A DNA stretch of 63,967 nucleotides, filler included, from Collodictyon triciliatum (lineage: Eukaryota), in NCBI GenBank assembly GCA_043381765.1. It is 10 parts of 10 records of this genome, joined end to end, with 100 filler letters (N's around TTAATTAATTAA, not from the genome) between each part and the next. Parts side by side here need not be neighbours in the genome. Positions count along the whole stretch, not along the records: positions 24,541 to 31,657 come from JBHJMP010004052.1; 9 more parts are not named here. One strand, 5' to 3'. A program made the translations under genes and the position numbers. How positions within the stretch are numbered: the first letter of the stretch is position 1; the number at the start of each line of letters is the position of its first letter. Positions 1 through 63,967 of the stretch are shown here, one piece after another. The notes under the pieces were generated by a model. It was not told the DNA's origin, did not search any database, and saw only the letters and a list, made by a program, of their open reading frames with translations.

Positions 1-70
<70 letters not shown>
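1..70. repeat. (TTA)n microsatellite. Others: (TTTTTC)n ~1580-1690, (ATT)n 2543-2641, (TGTTT)n 7221-7322, (ATCATT)n ~24355-24440, TC-rich 31758-31995, (TATG)n 32556-32664, (ACTCATT)n 36900-36966, (CT)n 46054-46112, (TAAA)n 48470-48607, (AAT)n 53222-53317, (TTTA)n ~63090-63170, (GAA)n 63885-63967
   Basis: Directly visible tandem repeats, mostly in introns or at contig ends. Confidence 0.95.
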
Positions 71-71
<1 letters not shown>

Positions 72-1361
72 TGTTTCAAAGAGCTCGCTCCATCTTATTC
101 ATAGGTTGTTGTACTCACGGGTCGGTGGCGGCTGGCGTCTCGATCGTCGGTGTGTCTCTGTGCATAACCTGTGTTGAAAGGGATGTGGTTAAGTGACCTT
201 TTCGCTCTCCGTGTTGGCTGCGTCGGCCTTCTCGTTTTGCGTACGATCAGTAGGCGTTTCCACGGGGCAGGGCTGTGGCGTCGGTCTCCTGGTAGGCGCT
301 CTCGTCCTTCTCGGGATCCCTCTTTCCGATCACTTGCGTGTTTTCTTTTACCGGCTTCAGAATGTGGCGGGTTGGGAGAAGAAGAAAAGAACGCAAGTGC
401 AATAATATTATATCCAGGAGAGGGTGTCTTTTTTTTCTCCCAGTAGGTTTGTTTCTCAGCAAGACTTTTTCTTATTGTGTTTTTTTATTTTGCTGTTCCT
501 CTCAAGTTTGTCTCAGCGTGATCGCTACATTTATTCACATCGCGGGGTATAGAATACATAAACTTTAAAAATTTTGTCTTATGCCAATAAACAAATAGTG
601 CAAATATACATTCGAACAATTGCACGCAGCATCACCATTTTATGGCGAACTAGAAGCTCAAGTTATTTCTGTATCATATATTCCATTTATATAAAATTAA
701 CAAATGTGGCGTGATGGGAATCTGATGCCATCAGTCTTGGGTGGACTAAAAAGGCAATGATCACGATCCCAAAGCCAATCGCACCACAGGAGGCTCACGA
801 AGGAATAAAGGTGATCAAGAAGACCCTCGAGACTGCAGCTTGCAAAGGTAGTGTCGCACTATTCCGCTGTGGGTTGAGGCCCAGAAAAAAAAGAAAAAAA
901 AGAGAAAAAAAGAGAAAAAAAAGAAAAAAAAAGAGAAAAAAAGAAAAAAAGAAGAAAAAAGAAAAAAGAAAAAAAAGAGAAAAAAAGAAAAAAAAGAAAA
1001 AAAGAAACAAAAGGAAAAAAAAGAAAAAGAAAAAAAGAAAAAAGAGAAAAAAGGACAAGGTATTCTTTGCACAAGGCCGCACACTTTGGCAGTGGAGCCA
1101 CGTTTGTCCAGCCTTATCATACAGAGAGCGATGGTTGTTTCAGAGAGATGCATGACAAAGTCAGGCTTTGAAGAGAACCAGCTAGAGGGACCGCTGTTAG
1201 ATGTCGGGTAGTGGGAGTGATTCGTTGGGTGGTGTTATGCTTTGACTTCCTGAGGCTTGTCTTGAACTTTAACTAGATTCTTCATTCTCTTTTTTTGTTG
1301 CATGTTTATTACATAAATATTTCTAAAAAAAAAAAAAAAGCTGGAAATTATCATTTCGAAG

Positions 1362-2542
1362 ATGGCAGCACCTACGAGCCATGGAGACGCGGCATTTGCA
1401 GAGGGCGAGCGCGCGACAAAAAGAATATCATTATTTCAGTCGTGGAAGTGGTCACACGCAGCCGAACTATTTACAACAGCAACTAACTTCTTCCGCTTGG
1501 GCTCTGAATGTACGAAGTCATATTCTCATATGCAGTCATGCCATCATCTACTCATTCTCGCCCCTCGACGTGTTTTACTTTTCTTTTTCTTTTTTCTTTT
1601 TCTTTTTCTTTTTCTTTTTCTTTTTCTTTTTCTTTTTCTTTTTCTTTTTCTTTTTCTTTTTCTTTTTCTTTTTCTTTTTCTTTTTCTTTTACGAAATATG
1701 GGCGTATGAGAGGGCGAAGATGAGCATTCATAACTCACCCACGAGGGTTCTATGATAGGGACGAAAGTTGCTGAGGCGCAGATCCGATGTGCAAAGTGCT
1801 ATGAAAGGCTTAAGAAGCCTGAGCAAGCTGCATCATGCTATGTTTCTGCAGCACAGTCTTTGAAGCTTTGTGACAGCCCCGGTATTTCAGTTCATATGAA
1901 TGCATCTATCAACTAAATTTCTAAACACAGGAGGCGACATCACATATATAGATATATTGAACAAAACTTTTCCGTGCTCATGATATGATACAAGGAAAGG
2001 TGCATGTAGAATAGCGATTAACATATCTGCTCTCATTCAACAAAACTATGCAGATGCTACAGTGTACCTAAAAATTGCTGCAGAGATTTACAAAGGACTC
2101 GGCCAGCTTCTTCTTTGTGCAAAGCTCATGAGGGAGGCGGCAGAGATACACGAGAAGTTGTTGCAGTTGGATGATGCCCTCATTTGCTATGAATCTGCAG
2201 CGCGTAGCTTTGATTTATCGCAGAGCAAAAGGTTTTGCTTGCAGTCCTCTTTTTTTTTTTTTGAACTCAGATTTCATGTCATTTCATTTAGATTGGTATC
2301 GTTCAATGAAGACGTTTATATATACTCTCACTTTCTTGCATTTTCTTTTACTTTGAATCCGCAGTTACTCTGTCGCCTGCTACATCAAAGTGGCCGAGAT
2401 TGCGAGTCAGACCCACGAGTTTGAAAAAGCATCTTTTGTATACCAGAAAATAGCGGTGGATGCCAAGCACAATCAAGTTTTGAAATGGAAAGTCACAGAT
2501 TTTCTGTTTCGTGCTGGTCTCGTCCTGTTATGCAGCCGGGTG

Positions 2543-2641
<99 letters not shown>

Positions 2642-3325
2642 TAACGAAATACTACAGATATCTCTATCCTATCTCTTTTTTTTTTATCTAACCCTTTTAA
2701 ATTTTTGTTTTCTTCTTCCTGACTCTTTCCATATAAAAAAATTCTTAGAATATGAAAGTTGCAAAGCGAACTTTATCTGTCTACAAAGTGATCGATCGCG
2801 GATTTCATAAAACCAAAGAATACCGCCTTCTGTCAGTAAGTATATGGGACTTGTAACTCGTCTTTAGTGTTATTTATCCATTCACCCATGTAATTATACT
2901 TTCATATAATCCATCTCCTTTTTTTTCTTTATTTGTTTTATACTCTATTTTTATATCCTTTCATTTACCTTTTTAGTTGTCATTTCGTTTCTACCCTTCC
3001 TTTCTATCTCAATAAAGACTTTCTTAAAGTCATACCGTAATCTTTCCACATTTTTAGTATTTTTCTCTCGAATTTGACTTTCTACTTTTTTATATTTTTC
3101 CTCCACCAGTATTTATCTGGTATCCAATCATTTTTTGATATACCCGTTCGTCCACACGACTATATAATTTAAATACATTCCCAGGATTTCATCAGTGCTC
3201 ACCGCCGGTTTGAGTTTGAGGAGGCGGCAGGCACAATCGAGACATACTGCGAAAACACAGAGCTCGACCCGTGGAAGGCTAGCATCTTTCTCTACATCCT
3301 GAGCCTGATGAACCGCGACTCCTAG
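1362..3325 (+). CDS. Alpha-SNAP-like (soluble NSF attachment protein), multi-exon
   Basis: N-terminus ...WKWSHAAELFTTATNFFRLG, helical repeats (AEIYKGLGQLLLCAKLMREAAEIHEK; FEKASFVYQKIAV..LKWKVTDFLFRAGLVLLC) and C-terminal ..TELDPWKASIFLYILSLMNRDS* (TAG 3323-3325) resemble the SNAP family. GT..AG introns hold the microsatellites. Internal exon boundaries are approximate. Confidence 0.75.
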
Positions 3326-3606
3326 CAAAGGGCCACCTTCGCCATCTTTTATAGTCCCATCTATCTACCCCATCGGAAGTGGCCTACTGTCTTGGAGACA
3401 CAAGCCCGTTTCCCGACGCCGCCGCAGATTATCATCTACAGTAAAAGAATCACGGAGTGATCCCAATTATAAAAGAGATATATAAAAAAAAAAAAAATAG
3501 TAAGCGCACAAAGAAGCCAAGCGAACGGAAAAGTTATAAGCGCTTTCTTTTTGAAATAAAAATATTTTTATGTTAATTACTATTTTTAAAATTAATTAAA
3601 AAAAAT

Positions 3607-5869
3607 ATGAAAGACAGAGACGAGGCACGCTCACCCCCCTCTTTATACTCAAGCACACGACTCATGCAAGACTCTCTTGCTGACTCGACCGATCGCTTCC
3701 TTCACGGACTCTCGGCACTGGAAAGCAACCTCGGCCTAAACCAAACGCCTTGGCCAAAGCAACCCCATTCACACCAACCGCAGCCGAGGACGAACCCAAA
3801 CCTGCGGGCCAAGCCGCTCGACAAAGTCCACACAAGCGCGGGTTCCGAGCCATTCTTTGCAAAAGGAGGTGGGTCAGGCCCAGTCAAGGCCACGTGCGAG
3901 GCTGATCTGAACCCGTCTGCTTTGGCCATGATAGGATGTATAGTCGATCCTCTCAGCCACGAAGCCGCGTCGCTGGGCGTTGGGATCAAAGCTCTGGTCA
4001 GACTGGCCAGCGAGCTGCACCAGCAAAGCAAATGTGCAGGACAAGGCTCGGGCTTCCAAACGTTTGTTGATCAGCAAGCTTTGCATACGGAGTCGCCCGC
4101 CCACGTGCGGACGTTGCTGAGTGCATATCTTCGTCCCATCATCCAGTCTAGACAGAGGCTCCATGAACTTATCATGGCGGCCAGAGAGCGATTGGTTAAG
4201 TTTGCCCTCTCGGTCACGACACTGGATGGCGCTGATGCAGTAGCAGCAGCAGCAGCAGTAGCAGCTCGGTGCATCCGGTGCAATGAGGCGAAAGTAGCAT
4301 CAGGTTATGACATCGGAAACAAAGTATCTCGGCCCAGTGGTCGTGATAGGACTGTGCCTACTCCCTTGAACGACACGCTTGGGCTGGGCTTTGTTCCTTG
4401 TGGAGTGGAAAAGGAAACAGCACGAATGGCCCAGCTTCATGCGATCGAGATGATGATGGAAAAGCGTGCAAGCCAAGCTATGAGGGACAAAGACCAGACA
4501 ATTGCTAAACTGAAAGAGCAGTGTGCTTGTTTCTTTCAAAAGCAATCATCAGACAGGCAGCTTCTCCATGACGCGCACAATCAGCTTGCAATCGCGTATG
4601 AAAATTGGCTATTTCATTCCTCTGTAATATATATATTGTCGTCAATTGAGGGATAATTGTATTTAAAAATTAAGTAGAGCGGCATATATCCTTTCGTCCC
4701 TCTCTTTTCAAATAATTTGATTGTTCGATGCCAAATTGTGTAGGGACAAAAAAATTGAACAATACGAATCGGATTGCAAGAAGCAGAAAGAGCAAATTCA
4801 TCGGCTGGAACTTTCTCTAGAACAATCGCGACGTGAGTTAGCAGAAGCAAGAGGAGAGATTGTACAGACCAGACACACACTAAATCAAATACGGCGTCAT
4901 GAAATGGAAGCATACCATCGCCAAGAAGAAGTCGAAAACGCTGCCGTTGAATCCCAAAAAAGCTTTCAGGAATTAAATGCTCTTTTGATGGAATTGAGGC
5001 AAGACCTGAAAGATGCAAAAAGATTGGAGGATTCAAACAGGCGAGAGATAATGGAAAGTAAGAATCGAGAAGAGGAGTTGAAGAGAGAACTGGCTGAGCT
5101 TAGGAGAAATCATGAGATTTCTGTGAAAGAAAATATGGACCTTAGGACAAAGGACCAAGAAGCTGCTCATGAGAGCATAACCTTTAAACTAAAAGAAGAA
5201 CGGACACGTCGGGAACTAGACGAAATGAAGAGATTAGAAGAACGATGTAGAATAGATAATATAGAGCTTCAAAAGACAGTTGAAGTATTAAAAAGAGATA
5301 TTATTGAAGCAAGAAAGAGTGAGGACCTGATAAAACGAGAAGCTATTGAATTCAGAAGAAAAGAAGACCATCTGAAGACAGAGGCGGCTGAGGCAAAACG
5401 GAATGAAGAAAAATGCAGACAAGATTCATTCCAATTACAAGGAGATATCAAACAACTGAGAGATAGTGTGAAGCTATTCAAGGAAGTAAGTGAATCAAAA
5501 GAAAAAGAAGCATCACAGCTTAGATTAAGGGATGTGGAAAGTGCGAACCTAATTCAACAATTAAAGGAGCGCAACCGTGAGCTGGAACACATGTTGATGG
5601 AGAAGGACTCTAGGATTAAAAAGGAATCATTCCACCGCGAGCAGCTCAGACAGAGGCGCAACCAAGCCCAAATGCTGTTGCAAATTGCACTTGAGAAACC
5701 AAAAAGTCAAGAAGCCACCATGAAACATCGAAATCCCGAGCCCGTCCTGAGCCACGGTCATAATCATGACACAAGAAACACGCGCTGTAATCACGAAGAA
5801 AAAGAACTGGATTTGATTGACTTGGTCGACCTTGCCGAGGATGAAACGGCATATGAAAGAGTGTTTTGA
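3607..5869 (+). CDS. Hypothetical protein with long C-terminal coiled coil; join(3607..4595,4744..5869)
   Basis: Two long ORFs (349 and 382 aa) join in frame through a GTATGA..TGTAG intron (4596-4743), reading ..QLAIA-DKKIEQY..; the second exon is E/K/R-rich with heptad character. Confidence 0.7.
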
Positions 5870-6657
5870 TTGAATAATATATATTTCAATACAACTCACA
5901 TACAACACACATTTTGAACCTTATGAATTCCAATAAACTTCATCTCGTACAACTTCTATTATAATTATTATTCTTCTTATCGAAAACAACGGCCGGGGCT
6001 CTGCCGCAAACCCCAAAACAAAGTACCATATAAAGTATTCTATATCAACAGATAAAGACACATTCTTTGAATTTCAGCAGGAAGTTGCTCATTTGGAATT
6101 TCACAATTTTTTTTCTCTGTCGCGCTCGTCGCATGGAAACCACAAATCCTCTTTCCGCTCCGACTCTACCTTCGTGTACCACCAGCAAGTCACGCCGGCG
6201 AAAAGTAAGTCCAAGCGATGCAGTCCCCCTCACACAACCGGATGAATCCTTCAAACAGCTAACTGCGTGCTGACTATATGGCCTGTGTGGAAAGAGTTGA
6301 CCTGGTCTGAACTATCTGGACGACACCAAGAGCAATTTAAAGAGCCCCATCCAAGGGCCTAGTTTTGATCTGAACATCTGATCACTGCCAGCGGATAGAG
6401 ATATTAAAGATTGTGAATGTTGGGGCGCCAATCGATGAATCTATGAAGCAAAGTCTAGCAGCCACGATACTTTATGTGGGCACGACAGGACGCACCAAAC
6501 GACCATTTTTTTATCTCTTCCGAATTTTCCTCTATCTGGCCGCAGAATTATCTGTGGTCGCTAATAGCTTCCGATCACTGGCCCTTGAATTCGTCACACA
6601 ATTCAGATCACTAACTACCATGTGTTCTTTTACCGTTTCTCTTACAGACAGAACAAA

Positions 6658-7059
6658 ATGGGTCGTGTTCTCCGCGGTGAGTTTGATATCTTTTCATGAA
6701 ACGTACTCTCAATATGCGCTCAACGCACTTCTCACTGGAGCCATTCTTTTCATGACACAGCTCAAAGACGTGGTTCTGGAAGCATCTTCACCGTGAGTGG
6801 TTAATAATTTATTACTATATGTTTGCCTTTCTCCCTGCTACCCCTATCACGGTAGATTCCTATGGCGTTCTGAACTTTTTCGTCCTCTCTTCCCTCTCCA
6901 GAGCCACACCAAGCACCGCAAGGGCGCTGCCAAGCTCCGTAACTACGACTATGCCGAGCGCCACGGATACATCAAGGGTATCGTGAAGGAAATCATCCAC
7001 GACCCTGGACGCGGAGCCCCCCTTGCCCGCATCCACTTCCGCAACCCCTACAAATACAA
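6658..7059 (+). CDS. RPL8: 60S ribosomal protein L8 (uL2), 5' part, truncated by contig end
   Basis: Three exons give MGRVLRA / [10 protein letters not shown] / [53 protein letters not shown], the hallmark uL2 N-terminus, with GTGAG donors. Confidence 0.95.
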
Positions 7060-7120
7060 GTGCGTTTAGTTGCATATAACTCTACTACCTGTCCTCAGGC
7101 CCATGCTTGTTATCCCACAT

Positions 7121-7220
7121 NNNNNNNNNNNNNNNNNNNNNNNNNNNNNNNNNNNNNNNNNNNNTTAATTAATTAANNNNNNNNNNNNNNNNNNNNNNNN
7201 NNNNNNNNNNNNNNNNNNNN
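7121..7220. other. Artificial contig spacer (N-run, TTAATTAATTAA, N-run; stops in all six frames). Also at 14339-14438, 24441-24540, 31658-31757, 38905-39004, 46113-46212, 53318-53417, 60595-60694, 62745-62844
   Basis: The same 100-nt pattern occurs nine times, mostly about 7.1-7.2 kb apart, between unrelated sequences. Confidence 0.97.
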
Positions 7221-9524
7221 TGTTTTGTTTTGTTTTGTTTTGTTTTGTTTTGTTTTGTTTTGTTTTGTTTTGTTTTGTTTTGTTTTGTTTTGTTTTGTTT
7301 TGTTTTGTTTTGTTTTGTTTTGCATTCCAGTCCAGTCCAGTCCAGTCCAGTCCGTTTATCGGTCATGATTAGGAAAATGGCCTCCAAGGCAGTGCATTTA
7401 AACAGAAATTACAAAGTCTCTTCGAAAGCAGGAGAGGTGTCTCTATGGCGCAAAAGGGACAAATAAACCCCCAGGATTTTCAGGGATGAAGAGAAGCTCA
7501 AACCTGAAGCTGTTGCTGTTTAAGAGGTGCGAAGCCATAGGACGTCTGAGAGGCCTCGTAAATTAGGTCGCGGGAAACATACATGGCTGGAGGGCGCTTA
7601 ATCTGCTGTGTTGCAACTATCGCAATATGAGTTGTCTGCTCATGTTAGTCTGCTCGTTTCCTTCATGACTCACTCGCTTCTTCGCTTTTCTGATGGGCTC
7701 AGTCGGTTGCGCTTGTGCGGTTGGGATTGAAGTATAACTACAATGCGATCACGCGATAGAATTAGTCTCGAGGAGAGTCTCGCTCAACGGTAACTAGCGT
7801 GGATGTACCATACCTTTTGGCATTTGCGCGTTACTTCATAGTACTACACATGTAATAATATAATGTAATAATTCATTTTTATTATATATTATTTACAATT
7901 AAAATAAAGCTTATATAATCTTAATTATTATTTTATAAATATTTTCCATAAATGAGGAATTGAAGACCACAGACAGAATCACCCCGCCTCGTTAATTATA
8001 GCAGTAGTTATCAGACATAGCAAAAAAGAAAATTATACATATTGTTCAACGAATATTAACAACATTTGTCTAACATTACCATTTATATGCATATGGAACA
8101 AATAACGGCGATGAAAACGCGTTTACGTTGAAATGGTGATTGTTGTTTCCTTTCTGGATTGCTCCACTTTTGGGTCGGCTTCTTGTCTGTCGCGTAATGG
8201 GTCGCAAGAAATGCATTTTTTTTCCCAAGTGTTCCTTTGCCTTCGCTTGGCTTTCAGCATGTTAGTTGTGTGGGCGTTATTCTGGCCACGAGAGGATGTC
8301 CGGCCTAATTATTTGAAAGTTTGAATTGCGCGTGGCGACTTTTCCAGTAGACGACTTTTGCCCATATTCTGCAGGGACGGGGGCGGTTTGCGAGGTGTTT
8401 CATTTATGTAGAAACTTTCTCTCGTAGGTGCCCGTGAAACACAATGATCCTCTTTCTTCCCGGTGTCCAACCCGCCCCAGCCCCAATCGCGCGGATTATT
8501 TCTTTGAGCTTCCCTTGTGGAGTACGGAGGATAATCTTAAAAAACCGACAAAAAGCCCAAAAAAAAGAAAGGAAAGGACTTTAGGCCCCTCAAAGTCTCT
8601 TTGTGCGTTAGTCCCACGAGCCAGGAATCCCCGTCAGCAAAGTCATCCTACACTTATCTGAGGTCAGTTGTTTCCCTTCTCCCTAAAGCCACTCGAAAAA
8701 CAGTCCTCCCTATCGTCGTCCTATATTGGGCGCAGATTCCCCCGACTTCCTCTTCTCTTCTCCGATCACTAGAGCAGACAAAATAAGGATATTTTGTTTT
8801 ATTCTTATCACACGAGTGATATTTGGCCAAAAGAGTGTGCGAGTTTAAGATCATAGCGCTCACTGGGCTCCGGTTTCACCTTGTCACCCAGCCTCAATAT
8901 TTTCGACAATAACACCTTGAGTATTTGGCCACAAGTCCGTCGGAGGAACCCGCAGTAGTGACTTTTCTTTTTTTTTTTCCTGCCACAAACCATGCTACCG
9001 CGCTCCGCGCATCATCAACAATCAGATTCGTGTCACTTTGTGGTCTTGTCCCTGGTTATTGCAATAATTTTATTGGATTTTTTGTTGGTTCAGATTCGCA
9101 ATGATTCACTTTCCAGAAATTTCCATGAATTACACCGTATGCGGCCAATCTCTTACCTCCGACTTTGTGACTGTGTCTCGTCCCGTTTTCCTGTCTCCCC
9201 ATCCACCCCAACCAATCCGACAAACCAGTATTCTTCGATGCAAACCTACCACGTCTTAATTTCGGAGCTGGTCGTGGGTTATTTATAGCCTTCACTCTCC
9301 TTTGTTCAGTTTATATTGCAGATACCTGATGGTCTCGCAGCCACTCTACCTTGTAGCTTTCCTAATGCAATCAGCTACACGCGTCCTTTTCCTTCACCCC
9401 TCTAGCCCAAAACTCAAACAACTAGTCACCCAGTCGTATTACATAATACCCAATCATATCCCACGTGTTCATAACTAACTCGCAAAAGATTCTACTTCCT
9501 CTCCCACGCTTCACAAAATCCAGA

Positions 9525-12258
9525 ATGTCCGCTCCCTTCCACAATACTTCCCTCTACGTCGGTAATTTGAAGCCCGAGGTTACCGAGAACGACCTTTTCC
9601 TGCACTTCAGCGCTGTTGGTCCTCTCCACTCCACCCGTGTTTGCCGCGATGCCATCACCCGCATGTCCCTCAAGTACGGCTACGTGAATTTCCAGTCGCA
9701 AGCCGATGGTCAGTCCAATCTTTTCTCTATTGTTAATAGTTTTCCTATTAGACCACCATTGCGCTGTTTTTTTTCCACTGTTCCTTTTCTTTAGCCTGCC
9801 AACAAGTCTTCTGGTAAAGCATATTTCATTTTTTTAAGAAAAAAACCGTCGTCGACATAACTCTTTTTCTTCTTCTCCTTAGCTGAGCGTGCCGTCGACT
9901 CCCTCAACTACAGCCACATCCAAGGCCAACCTTGCCGTCTGATGTGGAGCCAACGTGATCCCTCTCTCCGCCGCTCAGGTGCTGGAAACATCTTCATCAA
10001 GAACCTTGAGAAGAGCATCGACGAAAAGATCCTGTACGATACCTTTAGCATGTTTGGAACCATCCTGTCCTGCAAGATTGAGACTGACGAGACTGGAAAG
10101 TCCCGAGGCTTTGGTTATGTCCACTATGAAACCCTAGAAGCTGCCGAAGCTGCTATCAACCAAGTGAACGGCAAGATGATCAATGAACTCATTGTTTATG
10201 TGGGCAAGTTTATTCCCAAGAAGCAGCCGTCTGAAGTCCGCTTTAACAACATCTACGTCAAAAACCTTGATGAATCAATCGACTCCAACAAGGTACTTCT
10301 AGATCCTTGTGAGATCATTAATCGATAACATTATTTGGGGTTTCTTGAATCTCATACCTGTATTTCTCTTGAAACAGCTGTCCGAGATCTTCTCTCAGTT
10401 CGGTGAAATCATCAGCCCCTTTGTCGTTACTGACAACCAAGGACGATCCCGAGGTTTTGGCTTCGTCTCTTTCCATAGACACGAAGACGCTGTCAAGGTA
10501 TACCCACTTCCTTACTTTCTCTAAAAAAACATTCTTCCATCACAGCTCGCATATCTCCTGGCTTCATTTGTACCATGCATGGAAACATACCAAATCTGAC
10601 TTGCTCGTCGGATTTTTTTTTTTTTGTAGGCCATCGAAGGAATGAATGGCGTCGAGGTTTGTGGTAAGAGCATTTACTGCACTCGTGCCCTCAAAAAGGA
10701 GGAGCGCTTCCGCGAGATTCAAGCCCAGACCAAGGCCTTCCGTATGAGCCAGCAAAAGAAATACGAGGTGACATACGACGCATTTTGCAACACTTGTTCA
10801 ATATTACCGATACCTCCCCCCCCCCCCCCCCCCCCCCATCTTTTGCTTCTTACCATACACCATGCCTCATCGAACTCCCAGGGAACCAACCTGTACGTCA
10901 AGTACCTCGACGACGATGTGGATGATATCAAGCTTACTGATGCCTTCAAGACCTATGGCCCCATTATCCGCGCAGCCGTGATGCGCAACCCAGACGGACG
11001 TAGCAAGGGCTTTGGCTTCGTGTGCTTCCACAATGCCGAAGATGCCGAACGCGCTCTCCGTGAGGTGCACAACAAGCTCGTCTGGTCGCGTCCACTCTAT
11101 GTTACCCAAGCCCAGCGCAAGGACGAGAGAAGAGCATACCTCGAGGCCATCCAAAGCACCCGTGGACAGCGTCTGGACGCTCCATTCTTCGGGCCAGCTG
11201 GCGGCATGTACCCTGCCAACCTCTACTACGGCGGAATGCCTCCCCGCCCTGTCTACGGCTACCCACCCGTTCGCTATAGCTCGGGCATGGGCTCAGTCCC
11301 CATGGGTGGACCTGGAGTCCCCGGCCGCGGCCCAGCCAATCCCGTCGCCCAGGCCCCCGGTGCCCTCAACCCCGCCGCCGGTCGTCCGGGCCAAGGAAGC
11401 CCCTACTACGCCAACCCGGCCGTTGCTGCCGGCGGACACCACCAGTCCTTCCACACCCAGGGCCGCGCCCGCCCTCTCCGCAACCCCAACATCGGAGGAG
11501 CCCCTGGCGGTCCCTCTGGGTATCCCCCTCTCCGTGCTAACGCCCCAGGCAACCCTGGTCCTCTTGGAGGGCAGGGAGTCCAAGGCCAGGCAGTTGTTGC
11601 TCAGCGTGTCCGCAACGGGCCACCTGGTCCCGTCCCCATGAACGCTGCCGGTCCCAACGCTGGCCGCTTCCGCTTTGGAACAAACGCACCAGCCAATGTC
11701 CGCCCGACCGGCGCCCCCAACCGCGGCCCAGTCCCTGCCGGGCAGCGTAAGGCTCTGTTCATTTTCCAATACATTTCCTTATCGTCATATGCTATCACAT
11801 GCTTTTCAAAATAATACGCCACTGAACGGTCATTTCTTACCTGTCCTAATTATTTCCCTCATCATATTCGCTTTTCTCTGCCATTTTCTCCAAGAAAGAA
11901 ACCACGGCATAGAAAGTTGTTTTGAGGTATTTTGCTCACATCCCTGCCCTTTTTGCCTTGCACAATAGCTGGTCTGCAGCAACTCTCGCAGATCCCATCC
12001 GAGGACCAGCGACGCATTCTCGGTGACGCCATTTTCCACAGAGTCAGCGCTTCCTACCCGCAACTTGCCACCCGCATCACTGGAATGATCCTCGAGATGG
12101 ACACCTCTGAAGTTGTGAGTCTGCTGGAGTTCCCAGAGGCGCTTACCAACAAGGTCGAGGAGGCCAAGAAGGTCCTGGAAGAGTACAGCCTGAACGCTGG
12201 CCCTGCTGAACAGTTCACCGCCCCTCAGCACGGCGTGCCCATCGCCAACAGCTCATAG
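9525..12258 (+). CDS. PABPC: Cytoplasmic poly(A)-binding protein (4 RRM, Pro/Gly linker, PABC/MLLE), about 6 coding exons
   Basis: RRM1 SLYVGNL..RVCRDAITRMSLKYGYVNF; MWSQRDPSLRRSGAGNIFIKNL; RRM2-4 RNP1 motifs (SRGFGYV, SRGFGFV, SKGFGFVCF); MLLE-like QRRILGDAIF..ITGMILEMD. Confidence 0.96.
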
Positions 12259-13833
12259 GTTCTGTTCTCCCCTCATTTTGTTGTCTGTGGAGACAATGCT
12301 ACTATCTCCTTCTCCTGCCGCAATTTTGCCTTATACTCGTGCATTGGTGGGGCCACAACTCTGCCTTTTCTTTTCTTTTCTTTTCTTTTCTTCCTTCTCC
12401 TGTCCTCTTCTCTCCCTTGAATTATACATGTTGCCAGATGTGTTATACTGACTTGACGTTCCTTCTGTCTCATTTGTAGACTTGTCGGTCTCGGACAAGC
12501 TTGAGTCACTGGTCGAGCAGAGCCGCCCATCACGTAAGCTTCCATGATGGAGCCGGCAAACTTTGATGCTTCTTTTTGTCTATGTCCTTCCTAACCTGCC
12601 TGCGTCCCGTTTACTTCTTGGACCTGCGGGTTTATGCGGCTGCCTTTGTCCTCTCATTAAAGTTTTGCTCGGCCCTTGGCCCAATCTATCCGCCAGTCAC
12701 CCTGCAAATGCGGCCGTTACCAACACACTAGTCACCTTCCCTGCTTCCTTCTCTTGATTTGTTTTACATATCTATTCTATTCTTTTTTATTTTATTGAAT
12801 TTCTCTGTCTGGTTTGTTTTAGTACGAGTAGATCTTTTCACATCAGACGCTCTGGGTGACTTCGGATCACATCTGACTGCGCATGATCGAATAGCGCACC
12901 GTGGGAAACCATAATAATCCTGGGTTAACAACCCGTGAGAGCCTTAAACCTTCTTTCACAGCTCTTTCTTTCCTGAAAAGGCTGGAGACGAAAGGCAGAG
13001 GTAAAAGATCAAGGCAAGAAGTGGCCGCATAGAGGAAACTACATTGAAAAATATTATTTCAAAAAAATGCGACTGTGTCTTAGATACGGAAGACTCAAGA
13101 CCTTGCACTTTTCATATTCAGCCATGACACAAGTTTTATCCATAGTCGCCCTTTCTTTTTCTTTTCTTTTTTTTCCGCCTCAAAGTGGGGGAAATAGGCA
13201 GTGTGGCCAACGACAATATCGTCAACACAGACTTGGTGTAGGGAAAAGACGCAGCAATAAAAGCTTTTATGAAATAAACTTCGTGTGAAAACAGGATTGG
13301 AGGGATATCGCCAAAAGACAGTTTTTTTTTTGAATGCGTGGCTACGCCAAGAGAGTTTGCAAACAAGCGTAAAAGAGACAGCACACAACCATGTAGGATG
13401 TTGGGGACGGGGGCTTCTTGACGAATAGAATGAAACACTATTCAATGCTTTGGGCTTCTCGGGTTTGCGTGGGCGTGTTCGGCTCCCTTCTGCCCACCGT
13501 TGCTGCTCGGTTGTGATTGGATCAAAGAGAGGATCCCACTATGTTACATTAATCTCGAGGGCGGAGCACAGCGAGAAAATTCCACTTATACAATCATGGA
13601 CTGACTAGATTTGGACATGGTTCGACTTATGTATACAATTATCAATATATCTAATATTTTTATTATATATTTATGTTTTCAATTGGATAAAATTGTCAAT
13701 TTATATCATATATGTATATATTCCGCATTTAAATATTGATGAGTTTTTCTTTAGGGAAAAATGTGGATGGCGTCGTATAGTTTTGGCTGCGTTTCATAAG
13801 CAAAAGACGATCACCAGCCAACTTCCAACAAAG

Positions 13834-13942
13834 ATGGACTCGACAAGTGAAAAGAATGACGCTGAAGCGCAAAGATCAAACACTTCTGACATGTTTGTTG
13901 TGGGGACGAAGCTACTGTGCCGGTGGCGTGACGGGCGATTAT
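13834..13942 (+). CDS. First exon of a probable MYST-family acetyltransferase (Tudor-knot/chromobarrel N-terminus), truncated
   Basis: MDSTSEKND..FVVGTKLLCRWRDGRL followed by a GTAAG donor; VGxxxxCRWRDG is typical of Esa1/MOF Tudor-knot domains. Confidence 0.55.
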
Positions 13943-15067
13943 GTAAGGCTGCTTTGCAACCCCACTTTTGCTTGCTTCTCGACCCTTTCTCTGCTGCTCT
14001 TGGCCTCGGCCTCTTTTAACCTTTTCTTTTCTTCTTTTTGACATGTTCTTTATTTTTGATATTTATTTCTGTTTATTAATGAGTCTTTTTCATCGCTGCT
14101 TTTTTATTCCCTCCTGCGTTATAAATATTTTTTTGGGTCGGATATAACACCGCCATAAAATGCTCTCGTGTTATCAACGCAGTGCGCATTTTGATGTAAT
14201 TCAGCATTTACAATGATAATGATAATAATGATAATAATAATAATAATAACTATAATAATAACTATAATAATAACTATAATAATAACTATAATAATAACTA
14301 TACACTTTGAATCGAATAAAGGAAAAAAAAACTATAATNNNNNNNNNNNNNNNNNNNNNNNNNNNNNNNNNNNNNNNNNNNNTTAATTAATTAANNNNNN
14401 NNNNNNNNNNNNNNNNNNNNNNNNNNNNNNNNNNNNNNCTTTGACTTCTCGCCACCAAAGACATACTCGTATGTGATGATTGGGTACTATGTGAGCATCA
14501 CGCTGTGCAACATCATGATGGAGGCCGGGGTCTTTTCATTCCCAAGCCTCAAGTTCAGCACATAGTTATGGAAGGGAGCATCGTGGAGAATAGTGGATGG
14601 GTGATGAGGACTGCATCAAATGATTGGTGGCGCCCGTCACTTCCCGTGAAAAAAAAGAAAAAGAAAAAGAAAAAAAATACAAGAACCAACCAAGATAGAA
14701 AGCAAAAGAACTCGCTTCATCCACAGCTTCGAAACAATAAACAAACAAACAAACAAACAAACAAACAAACAAAAAAAAACGATGAAGATAACGAATAAAT
14801 ATCCAAACAATTCATTAAATAAATGGAGCGAAAAGTCATACAATCCAAATCATACATGAAACGCGCTTCACAAATCATCCATAAGGAAAACAATCGCAAA
14901 AAAAATAAAATAAAATCAAAAAAGCAGTAAAATAATAAAATAAAAGCATGATTGAATGAAAAACAGAAAGAGAAAAAAAAACTCTGATTCTCTACAAGCA
15001 ACCTCCAAACAACGACAGAGTACTCCTTCTTACACACTCTTTTCTTTTACCTGTTTCGCCTTGCAAG

Positions 15068-17828
15068 ATGCTTCAAAACACTCTTTGCTGGGGTTTGTGG
15101 GGAGTAGCACAGACCACATCCCAGGTTTGCCGCCGGCGACTACCTGCTTTGCTTGGCCTGCAAAAGCTGTTTTCAACAAAGGCTGCAGCCCACTACGCAA
15201 AGGACCCGACTTTGCCCGCTTCAGGCAGCCCTGTTTCTCTCGGCCAACAAGTCATCCAAGATGCCGAACGGGTGTTGAAAAACAAAACGCGCTGGGCGAA
15301 AGGCTTGACTCCGACAAGACAGGACGCAACTGCAGCGCAAAAGGCCGGAATCCGCCCGCAAGGAAAGACTCTGCTTCCGAAAGCCGGTCGCACCAGCGCT
15401 GTGTCCGCTGATAGAGCCAAGAAAGACAAGGCATTGTCTCAAAACAAAACGGAGTCTGCCGCCTTGAAAGACGGTGATGCGGGCGAGCAGAAGCGTTTGG
15501 ACGCTGGTAAAAATGCATACAAGACACTTCGGAATCACGAGTGGTATGGGCTTCGCTTGCAGATGTTGCAGGATGCTAATGAGCCTTTGGAGGCTCTGAG
15601 TGTCCTGGAAAGCATGAACCTGGTCGATAGAGTGCGCCCAACACCGTTCCATTATTCGGTGGTGATGAGCGCCTTGGCGAAGGCAGGGCATTTCAACAAG
15701 TGTTTTTCCCTCTACAATGATATGAAGAAGAGAAATATGGAGATTAGTGATAGAACGTACGTGTCGATGCTAAATGCATGCGCCACTTGCGAAACAGTGA
15801 GGATTTTCTTTTTTCTTTTAATCTTTGGTCAGGAGTGTGCAGCTATTTGTCTGTTTTCATATCTATTTTTATTGAATAATTTTTTTTATTATTATTGTTT
15901 ATAATAAATCAATCAGAGAGTTAATACTTATGCCTTTATATATGGATTAACATTTCATAGAAACAAGTCATACATGCAAGGAACATTGTTGATGACGTAA
16001 AAAAGAATAATGGCTATATTAGCCCTGCAATACTCGGGGCTGCATTAAAGGTAGTATTTTTCTAGCAAAGATTCAGTTGTTTCGATGTAGTATATCTTGA
16101 TCGCAATTTTTTTGACGCAATTCAAACAATTTTGATATCATGAATAAGTGAATCTAATCCTTTTTTCCTAGGTTTTTATTGAAAGTGATTTACCACACGA
16201 AGCCGTCAATATATTCAAAGAAAACAAATCTGTCGAAGTAATCAAGGTCTCGCTCTCTAAATCAATCGCAACATATCACAATTTTTTCAGGGAATCAATT
16301 ATTTATTCTTCATTTCATAAAAAAAAAGCATGATGAGACATCGCAAAATTTAACTCTAATTTATGCACAGACTGTTATACAAAAAGCACGCAAATACAAA
16401 GGAAATAACACTGGGCAGCCAATGAAGAATATTCAAACAATTACGAAACTTTACACAATCGCCATGATGGCGTTTACAAAAACATGCGAGCCGGAGCAAA
16501 TCAAGTATACCTATGATTAATACTTATCCTAGTATGTTAACAATTACTCGGAACAAAAAAGAACAAAAAAGAACAGAATCACAATAAACTGGACCAAAAT
16601 ATATTATTATAATATATATTATATCTACTATCCTATCTTTTTGTAAGTTCTTACCTTTTTTTAGGCATTTATTTGAAGAATACCGATCGCTTAAACTGCA
16701 ACCAGATGAGTACATGTACAATAATTTGATTATGGGTCTGTCTCCCACGAATGATGACATGGGGAAGGTTTTGATTGCGGAAAAAAAAGAAACTAATATC
16801 AATATTTTAATATGGTTTAGATAAAAAAAAATTTTAAAAAATAGAAGAGAATAATAGACTAGCTAATACCTCAATATCCATGGTTCCATTTAGTATGTGC
16901 AAATGATGAAGATGGACAATATTTTACCCACCCCCAGAACCGGAATGAGTTTAATGATTGCGCACCGAAACGTGATTATATCCACCATTTGTCATTTGTC
17001 GTTTTCATTCCCATTACTGCTGTCGTTGTCATTGTCGATTTCGAAAGTAAAAGGATTTTGTCTCCATTCTGAATCGATAATATTATGCCAGGCAAACCAA
17101 ATCGACTACATTGGTAGAACTTTTGTTAAGGACTTGAAGAAGATGGGGGTTGCCTTTGATGTTGGGCTCTATGAAGCAATTGCCAGCGAATATGCGCGTA
17201 ACAGTCGCAAGCCGGAACTGGCAGCCGCAAAGACCATATTGAAACAGATGCAAGATGATGGTATCAAACCTTCACTTCGTGTCTATACGGTAAAAAAATA
17301 AAATACATATAGTCATAGCAAGGATGATATATCTATCAAACTCTATCAAAACAATCCATAAAAAATATTAAAATTTTATAGGCTTTTACACATTTAGCAA
17401 TCCGACTTCGGAATAAAATAGAAGCATGTCGGTACTTTGAGCAATTGCAACACATCGGAACCGCGGATAAATCAATCTACCTTGGAATATTAAAGCTGCT
17501 TCGGACAGCAAACGGGTCAATTGAAAGTGGGCCATTGTGTAAATATGCTGTTCAGGCTCTTTCAAAGTTGGATGCGTTGGGTCACTGGTCTGAGGAGATG
17601 AATGTTGTTGTCCCAGGAAAAGGTCGATGGGCGCCCCCCGCAAAAAGAAAAGAGTCGCTCCCGGAACTTGCATCAGACCTTCGTGATGTCTTGGAGGCCC
17701 CAAACAAAACCGATAAGCGCTCTGAATCTTCCAAGATGAGCATGCAAGACTTGAAAGAGCAGCTCCCAGAAATGCAATGGCTGTTTTCGTCGTCGAAAGA
17801 TACAAAAAAAGGAAACGTTAATACTTAA
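15068..17828 (+). CDS. Pentatricopeptide-repeat protein, probably mitochondrial, multi-exon
   Basis: PPR motifs (VRPTPFHYSVVMSALAKAGHFNKCFSLYNDMKKRNMEISDRTYVSMLNACA; LQPDEYMYNNLI; ILKQMQDDGIKPSLRVYT); basic N-terminus resembles a transit peptide. Confidence 0.8.
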
Positions 17829-18502
17829 TAAATAATCGCAATCACCACGAGTCAACTAGAGGCGCTTGAAATATATATACATGGTTTAATATGATATAAT
17901 TTGAGAAGTTTATTTTGTTTTCAGCATATGTGCTTGATTTACCGAAGGATTCTGGCAGGAAAGTTTATGCAAAGTCGTAAAAAAAAGAAAAAGAAAAAAA
18001 AAGGGAATTCAAAAGAGAGCGGTAGAATGAAAGAAAGTAGGGGTTGGTGATTGTTATGATATCTATTGTCACACCAGATAGGATTCCTCATATCCATCGA
18101 AAAGCAAATCTCTTTGTAACAAAGAAAAGTATTAACGCTCTCCAAATCGCGGTATAGAAAAAAACCTGATGCGATGTATAATCATAACTTTAACCAGAAA
18201 AAACCCGTGAATAATGGCTGAATAGCGAGTTGCTTCAGAAATGGTCGACAACCAAAATCATATCAATATCGCGGAATGATGTGTTGTCTAGGAAATGAAT
18301 TAACTGTATGAGCAGAACTCTTGTGAATTGTAAATGACCCTTGACGATTTTCGATTTGGGGCTTCGGTATGTGCGCATTCATTCTGACTCTATTCATACT
18401 GCTGTATATCATTCTCAACTTGATGTTCTTCTTATATATAGTTTCCATAATGTTCATCGTACTGGGGTATCAAGAACCGATTGAAGTATTTTTTCAACAG
18501 GT

Positions 18503-19354
18503 CTACAGTATCAAACAGGACGCCTTCTTCTTTTCTCTTGGATTCAACACTGCTCGGATACAGATATCAAAGACGTGCTTGATATTGCTAGACTTCGAAG
18601 CAGATGTCTCGACGTATGTGAGAGCTCCAATTTGTTTTGCTAGATCTTGTCCCTACGTTTTGAATTAATGAGGTGATGAGGATAAACCCTTAAGAAACCT
18701 CAAAAATTCAAAAGAATGAGATTCTAGTGCCTTGATATTGCATCGATAAAATAAGTAAAATTATATGAGCCGTCTGACCAAGTAGCATCAGAGTATGGTT
18801 GGTGGTGAAATAGAACCTCCAGTATATGATTCATTTGCAAGTACCATACCTCATTAGATAGAATAGTTCCCCGACTCATGCTGGAAGAGAGCATTTCATC
18901 TCTTAGGTCGGATTTTGTACCAACGAGGACTATCGGTGTTCGTGGCATGTGATGTCGAAGCTCAGGTATCCACTGTTGAGTGATGAGAAGATTGTCAATA
19001 ATGCTTCGAATTTCTCTTTCATTGCAATAAGGCAAACAAAAGTGAAATGCTTGATTAGAAAATTACCATATTCTTGATGTTTTCGAAGGATGAGCGACAT
19101 GTGAGTGAAAAACACAAGACAAAACAATCTGTCGATGGATAGCTCAGTGGACGAAGTCTTGAATAATCCTCTTGGCCCGCTGTGTCCCAAAGAGACAAGT
19201 GTACTATCTGACCATCGACCATGACATTTGAAGAGTAGTTGTCGAAAATTGTGGGAATGTGGTCTCCACAGAAAGTGTTATTGCAGTAGGACATCAGCAG
19301 AGAAGTTTTCCCGACAGCACCATCTCCAACCGCCACAAACTTCATATTTTTCAT
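18503..19354 (-). CDS. Rho-family (Rac-like) small GTPase, 3 exons, CAAX end
   Basis: GDGAVGKT P-loop, PTIFDNY effector loop, [24 protein letters not shown]-terminus KKKASCLIL* (TAG 18503-18505). Confidence 0.95.
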
Positions 19355-20077
19355 GACTGCTGGCTGGTTAAACACGTGGACGTCCTTCTTGGGGATGATT
19401 CTCGTTGAATAGCAGGTTATACTTTCAGAGGTAATATCGGTTGGCGTTCTCGTCTCTACTGCAGCCGAATCGTGTGTCTTGAATGTGGTTGTGATTAACG
19501 CCAGCGCACAGGGAAATAAAATACCGCCCTTATATCGCCCGCCCTCACGCCCAAACCGGAAATCTTTCGCTCCTTGCACCCTCGAATCCTTCCGAGAACA
19601 TTTCCGGGAAGTTGATCCGAATCTATATAAATATTATATTAGTATATTATGCATTTTATATTTATTGATAAGAGTCTAAATTGATAATACTAATCAGATT
19701 TATATATAGTTTCCAGAAGTAAATTTTATTTTCGGAAATTATAATATACATGTATTTTAGCTTGTAATTAACTCAAATTTTCAATTAAATACCTTGAATA
19801 GAGATAAAAATATTCAATATGTTATAGCATATAGTTACGGACTTTCCGTCCACAGCGTCATCCTATGTTTTGGAACATTTATAGTCCAGCCTCTATACCA
19901 AGGCCGCAGCATCCTTTTTCGGGTTGGAATCGCTCTTGCTTCTACTTCCAAAAGAACAAAAGAGAACAAAAGAGAACAAAAGAGAAAAGGACGAAAGCAA
20001 GTTAAGTTGATCACAAATCGCTCAAACACAACCCCACACTTCATCCAAGCCACAATCCGCCGCAACTCCCCAGAGCC

Positions 20078-21136
20078 ATGGACACAGCGCGCCAGAAGGC
20101 CACTGGCAAAATCTTCAAGCACATAGTGGACATGATGGCAGCCCAAACAGTCTCTACTTTTGCACAAGTCGGTGTTCCTGATGTCCTCAAGGACACAGCA
20201 TTGACAGCAGCCGGCGTTGCAGGGGCCATAGGAACAAACACAGACGCCACACGCAGGCTTCTTCGAGCTGTCTGTGCCTTGGGCTATGTGCACGAAGACA
20301 GCCAAGGAAAAGAAGCATACGCTGAACTCTATAGCCTGACAGACGAGGGCCAGTATCTGAGAAGCGACATCGAGGGAAGCCTTCGGGCGAGCATCATTTC
20401 CGAGACCGACTATCCTCATCGTCTGGGATGGAGCCTGCTGAAGGAGTGTGTGAAAGAAGGGGATTGCTGCCTCAGCCAGAAGCTTGGTATGGATGTGTGG
20501 GAGTACTACAAGGAAAATACAGCTGATGGTGCCATGTTTGCCATCCATATGTCAGGCCTGACGAAGATGTCCGTGGCTGCAATCACGGCCGCCTACAACT
20601 TTGAAGGTGCCTCTGCAAAGATTGAAACGATCGTTGATGTGGGTGGCTCTGAGGGCGCACTTCTTGCGGGGTTTCTTGTCCGATTTCCTGAGGCTCGCGG
20701 TGTCGTCTTTGATTTGCCAGAGGTTGCTGACCGCACAGCGCAGGGTATCCCGTCCCAGTTTGCTGGCCGCATGACAGCTCAAGGTGGGGATTTCTTCCAG
20801 GCTGTCCCCGAGGGAGATGCCTTTCTTCTCAAGTTTATTCTGCATGACTGGGGGAACGATGCGTGTATCTCCATTCTGAAGAACATCGCGAAGGCTATGC
20901 GCCCTGGAGCAGTTCTTGCCATCGCAGAGTCCTACCTGAGCGAAAATCCAGCCTCTGCTCAAGACCCAATGCCGTTTTGCATGGATATCAACATGCTTGC
21001 AATGTGTCGTGGTGGGCGCGAAAGAACCACCAAAGAATACCAGCAACTCCTGTCCTCTGCGGGGTTGAAACTCCTTCGAACAGTGACCACTGCGTCCCAC
21101 TTTTATGTTTTGGAGGCGGTCAAGGAGTCTCCATAA
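20078..21136 (+). CDS. SAM-dependent O-methyltransferase (Methyltransf_2 / COMT-like), intronless
   Basis: 352 aa; dimerisation N-terminus (RRLLRAVCALG..YSLT..G..L), IVDVGGSEG, FDLPEV, GGDFF..VP.GDAFLLKFILHDW, GGRERT. Confidence 0.92.
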   Translation: MDTARQKATGKIFKHIVDMMAAQTVSTFAQVGVPDVLKDTALTAAGVAGAIGTNTDATRRLLRAVCALGYVHEDSQGKEAYAELYSLTDEGQYLRSDIEGSLRASIISETDYPHRLGWSLLKECVKEGDCCLSQKLGMDVWEYYKENTADGAMFAIHMSGLTKMSVAAITAAYNFEGASAKIETIVDVGGSEGALLAGFLVRFPEARGVVFDLPEVADRTAQGIPSQFAGRMTAQGGDFFQAVPEGDAFLLKFILHDWGNDACISILKNIAKAMRPGAVLAIAESYLSENPASAQDPMPFCMDINMLAMCRGGRERTTKEYQQLLSSAGLKLLRTVTTASHFYVLEAVKESP

Positions 21137-21239
21137 GCAAACAGAATAAAGAAAATGAACTCCGCGTGGTGGCATGGAGAATTCTTCAAAATAATGGGGA
21201 TGGCCTGCCCTATTCAACTTAGTTAAAGTATACCCTTGG

Positions 21240-21553
21240 CTTTTTTTTATTCTTCCTTTCAATTTTGTGCGGGATGGTGAAGTTCTTCAGCTCTGGTTCA
21301 CTAGCTATCGCTTATTTGGACGCTACATGATGGCCGGGTGGCGGAGAAGCAGTCGGTAATCAGGAATTGCATCCTGCACTTTGGCCTGTAGCCTGGGTCT
21401 TCTGCTTGCATGAGAGATACAAGGCGAGGTTTATAATCTTGCTCAGCCTGTTTCCACATGTCTCTTCTCACGGGGTCGGAGTAGTAGAGAACGTGCAGGT
21501 GGCGAAGAAAGCTATTGAGGAAAGAGATTTGTATGATGTCATTCAGCCTATTA
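21240..21553 (-). mobile_element. 3' end of a non-LTR retrotransposon (same family as 54543-55388), running into an N gap
   Basis: Minus-strand peptide RLNDIIQISFLNSFLRHLHVLYYSDPVRRDMW..FLITDCF aligns with RLESLVQYSFLNSLLKHARILRYSDRKRREMW..LAITDFF at the end of ORF 54543..55289; an A-rich tail follows. Confidence 0.65.
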
Positions 21554-22267
21554 NNNNNNNNNNNNNNNNNNNNNNNNNNNNNNNNNNNNNNNNNNNNNNN
21601 NNNNNNNNNNNNNNNNNNNNNNNNNNNNNNNNNNNNNNNNNNNNNNNNNNNNNNNNNNNNNNNNNNNNNNNNNNNNNNNNNNNNNNNNNNNNNNNNNNNN
21701 NNNNNNNNNNNNNNNNNNNNNNNNNNNNNNNNNNNNNNNNNNNNNNNNNNNNNNNNNNNNNNNNNNNNNNNNNNNNNNNNNNNNNNNNNNNNNNNNNNNN
21801 NNNNNNNNNNNNNNNNNNNNNNNNNNNNNNNNNNNNNNNNNNNNNNNNNNNNNNNNNNNNNNNNNNNNNNNNNNNNNNNNNNNNNNNNNNNNNNNNNNNN
21901 NNNNNNNNNNNNNNNNNNNNNNNNNNNNNNNNNNNNNNNNNNNNNNNNNNNNNNNNNNNNNNNNNNNNNNNNNNNNNNNNNNNNNNNNNNNNNNNNNNNN
22001 NNNNNNNNNNNNNNNNNNNNNNNNNNNNNNNNNNNNNNNNNNNNNNNNNNNNNNNNNNNNNNNNNNNNNNNNNNNNNNNNNNNNNNNNNNNNNNNNNNNN
22101 NNNNNNNNNNNNNAAAAAAACACAAAAAAAAAACACAATAAAAAAACACAATAAAAAAACACAATAAAAAAACACAATAAAAAAACACAATAAAAAACAA
22201 AATAAAAAAACACAATAAAAAACACATAAAACTCAATTTTAATCCCTTATTTCCTCGAAGGGTGAAT

Positions 22268-24259
22268 ATGGAGAGCGGCACTGAGGATTCCTTTTCCATA
22301 CCAACAGCCATTCCAAGCCAGGCTGTGAAGCATCTTATTTCAGCCGTTCCTCATTTAGTTCTCACAAGGTTTCAGAAGAACCCGTTCTCTCCAAAACCCC
22401 TTGAAGCCGTTGCCGTGCACGCTTGTGTCCTTTTTGTCGATCTTTCGGGGTATGATACTCTAACCTTTCCACTGATTATAAACCGGGTTATATATATCGA
22501 ATATAAAGCAGTTTGGCTCTGCTCTGGATTTGATGCCTAGATTTTTTCGTTTTTTTTATTTTTCTCACGAACTCGAAGGAAGAGATAAGTTTTTCGTAAT
22601 TTATGTACCTTATCTGATATGGACATCAACTATCAACAGATTTACTAGCCTCGCAGAGAGCTTATCAAAAAAAGGAACGCAAGGGGTCGAGGAGCTGATA
22701 TTACATCTAAATTCATATTTCGATAAAATTATCGAAATATCGATACGTTACGGAGGTTCATTTTTCGTCAATTAAAAAGCAGATTTTGTTTAAATCATTC
22801 CTATTGTATTTTTTTATAAACAACATAATATATCAGAAGCGGATTCATAGAAAATGAAAGAATTTACGGCTCCCTGAGAAAATCACCTCATACTAATTGT
22901 ACAATTCCACTTCAATAGGTGATATAGTTAGATTTGCTGGTGATGCATTGCTAATGATATGGATTGACGAAAAAGAGTACGCTTATCCATATCATCACAT
23001 TAATTTTTCAATATTCCCATCATTTCCTGTTCACAAAAATTGTAAAAATAAAAACTGGCAGATACGACCAAAAAATATCCAATCTGGACTCAAGAGATGA
23101 TAAACTTTGGGAAGAGTATGAATATAAAAGATCAACTATTGAGCAAGGAAAGCAGCTTCAAAGGCTTACGCACATAGGAGTTGAATGTGCCTTGGAATTA
23201 CAATCTAAATTGAATGGATATCAGGTTGCTGATGGGCGTATGCTCCATCTCCACACTGGCGTTGGTAGTGGCAAAATTCAGATTGTGCACATTGGAGGAT
23301 ACCAAAATCAAATCGAGTTACTTGTGGTGGGGGACCCCATTACACAAACCGCGGATGCCTTACATTATGCAGAAAAGGGTGAAGTTGTTCTATCTCCATT
23401 GAGCCATATGTTTATTAGAGATATTTGTACTGGAGACCTGCTTCCAAATGACTTTTACAGAGCAAAAGAAATCCAGTTCAAGATTCCCACAGTTCCTCAA
23501 AACTATGATTTTCCGCTGGATTTGTGCCATCTTTTGTATCCGTATGTCAACCAGTCGGTAAGGCTTTCAATAGGCTTATTCGATGGAAAATTGCTTGAAG
23601 ATACGTGAAATCATATTTTTGGAGCCTTTTTTGTCTTAAAAAAAAAGTGAATTTCCATTTACTAGGTCTTCTCTAGATTCCAAGCTCATTATTCCACCAA
23701 CATGCTTAATGAAATAAGAAAAGTATCAATTATGTTTGTAAAGATACAAACGTTGACTTTTCTGGACCAAAAATCAGCTGAGCAGGCTCAAAAATTTTTC
23801 TTCCAAGCACAAAAGATTATTCGCCGAGAGAACGGATTTATTCGGCAGTTCATGATGGTTTTACTTTATTTTTTAATAAATTTTTCCGCCTTTTTTTAAC
23901 TATTATATTAGTATACCACAGCTTGAAATAAACCTCCATTTTTTGATTGTATTACATATATAACAATAGGATGACAAAGGATGCGTTATGATTGCTTGTT
24001 TTGGGCTCCCTCCGACCTCCCAATACGATGACCCATTCCGGTGTGTCTCATGTACGAAATCTTTGTCTTATTTATATCGACTAATGAAAGATTAATATCC
24101 ACCGTTGCATCTTATGAAAATTTTCTTCTTTTACTATAGCTGCGTGTGAGATAAGACAGTCTGCTTCTGCTTTGAAATTAAAATGCTCGATCGGTGTTAC
24201 CTCGGGAACTATATTCTGTGGAGTTGTTGGAAACCGAAGTCGTTGGGAATATGCACTAG
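22268..24259 (+). CDS. Soluble adenylyl/guanylyl cyclase of ADCY10 (sAC/sGC) type, 5' part with both cyclase domains
   Basis: Domain 1: VLFVDLSG/FTSLAESLSKKGTQGVEELILHLNSYF..GG/DIVRFAGDALL. Domain 2: NEIRKVSIMFV..RQFMM/DDKGCVMIACFGLPP..SIGVTSGTIFCGVVGNRSRWEYAL. Truncated at contig end. Confidence 0.88.
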
Positions 24260-24341
24260 GTAAAAAACTGTCAATATTTCTTCAGAGATTGATAAAACTA
24301 CTCAAAGTTTAATTGCCTTATTTTTGTCTTTATACTATGAC

Positions 24342-24383
<42 letters not shown>

Positions 24384-24557
24384 CATTATCATTATCATTA
24401 TCATTATCATTATCATTATCATTATCATTATCATTATCATNNNNNNNNNNNNNNNNNNNNNNNNNNNNNNNNNNNNNNNNNNNNTTAATTAATTAANNNN
24501 NNNNNNNNNNNNNNNNNNNNNNNNNNNNNNNNNNNNNNNNAATTTATTTTTTTCAAT

Positions 24558-27038
24558 TTATTTTAAAAGAAAGGATGGTTTGTTTTCAGATTTAAGCGGC
24601 TCGGTTCCTATTTCATTAATCATTTCCACTTCGGCACTGTCGTTATCCTCTTTTTCCTGTGAACTCAATTTTTGGTGTCCAATTATTGCAGGCTTTTTCA
24701 ATTTTTCTTTTTTATACATCGCATCTCTTTGTTTGACGTACTTGCTGAGCATAGGACACACTGTCATTTTTTCGTAAAATGTCCCAATTTTCATTTCAAA
24801 CTTATATTCTGATTGTTTTTTAAACTCAATGTAGTCTTTGCGTATATCAGCCAAATAAACAATTTCTTCATTGGCTGAATCAACTTTTTTATAGTTTGTG
24901 TAAAACCAACTTGTAAAATCATCGGACTCCTGAAAATAAGTTTCTGTAATTAAATGCGACCGACTGCCTTCTTGTAAAAGAAATGATGAATTTTTTATGT
25001 AATCCTGAAATGAGTCAGCCAAAATGTGAAAATACGCAATTTTATATGATTTTAAAAAATCAAAGTCCTTGTATTTAAGATTCACGATACCATACCCTTC
25101 TTTTTCCTCCATCGCATCATACACTTCTTTTTCGATAAACTTGATAGGAAAATGTATCACAAATAGTCTCTGTGTGATTGCCTGCTCGACTACATCAAGT
25201 TTTGGTTTGCTGTTGCACTCTAGTATATAAGTTCCGCAATTTAGGGTGTCTGTTTTTTTTGAGTAAATACCTCTAGCGTTGATGACCGAGCACCCTGTGA
25301 GTAGCTTGAGGGTACTAGTGGCAATCTTTTCGTCTTGGTCTGGTTCTGATGTTGTTATGAGTCGCTTGCCCTCGATATTTGCCAAAGCTTGATTTGTTCC
25401 TTCTTTCAGCTTGGACTGAATACTACTTGGTGACAGCGCATAAAAATAGTTTCCCAGTGCATATTTGTTGAATTCCTGGAAAAGTCCTTTTCCGTTTCGT
25501 CCACTGCCGTGTGCCAGACAGATTTTCTCGACTAGTGTCCCAGTTAGCCCAGTCGAGCAATATTTTAAAAAAAGGTTCAAGTCATAATCCAATGGCAGAA
25601 TTGTTTTAAATATTTCCATTAACTTTATTTTTTTGGCATCTAATTCTGAGTAATCTTCGTAGTTGTATCCACAGGTCTCTGAGATATATTGTTCTGGCTC
25701 AGGTTCAATAAATTTGTTTTTTTCTAAATCAAATATTTTGTTGTTGAAGGCAAATAAATGCGGTTTCTCGTTAAATTTCAGTGTCGAGTTTTCAAGTCTC
25801 TGAAGAACTAGTGTCACAAGAGCCCTGAAATTAAACACACGAGACTTGATTAGTTCCTTCTCCCACGCCTTTTGGTGAACCAAAATCGATTTTGAGTTTT
25901 CGAGGTCTGCTTCTTCGGGCTCGGGTTTGCCTCTTTTTCTTTTGTTTGATTTTTTAGTTGGTTGTTCATTTTGACCAAATGCTTGTTTCATCAAGTCGTA
26001 AATGACATAATAATAATTGTCACTCCAATATTTTGCGAATTGGTAATAGTTTTTTTCAGGTGTGTCAGCCTCCCAATAAACACCATTGTAAACATACAAG
26101 ACTCCGTTACAAGCAGCAAACTCTTTCTTTTTCGCAATCTCAGAGGCAATATTGTACAAATCAAACGGGTCCCAGAAATTAATGTTTACTTTATCTGCTG
26201 TCGTGAGGTCTATTATCTCGGTCATTTCTTTGTGAATAAAACTTATACCCGGTTCATCCACATATTCATTTATCATTTTTATGAATTTTTCGAGACCCAT
26301 AGCTTTGAATCGTTCTTTATGTAAATAAAAACCATCGTGAGCTGGTATATACATGTTTGAATTTTTAACAAATTCCAGGGCTTTGACGAGATAAACAGAC
26401 TCGTAGTGTTGCATTATCAATGCCATTCCCGTATTGATTATTTCATAAGGATTTTCATTTTCTTGTTTGGCCACTTTAAAGAAGCGTTCAAAGTCTGGGA
26501 TACATACAAATTGTTCCTTGAGTCTCTTGGCTTCTTCATAGTATGTTTTTACAAATTCAGAGGCGGTTTCTTCTATAATTTTTTTGTCTTCGGCCCAGGT
26601 AGTGAATCCTCCGCCAAAATTCATAATGTTGAATAGGTCTTTGGCATCTGGTTTTGAGCACTTGTATTTATCCATTATTTCAGACAGACACAAATCTCGA
26701 TTTTCGCAGTAATGCGTCAGTGCTTCACATCTTATGTTATGTTTGTTACACAACTTTAAAAGAATGCTGGGATGGCAATTCGATATATCCACGTCTACAT
26801 AATTTTGATGTAACAGTGTCTGCTTAATCCATCTTGGTAGCGCATTGATATCTGGCTTGCCCCAAAATCGTCCTTCGTTTTTTTGAGTGTACTCGACTTT
26901 TACCACACCATCCGCAACTGACTTTTTTAAAAAAATCAAAGCATTCTTTACACTTGTTTGCTGACTAATAAATCGTTCTGTTTTGCAGAGCTCGGTTATA
27001 TCGTCTTTGCAAATCTGAATTTCAACTTTTAATGACAT
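24558..27038 (-). CDS. TVpol (PolA-like primase-polymerase) fused to D5-like superfamily-3 helicase
   Basis: N-terminal GRFWG..YVDVDISNCHPSIL (motif A), KDLFNIMNFGG (motif B), QHYE, PAHDGFYL (motif C). D5_N-like LYVYNGVYW and FAFNNKIFDL. SF3 Walker A GSGRNGKG, Walker B LITTSEP, motif C ILECN. Confidence 0.85.
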   Translation of the reverse strand: MSLKVEIQICKDDITELCKTERFISQQTSVKNALIFLKKSVADGVVKVEYTQKNEGRFWGKPDINALPRWIKQTLLHQNYVDVDISNCHPSILLKLCNKHNIRCEALTHYCENRDLCLSEIMDKYKCSKPDAKDLFNIMNFGGGFTTWAEDKKIIEETASEFVKTYYEEAKRLKEQFVCIPDFERFFKVAKQENENPYEIINTGMALIMQHYESVYLVKALEFVKNSNMYIPAHDGFYLHKERFKAMGLEKFIKMINEYVDEPGISFIHKEMTEIIDLTTADKVNINFWDPFDLYNIASEIAKKKEFAACNGVLYVYNGVYWEADTPEKNYYQFAKYWSDNYYYVIYDLMKQAFGQNEQPTKKSNKRKRGKPEPEEADLENSKSILVHQKAWEKELIKSRVFNFRALVTLVLQRLENSTLKFNEKPHLFAFNNKIFDLEKNKFIEPEPEQYISETCGYNYEDYSELDAKKIKLMEIFKTILPLDYDLNLFLKYCSTGLTGTLVEKICLAHGSGRNGKGLFQEFNKYALGNYFYALSPSSIQSKLKEGTNQALANIEGKRLITTSEPDQDEKIATSTLKLLTGCSVINARGIYSKKTDTLNCGTYILECNSKPKLDVVEQAITQRLFVIHFPIKFIEKEVYDAMEEKEGYGIVNLKYKDFDFLKSYKIAYFHILADSFQDYIKNSSFLLQEGSRSHLITETYFQESDDFTSWFYTNYKKVDSANEEIVYLADIRKDYIEFKKQSEYKFEMKIGTFYEKMTVCPMLSKYVKQRDAMYKKEKLKKPAIIGHQKLSSQEKEDNDSAEVEMINEIGTEPLKSENKPSFLLK

Positions 27039-27125
27039 CTTCTTACAATCCCTTACAAAAATGTTTTTAAGCCCTTGTTTTGTTGCGTTTCAATTGATAA
27101 AAAACAATGGGGGAGGGGGGAGGCT

Positions 27126-27281
27126 GGCCCATTTTTATAATTTTTAGCCCATAAATCCCAAAAAAAATGGGTAAATCATAAACTCCGCGTAGGCGTTTTT
27201 TTTACATCGTGTAAAAATTCAACATAAGCAAATAAACATTTTCCCCCAATTTTTTTGGGATTTTTGGGCCAAAAATGGGCC
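27126..27281. repeat. Nested imperfect inverted repeat upstream of the primase-helicase (candidate origin or hairpin)
   Basis: GGCCCATTTTT (~27126) pairs with AAAAATGGGCC (27271-27281). GCCCATAAATCCCAAAAAAAATGGG (~27147-27171) pairs with CCCAATTTTTTTGGGATTTTTGGGC (27245-27269) with about 2 mismatches. Confidence 0.7.
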
Positions 27282-27294
27282 AAAAAATGGGAGG

Positions 27295-27477
27295 CTAATC
27301 AAATGAAATTAAAATTTTTTCGTTAAGCAACCTTGATTTAATTTTATATATCCTATTATTCTTTTCTTTTCTATGAAACTTTTCAAGATAGTGTATGTAG
27401 TTTTGTAAATCGTCTAAATCGTCATATATGCCCTGATGGGTCAAAATGTCGTTTATGTATATTAGAAGCTCGTACAT
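27295..27477 (-). CDS. Small viral hypothetical protein (60 aa)
   Basis: ORF fills the space beside the ATPase and has the element's TCTA-N9-ATG upstream motif. Confidence 0.55.
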   Translation of the reverse strand: MYELLIYINDILTHQGIYDDLDDLQNYIHYLEKFHRKEKNNRIYKIKSRLLNEKILISFD

Positions 27478-27498
27478 ACTTTTTTATAGATAATTATA
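27478..27498. promoter_or_regulatory. Candidate bidirectional promoter between the 60-aa ORF and the ATPase (overlapping TATA on +, TCTA on -)
   Basis: TATA 27485-27488 lies 10 nt before ATG 27499; TAGA 27487-27490 (TCTA on minus) lies 9 nt before ATG 27477. Confidence 0.55.
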
Positions 27499-28221
27499 AT
27501 GAATACAAAACGCGTTTCAAACATCAAAATAGCGCCACTGACAAAACCGACGAAAACTCGTGATTTTGGAATTCCGTTTCCGCTGCCGGATATCTCTATC
27601 AGAAATTTTATAATGGGGGTGCTTGGACCGACTGGCTCATCAAAAACAACGTTATACGCAAATTTAATTCGAAAGCACTATTTTGAGATTTTCAACAAAA
27701 TTTATTTCTGCTCACCCAATGTGACGGACGAAGGGAAGGTCTACGACAAGTCCCTGGACTCGATTGATTTTTCAGAGGAGCGTGTTTTTCAAACAGTAAA
27801 CAACGAAGTAGCAGATTATATAAAAGAGGATATAGAGGGTGACGAGGATTTCGAGAAGGAGGATTTCAGAGCGCTCTTGATAATCGATGACTTGGCCAAT
27901 GAGCTGAAAAGCATTCGGCATACCCAGCTGACTAAATTAATTTTAAAGTCGCGGCACTTGCATCTCAGCATAATTATGATTTCGCACAAGTTTACATATT
28001 TCCAGAGAATCCACCGGACAAATTTCACGCATTTTATAATGTACAGAAGCAAATCAAAAAACGAGGTAAAATCCATTTATGAGGACATTATAGATTTGCC
28101 CGAGGAAAAGTTCCAGCAGTTCTATGAATACGCAACAGCGGAAAAATACAATTTTCTTTATGTTGTTTGCAATTCCAACCCGCAACTTTATTTTAAAAAT
28201 TTTGAGGAGGAGTTAACCTAG
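27499..28221 (+). CDS. A32/FtsK-HerA-type genome packaging ATPase
   Basis: Walker A GPTGSSKTT, Walker B LLIIDDL, and the arginine motif KSRHLHLSIIMISHKF..RIHRTN typical of Polinton/virophage/NCLDV packaging ATPases. Confidence 0.9.
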   Translation: MNTKRVSNIKIAPLTKPTKTRDFGIPFPLPDISIRNFIMGVLGPTGSSKTTLYANLIRKHYFEIFNKIYFCSPNVTDEGKVYDKSLDSIDFSEERVFQTVNNEVADYIKEDIEGDEDFEKEDFRALLIIDDLANELKSIRHTQLTKLILKSRHLHLSIIMISHKFTYFQRIHRTNFTHFIMYRSKSKNEVKSIYEDIIDLPEEKFQQFYEYATAEKYNFLYVVCNSNPQLYFKNFEEELT

Positions 28222-28241
28222 ATTTTTTTATAAGTAATGAT

Positions 28242-28652
28242 ATGGTATTCACACGGAGAAGCTTAAGAGGATTCACAAAAGGTCTGGTTAAAGTTGTAAG
28301 GAAGGGAATGAATGTCGGAGAAAAAGTAGTCAACGCAGTAGACAAAGCGACGGGAGGCGGACTCAGGGACCTGGCTCGTACTGCGACGGGTGGATTGTCA
28401 GAACAGGCTCTAAAAGTCTATAATGCTAACAAAGGGTACGTGAAAAAAGGCTTGGATTTGGCAGAAGGCAAACAGGGTGCAACCGTGGCAAAGCTTGTCG
28501 AGGGTAGCAAATACGAGGGACAGTTTAAAAAAGGTGTTGACCAAGTCAATAAATACGCGCCTGTAATTCGCGGAGCTGCACAACGAAACGAATCCCTGGG
28601 AAAAGTCATGAAGTCGTACGACGACAATATCCGAAATAAAATAGGTTATTAA
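28242..28652 (+). CDS. Basic Gly/Ala/Lys-rich viral protein (candidate virion core or membrane-active protein)
   Basis: 136 aa between ATPase and MCP; amphipathic-looking N-terminus RSLRGFTKGLVKVVRKGMNVGEKVV; TATA-N9-ATG upstream. Confidence 0.65.
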   Translation: MVFTRRSLRGFTKGLVKVVRKGMNVGEKVVNAVDKATGGGLRDLARTATGGLSEQALKVYNANKGYVKKGLDLAEGKQGATVAKLVEGSKYEGQFKKGVDQVNKYAPVIRGAAQRNESLGKVMKSYDDNIRNKIGY

Positions 28653-28674
28653 AAATTATTTTCTTTTTTAGAAT

Positions 28675-30447
28675 ATGGATTCACTACCCGAGGAGCTACA
28701 ATTTAGAAATGTATCGTCAAAAAAGAAAACTATTTTGGAAAAACAACAAAGACAAGTTTTGCCCTCAAACGGCACAAATCAGACTGCGAATTTTAGTAGT
28801 GGTCCGCAAATAGTATTTCGAGTTCCCATTGACAATGAATGGAGCATTCAAATGGACAGTGCTCATATTTTATCTGATCTTCAAGTATCTGGAATTCCAG
28901 CTGCTTTTACTGGCGCAACTGGGCAGGCTGGTTTAAAACAAACACAATTAGCTGGTGCTACTGGTGCAATTATTCCCATTTTGGCACCTTGCGAAAGTTA
29001 TGAATCATTTATTTATAGAATTGCCGTTTACTTAAATGGCAGTGAATTGGAGAGAATCGACAACTATTCATATTTGGAAAGTTTTAAACATACGTGGTGC
29101 AATAACCAAAATTGGGTAAACTTGATGAGTGGAAGTATGGGATTAGGACAATCTATATTAGATAAATCCAAACTATTTTTGGTTGGTGCGGAAGGAACCA
29201 GTAGTAACACTGTGCAAATCGGGTTTCCGTTACGATACTTAGGGTTAAACAATATAAAGACGCTATTACCCGCTTATCTACTAGGGCCAAATTCACTGGA
29301 GATTCGTATTTGGATGTCGCCTGCATCTGAATGTTTTACATGTGGTACGTTAGCTGCAGGAGCAACTGCAGCAGGAAGTAGATTAAATTTTACTAATTGG
29401 TCAGGTACCACAGGAAATAATTTAAGTTACACATTAAGTAATATTAGAATGAATATAAACTATATTCAAACGGAGCCATCTTATAACAACGCACTGTCTC
29501 AGTATTTAATAAACAATAATCTACAAATACCTATAGAAACTTATTTCATGACTCAATTTCCTATACCAAAGAATTCTAGTGGGTGGATAACTCAGAATAT
29601 TTCAGTTCAGTACTCAAATATAAATGCTGTGTATCTTATATTTACTCGTAATATCGAACAAGGTGTTTTATCATATTTGGGCACTGATAGACTTCATGCA
29701 ATCGAAGGAATAGCTCAGGCAAGACTTACAGTGAATGGTAAAGTGATGCCATCCGTTCCTATTTTGCTTCAAAACCCAGGATATGTAACTTATCCAGGAA
29801 CTGCTGCCGGTTCACCTGTATCACCAGGTGTAAATATTGGAACTGCTAGCGACCTATTGGCAAGTGGAATTCATGGTCAGGCGTGTTGCCAGCAACCAGA
29901 AGCTCTGAATTATCTAATGAAAGCGCTCGGATACAACACCTCAGCGGAAATGCTTGGTCAGGTGAATTTCCCGGTGGTTGATTCCACCCCTCATAGTTTT
30001 AATGGAAACTATACACTTCAAAAATCAGGAGCAGGTGCATTTTATGCCAGCAACAAAGCCGTTTATAACAATATGTTTCCAGATGCTGGCCAAACTGGCG
30101 GTGTTGTTGGTTTGGCTAATAATAATAACAATCCATTAAATTGTGAAGAGATCTTTTGGAAAACACCAACTCATTTCGCACTTGGGTGGTCAATGACGCG
30201 CTCGGACTACAGTGATGAATTTGAATTGTCTGGTTACAATGCATCTTCAAATTCTGGAATTGTACAGGTGGGTCTACAATTTGCAGGTTCTTGTAAATCT
30301 GGTGTGGCAATTTCAACTGCTGCCGTAAGCCATGATAAAGGAGCAATTTCTCAATTAACCCCACTTACCGATTACACCTGCTGGGTCATCATCGAGCACA
30401 CACGTATTCTTGACGTTGGCAAGGACAATGCCCAAGTTCTTTATTAA
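28675..30447 (+). CDS. Probable major capsid protein (double jelly-roll, PLV-type)
   Basis: 590 aa, beta-rich. SLPEELQF..VLPSNG..QIVFRVP..D and SFIYRIAVYLNGSELERIDNYSYL match the pattern I recall for PLV MCP N-termini. Lies between the packaging ATPase and the penton-like gene. Confidence 0.8.
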   Translation: MDSLPEELQFRNVSSKKKTILEKQQRQVLPSNGTNQTANFSSGPQIVFRVPIDNEWSIQMDSAHILSDLQVSGIPAAFTGATGQAGLKQTQLAGATGAIIPILAPCESYESFIYRIAVYLNGSELERIDNYSYLESFKHTWCNNQNWVNLMSGSMGLGQSILDKSKLFLVGAEGTSSNTVQIGFPLRYLGLNNIKTLLPAYLLGPNSLEIRIWMSPASECFTCGTLAAGATAAGSRLNFTNWSGTTGNNLSYTLSNIRMNINYIQTEPSYNNALSQYLINNNLQIPIETYFMTQFPIPKNSSGWITQNISVQYSNINAVYLIFTRNIEQGVLSYLGTDRLHAIEGIAQARLTVNGKVMPSVPILLQNPGYVTYPGTAAGSPVSPGVNIGTASDLLASGIHGQACCQQPEALNYLMKALGYNTSAEMLGQVNFPVVDSTPHSFNGNYTLQKSGAGAFYASNKAVYNNMFPDAGQTGGVVGLANNNNNPLNCEEIFWKTPTHFALGWSMTRSDYSDEFELSGYNASSNSGIVQVGLQFAGSCKSGVAISTAAVSHDKGAISQLTPLTDYTCWVIIEHTRILDVGKDNAQVLY

Positions 30448-30476
30448 ATAATTGTTTTATAAAAATAATTATTTAA
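30444..30476. terminator. AT-rich palindromic hairpin between convergent MCP and ORF136 stops
   Basis: TTAAATAATTGTTTT-ATA-AAAATAATTATTTAA: 15-bp stem (14 Watson-Crick, 1 G:U on the + transcript), 3-nt loop, overlapping both stop codons. Confidence 0.7.
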
Positions 30477-30879
30477 ATCTTACTAGTTGATTCAAGTATG
30501 GATTGGCAGCGACCCTGTCGCTGGACGACAAAGTCATCCGTGTTGATTGTCTGTAACTTGTTCCAAGTTCTGGTTCATCCGATTCTGATTCTGATTCCGC
30601 TTTTTTTCGTTTCTTCGGAATTTCCCGGGGGTTGGATTTCTTTTTTAGTTGCTCTTTTATCTCAGAGAGTTCACTTTTTAAATTAGAGAATTCATCAGTC
30701 TCTGCGTCTCTCGCCGAATTTCTAACAGATTCCTCGATCATTTGCGATGCTTTTTTCTTGGCCATCTTTTTCTGCCGCATAAGTTCGAGGTTTTTGAGCT
30801 GTTTGGGGGTCAGTGTTCTTTTCTTTTTTTCGGGCACGGCAACAGGAAGTTCAACATCTTCTTCATATTCTTGCTCCAT
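30469..30879 (-). CDS. Charged viral hypothetical protein (136 aa)
   Basis: Acidic N-terminus, KKKRTLTPKQLKNLELMRQKK basic helix, coiled-coil middle; TCTA-N9-ATG upstream. Confidence 0.7.
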   Translation of the reverse strand: MEQEYEEDVELPVAVPEKKKRTLTPKQLKNLELMRQKKMAKKKASQMIEESVRNSARDAETDEFSNLKSELSEIKEQLKKKSNPREIPKKRKKAESESESDEPELGTSYRQSTRMTLSSSDRVAANPYLNQLVRFK

Positions 30880-30912
30880 AATTTGATATAGAAAAAAATT
30901 CTATGGTAATTT
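30880..30912. promoter_or_regulatory. Candidate bidirectional promoter TAGA-AAAAAAT-TCTA between ORF136 (-) and penton (+)
   Basis: TAGA 30889-30892 is 9 nt from ATG 30879 on minus; TCTA 30900-30903 is 9 nt from ATG 30913 on plus. Confidence 0.65.
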
Positions 30913-31657
30913 ATGCAACGCCGACTGCTTAACGAGAGAAATACAAATGAGGCCAACTATCTTTTTATTAATTCGGAATCGAAACGAGTGAGTGGGTCAA
31001 ACAACAATTTCACCTTTGATTTATCAGATTTCCCAGTTATCAAAAACAAGGCATATAATCTATATATTAAAAGTGTATACTACCCCACGACTATACACCA
31101 GATAACAGAGTTGTATCAATACAATCAATTGCGAATTCGAGTATTGAATACAAACACAACTATAAGTACTTTTACAACAATAACAATCAATGAAGGTACA
31201 TATAACACTAGCCAATATGCCCAAGCGGTTGCCCTAGCACTAAATACTTTATTAGCAAGCAATGGACAAGACCAGTATGATATGGGATATGACGATATTC
31301 GCAATCGGTTTTATTTTGAAAGAAAAACAGTTGCGACACCGGCAATAAGAGTTTATATAACATCTAATGATTCATTTAGTCAGTACCAGGGTGAATTTGG
31401 TTTCGGTGGGTCTTATGTAATTGGATGCAATTACAACACAGAATTTGAATTACCTCTGCAAACAATTCCTAAAAAATATCTGCCGAATCCTGGAATTTTA
31501 CAGCCCTACAGTTATTTTTTTATGACTATCCAGGGAATCACAAATTTGAATTTCAACACAGATGTCCCTGAGCGTTTTGATATTGCTTATCGGTGTCCAT
31601 TGAATCTAAGTAATAGTAAATACCAGTATACATTTATTGAAGAAAGCCAAGAAGAAT
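30913..31657 (+). CDS. Probable minor capsid protein (penton, single jelly-roll), 3'-truncated by contig end
   Basis: YLFINSESKRVSGSNNNFTFDL..LYIKSVYYPTTIHQI..NQL..TITINEGTYNTSQYAQAVALALN follows the pattern (INS..R..G...F, xxP.s.y.I, i.i..G.Y...l...l..aln) I recall for PLV/virophage pentons. Confidence 0.75.
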
Positions 31658-32486
31658 NNNNNNNNNNNNNNNNNNNNNNNNNNNNNNNNNNNNNNNNNNN
31701 NTTAATTAATTAANNNNNNNNNNNNNNNNNNNNNNNNNNNNNNNNNNNNNNNNNNNNTTCCCTTTCTCTTCTTTCTCTTCTTTCTCTTCTTTCTCTTCTT
31801 TCTCTTCTTTCTCTTCTTTCTCTTCTTTCTCTTCTTTCTCTTCTTTCTCTTCTTTCTCTTTCTCTTCTTTCTCTTCTTTCTCTTCTTTCTCTTTCTCTTC
31901 TTTCTCTTCTTTCTCTCCTTTCTCTTCTTTCTCTTCTTTCTCTTCTTTCTCTTCTTTCTCTTTCTCTTCTTTCTCTTCTTTCTCTTCTTTCTCTTCTCCT
32001 TCACACAGCACACAACATCTCGCCAGCTTCGGCTTCAAAATTTTTAAGAACACCAACGAGATGCACAGATTAAAAAAAAAATCCCAAGAAAAAAATGAAT
32101 CGTATTAAAAAAAAGAGCGACAGAAGCCCAATCAGCGTAGTGATGCTATATCAGGTATGATTTTTCTTTAATGGGTTCTTTTGATTTTGGCCAGCGGGGT
32201 GGAACGACGCGACCGAAGGGAATAAGACACAGGATTCCGCCTCAACGAAGAAAGAAAGGAAGAAAGAATGGAATGAATGAAGAAGAAGAGGAAATAATCA
32301 GGCTGTAATCCGCCCCATTTCGATTGCACCACTCTGGAAAAATCAACAAGGACGAAAAGATACTTGATGAGAAATCCATGCAATGATTTGTCCGGTCAAC
32401 GATATAATACATATCGATAATCATGTTCTTACCCCCATGCTTGAGCTCAACCGAGAGTGTATCATTTGTCTGTATCAGAGAATATG

Positions 32487-32554
32487 TTAATTGAACGGGC
32501 TTTTTCTCTTATTATGGACCAATATTTTAGCAAGATGACGGATATTCCTGGTAA

Positions 32555-32585
<31 letters not shown>

Positions 32586-32635
32586 TGTATGTATGTATGT
32601 ATGTATGTATGTATGTATGTATGTATGTATGTATG

Positions 32636-32666
<31 letters not shown>

Positions 32667-34279
32667 CCGCATTCACCTAAACCGTTTCTTAACTTTCTTG
32701 CTCGTTCCGTAGACAAGACTTATTGCAAGTCCAAACGACGGTGCGGACAGCGCGTGCAGGCAGAATAGCCAATACTAAGACATATATCGGTATTTATCGC
32801 GTGTTCAACTTTGCATAAGGTTTATATATAAAAATTCAATAATGTTCGATGAGACTGGCAGGTCGTATTTTATTCTTTAATATAATATAATGTATAATGA
32901 TAATGTAAGCTATTGCGCAATTATTCGTATGTTGGAGTATACCTTCGGCTCTTCGGGCTCGGACCAATTCTGAATGCGATTTACCACAGGCCAGAACCAA
33001 CAAGAGACGAACGCAACAATGACTCGCATTAGTCTTTTGGAAAGTTTTCTTCGGAATCGGTTGACGCTGTTGCTGCTATGACCACCTGCCGATTCAATTC
33101 CTTCCTGCATGATATGACGAAATCTATGAGTACATATATGAATGATATAATGGATTGGTATATAATTGTCCCAAAGTACCATCTAGAAAAAGAATGTGCT
33201 TGATATACCTTCACACTATTGACAAATCGGTATGCTGACAAGTAGAGAATAATGTTGATTCCCAAAGAGATGACCATAGGAATGTAAAAGAAGATAAACC
33301 GAGAGGAGTCCTCTGTGTCCTTTATCCAACACCTGCAATGTGTATGATATCGGTTATTTTTGGAATAGAAACTCGGCAATTGTACCAACACATAAGATGT
33401 GAAATTATCACAAAAATAAAAAATCACCTGCCTATAAGCAAATAATGTAAATGAAAAATATATTGCCAAACCAAAGCCCAGCCGGCCCCATTTCATCCCG
33501 AGCATATGTTGCTACAGTACTTGCAATGGGAAATCCCCATCCGAATATATGGAAAAATGGCTCAGCTTTTTCCGTCTAATAATGTTTATGAAACATCGTG
33601 AGCTCGCTATCACGATGGGTAATATATCACGGAAGAGACTCAATTTAATTATTACTATTTTTAATCGCATACTTACTTTTATTCATAATTTCATAGTTAT
33701 CCAAAAAATATATAAAAATAATAGAGAAACCTTGTTTTGTGCGCTGTATATACACACGAAGAGAATCCCAGAAATATTCGTCATCCACATCATTGAAGCC
33801 AAATTGAAAAACTGGATCATCCCCGCTGAAAACAAAGCCGCATCAACAAAGGTGAGTAAAGCAATCATTATATCGAAAGATTAAATGAGGAAATAGAATA
33901 CATCTCCCATAAACTTTTTGCAAATAATAACAATTGTAATAATTGTAATAAGAATCTGAAAATAAACCCAATAATTATGGTAATAGCATTATAACAAAAG
34001 AAATGTAAGATAAAAAGAACCTTGCGCTTGGCATACTCTGTATATTGTTGGGTCGCTCACATCAATTCCATTCTCTCCATAGGACGCATTCATCAGAAAG
34101 GCGACAGACGTGCCAAAGTTGTTGAGCGCAAGGATAAAGACCAGACGCAGGGATATCGAGCGGATATTCTTGAAGCGCAGGTAAGAAAAAATAACCAGTG
34201 TGCAAGCAAAGAGAGACAGCGAACTTGTGCAGTAGACAATAATCCGCAGAGCCTGGACTTGATCTGGAGTGAATCCCAT
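32487..34279 (-). CDS. 7-TM GPCR of the cAMP-receptor-like (cAR/Crl, GCR1-like) family, multi-exon
   Basis: TM1 SSLSLFACTLVIFSYLRFKNIRSISLRLVFILAL, CQAQG-MIQFFNLASMMW, WGFP, CWI, RFIFFYIP, VAFVSCWFWPVVNRIQN. The last exon reads ..RNIRHLAKILVHNKRKSPFN*. Confidence 0.85.
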
Positions 34280-34413
34280 TCTTACTCTGCTTTACAGTCT
34301 GTCTCTGACAGACGGAAGCCCAGGCAGCAGGAGGGAAAAAGAAAAGTGAGTGCAAATAAAAAAAGAAAAGTGGGTGTTAAGAAAAAAATAGGAAAATATG
34401 GTGAAAGTAGTCC

Positions 34414-34437
34414 TTTGAATCGAATAAAGGAAAAAAA
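34414..34437 (+). mobile_element. Extremely 5'-truncated retroposon insertion with target-site duplication
   Basis: TTTGAATCGAATAAAGG(A)7 flanked by direct repeats GTGAAAGTAGTCC (34401-34413 and 34440-34452); nearly the same motif ends the LINE remnant at 55360-55387. Confidence 0.65.
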
Positions 34438-36988
34438 TAGTGAAAGTAGTCCGAATACTTTCATGCGAACACCAACACAAAAACGAATGGAAAGCAAACA
34501 AAACAAAGAAAAAAAGCAAGTTTTGGATGATCAGATAGTAATCATTCCTTCGCAATCCCCATTACCTATAAGATGTACAATCTATTAACAAGGCACTCTG
34601 GCTTTGTTCTGAGTGGATCTCCGGTTTCGGCTCAACGCTGCCATGTGTCAAACTGTACGAAATTAAACGGGAGACTAAGACAAGAAGAGAAAAGTGAGTA
34701 AGGAGAAAAAACAGAAAGGTTAATCATATCTGCTTGCTCATGCCATAGAAAGAAAAACGTTTTATGTCACCACAACGAAAGAGAAGGCCGCAGGGAAAGA
34801 AAGTGACGGTCAGGTGACTCAATCCAGACTTGATGCCTCTCTTGCCTGTTAACTTGGTTGGTTGAATGCTTTCGCCCCGCACAGTTTGTGATTTGGATGT
34901 GACAAGAGCCTTTCTCTAACCCCAGGCCGATGAAAGCTTTGAATAAGGCGCGATAGGACTGTTCTTTTCTCCATTTTAGCTTTATTTTTGACCTGTTTTT
35001 TTAAACGATTTCAATGGACTTTTGAACCTTTCGTCCTATTTTGCTTCAATGAGCACTGATGTAAGTATGCCTCAAGGCTTATTTTCTCCAATCTCTATGA
35101 TAAACAATCCGTAGGAGTGGGGTATATGCGTAATAATAAGAAAATGTATATAGATAGGGTTTGATATGAATCGTATATTGAAGGTAAAAATAGTGTTGGT
35201 CAGAAAAGGTATACTAATCGCTTTTTTTTTTTCAATACACCCAAGTGAGATTTTTGGTCTTGTTGACTTTGCGCCTATTACTATTTGGATTGATGTTAAA
35301 AGAAAACTTTTGTTTGGATTTTTACCGCATAGTGTTATGGGAGAATATTTTACTTCATTTTTCTTAGATTTTAACTGGTCATGCCAGTATGAGAGTGTGA
35401 TTTGTCAGTTAAGATGAAAAAGTTTACGTGCCTTAGTGAGCTTATTTACATCGTAATTTACTTTCCCAGCCTTGATTGGTGTTAGGCGAATCTGTTTATA
35501 TGGATATGGCGAGCATACAAAGGAAGGGAAACAGTTCATGAAAAGGATCGATCTAGGCGAGAATTGACATCGTATATCCCTAAGCTAATTGTTAACTAAT
35601 ATTCACCTCTATGATGTCAAGTTTGCCCTTATCGCTCCGCATTTTCTTCAAACATAGTCACCTTGGCTATGCCGTTCTCCATGAAACCCAAGAAAAATAT
35701 CAATCTAAACAAAAAAAAATTATTAGAAATGAGGAATTTATACTTTTGATTTTGAAAATGCTAATTACACGTCCCTGTGAGTAAATGATTCTCTCTAACA
35801 CCGCACAAAGCAGTTGATTTTTCGGCACTAGCCATCAGATAGTATAGACAATACGAATTTGATTAAAATGTTACTAGGATATAAAATCACAGAGTGGAAG
35901 GGTCACAGTTTATCTCTGAGCAATTTTCGCTCTTGCCTGTGCGGTAGCTGAAATAGATGACAATCTTCATCAGCATAATATTAAAGTAGCCACTTGATTG
36001 CACCCATGGATGCTAGCACGGCTTTATCTTTCGGGTTAAAAGCGGGCTGGGGCTAAAGGCAGCTATTAGAGGCTAAAAAGCGCTTCTATAGTATATATCT
36101 GGAATTTATTTTATGTTGTTAAATTGTAGCTACTTTGTGATGATTTTTCATTAAATAATACGATTTGATAATATATAACTCATAATTAACATGTAAGTAA
36201 TTTTTCTTGAGCCAGAATTAACCAACAAGCCATACTCGGCTAAATTAGTGGCAAAATAGTTTTTCTGAACTAATTGAGAAATAATAGCCGTGTACTGACG
36301 TCATCATAAAATATTGATTCAAATGTAGAAACATTTTGTTTTCAACCACTTTGGTGTACATCCAAATGTGGGTTAGAATCTGTAAATAGAAATATTTTGT
36401 AAAGAAAAGTTTACCCATATAAGTAACTAATATGTCAATTGCACCAAATTATATATTTGTAGTGCACCAAGCCGTTGTGGTGTCCATTTTTGGCATTTGG
36501 TCTGATTGTTTTGGTCGCTAATTGATGGACTTGGCGAGGGTTATCGTGGCTTTGTGTTGTTTGCGCCGGATTTTGTGTGAATTTTTCTGATGTTTTTCCC
36601 GCCTCCTCGTCCTATTTAAAGTAGGAGACTCGCCGGGCTATTCCAATCCCCTTCTCAATCCCTCCTCTGTTGCATCCTTGGACATTGATTCAACCACCGG
36701 GCGGAGGCTGCCAGCCGAAATCGCACACGAGGAATCGACCAACAAACGGAAGACGGGGTTGTCTCTAGAGACCAGTGAATAAGTTATCTCTATATGCCGC
36801 ATTAAAGTGCGCAGCCATCAAACACACACCCCTCACTCTCAAACGCAACATCCATCGTCCACCCATTAAGCACTCCCGAATGAATACTAATTAGAAATAC
36901 CTCATTACTCATTACTCATTACTCATTACTCATTACTCATTACTCATTACTCATTACTCATTACTCGTCAGTTCAGCTACGTGCCTGA

Positions 36989-37515
36989 ATGAATGCTCCC
37001 CAACCACAAGTTAAGAAAGACCCTAAATCCACGGCGACTCTATCTGAGCCACAGTGCGACGGCGAAGAAAATCATACATTCCAAAAGCGTCCGACTTTAC
37101 GAAGCCGGCCTCCACCTCGCGCGCTCATTGATCATATCTTACAGATGGAGCAATCCCACCTAAGTAGCAATAACTCTGGTATATTATCTCTAGAGAGTCA
37201 TTTTCCTCTTTGCGGGCAATATCAAAGCCAGGAAGGAACCAAGGACGGAATAGAACACCAAGGGACATATTCAAACAGCCTTGTGGTACACTACCTCCTG
37301 TCATTTTTCTGACAAAGTCAAATCTCAAATATGTAAAATACAGTCAGTTGCAGAATCGGTTTAAATTCGCACGCTTCTGATTGATAATTTTCGCCTTATT
37401 TTCCTAGGTATCAATGTTGATTGGAAACAATCCTGATGTCAGTCGCTTTCGTTCTGTCATCGATCAAATCTCTAAGATTTTGTCCGAGGACTCAGATATT
37501 GACACATCGGACTAA
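36989..37515 (+). CDS. Hypothetical protein, probably 2 exons
   Basis: The 107-aa ORF can splice (GTACAC..CCTAG) to VSMLIGNNPDVSRFRSVIDQISKILSEDSDIDTSD*. No family recognised. Confidence 0.35.
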
Positions 37516-38861
37516 TCGCTATATGTTGACGATTCTTACAATACTTTGGTTGGGGCTTTTACTATCTAGATATTTACTTTCTTACTCTATTAACAACATA
37601 CCTATAAAGCACCAAGAAACAGCAAAAATAATCCCATTGTTCGCTCTTGACACTCTTGTTGTTATGTGTTTGTTCGGTCAGTAGAATAGTTTATGGTGTT
37701 GTTCCATTCATGAGACCAGAGCCTGCCATTGCCTTGGTAGTATGTGGTCTGGGAATTTGGTCGGCACATTCGTCGCTGAGGGATTTTGGTTATGTTGTGG
37801 CGCAGGGAGCTGTCTCTTCATTCAAATGTAAATTCTGTTCACTTGGTGGTATTTTTGAGGCAAAATGATAAATATTGCCAATGAAAGGTCATTGCTGTAG
37901 ACACAATAGTTAATGACAAAGAGAAGGTAAGGACGTTTGTCCAGACGATGGTTAAAGTCATCACCTTCACATAAGGCTCGTCTTCTACCCTTACATCCTA
38001 ATTGCGGAAATTTTAAAGCCTAATTGTGGACAATTCATTGCGGAAACACTTTGGTTTCGATTCGAACAACCAAAAAATGTTGAGCTCAACTGGCCGCCCA
38101 CACGATTCTTCCAAAAAAGGAGCATCGAAATTTGATGTCAACTCGTGGTTTCCATAAAAACCATGATATCCCAATTATCTTCGATCCAAAAATAAAAATA
38201 GGGCTAGCAAATGCGACGAACAGAAGCAAATGCGACGAACAAAGGAAAATATAATGCCCAAACGGGGCGTCATTGAGGCCATTGTTACATCTCTCCCTAT
38301 TATTTTGGGACACCCAAATAAAAGCAATGTGTGTGTGCATCGAGCGGTTGCGGTTGCTTGCACAATAAAATATTTCATAGTTTCTTGTGCTTGTTTAGTC
38401 CTCCTGCCCCTCGCCCAGAGCCTGTGTATATATATCTCCAAGTGCGATTGCACATAGTCGGGACATTTTGATGCAGGACGCAAAATCTACATATCGCAGT
38501 ATCGGGTGCGAAGATAGCCAGACAGAGGTGGTGATTATGATGATGGTGATGAGTTATGAGTGATAAGTGATGAGTGATAGGTGATGATTGTAATAAGTTA
38601 TGAATGATGGGTGATGGGTGATGGTTGCGATGTAATCGTTAGTAACCATAGATTCGTGGCCAATTTCAGGATCGATCTAAATACAATCTAAACCTTGCAC
38701 TGCTATACATTCGCCCAAACCCAGGCGCAATCACATTATTCTTGTTCAAAGGACACAGGATAATCAACAACAAAAACCACAACCAAGAAACACAGCCGTA
38801 CTCATCAATCGAAAAGAACAAAAACAAATAATATTAAAAGCAAAAGAATACCAAAAAAAAA

Positions 38862-38904
<43 letters not shown>

Positions 38905-39389
38905 NNNNNNNNNNNNNNNNNNNNNNNNNNNNNNNNNNNNNNNNNNNNTTAATTAATTAANNNNNNNNNNNNNNNNNNNNNNNNNNNNNNNNNNNNNNNN
39001 NNNNTTTTTTTTACTTCATTACAACTCTATAGAACCTTCTACGAAGCGGGCAAGAGGTCTGTGTCGGTTTAATTGTCATACAATAGTGATATAAAAGTTG
39101 ATGTAGCTCATTATTTCGACTAAAATATCAATAACATGCACCCAAAATAGGTCTAAATTCAAATTCAAGCCTCCGTTGGAAAAAATTGAGAGATATAATC
39201 GTGGGGAAAAAGAAAATCAAATCTTTATCAACATCAGATCATTCCTTGTTTGTCTAATATATTAACCCATATTCCGATTTAATTTTATTATTTTGCTCTA
39301 TAGCCATTAATCCTGTCATAGCCTCCCTGGATAAAAGGTGTTCTTTTTCTTTCTTTCTAGTTGTTTGTCTAATTTCTGAAATGTTACAG

Positions 39390-42300
39390 ACCAGGCTTCC
39401 ATCGAACTATTCAAGACTTGTTGGGCGATGTTTCAGTCGAAAGAAAAGAATCTGTTCGTGAAAAAGTGGGCAAAGTAATTAAATCCTTCCATGGGTCATC
39501 TCCAGATGCCAAAAAGCTTGCGTCGCAAGAGGGGGAGATTGCAGGCCTAGGTCGCTTGTTGATGTCCATGAACACAAAGAATAATAGCCTTCTTACCTTC
39601 TACACGGCCATAAGAAGGTTGACAGGAAAATATCACTTTTTTTTTTTTAATGATAATGCGTGCATTACTAGCAACTATCGAATCCTAATTTCTATCTTTA
39701 CAGTTATTTTGGAATCAAAAAAAAAAAAAAGAAAGAAAGAAGAAGGCGTAGCCTGTATGCTCACGCAATAAATTAGCCGTCCAATAGAAAGTGATATGCC
39801 AGATCCAAATGAAGCACACGTGGCCATCACCCCGATGATTGCAACCATTCTGCCTCACAGACGAATGGAATATATAGTTTCCATTAACGTCCCTGACTCA
39901 GAGGAAATCAAAGGTGGGCCTAGTAATCAAAAAAGAAAAAAATGGATTTTAGTGTAACTTGCATCCATCATTTTGTTTTCAATGTATTCATGTAATCACT
40001 TTTACACTATTGTTTGATTTAGACGGCGCATTTCGTTGCAATTTGCGAATAGACAGCAATTTGATGTCTGATAAGGTCACTGCGCAATCAAAAAAAAAAT
40101 TCAAAGCATTTATTATTCGAATACATAATATGATATGCTTGTTTTCAATTTGAAAAATTCCACATTAATATCATAAATCCATTTTCAGTCTTATTGTATA
40201 CCACTCGAGGCTGTTCTTCATAAAGCATCCATTAATTTCGACAACACCTCAATATTGGACTTTGGCTACATTCCAATAGGCAAGAGTGAATTCATATGGT
40301 CGCCCAATGAAAAAAATATCAAGCTTAACCAATCAATGCTTTTTTAAACATTCTTATTACACACATCAACGACGTGCACTTTGTTGATGTTTTAACAGGC
40401 CTCTCCGAGTCGTTGACCCGCAAAATTAGAAATAACGGGGACTTAGATATACCCTTTAAATTCCGAAACGATAACATTGGTCTTACTATTTCACCTCATG
40501 AGGGTGTTATACCGAAGAAGGGGACCTTGACCGTAAGGATGAAATATTGTTATAAAAATGGACATCATATGAAATGCTGTTATTTTAGAGTTAAAAGATC
40601 AAATTGTGCAAATTGTATCATTCAAATTTTCTACCTTAGTGTAAATGAAATCCGCTATTTCGAAGCTGACTTACCTAGAAAAGAAAAAAATGTGTCAAAC
40701 TAACTTTGAGAATGAAAATCTCATGAAAAGGTGATTTTCTCGTTCAGGCCATTGTCAAGTGTTCTTCAGAATAAACAGGTTATATTTGAAGCTCTAAACC
40801 CAGACAGAATCGTTCTGCCCTTCACTGGAGGAGGTTGTATAAGTTCACATAAAGATAATTTTTTTATTTTATTCATTGTGGTGCACTTTGTACCAAACAA
40901 TAAGAAAAAATATTATCATTATCATTATCATTATGATTATTGAAAGAAACGACATGGCAAACAATGCAGGAGGTACATCGAAAATGCAATTGAGCAACAA
41001 CGATAGATTTGACTTTGGTCGCTGTTTGATGAGGAAAGACACACTCAAGCATCTTCGAGTTACAAATATTGGAACTGCCTATCTGAAGGTACCTATGCAC
41101 GCCCGTAGTTGAATGTTCAAAACATTCATGATTGATTATTATTTCAATAACCTGCTGTAGTTGTTCCTGTTGTTTTACTATTTGCTTAGAGAATCATCAA
41201 TTAACATGCAACCATTTTGATCGATTTTAGATATTATCAATTGATATTGAAAAGTCAGACGTGTTTTACAGAGGAAATGGATGGCCGATGGCGGGGCTTG
41301 TTATCCAACCAAAATCATTTTTTGATTTACCTTTAGTACTACACCCAAATTCTGAAAGCACTTTAACCGGGAGACTTACCATTCATACAATCGAAAAAAC
41401 TCATATTATAGAACTGCAAGGAACAGGTATTTTCTTTTACATCTAATCGCCTTCAATCATAACTAAAATATATTGTACAATTCAATTTGTACAAACACGA
41501 TTAAAATCAAGCATATGGGAATCAGATGTAATGAGCATAAGATGTTTTTCAAAAAATGTTCGAATCTAATTAAATCGGTGGTTAGGCAGAGAAGCATCTC
41601 TATTGCTGAATCAAAAAACAGTTGTTTTTTCTGATTGTCTTGTTGGAATGACTTATTTTGATAACATAAATTTTTCCAATACTGGAGAAGTGTGTTTTAC
41701 TTTCATACTTTCATACTTTCATACTTTCATACTTTCATACTTNNNNNNNNNNNNNNNNNNNNNNNNNNNNNNNNNNNNNNNNNNNNNNNNNNNNNNNNNN
41801 NNNNNNNNNNNNNNNNNNNNNNNNNNNNNNNNNNNNNNNNNNNNNNNNNNNNNNNNNNTTTTTTGCTTTTTTGCTTTTTTGCTTTTTTGCTTTTTTGCTT
41901 TTTTGCTCTAAGTTTTATATATGCAAATCAATTAATTGTATTCAATTTTTTGGATTGAAATAGTTCACTTATAGGTAATTGCTAAGTATAGTGCATATGA
42001 AATAGGTCACCTTTCCATTAACATTCAGAGTTGAGCCTGAATGTGCGGACATTAGCCTTTCATTGGTTGGTATTGAAATAGCACCGTACACTAGAGTTAC
42101 CCTTCAGGTGACATTTAAGCCATCACAGATATATGACTCGTCGCAAATCAAGGTCATTGTTGAGTCCCCCTTCATTTTGGAGGAGGTAATATCAGTAACT
42201 CTATTTTTCTACCTCTGGAAACATTATAATACAATTTCTATATTCTTTTTTGTATGGAAACAATTGAGCTGAATTAATAGATAATTTCTTAATTTTTTGT

Positions 42301-45300
42301 GATTATTTTATTATCATTATTATTATTACCATTATCCCTTTCAATTTGCGCAATATGGTAATATTTGTGAGACTAAGATTTTGGGAAATTACAAAATTGA
42401 GCGGCCAGAAGCTTTTACATTAACTTCATTTTCATATATGAATAGATTCAGCTGTCTCTTAACTCTGGTAAAGCTTTACTATGTGTCGAGCCTTCCGAAA
42501 TAAACTTAGGGAATGTCCGTCCCCGTGATTTAGTAAAGAAAAAGATTGAAATAGATAATAAGGGAACCATCCCGCTCCTCTATTACATCCAACAGAAATC
42601 AAACAGTGCAATCAAGTAATCAAAATCTTGATATCAAATACCCGAAAAAAATTTATACAATCATTGATCCTGCTATATGTATACTTTCATGTGTTTTATT
42701 TATGTATTCAGATATTTTTTCTTTTACTTACGAAAGTTTTATCGGTCGCTCTCATTTTCTCGATGAGAGGCCCCTTGTATAAAATATTTAATTCTCTGCT
42801 GCAACTTTTTAGAATAAAAAAAAAAAGGATAAAGATTAAGAGATAAACACACAGGCTAAATTTTATTTAACTAACATGTATATAGAATTCCTATGAAGGA
42901 CGGAAAACTGCTACCAGGTACAAAAAAAGTCTTGGAATTTACGTTGAGTCATCCTGGATATTCCGGTCCTATAAAAGAAGATATTATTATAAAGGCGAAA
43001 CCAACATTTGTTGAAGCACCGTGTATCCTTGTAAAAATGATTTTAACAGATGATTTGCGGGTCGTTTGTTTCTGCCTTTTATATCCAAAAAGCCATCCTT
43101 TTCTCTAAATTATCACAGTCTCTAAGGCGGTTTTCGATATGCTCATTAATTTGTATTTTGTAGAATTCTCACGGGGATTTGGTTGATATGCTTCGGGTAA
43201 CTGCATTTGGAAGAAGTGACATGCCTTGTTTTCGGCCTGACCAACCTTGGGAAGTTGACTTTGGTGTTCTTGCAATAGGCGAGGTGTGAACTTGTATGCC
43301 AAAATTATTAATTCTCTTTTAGACTGAGCTCGTGATTTACTTACTCACTTTACTCTTGTGCTTCCCCTTCATCAAAGAAATCCGTTCGGATATGGTCCAT
43401 TGAAAATGTTGGTGACCTTTCTACGGAGTTTAATGTCACAGTCGCCTCTCCAGTTTATGCTATACCGAGCACAGGAATACTGGAGTCAAAAGGAAGCAAG
43501 GATATTGAGTTCACCTGGACGCCTTTTGGAAGGTTTGATTATTTTAGCATTGTTTAGCCAAAAAAAAAAGGGTTAGAATATTCGACCTATTTGATAATTT
43601 TTATGAATATCTACCATGTAAGGTTCCTTTTATTGCCTCTATTCATTCTAGTTTAATACATGTCTGTATAATTAAATGGGTAACCAATATTTTATCCCAA
43701 ACGCTTTGTGCAATAAACATTTCTTTTTTGTTGGTACGATCGAATCACAATTCAGTAAATTACTCAAATGAACAACCCTTTCTCGCTAGCTACGAATTGA
43801 GGTCGATGGCCAAATTAACGTCTTCTATCGGAACGTTTGATGTTCACCTAACCGGGAGGGCTTTTCACCCTGAATTCGTCTTGCTGCATGATCCGTCATT
43901 GTACTTTGGGAACTGCGCTTTGAGACATGACTACAAGAAGTTTATTAAGTTTAAAAACACTGGGATTGTTAACTTAATATGGACTGTACCGGTCGTACCA
44001 AAAGTATGTATTTCTTTTCTTTTTTACAAAAAAATAATTTATTTTCTCCAGTTTTTATATGAGAAACTAGCTCACTGCTTATGTCATATTTGTTGCTTTT
44101 ATGACTATTCTTTGATTGAATGAAATGAATAAAGCTATCTTCCTATTAGGATTTTCTGTTGTCTCACAGGCGCGGGGTTTTAGCTCCTGGAGGAGAATTC
44201 ACAATCGAAGTCATATATAACCCGTCTGAGTTGGGTCGATTTCAAGGAAGTATATTACTTGATGCGAAAGGAAGGTTCAAGGAAATTTTGTTGAGTGGAA
44301 CAGGGTGTCGCTTGCCCGAGCGACTCATGGAACCCATCGAACTTGGTATGTGTAAAACGACAAGAACTTGTATTTGCTCAACATAAAAGAAAGAATATTA
44401 ATTTTTTATCAAGATGTAGTCGTATCGGTAATACGTTACCTAATCATTCATGAATACCGAAAAAAACAACTAATTCACACGGCATTGACAGATGAATGTC
44501 CGATCAATCATGAGATAAGGCGTGATATCACCGTCAAGAATACAAGTTTGGTCACACTTGACATTTTCTGCCACATCCGAATTTGTGAATACATAGATTT
44601 TGATATATTGCCTTCGAGAATAAGATTGGTACACAATGAAGAGGTTTTTGGTCACTATTATATTTTTAAAATTGTTCTTTAATGTATGTGCGTTGGTCAT
44701 CCATTTATTTTTTAATTAATGATTATAATATTTTGGATCGTCGTTGTTTTTATTTAGTGTCTAATTCGATTATTCAAAATAAATTGATATAAAACGCAAA
44801 TTTATCATATTATTTTTTGTTTGGTTTTTATTTTCTATTTTTTACATTTTGCAGAGAATTGTCCATTTATTTTATCGAGGAAAGGCAGAAGGTGTATTTC
44901 AAACCGTCATAGAATTTCAGTCACAGGAAAAAAGCTTTTCAACCACCATCCGTGGTAATTGAAAATTTTATTGCAAATTTATGCACATTCGAACTCCAAA
45001 AACTCAAATTAATATTTTCTTTTATATATAACCCCGTGAATGTACCTTTAAACCATGACACACATGAAATTTTTTTTATCGATTTTGAAAAATGAGATGA
45101 AAAGATAGGGCACCGGTTTTTTTTTTAAAAAAAAAAAAAAACAGAGGCAAAATTAACATATTATTAACCAGGCCGGGTCAACACATTGGCTTTATCTGAA
45201 CCATTAAAAGCCACAATCATGGAAGAACTGAAACCAGGTGTTCTCCAATTGACACAACTTCCTAACCCCCTTATGCCTGATTTATGCCATGAATACCTTG

Positions 45301-46036
45301 AGTGGTCCAACAGGAGGGTACGCACTTATTTACTTTATTTCCGATTAGAATGTATATTGTTCAGTATGGTCCGATTTGATCTGGTTATATGAAACAGTTC
45401 TATCCCCTAATAGTACAACGATATTGACTTAAATCGCTAACATATTAATTTCCGAAAAGGGGGTTTTTACTTGGGCTCTATTTCAGGTTCAATAAGAAAA
45501 AAATTTTTAAAACAAATAATCAAGCAAACAAAATTTATTATTCCTAATATTGACAATTGCTAGTCAATTCATGTATATGTGAATGTCTGCAAAAAAAAAA
45601 TATATATAATAATAATGAATTAAACCTCTCCATTTATCATGTTTTCACTTGAATGAGTTTTAGGGATTTTACCTCAAATTATTTTTTTGTTTTTGTTTTT
45701 GTTTTCGTTTGTTTTTTGTTTTTTTTTACTGCAGGATTATTATTTAGCCAATATTCAAAATGTATTTCAAAGTGGCCTCTCTTTACAACTATTAGATGAG
45801 GTAATTTCATACAATCTCTGATATTTATGTACCGAGGGAATCCGACAAGCGTAGCATGATTTCACCGTGCTTAGTTCCGAACGCTAGGAATGCCCATTTA
45901 TTTCTCTTGTACCCAGGTGCTCCCAATCTCCATACATGCTATTGTACAGCCTTTAGGAGGAGTATATGGCGATGTACCTATACCTGGAGCGTCACTAGAG
46001 TCATTGGCTATTTCTAGCGAGAATGAGAAGGAACAG
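39390..46036 (+). CDS. Internal fragment of a large ASH (ASPM-SPD2-Hydin) Ig-like repeat protein (Hydin/CFAP47/CFAP74-like), many exons
   Basis: Repeated units LDFGYIPIG..RKIRNNGDLDIPFKF..ISPHEGVI; FDFGRCLM..LRVTNIG; LYFGNCAL..IKFKNTG; RGVLAPGGEFTIEVIYNPSELGRFQG. Confidence 0.7.
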
Positions 46037-46050
46037 GTTTTGCTACATTC

Positions 46051-46112
<62 letters not shown>

Positions 46113-47145
46113 NNNNNNNNNNNNNNNNNNNNNNNNNNNNNNNNNNNNNNNNNNNNTTAATTAATTAANNNNNNNNNNNNNNNNNNNNNNNNNNNNNNNN
46201 NNNNNNNNNNNNAAAAAAAAAAAAAACAACAAAAACAAAAAAAAACAAAACAAAAAAACAAAAAAACAAAAAAACAAAAAAACAAAAAAACAAAAAAAAA
46301 ACGAAAACTAAAAGCTAAAAGCTAAAAATGAAATAATTAATGAACCAGGTCAGACAAGTTGGAGTAGATATTAAATAGAGCAACAGGGATAAGTCTTTGG
46401 AAGCTCATAGGTCTGTGGTGATGGAGTGCGGCAGGAGGAGCTGTGCGGTTTATTTCTGCCTTTTGGCAAACTCTTTTGCCATACTCTTGATCACCCTCTT
46501 TCGTTCCATTCAAAATAGCAAATCCAAAAGGGATTAACGTCACTATATATTTCTGGAATTTATAATAACTGTCTTTCATAAACCTATTACCCAGCCACCA
46601 CCGATTAATGACCAAAGGATCAAAACGCAATCACTAGCACCTACTACGAAAGTGGGAATGAGGCAGAAGAGGAACACATCCTGCCGTTTGCATGACTCAG
46701 TTGCGCTAGAAGAAAATAAACATAAGCGGGGGATTGCAAAAACACGAAAAGAGGCCGGATTTTCTATATGCGGAATGTATATATAAACGTTATTTATATT
46801 GATAATATGAATATGGTGCACTACAAGAGCGGAAAATACTATATTTAATACAAATGAAACAATAAAATAAATAATTTTTATCTGGAATATATCCAGGTAC
46901 CGATTTGTGCATTTGAATGAGAAAATCAGAAGGCTTGTTGTATAGAGCATTGGGAGGGATGATGGCCGTTCAGCCTCCGCGCATCGCCCAGACGCTTCTT
47001 TTCCATCCAGCGGTAAAGCCGTGTGGCAACATGCAATAAGAGCAAAGTAAAAGGCCAGAGCCTCCTTAGGGTTTGCTTCGGTATATTTTTTTTTTTCACA
47101 TTTTAAAACAGCACTACATTTCTACCTTCGAGCGAGTTGCGAGAG

Positions 47146-50350
<3,205 letters not shown>

Positions 50351-52229
50351 TCCCGAGCCTGAGCAATCCATACACCTGCCAAGAGGATAATAAGATATCT
50401 GTCTACTCTCTTCATTCCGTTTTCTTATTACTCCAACCAGCTCTCGTATCTCCAGAAAACCCGTCTAATACCTCACCCGTTAATTTATCCACACCACAAA
50501 CTGCATCAATCACAACACCCCATTTTCATACTAAATCCATCACGCGATTCCCTGCTGTGCTGATTCTCTTTTCATCCTTTCGCTCAGTTACTCTTCTCCC
50601 TGCTTGTGCTCGAGACCCAAATACAGTCTGGCTCGAGAAAAAAGCACGATGCTATTTTGCCTATCGCACCAGGAAGGTGGCGAGATAAAGTGTGTGATTA
50701 ACTAGGGGAAAGGAATGGCAAAAAAGCTTCGACCAGCAGCGAACCCCAAAGGCCATAAACACGACTCGTACCCGCTCAACCACAAAGGAATCGCGGCAAA
50801 AGCAAACTTAAGCTTATATGACAAAGATAAAGACACCTCGAAAAAAGCAACATAAAGCCGTGTGGCTCAACGCTCTATTCTACAAAAGCGCTGTTCATTT
50901 CTTGAGATTCGAACGAGTGGCGTCCGTGGCGTGCTGTCAACTCACCGGCAGCGACAAGCTCTTGCAGCCACAAACACCTCGGCCGGAAATAAGAACTCTC
51001 GCCGCCTGACTCCTGCTTTGAATGGCGGAGGCACAGGAAAGAGAGCGAAGCATGTCGGCCTCCTCCACAGATGCCGATCCGGAGAGGGCACATAATCGCG
51101 CAGATATGGTACGGCGCAACGCCCTGTTCATCAATCGTGTTCCTTGCCTTGGGAACGCATCTACCTCAATACTTTTGTATTCTACGTAGCACATTTGCCT
51201 ACTTGAAAATAGTTTTGCTAGGAATATGCAAACTTGGCTGTTTCTTTCCTTTGCAGCCCCCCACTGATTATGTTCCCCAACATAGGAAGATGAACCTCTC
51301 GCGAGTCAAGAACTACAACCAACAGGGCAGCTTCAGCCACGAATGGTTTCGAGCACTTCTTTTCCTCTTTTCCCTTTTTGTTCTTGTTGGGTACAGGATG
51401 ACTCTGATAGTATCGTTTTGTGACATTACCAACGCATTTGTGGGGTTGATGCATTATTACTATTACTATTACTATTACTCATGATACGGAAAAAAATGCA
51501 CTTTAGGATAAAGTTTCTCGTACGATTATATCTGAAAATGATGGCTTTTCAACTCGCTCAGAGAACAAAAATGAAGGAGCAAACCGACCAAGAAGCGAGT
51601 GAGTCACAATACCCCCAAACTTCATATAGTCATCATGATTTCGAAAATATCACAGGCACACGACTGTCATTTTTGTCTAATACACCAGAAAACTATAAAA
51701 GAAAAACAGTGAATAATTGGCAATATATGTAATATAACTAACATCATTGCGTAACTTCTACTTTCTATTTTTTTTTTTAGAAGAGTTAGTGGCGGGAATA
51801 ACCCATCGGAGGTATCACAAAACGCACTGGAACAGCTAAAGCTAGCCCCTGATTTACCTTCAACCCCTATTGATTATCATCAAGAGCTGCAGCAGGCCCA
51901 GAAAACCATTCAGGACCTCACCAGGCGCGTGGAGAAATACAGAAAGCAGCGAACATTCTATCTCGATGCTCTGCTGCATACAAAGATAGAGAATGCACAC
52001 TTTCGTTCTGTCCTTGATGAAAATGGTATAGATTGCGAATCCATCTTCCAACAGCCCGAAGAACCGCTGTGGTAGGCTACTTCGTTCCTGTTACAATTGT
52101 CTCCAAGAGAATCCTGCCGCGTTATTTGATAATGAATTATCCTTACTATTAAGATAATTTAACATCATTATTCCCCTACGTTGGCCACTCATTGTCCAAT
52201 CTTTTTCATCTTTTCCATTTTTCTTTTCC

Positions 52230-52261
<32 letters not shown>

Positions 52262-52719
52262 TTCATTTTTCATTTTTCATTTTTCATTTTTCATTTTTCA
52301 TTTTTTTCATTTTTTTCATTTTCATTCATTTTTTTTTCATCTTCATTCTTATTTTCTCTTGCGTATCAGGCTTGGAATAAACATAACCATATTTTCCCCC
52401 GCAACCTCGGTGATATCTTTCCAAAAATTTTTTGTAGATACAGAACCGATCCTTCGCTTGCCCTATTTTTACTTCATTTTTCTCTTTTATACCATTTAGA
52501 TCCTGATCCTCTCCTTTTTTTTTTTTTTCTTCCTTCTGTCTCAGGATTCACTAAGAAGCTCAAAACGTGCACGCTCTAGGTGTCATTATTGTTGTTATTA
52601 ATACACAATTTATAAACGCTGCGCCTGTGGGATAATCCCTTAGCTACAAACTCAGCCCCCTCCCAGAAGCAACACGAACTCGTTTCGCCAAGAGAAAGAG
52701 ATTAGCAACTTTCATAGGG

Positions 52720-53149
52720 ATGCACAAGATCAAACGCCTTGGGGCCAAAGGATACACGTTTCGTGTGGATTTTACCGTCAAGCAAGTGACCGACTTGGCC
52801 ATTGAGAAGGGTCAAGTTTTTGTCTCCCTAACGCGCGGCCCAAAAATACGTGAGACTGCTGCGGTACATAGTCCATTTTATCCCCCGAAAACAGACTGAG
52901 CATGTCTGTTCATCCCTTCCTTTCTTCATTTTGTGCGCTGTGCATATACTTATATACGTAAAGAAATGATTCTTGACACCCATTACAAATACCGATTTAA
53001 TTAACTTCTTTTAACTGCCTTGTGGACAGGTCGCTGTGTCAGGCCGTTCAGCTTCATGGAATGAAACCCTATCAGTGATGACGACTCTCTACAAATTCAA
53101 TCGTTCTCCAAAGTTTCTTGAGAAATCGGCTCGGATAGTCCTGAAGCAG
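52720..53149 (+). CDS. Second NT-C2 domain protein (paralogue), 5' part only
   Basis: MHKIKRLGAKGYTFRVDFTV..SLTRGPKIRETAA/VAVSGRSASWNETLSVMTTLY..FLEKSARIVLKQ, collinear with the 47146 gene including its first two intron positions. Confidence 0.7.
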
Positions 53150-53220
53150 GTAACCGAGTCTCGAAAATAGTGTTCCTCTGTTTACTTCGTGGTTATCGGG
53201 CTAAGCATATCGTTCTTAGC

Positions 53221-53317
<97 letters not shown>

Positions 53318-53417
53318 NNNNNNNNNNNNNNNNNNNNNNNNNNNNNNNNNNNNNNNNNNNNTTAATTAATTAANNNNNNNNNNNNNNNNNNNNNNNNNNN
53401 NNNNNNNNNNNNNNNNN

Positions 53418-53586
53418 TGAATCGGTAGACAGAGATGGGCTCAGCAGGTGTGCGGGGGAGCTGCGGGATGCAGACCCAGTTTTCCTGTGTTGACAGTGTT
53501 GAAATGGACGAGTAGAAGTCAAGAAAGTCGTAGGCAACGTTTTCTTTCACTCCAGAATCGCCTTGGTTCGGTGTGGTTTGGCTCAT
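53418..53586 (-). CDS. 5' end of a hypothetical protein, truncated by spacer
   Basis: ORF MSQTTPNQGDSGVKENVAYDFLDFYSS.. stays open to the contig edge; no family recognised. Confidence 0.35.
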
Positions 53587-54542
53587 GATGGTATTCTTTG
53601 AGTTCTTAGCGGTCGATGATGCTGATCTGTCCGTGTCAGTGAAATGTATGAAAGGTTAGCTTTGATTCTAGCCAACACAAGTGGTGATTAAAATAGTGGA
53701 CAGACGCCCGCAGTCGCCCACTCAGTCTCCCGAGTGTGGGCGCGCACAGGGTGAATCTATGCGTATCAGTACGGTATAGAAATCATGTTTCTGTCGGATG
53801 GAGAGTGCTTCGAGGTGCTGTAATATATATACTGATGTACCAGGGCTCTGAAGCACGGCCATTCATTGCGGTCCGCTTTTTATAATTCGCTTCGCTTTCT
53901 TCCTTACCTATCGTTATTTTTGCTTTTTCGTATTTGTTTTTGTGTTTCTTGTCTCTTGAGCATTGCTTTCACAAAGAAAAATGGCAGAAAAAATAATTGT
54001 TCTTTACTTAATTTGTTAGGATATCCTTTTACCTTTCTGCATCAAAGTGCCACTCGCAGAAATTCTCCGGAAAGAGTGGATTGCCACCCGCGTTATTTAT
54101 AGAATAGAGGGAAGAGCCACGAAGTTTTCTTTGTTGTTTCCGCCCTCTTTCTCGCTTCAGAAACTGCGAAAAGGCAGTAACTTTGGCCGCAAATGAATCT
54201 GGTGGACAAATAGAAATTATTCGCTATAGCCACTATAGTCACCTGGTGCACCTTTCTTGGATTTACGTGCTGCCAAAAATATAACCTGATTGCGTTTTTG
54301 CGTTATCGTTCCAGCACATACTACTTCCTCTTTCGTACGAATGTCCGCACATGGCGAAGCCTTTGTTACTGGTGTTGTTCAAGTCTTGACTACTCTCTAT
54401 TTTTATATTTTCCGTTGTATAATACCTCAATTTTATGTCTTGTTGTCGATTCTCACCAAATATTTATGCTTTGTAGGCATTATATAAATTCCAGATTTAG
54501 ACATAAAATTTTTGTTGTTGCTCTGCGCAATTCTCGATTGCC

Positions 54543-55388
54543 ATGGCGTACCCCAAGCTGTTTCGATATAAAATCATCAGTCCGAATCCCTACAAACCGG
54601 AGAAGATGAGTCGTTGGGCCGAAACTATAGGCATTATAGACCTGCCGATAGTCAAAAGCTGGAAGCAAGCCCATATATCTCAGTTACTCCCGAAACACCG
54701 CGCCCTACTTTTCCATATCTCCAACAGAGTGCTGTGGATAGGTGCGCGCGTAGTCCATGCAGCAACGACCTCTCCAGAACGCACCATGTGCCATAGTGGA
54801 GATGACTCTATCGAACACACATTTGTGAAGTGCTCATTTGCTCAAAAAGTGACAGAGTCTACCCACAAGATGCTCTCTGAGTTTGATTGTGCTCCCAACC
54901 GACTCAGCGCGTCTGACATCCTGTTTGGCCCACAATACCAAATGACCCACGACTCTAGAATACTCTGGACAGTCACAAGGGGACATATGCTGTGGTCCTT
55001 ATGGAGTGTGCGTGCATTCTCTCGCTTTAATGATTCACCCGAACGAGAAATCAATGTAGCCAGGCTGGAAAGCCTCGTGCAATACAGCTTCCTGAACAGT
55101 CTGCTGAAACACGCCCGCATTCTTCGCTACTCTGACCGCAAGCGAAGAGAGATGTGGGAATGTATCGTGCGATATCTCCCACAGCATATCCAACCCCTGC
55201 TACCCACGCAGCCAATCAACCATTTGGGACGCCCACCTGACCAACTCGCTATCACTGATTTCTTTCCAGTGCTACCCTCTCCACAGTAGTGTCTTCTACT
55301 CGCGTTTGCTCTCTCCCATGCGCTCCCATCCCGCCCATTTGTATGGCATAACCTCGCTGCACTTTGAATCGAATAAACGGAAAAAAAT
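54543..55388 (+). mobile_element. 5'-truncated non-LTR retrotransposon (L1/Tx1-like ORF2 C-terminus with zf-RVT-like zinc knuckle), 3' UTR and A-tail
   Basis: SWKQAHISQLLPKHRALLFHISNRVL..PERTMCHSGDDSIEHTFVKCSFAQKV resembles zf-RVT (CxxC..H....C, first Cys apparently replaced by Arg). Intronless; ends in GAATCGAATAAACGG(A)7. Confidence 0.7.
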
Positions 55389-55656
55389 ATCGTATTCAGT
55401 TTTTTTTTTGGCAACTCGCATTTTTTCTACATTAAAACTGAGAGAATGAAGATACAGAGTGCCTGTTTCAAGTTAACTTACATATATTTGGGTTTAATTA
55501 ATTTATTCCTCCTGTTTTCTCAAGGTTTCATCTGGATTCTGGAAGGAATGAGACAGAACGATGAAATATTAATGTCCTCTTAATGGCTCGATTTCTCTAG
55601 TAGCTAGTCAGGCGGAAAGGCTTTGCCGACGATAGGGAGGAGGAAAAGTCACGCTC

Positions 55657-58600
55657 TCAAGCAATCGAAAGCCCTTCAATATCACTCTCCTCTTGATTCT
55701 CCAACATGTCTTGGAAAGTTGGTCTCCTTCGTGGGTTCGCATCCCAGCAATGCGTCATCCGTGTAACCATTTTCCTGTCCATCTGCGGTCGAATATCTGG
55801 ACGCAATCCGTTCATGACATCAAACTGAACTGCAACAGGGTCGCGGCTTGCGTAGGGTGATTCTCGAGACTCGATTTCCCATAGGATGATTCCGAAGCTG
55901 TAAACATCAGCTTTATCACCATAGCGCTCTCCCTTTATGACCTAGAGTGGTTCGAAGAGAAAGAAACGATTGGTTGGGTCTTGCAGCATTTTACTCATAT
56001 CACACTATGGAAAAGAAAATATTAAACAAAAAAAGTTTATCAAACATTCGATGAGTAATTAATATGTTTGTATTGTTATCTCTTTCTTATAAAAAAAAGG
56101 AAGCATTCACCCACATATATTTTGGCTTCAGGCATTTGCAGAGGAGGGTTTGCATATTTTTTCCTTGTATTTCAACATATTTTTTTTCATGCGTTTATTA
56201 GAAAATGTTACCTCAGGGGCCTGGTAAGCCAATGTCCCACATTTCGTCATAGTTCTGTTGTAGACGCGAACCCTGGCAAATCCAAAGTCGCAAATCTTAA
56301 CTTCATGGGTCTCGGTCACCTTCATACATATAAATTTCTCAGAATATCATTGACTTCACCCTTCCTTTCTAAAATCAAGCAAAAGGTGGAAAAAAAATTA
56401 TCTTTTCTTGTTTATACTTGTGGTCTTATTTCGATCAACGTCATAATAATCAATTATTCATTTTTTCCCACCAGAATATTAGCTGTTTTCAAATCCCGAT
56501 GGAGTATTGGAGGCGTCTGCGAATGGAGATGGGCCATCCCTTTCATGATACCGAGTACTACTTTATTTCTGCCGAGAGAAAAGATTAAGGCAATTCAATT
56601 TTTCTTTATCTCAGTCTGTGAAAGGTTGCAGGTTTAGGCCTTGGTTTTGGTAATTGCAAGCCAACATGAATAATGAAAAAAAAAAGGAGTAGATGGTTCA
56701 TAGAATCTATATTATTGACTACACTACTTTATTGTGTCTGATAGGACATTCTTCCTGTCTTGAATATACTGAAGAAGACTTCCGGGGGTAACAAGCTCCA
56801 TTACAATTGCCAGGTTCGGTGGCTCTGTGCATGCACCTACGAATTTTACGATATTCGGGTGCTCGATTCTCCTATAACACAAGTTTAATTTATATTTCTT
56901 TTGGAACTATGTCTCATTTAAAATTAAAAATAATAAATAGAAATTATAATTTGTTTTCCCATTCAAAACCAACCGCAATATTGTTGTCTCCGACAAAAAG
57001 CTCAGATAATACTTATCCGCTATGTTTTGCACTGTCATCTTTTTCACAGCAACCGTTTCTCCCTAATAAACGAACATATATACAGCTTATTTGTAAAAAA
57101 CTTAAAAATTAAATGTCCAGTTACTTTTTATATAAATTCTTCCGCGCATCAAGATTAAAATAAACCCTTACTCTGAATCGAATAAAGGAAGAATCAAAAT
57201 AAAACCTTGTATTTTCCTATTACAACGGTTCCAAAAGAGCCGGAACCCAAGTGCTTATCTTCAAAAACTAAGTCAGAAAATAAAATATTGTTTTTTCTGT
57301 TTTTCAGTCTCCCATTCACACTGGCACCATCGCTTTCATTGTGTACATTAATCACAAATTTTGGCTGATTTCCTGTCGCAGGTCGAGTAATATTTGGGAT
57401 TTCTGATGATACAGAGTTATCTAATCCATCGGATATTGGAGAATGCGGAAGTAATCCTTCGATAGAAGAGCCTCCTCTCTGCAGACTTAAATATTAAAAA
57501 AAATAATGGAAAAATATGCGAAAATATAAAAGGCATACGCTCATGTATGATAAATCCTTGATGGTGCTATTCATTATTTTCGAATATTGGGTGCCTATTT
57601 GATCTGCTCTGAGTTTCATGAATTTGGAATACACCTGCAACAATTTCCCCCGTAATTAAGTAATTTGTCGCGGACTTATCTACAAATAATATATGCCAGG
57701 GAAAGAAATGGAAAATAAAACAGAACACGAACAGCACGTATGTCTTCCTTTTTACTCCCTTCACTATGTCCTTTTGCTACGAGTTTGATTATGAACACAG
57801 TATCCAAATCATCATTTTCAGAGCTAAGATTCTAGTTTGAATTTTGTAAATATAAAGTACCCACTTAATCGAATAAAAGAGATAGAATTATAAAAAAATA
57901 ATGGAGCTTAAATTTGTTTCATTTGCTACTTTTAAACTTATCAAGATGAGTACCAACCTCGAACACAGGATTGCTGATAAGAATTTGCCCACCACATGAA
58001 AATTTACTCAGTCTAAGAGCAGTCGATAAGACCTAAAGGTACAATAAAGTATTATAGTTATAGTTATAATATTATCATGTTACAGGATAATTAAAGGGTA
58101 GAAGATAGAGGCAAACATTTAATTTACCTTCCCGGAGTACAATGTTCTCTTCGTGTCTGGGTCAACTACTGTTGTGCAACGTCCAAAATTAACTCCCTGC
58201 AGGTTATTCATGGTGTCACAAATGAGCAGTATTATATAAATATCTTTTATAGGTAAAGCATTTTGTATAATAAGCCGACCATTTGGACTCTTAAACCTCG
58301 GAGGGAATTTTCGTGAGTTTCCCTTCCATATTCGTGGCAAAGAAGCTCGTTTGGCCATGTTGCAGAGTTTAGCTCTGTCTGAACTTCAACACAGAATCTG
58401 AATAAAAAATTATCAAAATAAAAAAACTGAATCTTAGCGTCCCTATCAAAATATTTACGATACACTATTTTTAAATTCATTTTACTTGACGGCTGTATAT
58501 GAATGTTGGAAAACTATTATAAAATCCTCTCCTTCGTTCTGGCTGATGTACCCCTGGTGTTTGCGAGCGCACTATTTCCAATTTATGTTGGCATCAGAAA

Positions 58601-60411
58601 AAAGGAAAGAAAAGGAAAGAAAAGGAAAGAAAAGGAAAGAAAAGGAAAGAAGGGAAAGAAGGGAAAGAAGGGAAACGTATAAAATATCATAGATGTGATT
58701 CTCACCTCCCTTAAAATTTTATTGTGAATAATAACGGAGTCGCACATTTCCTCAGGTATGTCATCCCACAGAGTTTCAGATTCATGAACTCGGCTGCTTA
58801 CAACCACAACATCTCCTTCAGGAGGGGCTTCTCTGTCTTCCATAATGTCCTTATCATAAATTTGATATTAAATTTTTCCATATTATACATGCTTAAAATT
58901 GATTCCTAAAAATGAGGGTAAAGTGGATTTAAAATATAAAATACGACATATTTTTTCATATGGTTTACCAAAAATGATATTGAAGCTGTGTGTGAGCCTT
59001 GTGAAAGACCCTATCCAAAAACATTTATATTAATTTTATCTTCCGGAGGCTAAATCCAAGAATACAAAGATATCATCTAAACTTTTACAAGACTTATTAC
59101 AGTGAGTTCTTTGGAGATATCCTGAAAACTTGGCCTAACTGTGGCTTCTTGACTCCACGACCTCTTGACCAAACTTTTCAGAAAATCAGGAATATCTTCT
59201 GGTAAAGTGGGTCGTAGTCCAACCATCACTACTTGCGATGGAACAGATGCCATATTCTCAACCTCCTCGTAGGGATCTGTCCGAGTTATTATTTCGCATA
59301 TAATTATAGCAAAGCTGTAAACATCGGCTTCTGTGCTGTATTGATTATTGGTTATCACTTCAGGAGCCATCCAGAGCAAACTTCCTCTTTTTCCATCATT
59401 TTTAAGTGAATCGTGAAATGTCGTCAGCCCAAAGTCACTGTGAAAGATATTTTCGTCAATACATACTTGTTAGCATCTTGGTGATAAATTTTTGAACAGT
59501 AATCATACCTAACTTTCAGTCTCAGTTTATCATCAACCTAGAAAATATGTAATTAAAATGTCACATATTGGTATTAATAACTTTAAAGTCAATAATGATA
59601 CATTTGTTATCATATGTAAAATCTATTACCAGAATGTTTAAGCTCTTTAAATCCCTATGCACAATAGGCGGATTCGACGTGTGAAGATATTGCATTCCTT
59701 TTTTTTTTTTTTTAACATTATACGTAAAATATACTACCATGTTAGAAATTTAATGTAAAAGATAGAAACAAACCCTTGCAAATATCAAGCATGAATTGTA
59801 ATCGTTGCTTATAACTGAGGGTCATTTCTGCTCGATGTAAAACTTCATAAAGGGAACCATTTGGCATAAATTCGCAAACCAAACATAAATGAGAATCATC
59901 AAGACATGTGCCCATGTAAAGGACAATATTTGGGTGACGGAGCTCCCTGCGGTATATTTAAAGGAAAAGTGAAATTAAACTCTAGTGTTATGTCGTATCA
60001 AATCAAAAATATTACACCATCACCGAGACTTCTGCCTTAAAAGACTCTATGCTATTTTTCGACACCTTTGATTGAGATATTCTCTTAATTGCGACATCTG
60101 CACCTCTCCATTCACCGCGATAAACCTATGCCACAAATAATAAGCTTTGTTAATAAGTACAAAGCGTCAAATATGTTGATTTCTCACAAATTATGGTATT
60201 TTACTCACTATTCCATAGCTTCCCTCCCCAACAAGAGCTCCATAGGTAATCTCTGTTGGATTGATGTATCCGTACATTTTACTTTTTGTCTTTTCCATAT
60301 CGTCTTTCATTTTCTTTCTATACCACACCCCAAAGACAAGAAACAACAAGAAAATGCCACCAACAGAACCACCGATAATAGGGGCCATGTCTTGTGATGT
60401 TTCTTTGGCAT
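55657..60411 (-). CDS. Receptor-type TM - TKL kinase - cyclase-like domain - TKL kinase protein, 5'-truncated, many exons
   Basis: TM IIGGSVGGIFLLFLVFGVWY. Kinase 1: GEGSYG, HRDLKSLN, DFGL, LWMAPE, ADVYSF. Cyclase-like: APPEGDVVVV..LWDDIPEEM..HNKILR, LRVQM/GVNFG..DPDTKR..GGQILIS. Kinase 2: HRDLKTAN, CDFGFAR, CGTLAYQAPE, ADVYSFG, RRPTF; stop at 55657. Confidence 0.85.
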
Positions 60412-60740
60412 CTATTAGAGGTCAAAATAAAGAATGTTACCATTCATATACTGTGCATCTAATACGAATGGTTCATGGCAATCGCAATATATGTAACTCA
60501 CCTAAATAACACATGTCCTATTGATGTAAGATTTTGAATATAGGATTAATATTTTGAAGAAAATAGACTTATTAACGATGTATAATCATGGAAANNNNNN
60601 NNNNNNNNNNNNNNNNNNNNNNNNNNNNNNNNNNNNNNTTAATTAATTAANNNNNNNNNNNNNNNNNNNNNNNNNNNNNNNNNNNNNNNNNNNNAAAACT
60701 ATCCAAAAAATTCAAATAAAAACCCCTTCCCAACCCAAAA

Positions 60741-60772
<32 letters not shown>

Positions 60773-62462
60773 CACGAAATCAATCAATTTTTCTTTAAAA
60801 CACTTCCTATCTAATGGCGTAAGTTATTGCTAGAGGTTCCATCTCACCAATCGCCAGTCTCCCAGTCTCACTGAAAGAGGCTTTTGCTCTGCACTAGGGT
60901 ATTAATCAGAAGCTCAGGATGCATTCCAAATTCTTGGAAGAGAATGTTTCTGGCCTACCGCAGGATGTGGCTGGTAATGATTTGTATCAACAGGCCATTT
61001 AAGGCGTTCTGCCATCACATGCAATTTATGATATCTGAAACATATCCTTTTCTTTGTCTGTTCTCTTTCCTTTTATCTTTAAGGGACAGGCTCAGTTTGC
61101 AACAATGAAGATATTGGGGTGCAGGTGAATAACTTTCCAACATTTAAATATGAAGCGGGTCAACGCATGCCTGATTTACAAACCAAACAGTATACGACAA
61201 AATAAAAGCCATTCCTGTAGACTGATAATAGCCACACACGGGCAAGCCACGAAATGACAGAGTCAACCGATAGCTTCAGGAATTTGGATAACTCCCAAAG
61301 GTTTTTCCACATTCATTTACTCGCTTTAAAATACCGATGCGTTTCCATGACCTCCCCCCGCCCTTCTTCCCTCTTCCTTATTCCTAACCCCAGTCTGAAG
61401 AAACGAAACGAACCGAACCGAAAAAAAAAAAAAAAGGAGATGCACACATTGAGTATGCCACTCCTTTCCTTCTCTATTTTTTTTCTCTTCCTGCCCTTTG
61501 AGAGGGTCGGATGCAGTGCACGATTTGTGATGAAAATAGAGAAAGTGGCCGAAAGGCAGACGTTTTGTGACTTATCCGCTGCGCACAGGTTCAGCATGGA
61601 AATGATGATGATGTGCCGCATGCTGCAAAGCCACGTGCAGTCCATCGAAGAGACGCTGCGCGACTTACACTGCCACCAATGCGGAGCCTTCGTTCAGGTG
61701 CAGCTGCCAAACTTTGCCGAAATATCCTCCACGATGGAAGAGTTCCACCACAGCGGCGGCCCGGACAGCGGCGCGCATTATTTCCCCCACACGGACGACG
61801 AGTGAGTATTAAACGGCCCTTCGCATCTGGCGCAGATGCAGAGGACACGGGCGCGCGTGTTGCGAAGCGGGCAACGCTGTTGGCTTGCTTCACTCCCGCG
61901 CTCTCCTCTTTCGTCCAGGAACCACTGCGCCTCTTCTTGCATACCACCGGCGTTGGTTTATTCTGGCTGTCGCCGTCGCTATGGAGGCAGAGTTTTTTTT
62001 TTTTTTTTTGCTTTTGTAGGGTGGAGCCAATCGGGGAAGAGATGAGATGAGATAAGGAAGGAAGGAAGATGGGAAGGGAGATGGGAGAGTTTTGTCGTGT
62101 TGATTGGCCTGTGGGCTTTGGGGTAGGAACCGGCACTTGAGGCGAAGGCGCGTTATGCCGTGTGGATTGGCTCGTCTTGGTGGCTGGCGATGATGACGCC
62201 CCACTGCGCCTCCTCCTCCGCATACGGGTTGAAGAATGCAAAGGTACGCGGGGCGTGGACGAATTGGGGACCGGCTGTTGGCCGCTTTCTGTATCGGAAT
62301 GCACTGTATGTATCGTGTTGATTAGGCTCAAGGATGGTGGGTGGTAATCACCGGTCAGAAGACAGATAAGTGAGCAGATGCGAGAACTCAATCGCAGAGA
62401 GCAGCGCCATTTTGAAGCAAGAAAGAAATACAATATGCGTGCACACGGTTGTCTTACATGTA

Positions 62463-62643
62463 GATATTGAATAAGAAAAGGAAAAAGAAAATCCTGCAGC
62501 TAAAAGGTGGGAAAAAAAAAACTCACGCAAAAAAGAGTCCTGCAAGCAGCAATACACCGCCGATGACTGACGGTGCGACAATGGCGGCCAGGTTCACATC
62601 GTCGCCGTCCTTTGCTGAGGATGCCACGGCAACATCGATGGAC
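62463..62643 (-). CDS. Internal exons of a single-pass membrane protein (partial)
   Basis: SIDVAVASSAKDGDDVNLAAIVAPSVIGGVLLLAGLFFA /(GTGAG..CTGCAG)/ IFFFLFLFNIY forms one continuous hydrophobic helix across a canonical intron. Confidence 0.4.
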
Positions 62644-62844
62644 TGTGTAAAAATTGCAAATGTGTACAGTTTGTTTCATTTCAGTTTAAGAATAGAGGAA
62701 AAGGAAAAAAAAAAAAAGAAGAATGAAATAAGATGTAAGAAGACNNNNNNNNNNNNNNNNNNNNNNNNNNNNNNNNNNNNNNNNNNNNTTAATTAATTAA
62801 NNNNNNNNNNNNNNNNNNNNNNNNNNNNNNNNNNNNNNNNNNNN

Positions 62845-62907
<63 letters not shown>

Positions 62908-63087
62908 AGAGAGAGAGAGAAAAATAGTGATATACATGTAACCTTCATATCAATATTTTTTTTTATCCTTCCTTTCAATTTTGTGCAGGATGGTGAAGAT
63001 GCTGGCTTTGGAACCTTCATATCAATATTATAATTTATTTATAATTTATTTATTATTGTTGTTTTGTTCTTTTGTTTGTTCGTTTAC

Positions 63088-63170
<83 letters not shown>

Positions 63171-63218
63171 TTATTTGAGAAATGAAGATTGGAAGAAGTA
63201 TATGAACATGGGATTACC

Positions 63219-63829
63219 ATGGCTTCGGCACGGTCCATTTTCTTCTCCAATTCAGATGCGATATCCATCATATTTGCCTTAGAACGAAGCTCTACAACCA
63301 TGGCTGTGATATCTGCTTTTTGCTCTAAGGCATTCCTCACTTCAACCACATCGGCTTTTCGGTCGAGAATCGGGATGATATCGCTCATATTTGCCTTTCT
63401 GTCTAACTTTTCGTCCATCTGGATATTGGAGAGGGCATATTAGATACATATCAAATTATATGACAGACGAATACATATTAAATACATCTTGATGTGTCTT
63501 CTTTTATAAAAAAAAATCCATACCGAAGAGATTCTTGTATTCTTCTACAAAAGAAAATAGGAATTACAATACAAAGTCAGGGATATAAGATAATAACCTC
63601 ATGTGCATCTGCTTTTTGGTCGATGAAGCGGGTTAGATCAACCAAACGCTTTTGGACATCAGAAATATTCGCTTTTTGCACTGAAATGGTCTGCAACTCA
63701 GAACGATTAGGCTTCTGCTCCAAGCTTAATTGAAGGTTTACTATCGTTTCGCCCTGGGCTCTTTATTCAGAAGATATTTTAGATTCACGTAGATATAACA
63801 TCTTTAATTTTCTCCTTCATTGCTTCGTA
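63219..63829 (-). CDS. Internal exons of a coiled-coil protein with 11-residue LxxKA(D/N) repeats (partial)
   Basis: KLDRKANMSDI / ILDRKADVVEV / ALEQKADITAM / ELRSKANMMDI; the upstream exon has LEQKPN, QKAN and IDQKAD. Confidence 0.55.
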
Positions 63830-63967
63830 AAAATTGGAATTTACACATCATAATACTGACACTGAGTAAAGAAAAAGAAGAAAAAGAAGAAGAAGAAGAA
63901 GAAGAAGAAGAAGAAGAAGAAGAAGAAGAAGAAGAAGAAGAAGAAGAAGAAGAAGAAGAAGAAGAAG

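Follow-up and report, generated by a model that had tools for sequence, protein, structure and literature searches.

A promoter-like signal ahead of the genes of a freshwater polinton-like virus fragment resembles the upstream signal of giant-virus capsid genes

Introduction

Which transcription apparatus reads the genes of a small virus whose sequenced fragment encodes none? The question arises at a locus in the window, a stretch of 63,967 nucleotides that joins records of the Collodictyon triciliatum assembly (GCA_043381765.1). The original prediction placed a TCTA-like motif at a fixed distance before six of seven viral genes, likened it to the late promoter of the giant virus CroV, and suggested a virophage-like element that is activated upon giant-virus infection. 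The background of this proposal holds: an AT-flanked TCTA is described as the CroV late promoter and is common to the virophage mavirus (PMC8547959, PMC5294985). Polinton-like viruses are mostly known as sequences only, and for few of them is it clear whether a giant virus is needed; a signal of this kind gives a testable pairing.

The contig and its genes

The viral genes lie on an assembly contig of 7117 bp (24541..31657), which stands alone between artificial linkers of the form N44-TTAATTAATTAA-N44 (24441-24540 and 31658-31757); the same linker occurs at eight further positions of the window. With an artificial linker on either side, the viral piece does not show host integration. Neither a junction between viral and host DNA at these ends nor terminal repeats were found. 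The idea of an integrated element awaiting activation thus finds nothing in this free-standing piece, and the record gives no grounds for claims of an endogenous inducible defence element. Contigs from freshwater metagenomes hold pieces of the viral stretch with 0 differences, and among the sequencing runs listed as containing it, none is recorded as RNA. Elsewhere in the window, outside the contig, there were no further protein matches to small viruses or giant viruses.

The contig is a fragment of a polinton-like virus, with a D5 primase-helicase and the morphogenetic set of a double-jelly-roll major capsid protein (MCP), a single-jelly-roll penton and an A32/FtsK-type packaging ATPase. The D5-like primase-helicase (24558..27038, minus strand, 826 aa) matches Pfam D5_N (1.2e-9) and DUF5906 (3.5e-7) and the PHROG DNA primase (7.6e-33). 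The A32-type packaging ATPase (27499..28221, plus strand, 240 aa; Pfam Pox_A32, 2.1e-14) is divergent from orf60 (27295..27477, minus strand), a small conserved gene with homologues at the same position in the relatives L005 (41% identity, 2e-13) and L013 (33%, 2.8e-4). The non-coding 256 nt from the orf60 stop to the primase-helicase start hold a 32-nt inverted repeat (27140..27276; 91% complementary, 73-nt loop). Between the ATPase and capsid genes lies orf136a (28242..28652, plus strand), encoding a basic conserved protein of unknown function for which an Atlas search gave no informative match; homologues are present in the loci of 13 relatives and absent from L002, L003 and L006 only.

The MCP (28675..30447, plus strand, 590 aa) was assigned to the double-jelly-roll fold by a structure model (pLDDT 73, pTM 0.78) and Foldseek, which returned capsid proteins of giant viruses, virophages (mavirus 6g45, Sputnik 3j26), adintoviruses and PBCV-1 at 1e-18 to 1e-10. 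Its likeness to the mavirus and Sputnik proteins is at the fold level only (8-11% identity), and giant-virus capsid proteins are resembled equally well or better. Metagenomic homologues of the MCP number 26. The convergent gene orf136b (30469..30879, minus strand) encodes a lysine/glutamate-rich protein with homologues in L001-L004, L006, L007 and L009. The penton gene (30913..31657, plus strand), cut by the contig end after 248 codons, was modelled via its full-length L003 orthologue (88% identical; pLDDT 63.5), and the model matches the fold of the mavirus minor capsid protein (4.2e-11), the Tetraselmis viridis virus S1 protein (6.6e-11), adomavirus LO5 and the adenovirus penton. No protease or integrase match was found in the contig or in 10 more proteins from relatives, all contigs being incomplete, and no polymerase B was seen in the element or its relatives, which are partial genomes. 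Transcription machinery genes are absent from the fragment itself; as the contig is incomplete, such a gene could sit elsewhere in the small-virus genome.

Sites upstream of the viral genes

All of the predicted sites are located as claimed: TCTA-N9-ATG precedes orf60, orf136b and the penton gene, TATA-N9-ATG precedes the start at 28242, TATA-N10-ATG that at 27499 and TCTT-N9-ATG that at 28675. A 14-nt matrix from which the window sequences were left out gave strong scores at two of the seven genes, those for the capsid protein and orf136b, and marked four more as weaker variants. The best site is that of the MCP, AAAATTATTTTCTT-N9-ATG (28652..28665, plus strand), with 17.5 bits. The orf136b site, AGAATTTTTTTCTA-N9-ATG (30889..30902, minus strand, TAGA at 30889-30892), scores 13.8 bits, and ATTTTTTTCT(A/T) is conserved there in L001, L002, L003 and L006.

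Among the variants, the orf60 site ATTATAATTATCTA-N9-ATG (27487..27500, minus strand, TAGA at 27487-27490) scores 3.0 bits, and its TCTA-N9 is also found in L005. The reverse complement of this site is overlapped by the weak T-run/TATA site of the ATPase gene, CATACTTTTTTATA-N10-ATG (27475..27488, plus strand, 1.9 bits). The orf136a site, TAGATTTTTTTATA-N9-ATG (28219..28232, plus strand, 2.4 bits), keeps the run of seven T and the spacing, with A in the window and G in L005 at the position of the C. The TCTA-N9-ATG of the penton gene (30890..30903, plus strand, TCTA at 30900-30903, 1.1 bits) is specific to the window; it is missing in 3/3 aligned relatives, which have AAATATTGG or AAATATTTA instead. 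As predicted, the primase-helicase lacks the motif: no TTTCTW was found upstream of its start (27038, minus strand), where the best matrix score is -7.6 bits.

Controls and conservation

The TCTA-like motif before the genes of the element is real. TCTA-N9-ATG occurs at 3/7 gene starts compared with 0/204 other ATGs of the contig, and 8/2028 ATGs of the other contigs in the window, the AT-rich ones among the latter giving 0/364. Under a relaxed rule (TCTA, TATA or TCTT at N9-10) the figures are 6/7 starts, 9/204 other ATGs of the contig and 59/2028 elsewhere. When the proximal 25 nt were shuffled, 0/20000 shuffles reached three strict or six relaxed sites. Looser criteria are reached more often: a C/G-containing 4-mer, free in identity and in its common offset, reaches 3/7 in 171/20000 shuffles, and a 4-mer of any composition at one shared offset does so in 4684/20000; therefore, the window alone is only moderately convincing.

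The relatives decide the matter. An unguided motif search by EM gave likelihoods above those of all 20 shuffles in both of two sets. In 26 unique upstreams from the window and close relatives it returned AaAtTaTTTTcT with an LLR of 59.1 (20 shuffles: mean 33.3, maximum 41.9), and in 32 upstreams of relatives with a 33-38% identical capsid protein it returned caAATTAtTTTC with an LLR of 65.6 (shuffles: mean 33.6, maximum 38.2). The block AAAATTATTTTCT at the MCP site is invariant in seven sequences that are about 70% identical; these 13 nt are unchanged while neighbouring spacer bases vary. The MCP-site signal is also found upstream of the capsid gene in the relatives with 33-38% identical capsid proteins. 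In the relative L009, WTTTCTW stands 7-10 nt ahead of the ATG in 5/7 called genes, which are mutually non-homologous. Across nine small-virus loci, TTTCTW ends 6-11 nt ahead of the ATG in 17/39 called genes and occurs 0 or 1 times in each other 6-nt bin out to 53 nt. For comparison, WTTTCTW at N7-10 was found in 16/2409 called genes of 227 motif-selected IMG/VR loci, mostly phage-like.

A longer signal, AAAATT(A/T)TTTTCT(T/A), has TCTA as its tail and is located 9-10 nt ahead of the ATG. The motif is not the CroV TCTA as such, contrary to the earlier proposal, since the conserved core is TTTTCT(T/A) within AAAATTWTTTTCTW and its last place is T more often than A, the family consensus ending in TCTT oftener than in TCTA. 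The sites are promoter-like, being conserved, at a fixed short distance to the ATG and ahead of non-homologous genes.

Match to giant-virus capsid-gene upstreams

A similar signal was met in a giant-virus locus, L021, which was obtained by an exact-motif scan whose match stood before a non-capsid gene. Among the genes of L021 are those for a giant-virus major capsid protein (Capsid_N, 1.7e-55) and VLTF3 (3.7e-44), and the sequence upstream of its capsid gene is ATTTTTTTTCTTTAG. With this capsid protein as query, 80 loci with 81-100% identity were fetched, which contain 57 unique capsid-gene upstreams. This clade has the signal AA(A/T)TTTTTTTCTTTAG 15-18 nt ahead of the major-capsid gene: TTTCTW is present in 50/57 upstreams, 47 of the 50 at 15-18 nt from the ATG. 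A 14-nt matrix built from small-virus sites only reaches at least 12 bits on 34/57 of these upstreams compared with 0.3% of 365 other family representatives in the same giant-virus loci (1/365) and 0.8% of 1295 AT-rich control genes, a link that was reached through a motif-selected locus and concerns a T-rich signal of low complexity. A 14-mer identical to AAAATTATTTTCTT precedes 2/57 capsid genes. In addition, a giant-virus bin with a 55% identical capsid protein has AAATTTTTTTTCTT 18 nt ahead of its main capsid gene. The two groups differ in spacing to the ATG, which is 9-10 nt in the small virus and 15-18 nt in the giant-virus capsid genes. The most conserved block before the latter also includes TTTAGCAATATTATAA, which most small viruses do not have.

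In the giant-virus loci as a whole (999 unique upstreams), TTTCTW peaks 12-19 nt before the ATG, with 116 occurrences in two 4-nt bins over a background of about 1-12 per bin elsewhere. The families that carry it are the capsid protein, two small ORF families and a weakly A32-like family. A separate AAATTGA peak, 28-50 nt upstream, marks among others the deoxynucleoside kinase family (16/20 members), and the clade also uses the Mimiviridae early motif AAAATTGA. The loose word TTTCTW was found at 13/366 family representatives, whereas a control offset gave 3 and the reversed word 7. Since the strict motif is nearly confined to capsid genes and the loose word reaches 13/366, a general late promoter in these giant viruses is not shown. 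Genome-wide pattern counts in a 683-kb giant-virus bin gave no excess over control (94 vs 83; 92 vs 100; 143 vs 163; 144 vs 157), in counts that take any ATG and are thus of low power. More than 8000 capsid proteins of this giant-virus group scored in a search. The signal is a candidate capsid-gene promoter for these viruses, and would tie one polinton-like lineage to a specific group of lake giant viruses, uncultured and very abundant.

Proposed transcription by a giant virus

Based on these comparisons, we propose that the sites serve as core promoters of the polinton-like virus, one for each gene or divergent gene pair. Each would consist of a run of A, a run of T and a core CT(T/A); the consensus ends 9-10 nt ahead of the ATG, which would leave the mRNA with a leader of just a few bases. 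A similar signal stands ahead of the MCP gene and a few seemingly morphogenetic genes in a large uncultured clade of freshwater giant viruses, which combine the Mimiviridae early motif with a late transcription factor of their own, VLTF3. The small virus, lacking its own transcription machinery at least in this fragment, would have its genes read in the factory of the giant virus by the late apparatus of the latter, as though they were capsid genes, which would be a virophage-like way of life. We infer that the giant-virus polymerase reads the motif and that the clade with matching capsid upstreams is the partner, and we regard transcription of the small virus by this late apparatus through capsid-gene-like promoters as somewhat the more probable course. 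The small virus probably relies on an uncultured lake giant virus to switch its genes on. The earlier idea of giant-virus transcription is thus plausible: the likeness to a giant-virus signal is supported by the matrix matches (34/57 compared with below 1% of controls), whereas identity with the CroV TCTA is not.

The main competing explanation is that the element is an autonomous polinton-like virus whose own compact promoter is read by host RNA polymerase II in the nucleus, the giant-virus likeness being AT-rich coincidence or convergence in the same host. Independent replication, with no giant virus, is reported for at least one polinton-like virus (PMC10945749, PMC11502894). The low complexity of the signal, the unlike spacing (9-10 nt compared with 15-18 nt), the downstream block TTTAGCAAT..TATAA that is mostly missing in small viruses, and a window without giant-virus genes also favour this explanation. 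However, where the core ends 9-10 nt from the ATG, a TATA box about 30 nt ahead of the start site of a transcript with a normal leader would not fit, and the small-virus matrix singles out the capsid genes of giant viruses far above controls. Giant-virus capsid genes rely for their transcription on the viral apparatus rather than on that of the host, and VLTF3 is present in L021. We therefore consider host transcription unlikely, though a real contender.

Much less probable is that the block is no promoter at all and acts at the RNA level or on the upstream gene (termination or 3'-processing in the style of the poxvirus TTTTTNT) or as an element of the translation leader. Tandem gene pairs do carry the block in 20-nt spacers right after the upstream stop codon, T5-N-T is contained in ATTTTTTTCT, and a hairpin arm of the relatives (AAATTATTTTT) resembles the motif. 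Nevertheless, the block also stands ahead of the first genes of divergent pairs (orf136b, orf60), which have no same-strand gene upstream, its commonest form ATTATTTTCTT lacks T5-N-T, and its distance is fixed to the downstream ATG rather than to the upstream stop. Chance recurrence of functionless A/T-rich words before ATGs in AT-rich spacers is hardly credible: although the permissive 4-mer count in the window alone is easily reached by shuffles and three of the six sites (TATA, TATA, TCTT) enter by the relaxed rule, neither observed count was reached in 20000 shuffles, TCTA at N9 is missing from the other 204 ATGs, the two independent EM sets exceed all shuffles, and the 13-nt block is invariant at about 70% genome identity while the adjoining spacer varies.

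Returning to transcription by the giant virus, a further step may be suggested tentatively, at slightly less than an even chance: a widespread freshwater polinton-like lineage may have copied the capsid promoter of its partner onto its own morphogenetic genes, as a virophage-like parasite of an abundant uncultured clade of the Mimiviridae type, while its sister lineages L007 and L008 would have switched to a different, TATATA-type signal. If so, promoter words could serve to assign uncultured small viruses to giant-virus partners, and would suggest that the CroV TCTA is a local variant of an older capsid-gene promoter of the T-run-CT(T/A) type.

Comparison with known systems

Sharing of a giant-virus late promoter is an established principle for CroV with mavirus and EMALE04 (PMC8547959, PMC10945749). 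Similar to mavirus and the type-4 endogenous mavirus-like elements, the present element has a short C-containing core in an A/T-rich setting a short way ahead of almost all its genes, with a similar signal ahead of late genes of a Mimiviridae-kind giant virus (here the capsid gene) and the literal TCTA at three window sites. Unlike in mavirus and CroV, the conserved core is AAAATTWTTTTCT(T/A) with T commoner than A at the last position, and TCTA is unconserved, that of the penton site occurring in the window only. In addition, the element belongs to the polinton-like viruses and encodes a D5 primase-helicase, with no protease, integrase or polymerase B seen in it or its relatives, and its putative partner is uncultured and known here from sequence.

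Gezel-14T (PgVV-14T) is also a polinton-like virus, described as having a virophage lifestyle on Phaeocystis globosa virus and thought to depend on this mesomimivirus for transcription through a shared promoter motif (10.1101/2022.07.28.501842). In PgVV, the early motif AAAATTGA is reported before five genes, and for the related mesomimiviruses the authors report that no late motif was found (10.1101/2022.07.28.501842). By contrast, the present signal is that of giant-virus capsid genes and stands ahead of morphogenetic genes, the replication gene having none. The poxvirus and ASFV late promoters, with a T-rich core, a spacer and a start-codon initiator, likewise have the core near the ATG and very short leaders (PMC5294985), whereas in the small virus the ATG is not overlapped by a conserved TAAAT or TATATA initiator; the likeness is one of architecture, not of sequence.

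Sputnik, with hairpin-dependent 3' ends, also uses late signals of its giant virus, mimivirus, and AT-rich palindromes after genes are described for Mimiviridae (PMC4402537) as they are predicted here. The mimivirus late motif is described as a degenerate bipartite A/T-rich signal (PMC5294985), unlike the present motif. An AT-rich palindrome with a 15-bp stem (30444..30476; -8.8 kcal/mol, z = -4.3 vs shuffles) lies between the convergent capsid and orf136b genes, and a stem of 10-15 bp is predicted between the same genes in 7/8 loci. Mimiviridae transcripts are reported to terminate at such palindromes (PMC4402537), and this one is a candidate site for 3'-end formation.

The predicted hairpins fit the proposed transcription by a giant virus, as does the binning of L008/L017 and L078, relatives or look-alikes, with giant-virus MAGs according to their record names.

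Organization of the viral contig

The contigs chained in the window, most of about 7.1 kb each, are joined by artificial spacers consisting of 44 N, TTAATTAATTAA and 44 N. Such spacers were counted at ten places, among them 7121-7220, 14339-14438, 24441-24540, 31658-31757, 38905-39004, 46113-46212, 53318-53417, 60595-60694 and 62745-62844, and the adjacency of genes on either side of a spacer implies no genomic linkage. GC content ranges from 0.26 to 0.61 in 1-kb windows. Only the contig at 24541-31657 (7117 bp) carries viral genes, and the rest of the window encodes no relative of any collected small-virus or giant-virus protein. Because artificial spacers bound this contig on both sides, the flanking sequence is no guide to the virus or to integration.

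The left end of the contig lies 17 bp beyond the end of a D5-type primase-helicase gene (24558-27038, minus strand; Pfam D5_N 1.2e-9 and DUF5906 3.5e-7, PHROG primase 7.6e-33), next to which is a 256-nt non-coding stretch (27039-27294) with a G-rich run and a 32-nt inverted repeat (27140-27171 and 27245-27276). Further along are orf60 (27295-27477, minus), an A32 packaging ATPase (27499-28221, plus; Pox_A32 2.1e-14), orf136a (28242-28652, plus), a double-jelly-roll capsid protein of 590 residues (28675-30447, plus), orf136b (30469-30879, minus) and a penton gene (from 30913, plus), which is truncated by the right contig end. Searches of Pfam, PHROG and PDB sequences yielded no matches for the capsid protein, the penton, orf60, orf136a or orf136b, and orf136a had weak Atlas matches only. 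In Foldseek, the AlphaFold model of the capsid protein (pLDDT 73) matched capsid proteins with a double jelly roll from giant viruses, virophages and adintoviruses, with E-values from 1e-18 to 1e-10. The penton was modelled via its full-length orthologue from the related metagenome locus L003 (88% identical, pLDDT 63.5), and this model matches the mavirus minor capsid protein (4.2e-11) and the pentons of adomaviruses and adenoviruses. No protease, integrase or polymerase B was seen in the contig or in ten further proteins of relatives. The gene set is that of a polinton-like virus, with the genomes being incomplete.

Motif sites upstream of the viral genes

The original prediction described a TCTA-like motif at fixed spacing before six of the seven viral genes. 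All six sites lie exactly where it placed them, and the observation is confirmed and extended here. TCTA lies 9 nt ahead of the ATG at 3/7 gene starts, versus 0/204 other ATGs of the contig and 8/2028 ATGs in the other contigs; a relaxed rule gave 6/7, 9/204 and 59/2028, respectively. Neither the strict nor the relaxed count was reached in any of 20000 shuffles. In look-elsewhere controls, 3/7 was reached by 171/20000 shuffles for any C/G-containing 4-mer at any shared offset, and by 4684/20000 for any 4-mer. The motif evidence from the window taken alone is suggestive but not decisive.

Scoring with a matrix derived from relatives, the window left out, revealed that the sites are of unequal strength: 17.5 bits for the capsid gene, 13.8 for orf136b, 3.0 for orf60, 2.4 for orf136a, 1.9 for the ATPase and 1.1 for the penton. 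The primase-helicase scored -7.6 bits. The orf136b block ATTTTTTTCT(A/T) is conserved in relatives, and the TCTA of orf60 is also kept in the relative L005. Upstream of orf136a the T7 run and the spacing are kept, with the C position being A in the window and G in L005. The TCTA of the penton gene is missing in 3/3 aligned relatives.

Conservation of the motif in related small viruses

Homologues of the capsid protein (n = 26, 32-74% identity) were found in metagenomes only, and a profile scan for capsid relatives gave 16 metagenome loci. Against IMG/VR, a single-protein scan with the capsid gene had no match, and the capsid profile scan returned only L017, the same contig as L008. In 14/16 relative loci the capsid gene is preceded by ATTATTTTCT(T/A), then 9-10 nt, then ATG, and these include loci with a capsid protein merely 33-38% identical; the corresponding upstream of the relative L013 reads ATTATTTTGT. 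The motif is missing before the capsid gene in the relatives L007 and L008. The block AAAATTATTTTCT does not vary among seven sequences of about 70% DNA identity, in contrast to the spacer 3' of it.

ORFs were called from the first ATG with at least 50 codons, overlapping ORFs were removed, and the 40-nt upstreams were submitted to unguided EM. The window and its close relatives (26 unique upstreams) yielded AaAtTaTTTTcT with an LLR of 59.1, where 20 shuffles averaged 33.3 and peaked at 41.9, and the distant relatives (32 upstreams) yielded caAATTAtTTTC with an LLR of 65.6, versus 33.6 and 38.2, so that the motif search in related copies exceeded all shuffles in both sets. The EM motif ends 10-12 nt upstream of ATG. 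In nine small-virus loci, TTTCTW (W, A or T) ends 6-11 nt before ATG in 17/39 genes and is nearly absent at other distances; in the relative L009 it is found at 5/7 called genes, which are mutually unrelated. Therefore, conservation and EM in the relatives indicate that the fixed-spacing signal of the original prediction holds, but that its TCTA or TCTT is only the 3' tail of a signal of 12-14 nt.

L007 and L008 have no TTTCTW and carry TATATA-type words near ATG instead, such as AATAATATATAA followed by about 10 nt and ATG in L008. The akin words TTATAT, TATATA and TAATAT are the most enriched hexamers 6-22 nt before ATG in the giant-virus loci, and L008 is binned with a giant-virus MAG according to its record name. 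A further small element, L078, is a 6.9-kb contig from a giant-virus MAG bin and encodes a DUF5906 primase-helicase, a DNA methylase and a GIY-YIG nuclease; AAAAATTATTTTCTT lies upstream of two of its genes and close variants upstream of two others.

The signal in giant viruses

Two exact-motif scans of IMG/VR returned at least 120 and at least 119 stretches, which are no measure of the prevalence of the motif among giant viruses. The matches listed are mostly single ones in phage-like contigs and probably arose by chance. Among the 227 loci listed, 212 had no match at a gene start, 14 had one and one had two; as an AT-rich control, WTTTCTW at 7-10 nt from ATG occurred in 16/2409 called genes of these loci. 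The sole two-gene-start locus among the matches listed, L170, lies within a giant-virus bin of 683 kb. Pattern counts over the whole bin gave no excess, with every ATG of a 22%-GC genome counted and a few dozen true sites thus undetectable.

One of the few listed loci labelled as a giant-virus bin, L021, has genes for a capsid protein of giant-virus type and for VLTF3. Its capsid gene is preceded by ATTTTTTTTCTTTAG, and the locus had been brought in by a different gene. With this capsid protein as query, 80 loci (L246-L325; 81-100% identical, 1.05 Mb) were obtained, of which 61 matched from residue 1 and gave 57 unique capsid-gene upstreams. TTTCTW is present in 50/57, and in 47 of the 50 it lies 15-18 nt before ATG. 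The small-virus matrix scored at least 12 bits in 34/57 and at least 15 bits in 19/57, compared with at least 12 bits in 0.3% of 365 other gene-family representatives in the giant-virus loci and 0.8% of 1295 genes in AT-rich control loci. The identical AAAATTATTTTCTT precedes two of the 57 capsid genes. A giant-virus bin with a 55%-identical capsid protein has AAATTTTTTTTCTT 18 nt before the main capsid gene and TTTAATTTCTA 13 nt before the ATG of a paralogue.

Across 999 unique giant-virus upstreams, TTTCTW peaks sharply at 12-19 nt before ATG and AAATTGA at 28-50 nt. By family, TTTCTW was found at 34/64 called capsid-gene starts, at 30/64 and 40/47 starts of two small ORF families, and at 13/36 of a weakly A32-like family (Pfam 7.7e-4, below the cut-off). 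AAATTGA marks 7/48 families, including deoxynucleoside kinase (16/20). A loose form of the capsid-gene word, with one representative per family, matched 13/366; a control offset gave 3 matches and the reversed word gave 7. From this distribution, the T-run-CTT block is a predicted signal of the capsid gene and of a small number of others in these loci. The early motif AAAATTGA is described as conserved in mimivirus relatives in passages of PMC5294985 and PMC13196603; therefore, the giant viruses of the 80 loci are of the Mimiviridae kind.

In the same loci, the stretch immediately preceding the capsid-gene ATG, a block TTTAGCAAT(A/G)(T/A)TATAA, surpasses even the T-run in conservation. The more distant L312 and L314-L316 have an A-run in place of the T-run and retain this block.

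Transcription of the small virus

As the conserved core ends 9-10 nt before ATG, the mRNAs of the small virus would have very short leaders, with no space for the usual nuclear arrangement of a TATA box and a leader. An identical core lies before the capsid gene of viruses with their own late transcription factor, which suggests that the late machinery of a giant virus reads the small-virus genes. We consider this reading somewhat more likely than not. The main rival, that the virus is autonomous, that host polymerase II reads its genes and that the likeness to giant viruses is coincidental, draws on the low complexity of the signal, on a spacing unlike that of giant viruses and on the missing downstream giant-virus block in the small viruses; we regard it as rather unlikely. 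Reading by giant-virus transcription machinery, as originally predicted, is partly supported, by a score of at least 12 bits in most giant-virus capsid-gene upstreams against less than 1% of controls. As a general late promoter of the giant viruses, the block would be no more than a candidate.

The sections of PMC5636890, PMC8547959 and PMC11502894 that treat this subject present promoter matching of virophages and polinton-like viruses to giant viruses as an established approach. The same mechanism as that favoured here, reading by the late machinery, is accepted for mavirus with CroV, where the relevant passages of PMC8547959 and PMC10945749 report a response to infection only in elements with the CroV late motif. 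For the polinton-like virophage PgVV, the text of 10.1101/2022.07.28.501842, as far as it covers promoters, gives use of an early motif and no late motif found in its partner. Unlike PgVV, the small virus shares the capsid-gene signal. Literature searches turned up no account in print of a TTTTCT(T/A) motif before capsid genes, and supplementary motif lists (PMC11502894 data 3 and the EMALE figure of PMC8547959) may already contain the TTTTCT type.

The non-coding stretch 27039-27294 is a possible origin or early control region. It contains the palindrome TCAATTGA at 27090-27097, which lies some 52 nt upstream of the primase-helicase start and partially resembles the early motif; this palindrome was considered as an early promoter and rejected, being not conserved in relatives. 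Three copies of (A)AAATTGA on the minus strand (24553-24559, 24665-24672 and 24698-24705) cluster within the final 170 nt of the primase-helicase gene and point off the left contig end, with one further copy in the entire contig. They could be candidate early-type promoters of a gene beyond that end.

Palindromes between convergent genes

An AT-rich palindrome with a stem of 10-15 bp sits where the capsid and orf136b genes converge in 7/8 loci, at 30444-30476 in the window and at the equivalent place in the relatives L001, L002, L003, L006, L007 and L009. By analogy, these palindromes would fit hairpin-dependent 3' ends of the Mimiviridae style, as outlined for that family in part of PMC4402537. 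The palindrome arm AAATTATTTTT in L002, L003 and L006 resembles the promoter motif.

Natural occurrence

No run recorded as RNA contains the viral stretch, and no sequencing run contains half of its words. Parts of it are covered by contigs from four freshwater metagenome runs, in some with 0 differences over 308 and 316 nt. Therefore, this virus itself or a closely similar strain circulates in lakes, an occurrence that fits equally a free virus, an assembly contaminant and an endogenous copy. An in-frame strain length variant is seen inside orf136b, where 36 nt (30505-30540) are absent from the contigs of three freshwater runs. A metagenome contig of run X1 leaves the window sequence at about 27285 and enters a stretch with two AAAATTGA copies, which suggests strain differences in the non-coding region.

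Follow-up and report, generated by a model that had tools for sequence, protein, structure and literature searches.

A hairpin on the convergent stop codons of a virophage-like capsid gene, probably a transcript-end signal of the giant-virus kind

An A/T-rich hairpin was found on the stop codons of two convergent genes, one encoding a major capsid protein and the other a small Lys/Glu-rich protein, in a contig of a small virophage-like or polinton-like virus of a freshwater lineage. The structure exists, exceeds what chance provides and sits on the stops, and relatives retain a hairpin at this junction despite turnover of the sequence. A genuine transcript-end signal of the giant-virus/virophage kind is therefore probable. 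More specifically, the hairpin could well be a 3'-end signal of the capsid mRNA that is partly used by the opposing gene and is processed by the hairpin-cleaving and polyadenylating enzymes of a helper giant virus, a reading to which we attach moderate confidence.

The viral contig, its capsid gene and the hairpin

The window (the whole stretch of DNA that was analyzed, 63,967 bases) is a chain of separate contigs rather than continuous DNA. Joints between contigs are artificial linkers of the form N44-TTAATTAATTAA-N44, plus two N-only runs. The contigs adjoining the viral contig are eukaryotic, with genes for Ras, a plant-type O-methyltransferase, a PPR protein and an RRM protein. Since the viral contig ends in or beside viral genes on both sides and its joints are artificial, the window provides no evidence of integration. 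The features of the viral contig are listed below.

24541..31657 (7,117 bases), no strand: whole viral contig, with an N44-TTAATTAATTAA-N44 linker at each side
24558..27038, minus strand: D5-like primase-helicase gene, 826 aa (Pfam D5_N and DUF5906; PHROG primases, E down to 8e-33)
27499..28221, plus strand: A32-type packaging ATPase gene, with a T7 run and no hairpin after it
28242..28652, plus strand: conserved upstream ORF of 136 aa, directly 5' of the capsid gene, with no hairpin after it
28653..28664, plus strand: promoter-like motif AAATTATTTTCT, 11 nt before the capsid-gene ATG, recurring before the capsid genes of relatives
28675..30447, plus strand: major capsid protein gene, 590 aa, double jelly-roll, with its stop (30445-30447) inside the 5' arm of the hairpin
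30444..30476, no strand: A/T-rich hairpin/palindrome, with arms at 30444-30458 and 30462-30476 and the loop at 30459-30461
30469..30879, minus strand: convergent (opposing) gene for a 136-aa Lys/Glu-rich protein, with its stop (30469-30471) inside the 3' arm of the hairpin
30913..31657, plus strand: ORF cut by the contig end, with homologues of 291-330 aa in relatives

The hairpin stem consists of 14 Watson-Crick pairs and one G·T pair (30454/30466), closed by the loop ATA. It starts 1 nt before the capsid stop, contains no G-C pairs, is not followed by a T tract, and takes in the 21-nt gap between the genes, both stop codons and 5 coding bases of the opposing ORF. The first-pass annotation had described a 15-bp stem with an ATA loop that exactly spans the gap between the two stops. 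The letters, positions and loop of this description were reproduced, with the 15 pairs being 14 Watson-Crick pairs and the G·T; the gap is covered as claimed, but the hairpin does not span the gap alone, since both stops are also engulfed.

The pair at 30454/30466 is a G·U in the RNA of the plus (capsid-sense) strand and an A·C mismatch in the RNA of the minus strand. When a 61-nt window was folded as RNA, the plus strand yielded -9.3 kcal/mol (z -3.3, with 1 of 200 shuffles as good) and the minus strand -5.4 kcal/mol (z -0.76, with 42 of 200 shuffles as good). Folding energies of the bare 33-mer as RNA were -8.1 kcal/mol (plus) and -3.8 kcal/mol (minus). Because the minus-strand stem is interrupted by the mismatch and is no better than shuffles, the two-way 3'-end signal that had been proposed for this palindrome is weak, and its two-way use doubtful, in the window.

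By its predicted fold, the 590-aa product is a capsid protein of the double-jelly-roll type, in agreement with the MCP label given at the outset. Its AlphaFold model (mean pLDDT 68.5) was matched by Foldseek to the double-jelly-roll capsids of iridovirus, PBCV-1, mavirus and Sputnik with E-values of 3e-14 to 3e-11 and probability 1.00, and its ESM Atlas neighbours were capsid clusters of Preplasmiviricota and Nucleocytoviricota. The protein had no Pfam match, a profile search of PDB sequences gave no meaningful match, and tblastn against a phage collection returned 0 matches. The pair of a double-jelly-roll capsid protein and an A32-type packaging ATPase, a virophage trait, is present on the viral contig. 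Neither a cysteine protease nor a penton protein was detected by Pfam in the window or in 33 ORFs of relatives, the contig being incomplete and several ORFs being without a family. The opposing 136-aa ORF is a real conserved gene, aligning with the ORF at the same position in seven other loci (8 loci in all); its product carries an N-terminal basic motif, ME..K-KRTLT.KQLKNLE.MR.KK, and a C-terminal motif, NPYL.QLVR.

Chance expectation and conservation of the junction

The hairpin at 30444-30476 is the longest in the whole 64-kb window, N linkers and homopolymers aside. To estimate how often such stems arise in shuffled sequence, as proposed with the first-pass annotation, the 7.1-kb viral contig was block-shuffled 300 times (150 with 40-nt blocks and 150 with 100-nt blocks); none of the shuffled contigs reached 14 pairs, the maximum being 13. 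Dinucleotide shuffling of the 68-nt junction window (82% A+T) gave p=0.002. A chance origin of the hairpin is unlikely by both estimates.

Homologues of the capsid protein numbered 26, all of them metagenomic and 74-32% identical. The DNA of relatives was compared as loci L001-L019, with the window locus designated W. Scans of IMG/VR with two capsid alignments (A1, A2) and an ATPase alignment (A5) returned only one contig, which was already known. The order of small ORF, capsid gene, convergent ORF and plus-strand ORF is common to W, L002, L003, L005, L006, L009, L010 and L011, and L017 has the same convergent junction of capsid gene and opposing ORF. Thus, the junction is convergent in all nine distinct usable loci (W and eight relatives).

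Locus set for the junction test. L004 matches L003 over the compared region, and the contig of L009 recurs as L001, L016 and L019; L001 sits in a giant-virus bin. L013 (capsid gene followed by terminal tandem repeats), L018 (frame broken where the contig ends) and L007, L008, L012, L014 and L015 (capsid 3' end absent) were left out of the test. Capsid homologues P0003, P0010 and P0013-P0015, on contigs of 12-25 kb, lie outside the locus set compared. A junction palindrome was scored at 12 or more Watson-Crick pairs, with one mismatch allowed and a loop of 3-10.

A palindrome of 12-15 Watson-Crick pairs was found between or on both stops in seven of the nine loci. Dinucleotide-shuffle p for the junction hairpin was 0.002 for W, 0.004 for L002, 0.0185 for L003, 0.0075 for L005, 0.001 for L010, 0.003 for L011 and 0.0005 for L017. 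The L006 junction had only 10 Watson-Crick pairs (p=0.12); when G·U was allowed, the capsid-sense strand alone formed a 15-pair hairpin, with 3 G·U pairs (p=0.0095), against 10 pairs for the opposite strand. No hairpin was detected at the L009 junction (p=0.66). The combined junction p was 6e-9, a value that overstates independence in that the four closest loci share ancestry. Had the hairpin been lost from this junction in related elements, the proposal made in the first-pass annotation would have fallen; instead, at least 12 pairs are present in seven of nine loci and the eighth has a plus-strand RNA hairpin.

The hairpin is kept at the same junction while its sequence changes. At least three dissimilar hairpin sequences were distinguished (the W/L002/L003/L005 group, the L010/L017 group and L011), and the junction hairpin recurs between lineages with capsid proteins only 33-36% identical. 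Measured from the end of the stop codon, the start of the hairpin in relatives ranges from 2 nt upstream to 14 nt downstream. The stems of L003 and L005 open with the capsid stop TAA and close with the complement of the opposing stop; the stem of L002 combines the homologous 3' arm with another 5' arm, located further downstream. The four alignable junctions (alignment A4) differ by indels and by this shifted L002 arm, so that counting of pairs is not meaningful among them. The junction spacers are 82-91% A+T, and folding energy showed no consistent bias of plus over minus strand across the loci.

Closer comparison was provided by contigs of approximately 95% identity in public runs X1, X2 and X5. 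These contigs preserve both hairpin arms, and within the 33 nt they depart from W solely by two extra bases (AA) inserted behind 30460, a loop position. Five third-position changes fall in the final 35 bases of the capsid gene, and the opposing ORF is without 36 bases (30505-30540). No substitutions were found at 30430-30504, coding positions included, a comparison too shallow for compensatory change. A contig of run X4 covers 30338-30488 with one difference. The palindrome alone was also matched by unrelated A/T-rich metagenome contigs (records 9 and 12).

Gene ends across the family and known hairpin systems

When the ends of ORFs in all loci were surveyed, hairpins of at least 12 pairs were present in 22% of 74 3' windows (with the capsid junction counted twice), compared to 3% of 65 5' windows, and were rarer still in coding windows (0.4% of 278) and shuffles (0.5%). 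The 16 positive 3' windows comprise twelve that represent six capsid junctions, each viewed from its two genes, and four that lie behind L006 6482-6919, L009 610-1071, L009 9974-10357 and L010 3746-5752. Similarly, an RNA z of -2 or below was found in 19% of 77 3' windows versus 1% of 68 5' and 4% of 69 coding windows (Mann-Whitney on RNA z, p=0.013 for 3' versus 5' and p=0.033 for 3' versus coding). The hairpin signal is thus specific to 3' ends yet far from universal in the virus family. In the window, two of the four judgeable gene ends, those of the ATPase gene and the upstream ORF, are without a hairpin and are followed by short spacers; the primase-helicase gene ends 17 nt from the contig end, and a 3' signal there therefore cannot be judged.

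As in a giant-virus-type polyadenylation signal, the hairpin lies at or just after the stop codon, and its structure is conserved without its sequence among the nine loci. The high prevalence that a general hairpin rule entails was not found: about four-fifths of the 3' ends in the family are without a long or stable hairpin. The rule cited in the first-pass annotation thus does not extend to the family at large, and the claim is therefore that the element works like the rule, or as a reduced variant of it, rather than as a textbook member. Matches to the mimivirus early promoter AAAATTGA (with at most 1 mismatch) were not enriched in the window (201 versus 213 expected), and no exact AAAATTGA was found there in a viral promoter position. 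Rfam returned 0 matches on the viral contig.

At tail-to-tail genes, the mimivirus hairpin signal can be used on both strands. The primary paper on the mimivirus hairpin rule is reportedly that of Byrne et al. from 2009. The hairpin described here resembles the rule of Mimivirus and Megavirus in being an A/T-rich palindrome directly after a stop codon, with structure kept and sequence not. Unlike in those viruses, such hairpins occur chiefly behind the capsid gene, and at roughly one-fifth of gene ends rather than after most genes, and the carrier is a small virus of 61-65% A+T overall, with no linked RNase III-like enzyme or poly(A) polymerase. Excerpts of Priet et al. (2015, PMC4402537) describe the mimivirus polyadenylation signal as a hairpin-forming palindrome of non-conserved sequence, inside which the RNase III-like R343 cleaves before the viral poly(A) polymerase adds a tail; they also cover an in vitro assay of a recombinant enzyme of this type on an R418 substrate. 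This mechanism of cleavage and polyadenylation has been shown for mimivirus and inferred for Sputnik.

The Sputnik virophage carries hairpin signals after 16 genes, according to excerpts of PMC6723459. The carrier virus resembles Sputnik as a small double-jelly-roll virus with an A32 ATPase, a D5-type helicase and a 3' hairpin of the helper's kind. It differs in that the capsid similarity is by fold and not by sequence, in that no protease was found by Pfam, and in that hairpin coverage of genes is far lower, as scored with a detector uncalibrated on a known virophage.

Partial or wider use of such signals has precedents. Excerpts of the respective papers describe terminator hairpins together with late promoters in transpovirons (PMC7031253), count hairpin termination among the features of the family Mimiviridae (PMC6163669), infer it for Bodo saltans virus (PMC5871332), and state that the hairpin rule is obeyed partly by Marseilleviridae and also by Pithovirus (PMC5413956, PMC4402537). 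Transpovirons are dependants that copy the hairpin signal of their helper, as is proposed here, and Marseilleviridae, Pithovirus and Bodo saltans virus illustrate partial obedience to the rule and a distribution of the signal beyond Mimiviridae. By contrast to the window, these cases come with transcript mapping or a linked RNase III gene. A full-text search of main texts returned no report of such hairpins for polinton-like viruses or metagenomic virophages, and the excerpts of the PgVV-14T preprint discuss promoters only.

The hairpin is also comparable to bacterial bidirectional intrinsic terminators, in which one palindrome between convergent stops can serve both strands. A bacterial intrinsic terminator was ruled out, as the stem lacks G-C pairs, a T tract does not follow it, and a terminator scan raised no flag.

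Proposed mechanism and alternative readings

In the mechanism we propose, the polymerase would pass the stop codon and the nascent A/U-rich RNA would fold into a 15-pair hairpin containing the stop. An RNase III-like enzyme of the helper giant virus would nick within the hairpin, and the viral poly(A) polymerase would then add the tail. As the DNA is near-palindromic, a transcript of the minus strand could form a mirror hairpin, and the convergent 136-aa gene probably uses the same palindrome, less efficiently. As neither the ATPase gene nor the upstream 136-aa ORF is followed by its own hairpin, both may share the end of the capsid gene as 3'-coterminal transcripts. We infer that the element would act in RNA, with cleavage and polyadenylation at the hairpin by enzymes supplied by a giant virus; the G·U pairs of W and L006 favour action in the RNA of the capsid-sense strand.

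A more restricted version is put forward only tentatively. By this version, the hairpin rule is reduced in this uncultured freshwater lineage, such that a near-palindrome on convergent stops would close two opposed late units while most other genes have no hairpin. One unit would comprise the ATPase gene, small ORF and capsid gene as 3'-coterminal mRNAs, and the opposite strand would supply the second, for the basic 136-aa protein. If this version is true, the junction hairpin would be a sequence-only marker by which helper-dependent polinton-like viruses could be told from autonomous ones, and it would point to helpers with a pair of RNase III-like enzyme and poly(A) polymerase.

It is rather unlikely, in our estimation, that the hairpin is a functional RNA element of transcript ends that is independent of giant-virus enzymes. 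Such an element could be a 3' stem-loop that protects the abundant capsid mRNA from exonucleases, or a barrier to convergent polymerases (host nuclear or other) that prevents read-through and double-stranded RNA. The clustering of long hairpins at the capsid junction and their absence after most genes would fit a gene- or junction-specific role better, and the junction is convergent in all nine loci. A host-type signal is also conceivable, in that W, L002, L003 and L005 have an ATTAAA that shares bases with the capsid stop, and AATAAA is present on the minus strand at 30439-30444; however, AATAAA/ATTAAA is not clearly enriched at 3' ends (41% of 74 3' windows versus 37% of 65 5' windows and 34% of shuffles). 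Hairpins moreover follow some tandem, non-convergent genes (e.g., L006 6482-6919, L009 610-1071 and L010 3746-5752), and A/U-only stems of about -8 kcal/mol would be weak roadblocks.

Quite improbable is a palindrome that functions at the level of DNA, as a cruciform or protein site in replication, recombination or packaging, and that lies at the junction merely as free space. The sequence differs between lineages, which speaks against a specific protein site; the site is internal and not terminal, enrichment follows stop codons, and the stems of W and L006 need G·T, a pair that in RNA holds on just one of the strands. This reading nevertheless draws on the finding that most copies are true DNA palindromes, on folds of the bare 33-mer with DNA parameters (-7.1 and -5.9 kcal/mol for the two strands) and on precedent, as excerpts of a preprint (bioRxiv 10.64898/2026.07.28.741278) report that endogenous virophages and PLVs have terminal palindromes for which a part in replication is proposed.

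Least probable, and already disfavoured, is a functionless by-product of slippage or template switching in an A/T-rich, low-complexity spacer: the A+T content of the spacers, the almost purely A/T stems, the lack of a hairpin in L009 and the matches of unrelated A/T-rich contigs to the palindrome alone would be in keeping with it, but shuffles that preserve local composition fail to yield the hairpin, equally A/T-rich 5' spacers rarely have such stems, and the hairpin recurs at the same junction in lineages of such low capsid identity.

The capsid-gene hairpin stands at present as a well-supported, unsurprising case of a known principle. To our knowledge, dependence on giant viruses has not been established for most polinton-like viruses and metagenomic virophages. 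Should the hairpin be confirmed as a poly(A) site, it would provide sequence-level evidence that giant-virus machinery transcribes this freshwater lineage, would add a further carrier of the hairpin signal to Sputnik and transpovirons, and would supply a simple feature for the screening of metagenomes.

Upstream of genes, a recurrent motif was observed. The letters TCTA are, we assume, those of the CroV/mavirus late promoter motif. A TTTTCT(A/T) motif (TCTA/TTTTCT-type) recurs 10-25 nt before start codons; it would be compatible with a giant-virus late-type promoter, and it recalls the late promoter described for CroV/mavirus in excerpts of PMC6723459.

Modules of the virus and its relatives

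Comparison of the viral contig of the window with relatives recovered as metagenomic loci by their capsid proteins revealed that the replication and accessory modules vary, and that what stays constant is the capsid module, junction hairpin included. The window encodes a D5 primase-helicase, and two of the relatives carry the following:

L006, 3-3888, protein-primed DNA polymerase B and rve integrase
L009, 610-1818, GIY-YIG endonuclease, ThyX and D5 helicase

In a further locus, L013, tandem repeats of about 32 nt extend from just past the capsid stop codon to the contig end (4829-5139) and may represent terminal repeats of the genome. Loci L017 and L018 were found placed in a MAG labelled Bacteroidetes, and L001/L009 (one contig) in a bin labelled giant-virus MAG. 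These placements are probably binning artefacts, although L001/L009 could have been binned there because a giant virus was present alongside it.

Sequences flanking the viral genes

The motif AAATTATTTTCT was detected at 28653-28664, approximately 11 nt upstream of the capsid-gene start, and is conserved, recurring upstream of the capsid gene in five of the relatives (L002, L003, L005, L010 and L013). TTTTCTA/TTTCTA variants were found 10-25 nt upstream of many other genes in the virus family. Together, the motif and its variants are a candidate late-type promoter.

A run of seven T residues lies immediately 3' of the ATPase stop codon (TAGATTTTTTTAT, window 28222-28232) and is kept in close relatives, at the equivalent sites of L002 and L014. 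This run could be a piece of the promoter of the next gene. Linear T-run termination signals are used by some large DNA viruses, and the run could alternatively be a signal of this type.

The D5 helicase and ATPase genes are separated by the following:

27039-27498, divergent spacer

Within it lies a G-rich run, at about 27110-27124. The spacer also contains a 32-nt inverted repeat composed of GGGCC/AAAAAT units (27140-27171 / 27245-27276; 91% complementary), and could serve as a regulatory region or origin.

Opposing ORF and make-up of the window

A 36-nt in-frame stretch of the 136-aa ORF that opposes the capsid gene (30505-30540) was missing from the approximately 95% identical contigs of three public sequencing runs (X1, X2 and X5), and this segment matches an insertion that only the window sequence carries when the proteins of the ORF are aligned.

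The window is a pseudomolecule, in which contigs are linked by artificial spacers. The viral contig (24541-31657) has no host-DNA junction in the window, and thus its genomic neighbourhood and integration cannot be inferred. The eukaryotic pieces carry microsatellites, (ATTATC)n, (GTAT)n and (TCTTCTTTC)n, at contig ends, which likely caused the assembly breaks.

Landmarks of the window
7121-7220, 14339-14438, 24441-24540, 31658-31757, 38905-39004, 46113-46212, 53318-53417, 60595-60694 and 62745-62844, artificial linkers (N44-TTAATTAATTAA-N44)
21554-22113 and 41743-41858, runs of N only
24343-24440, 32551-32670 and 31760-31990, microsatellites at eukaryotic contig ends
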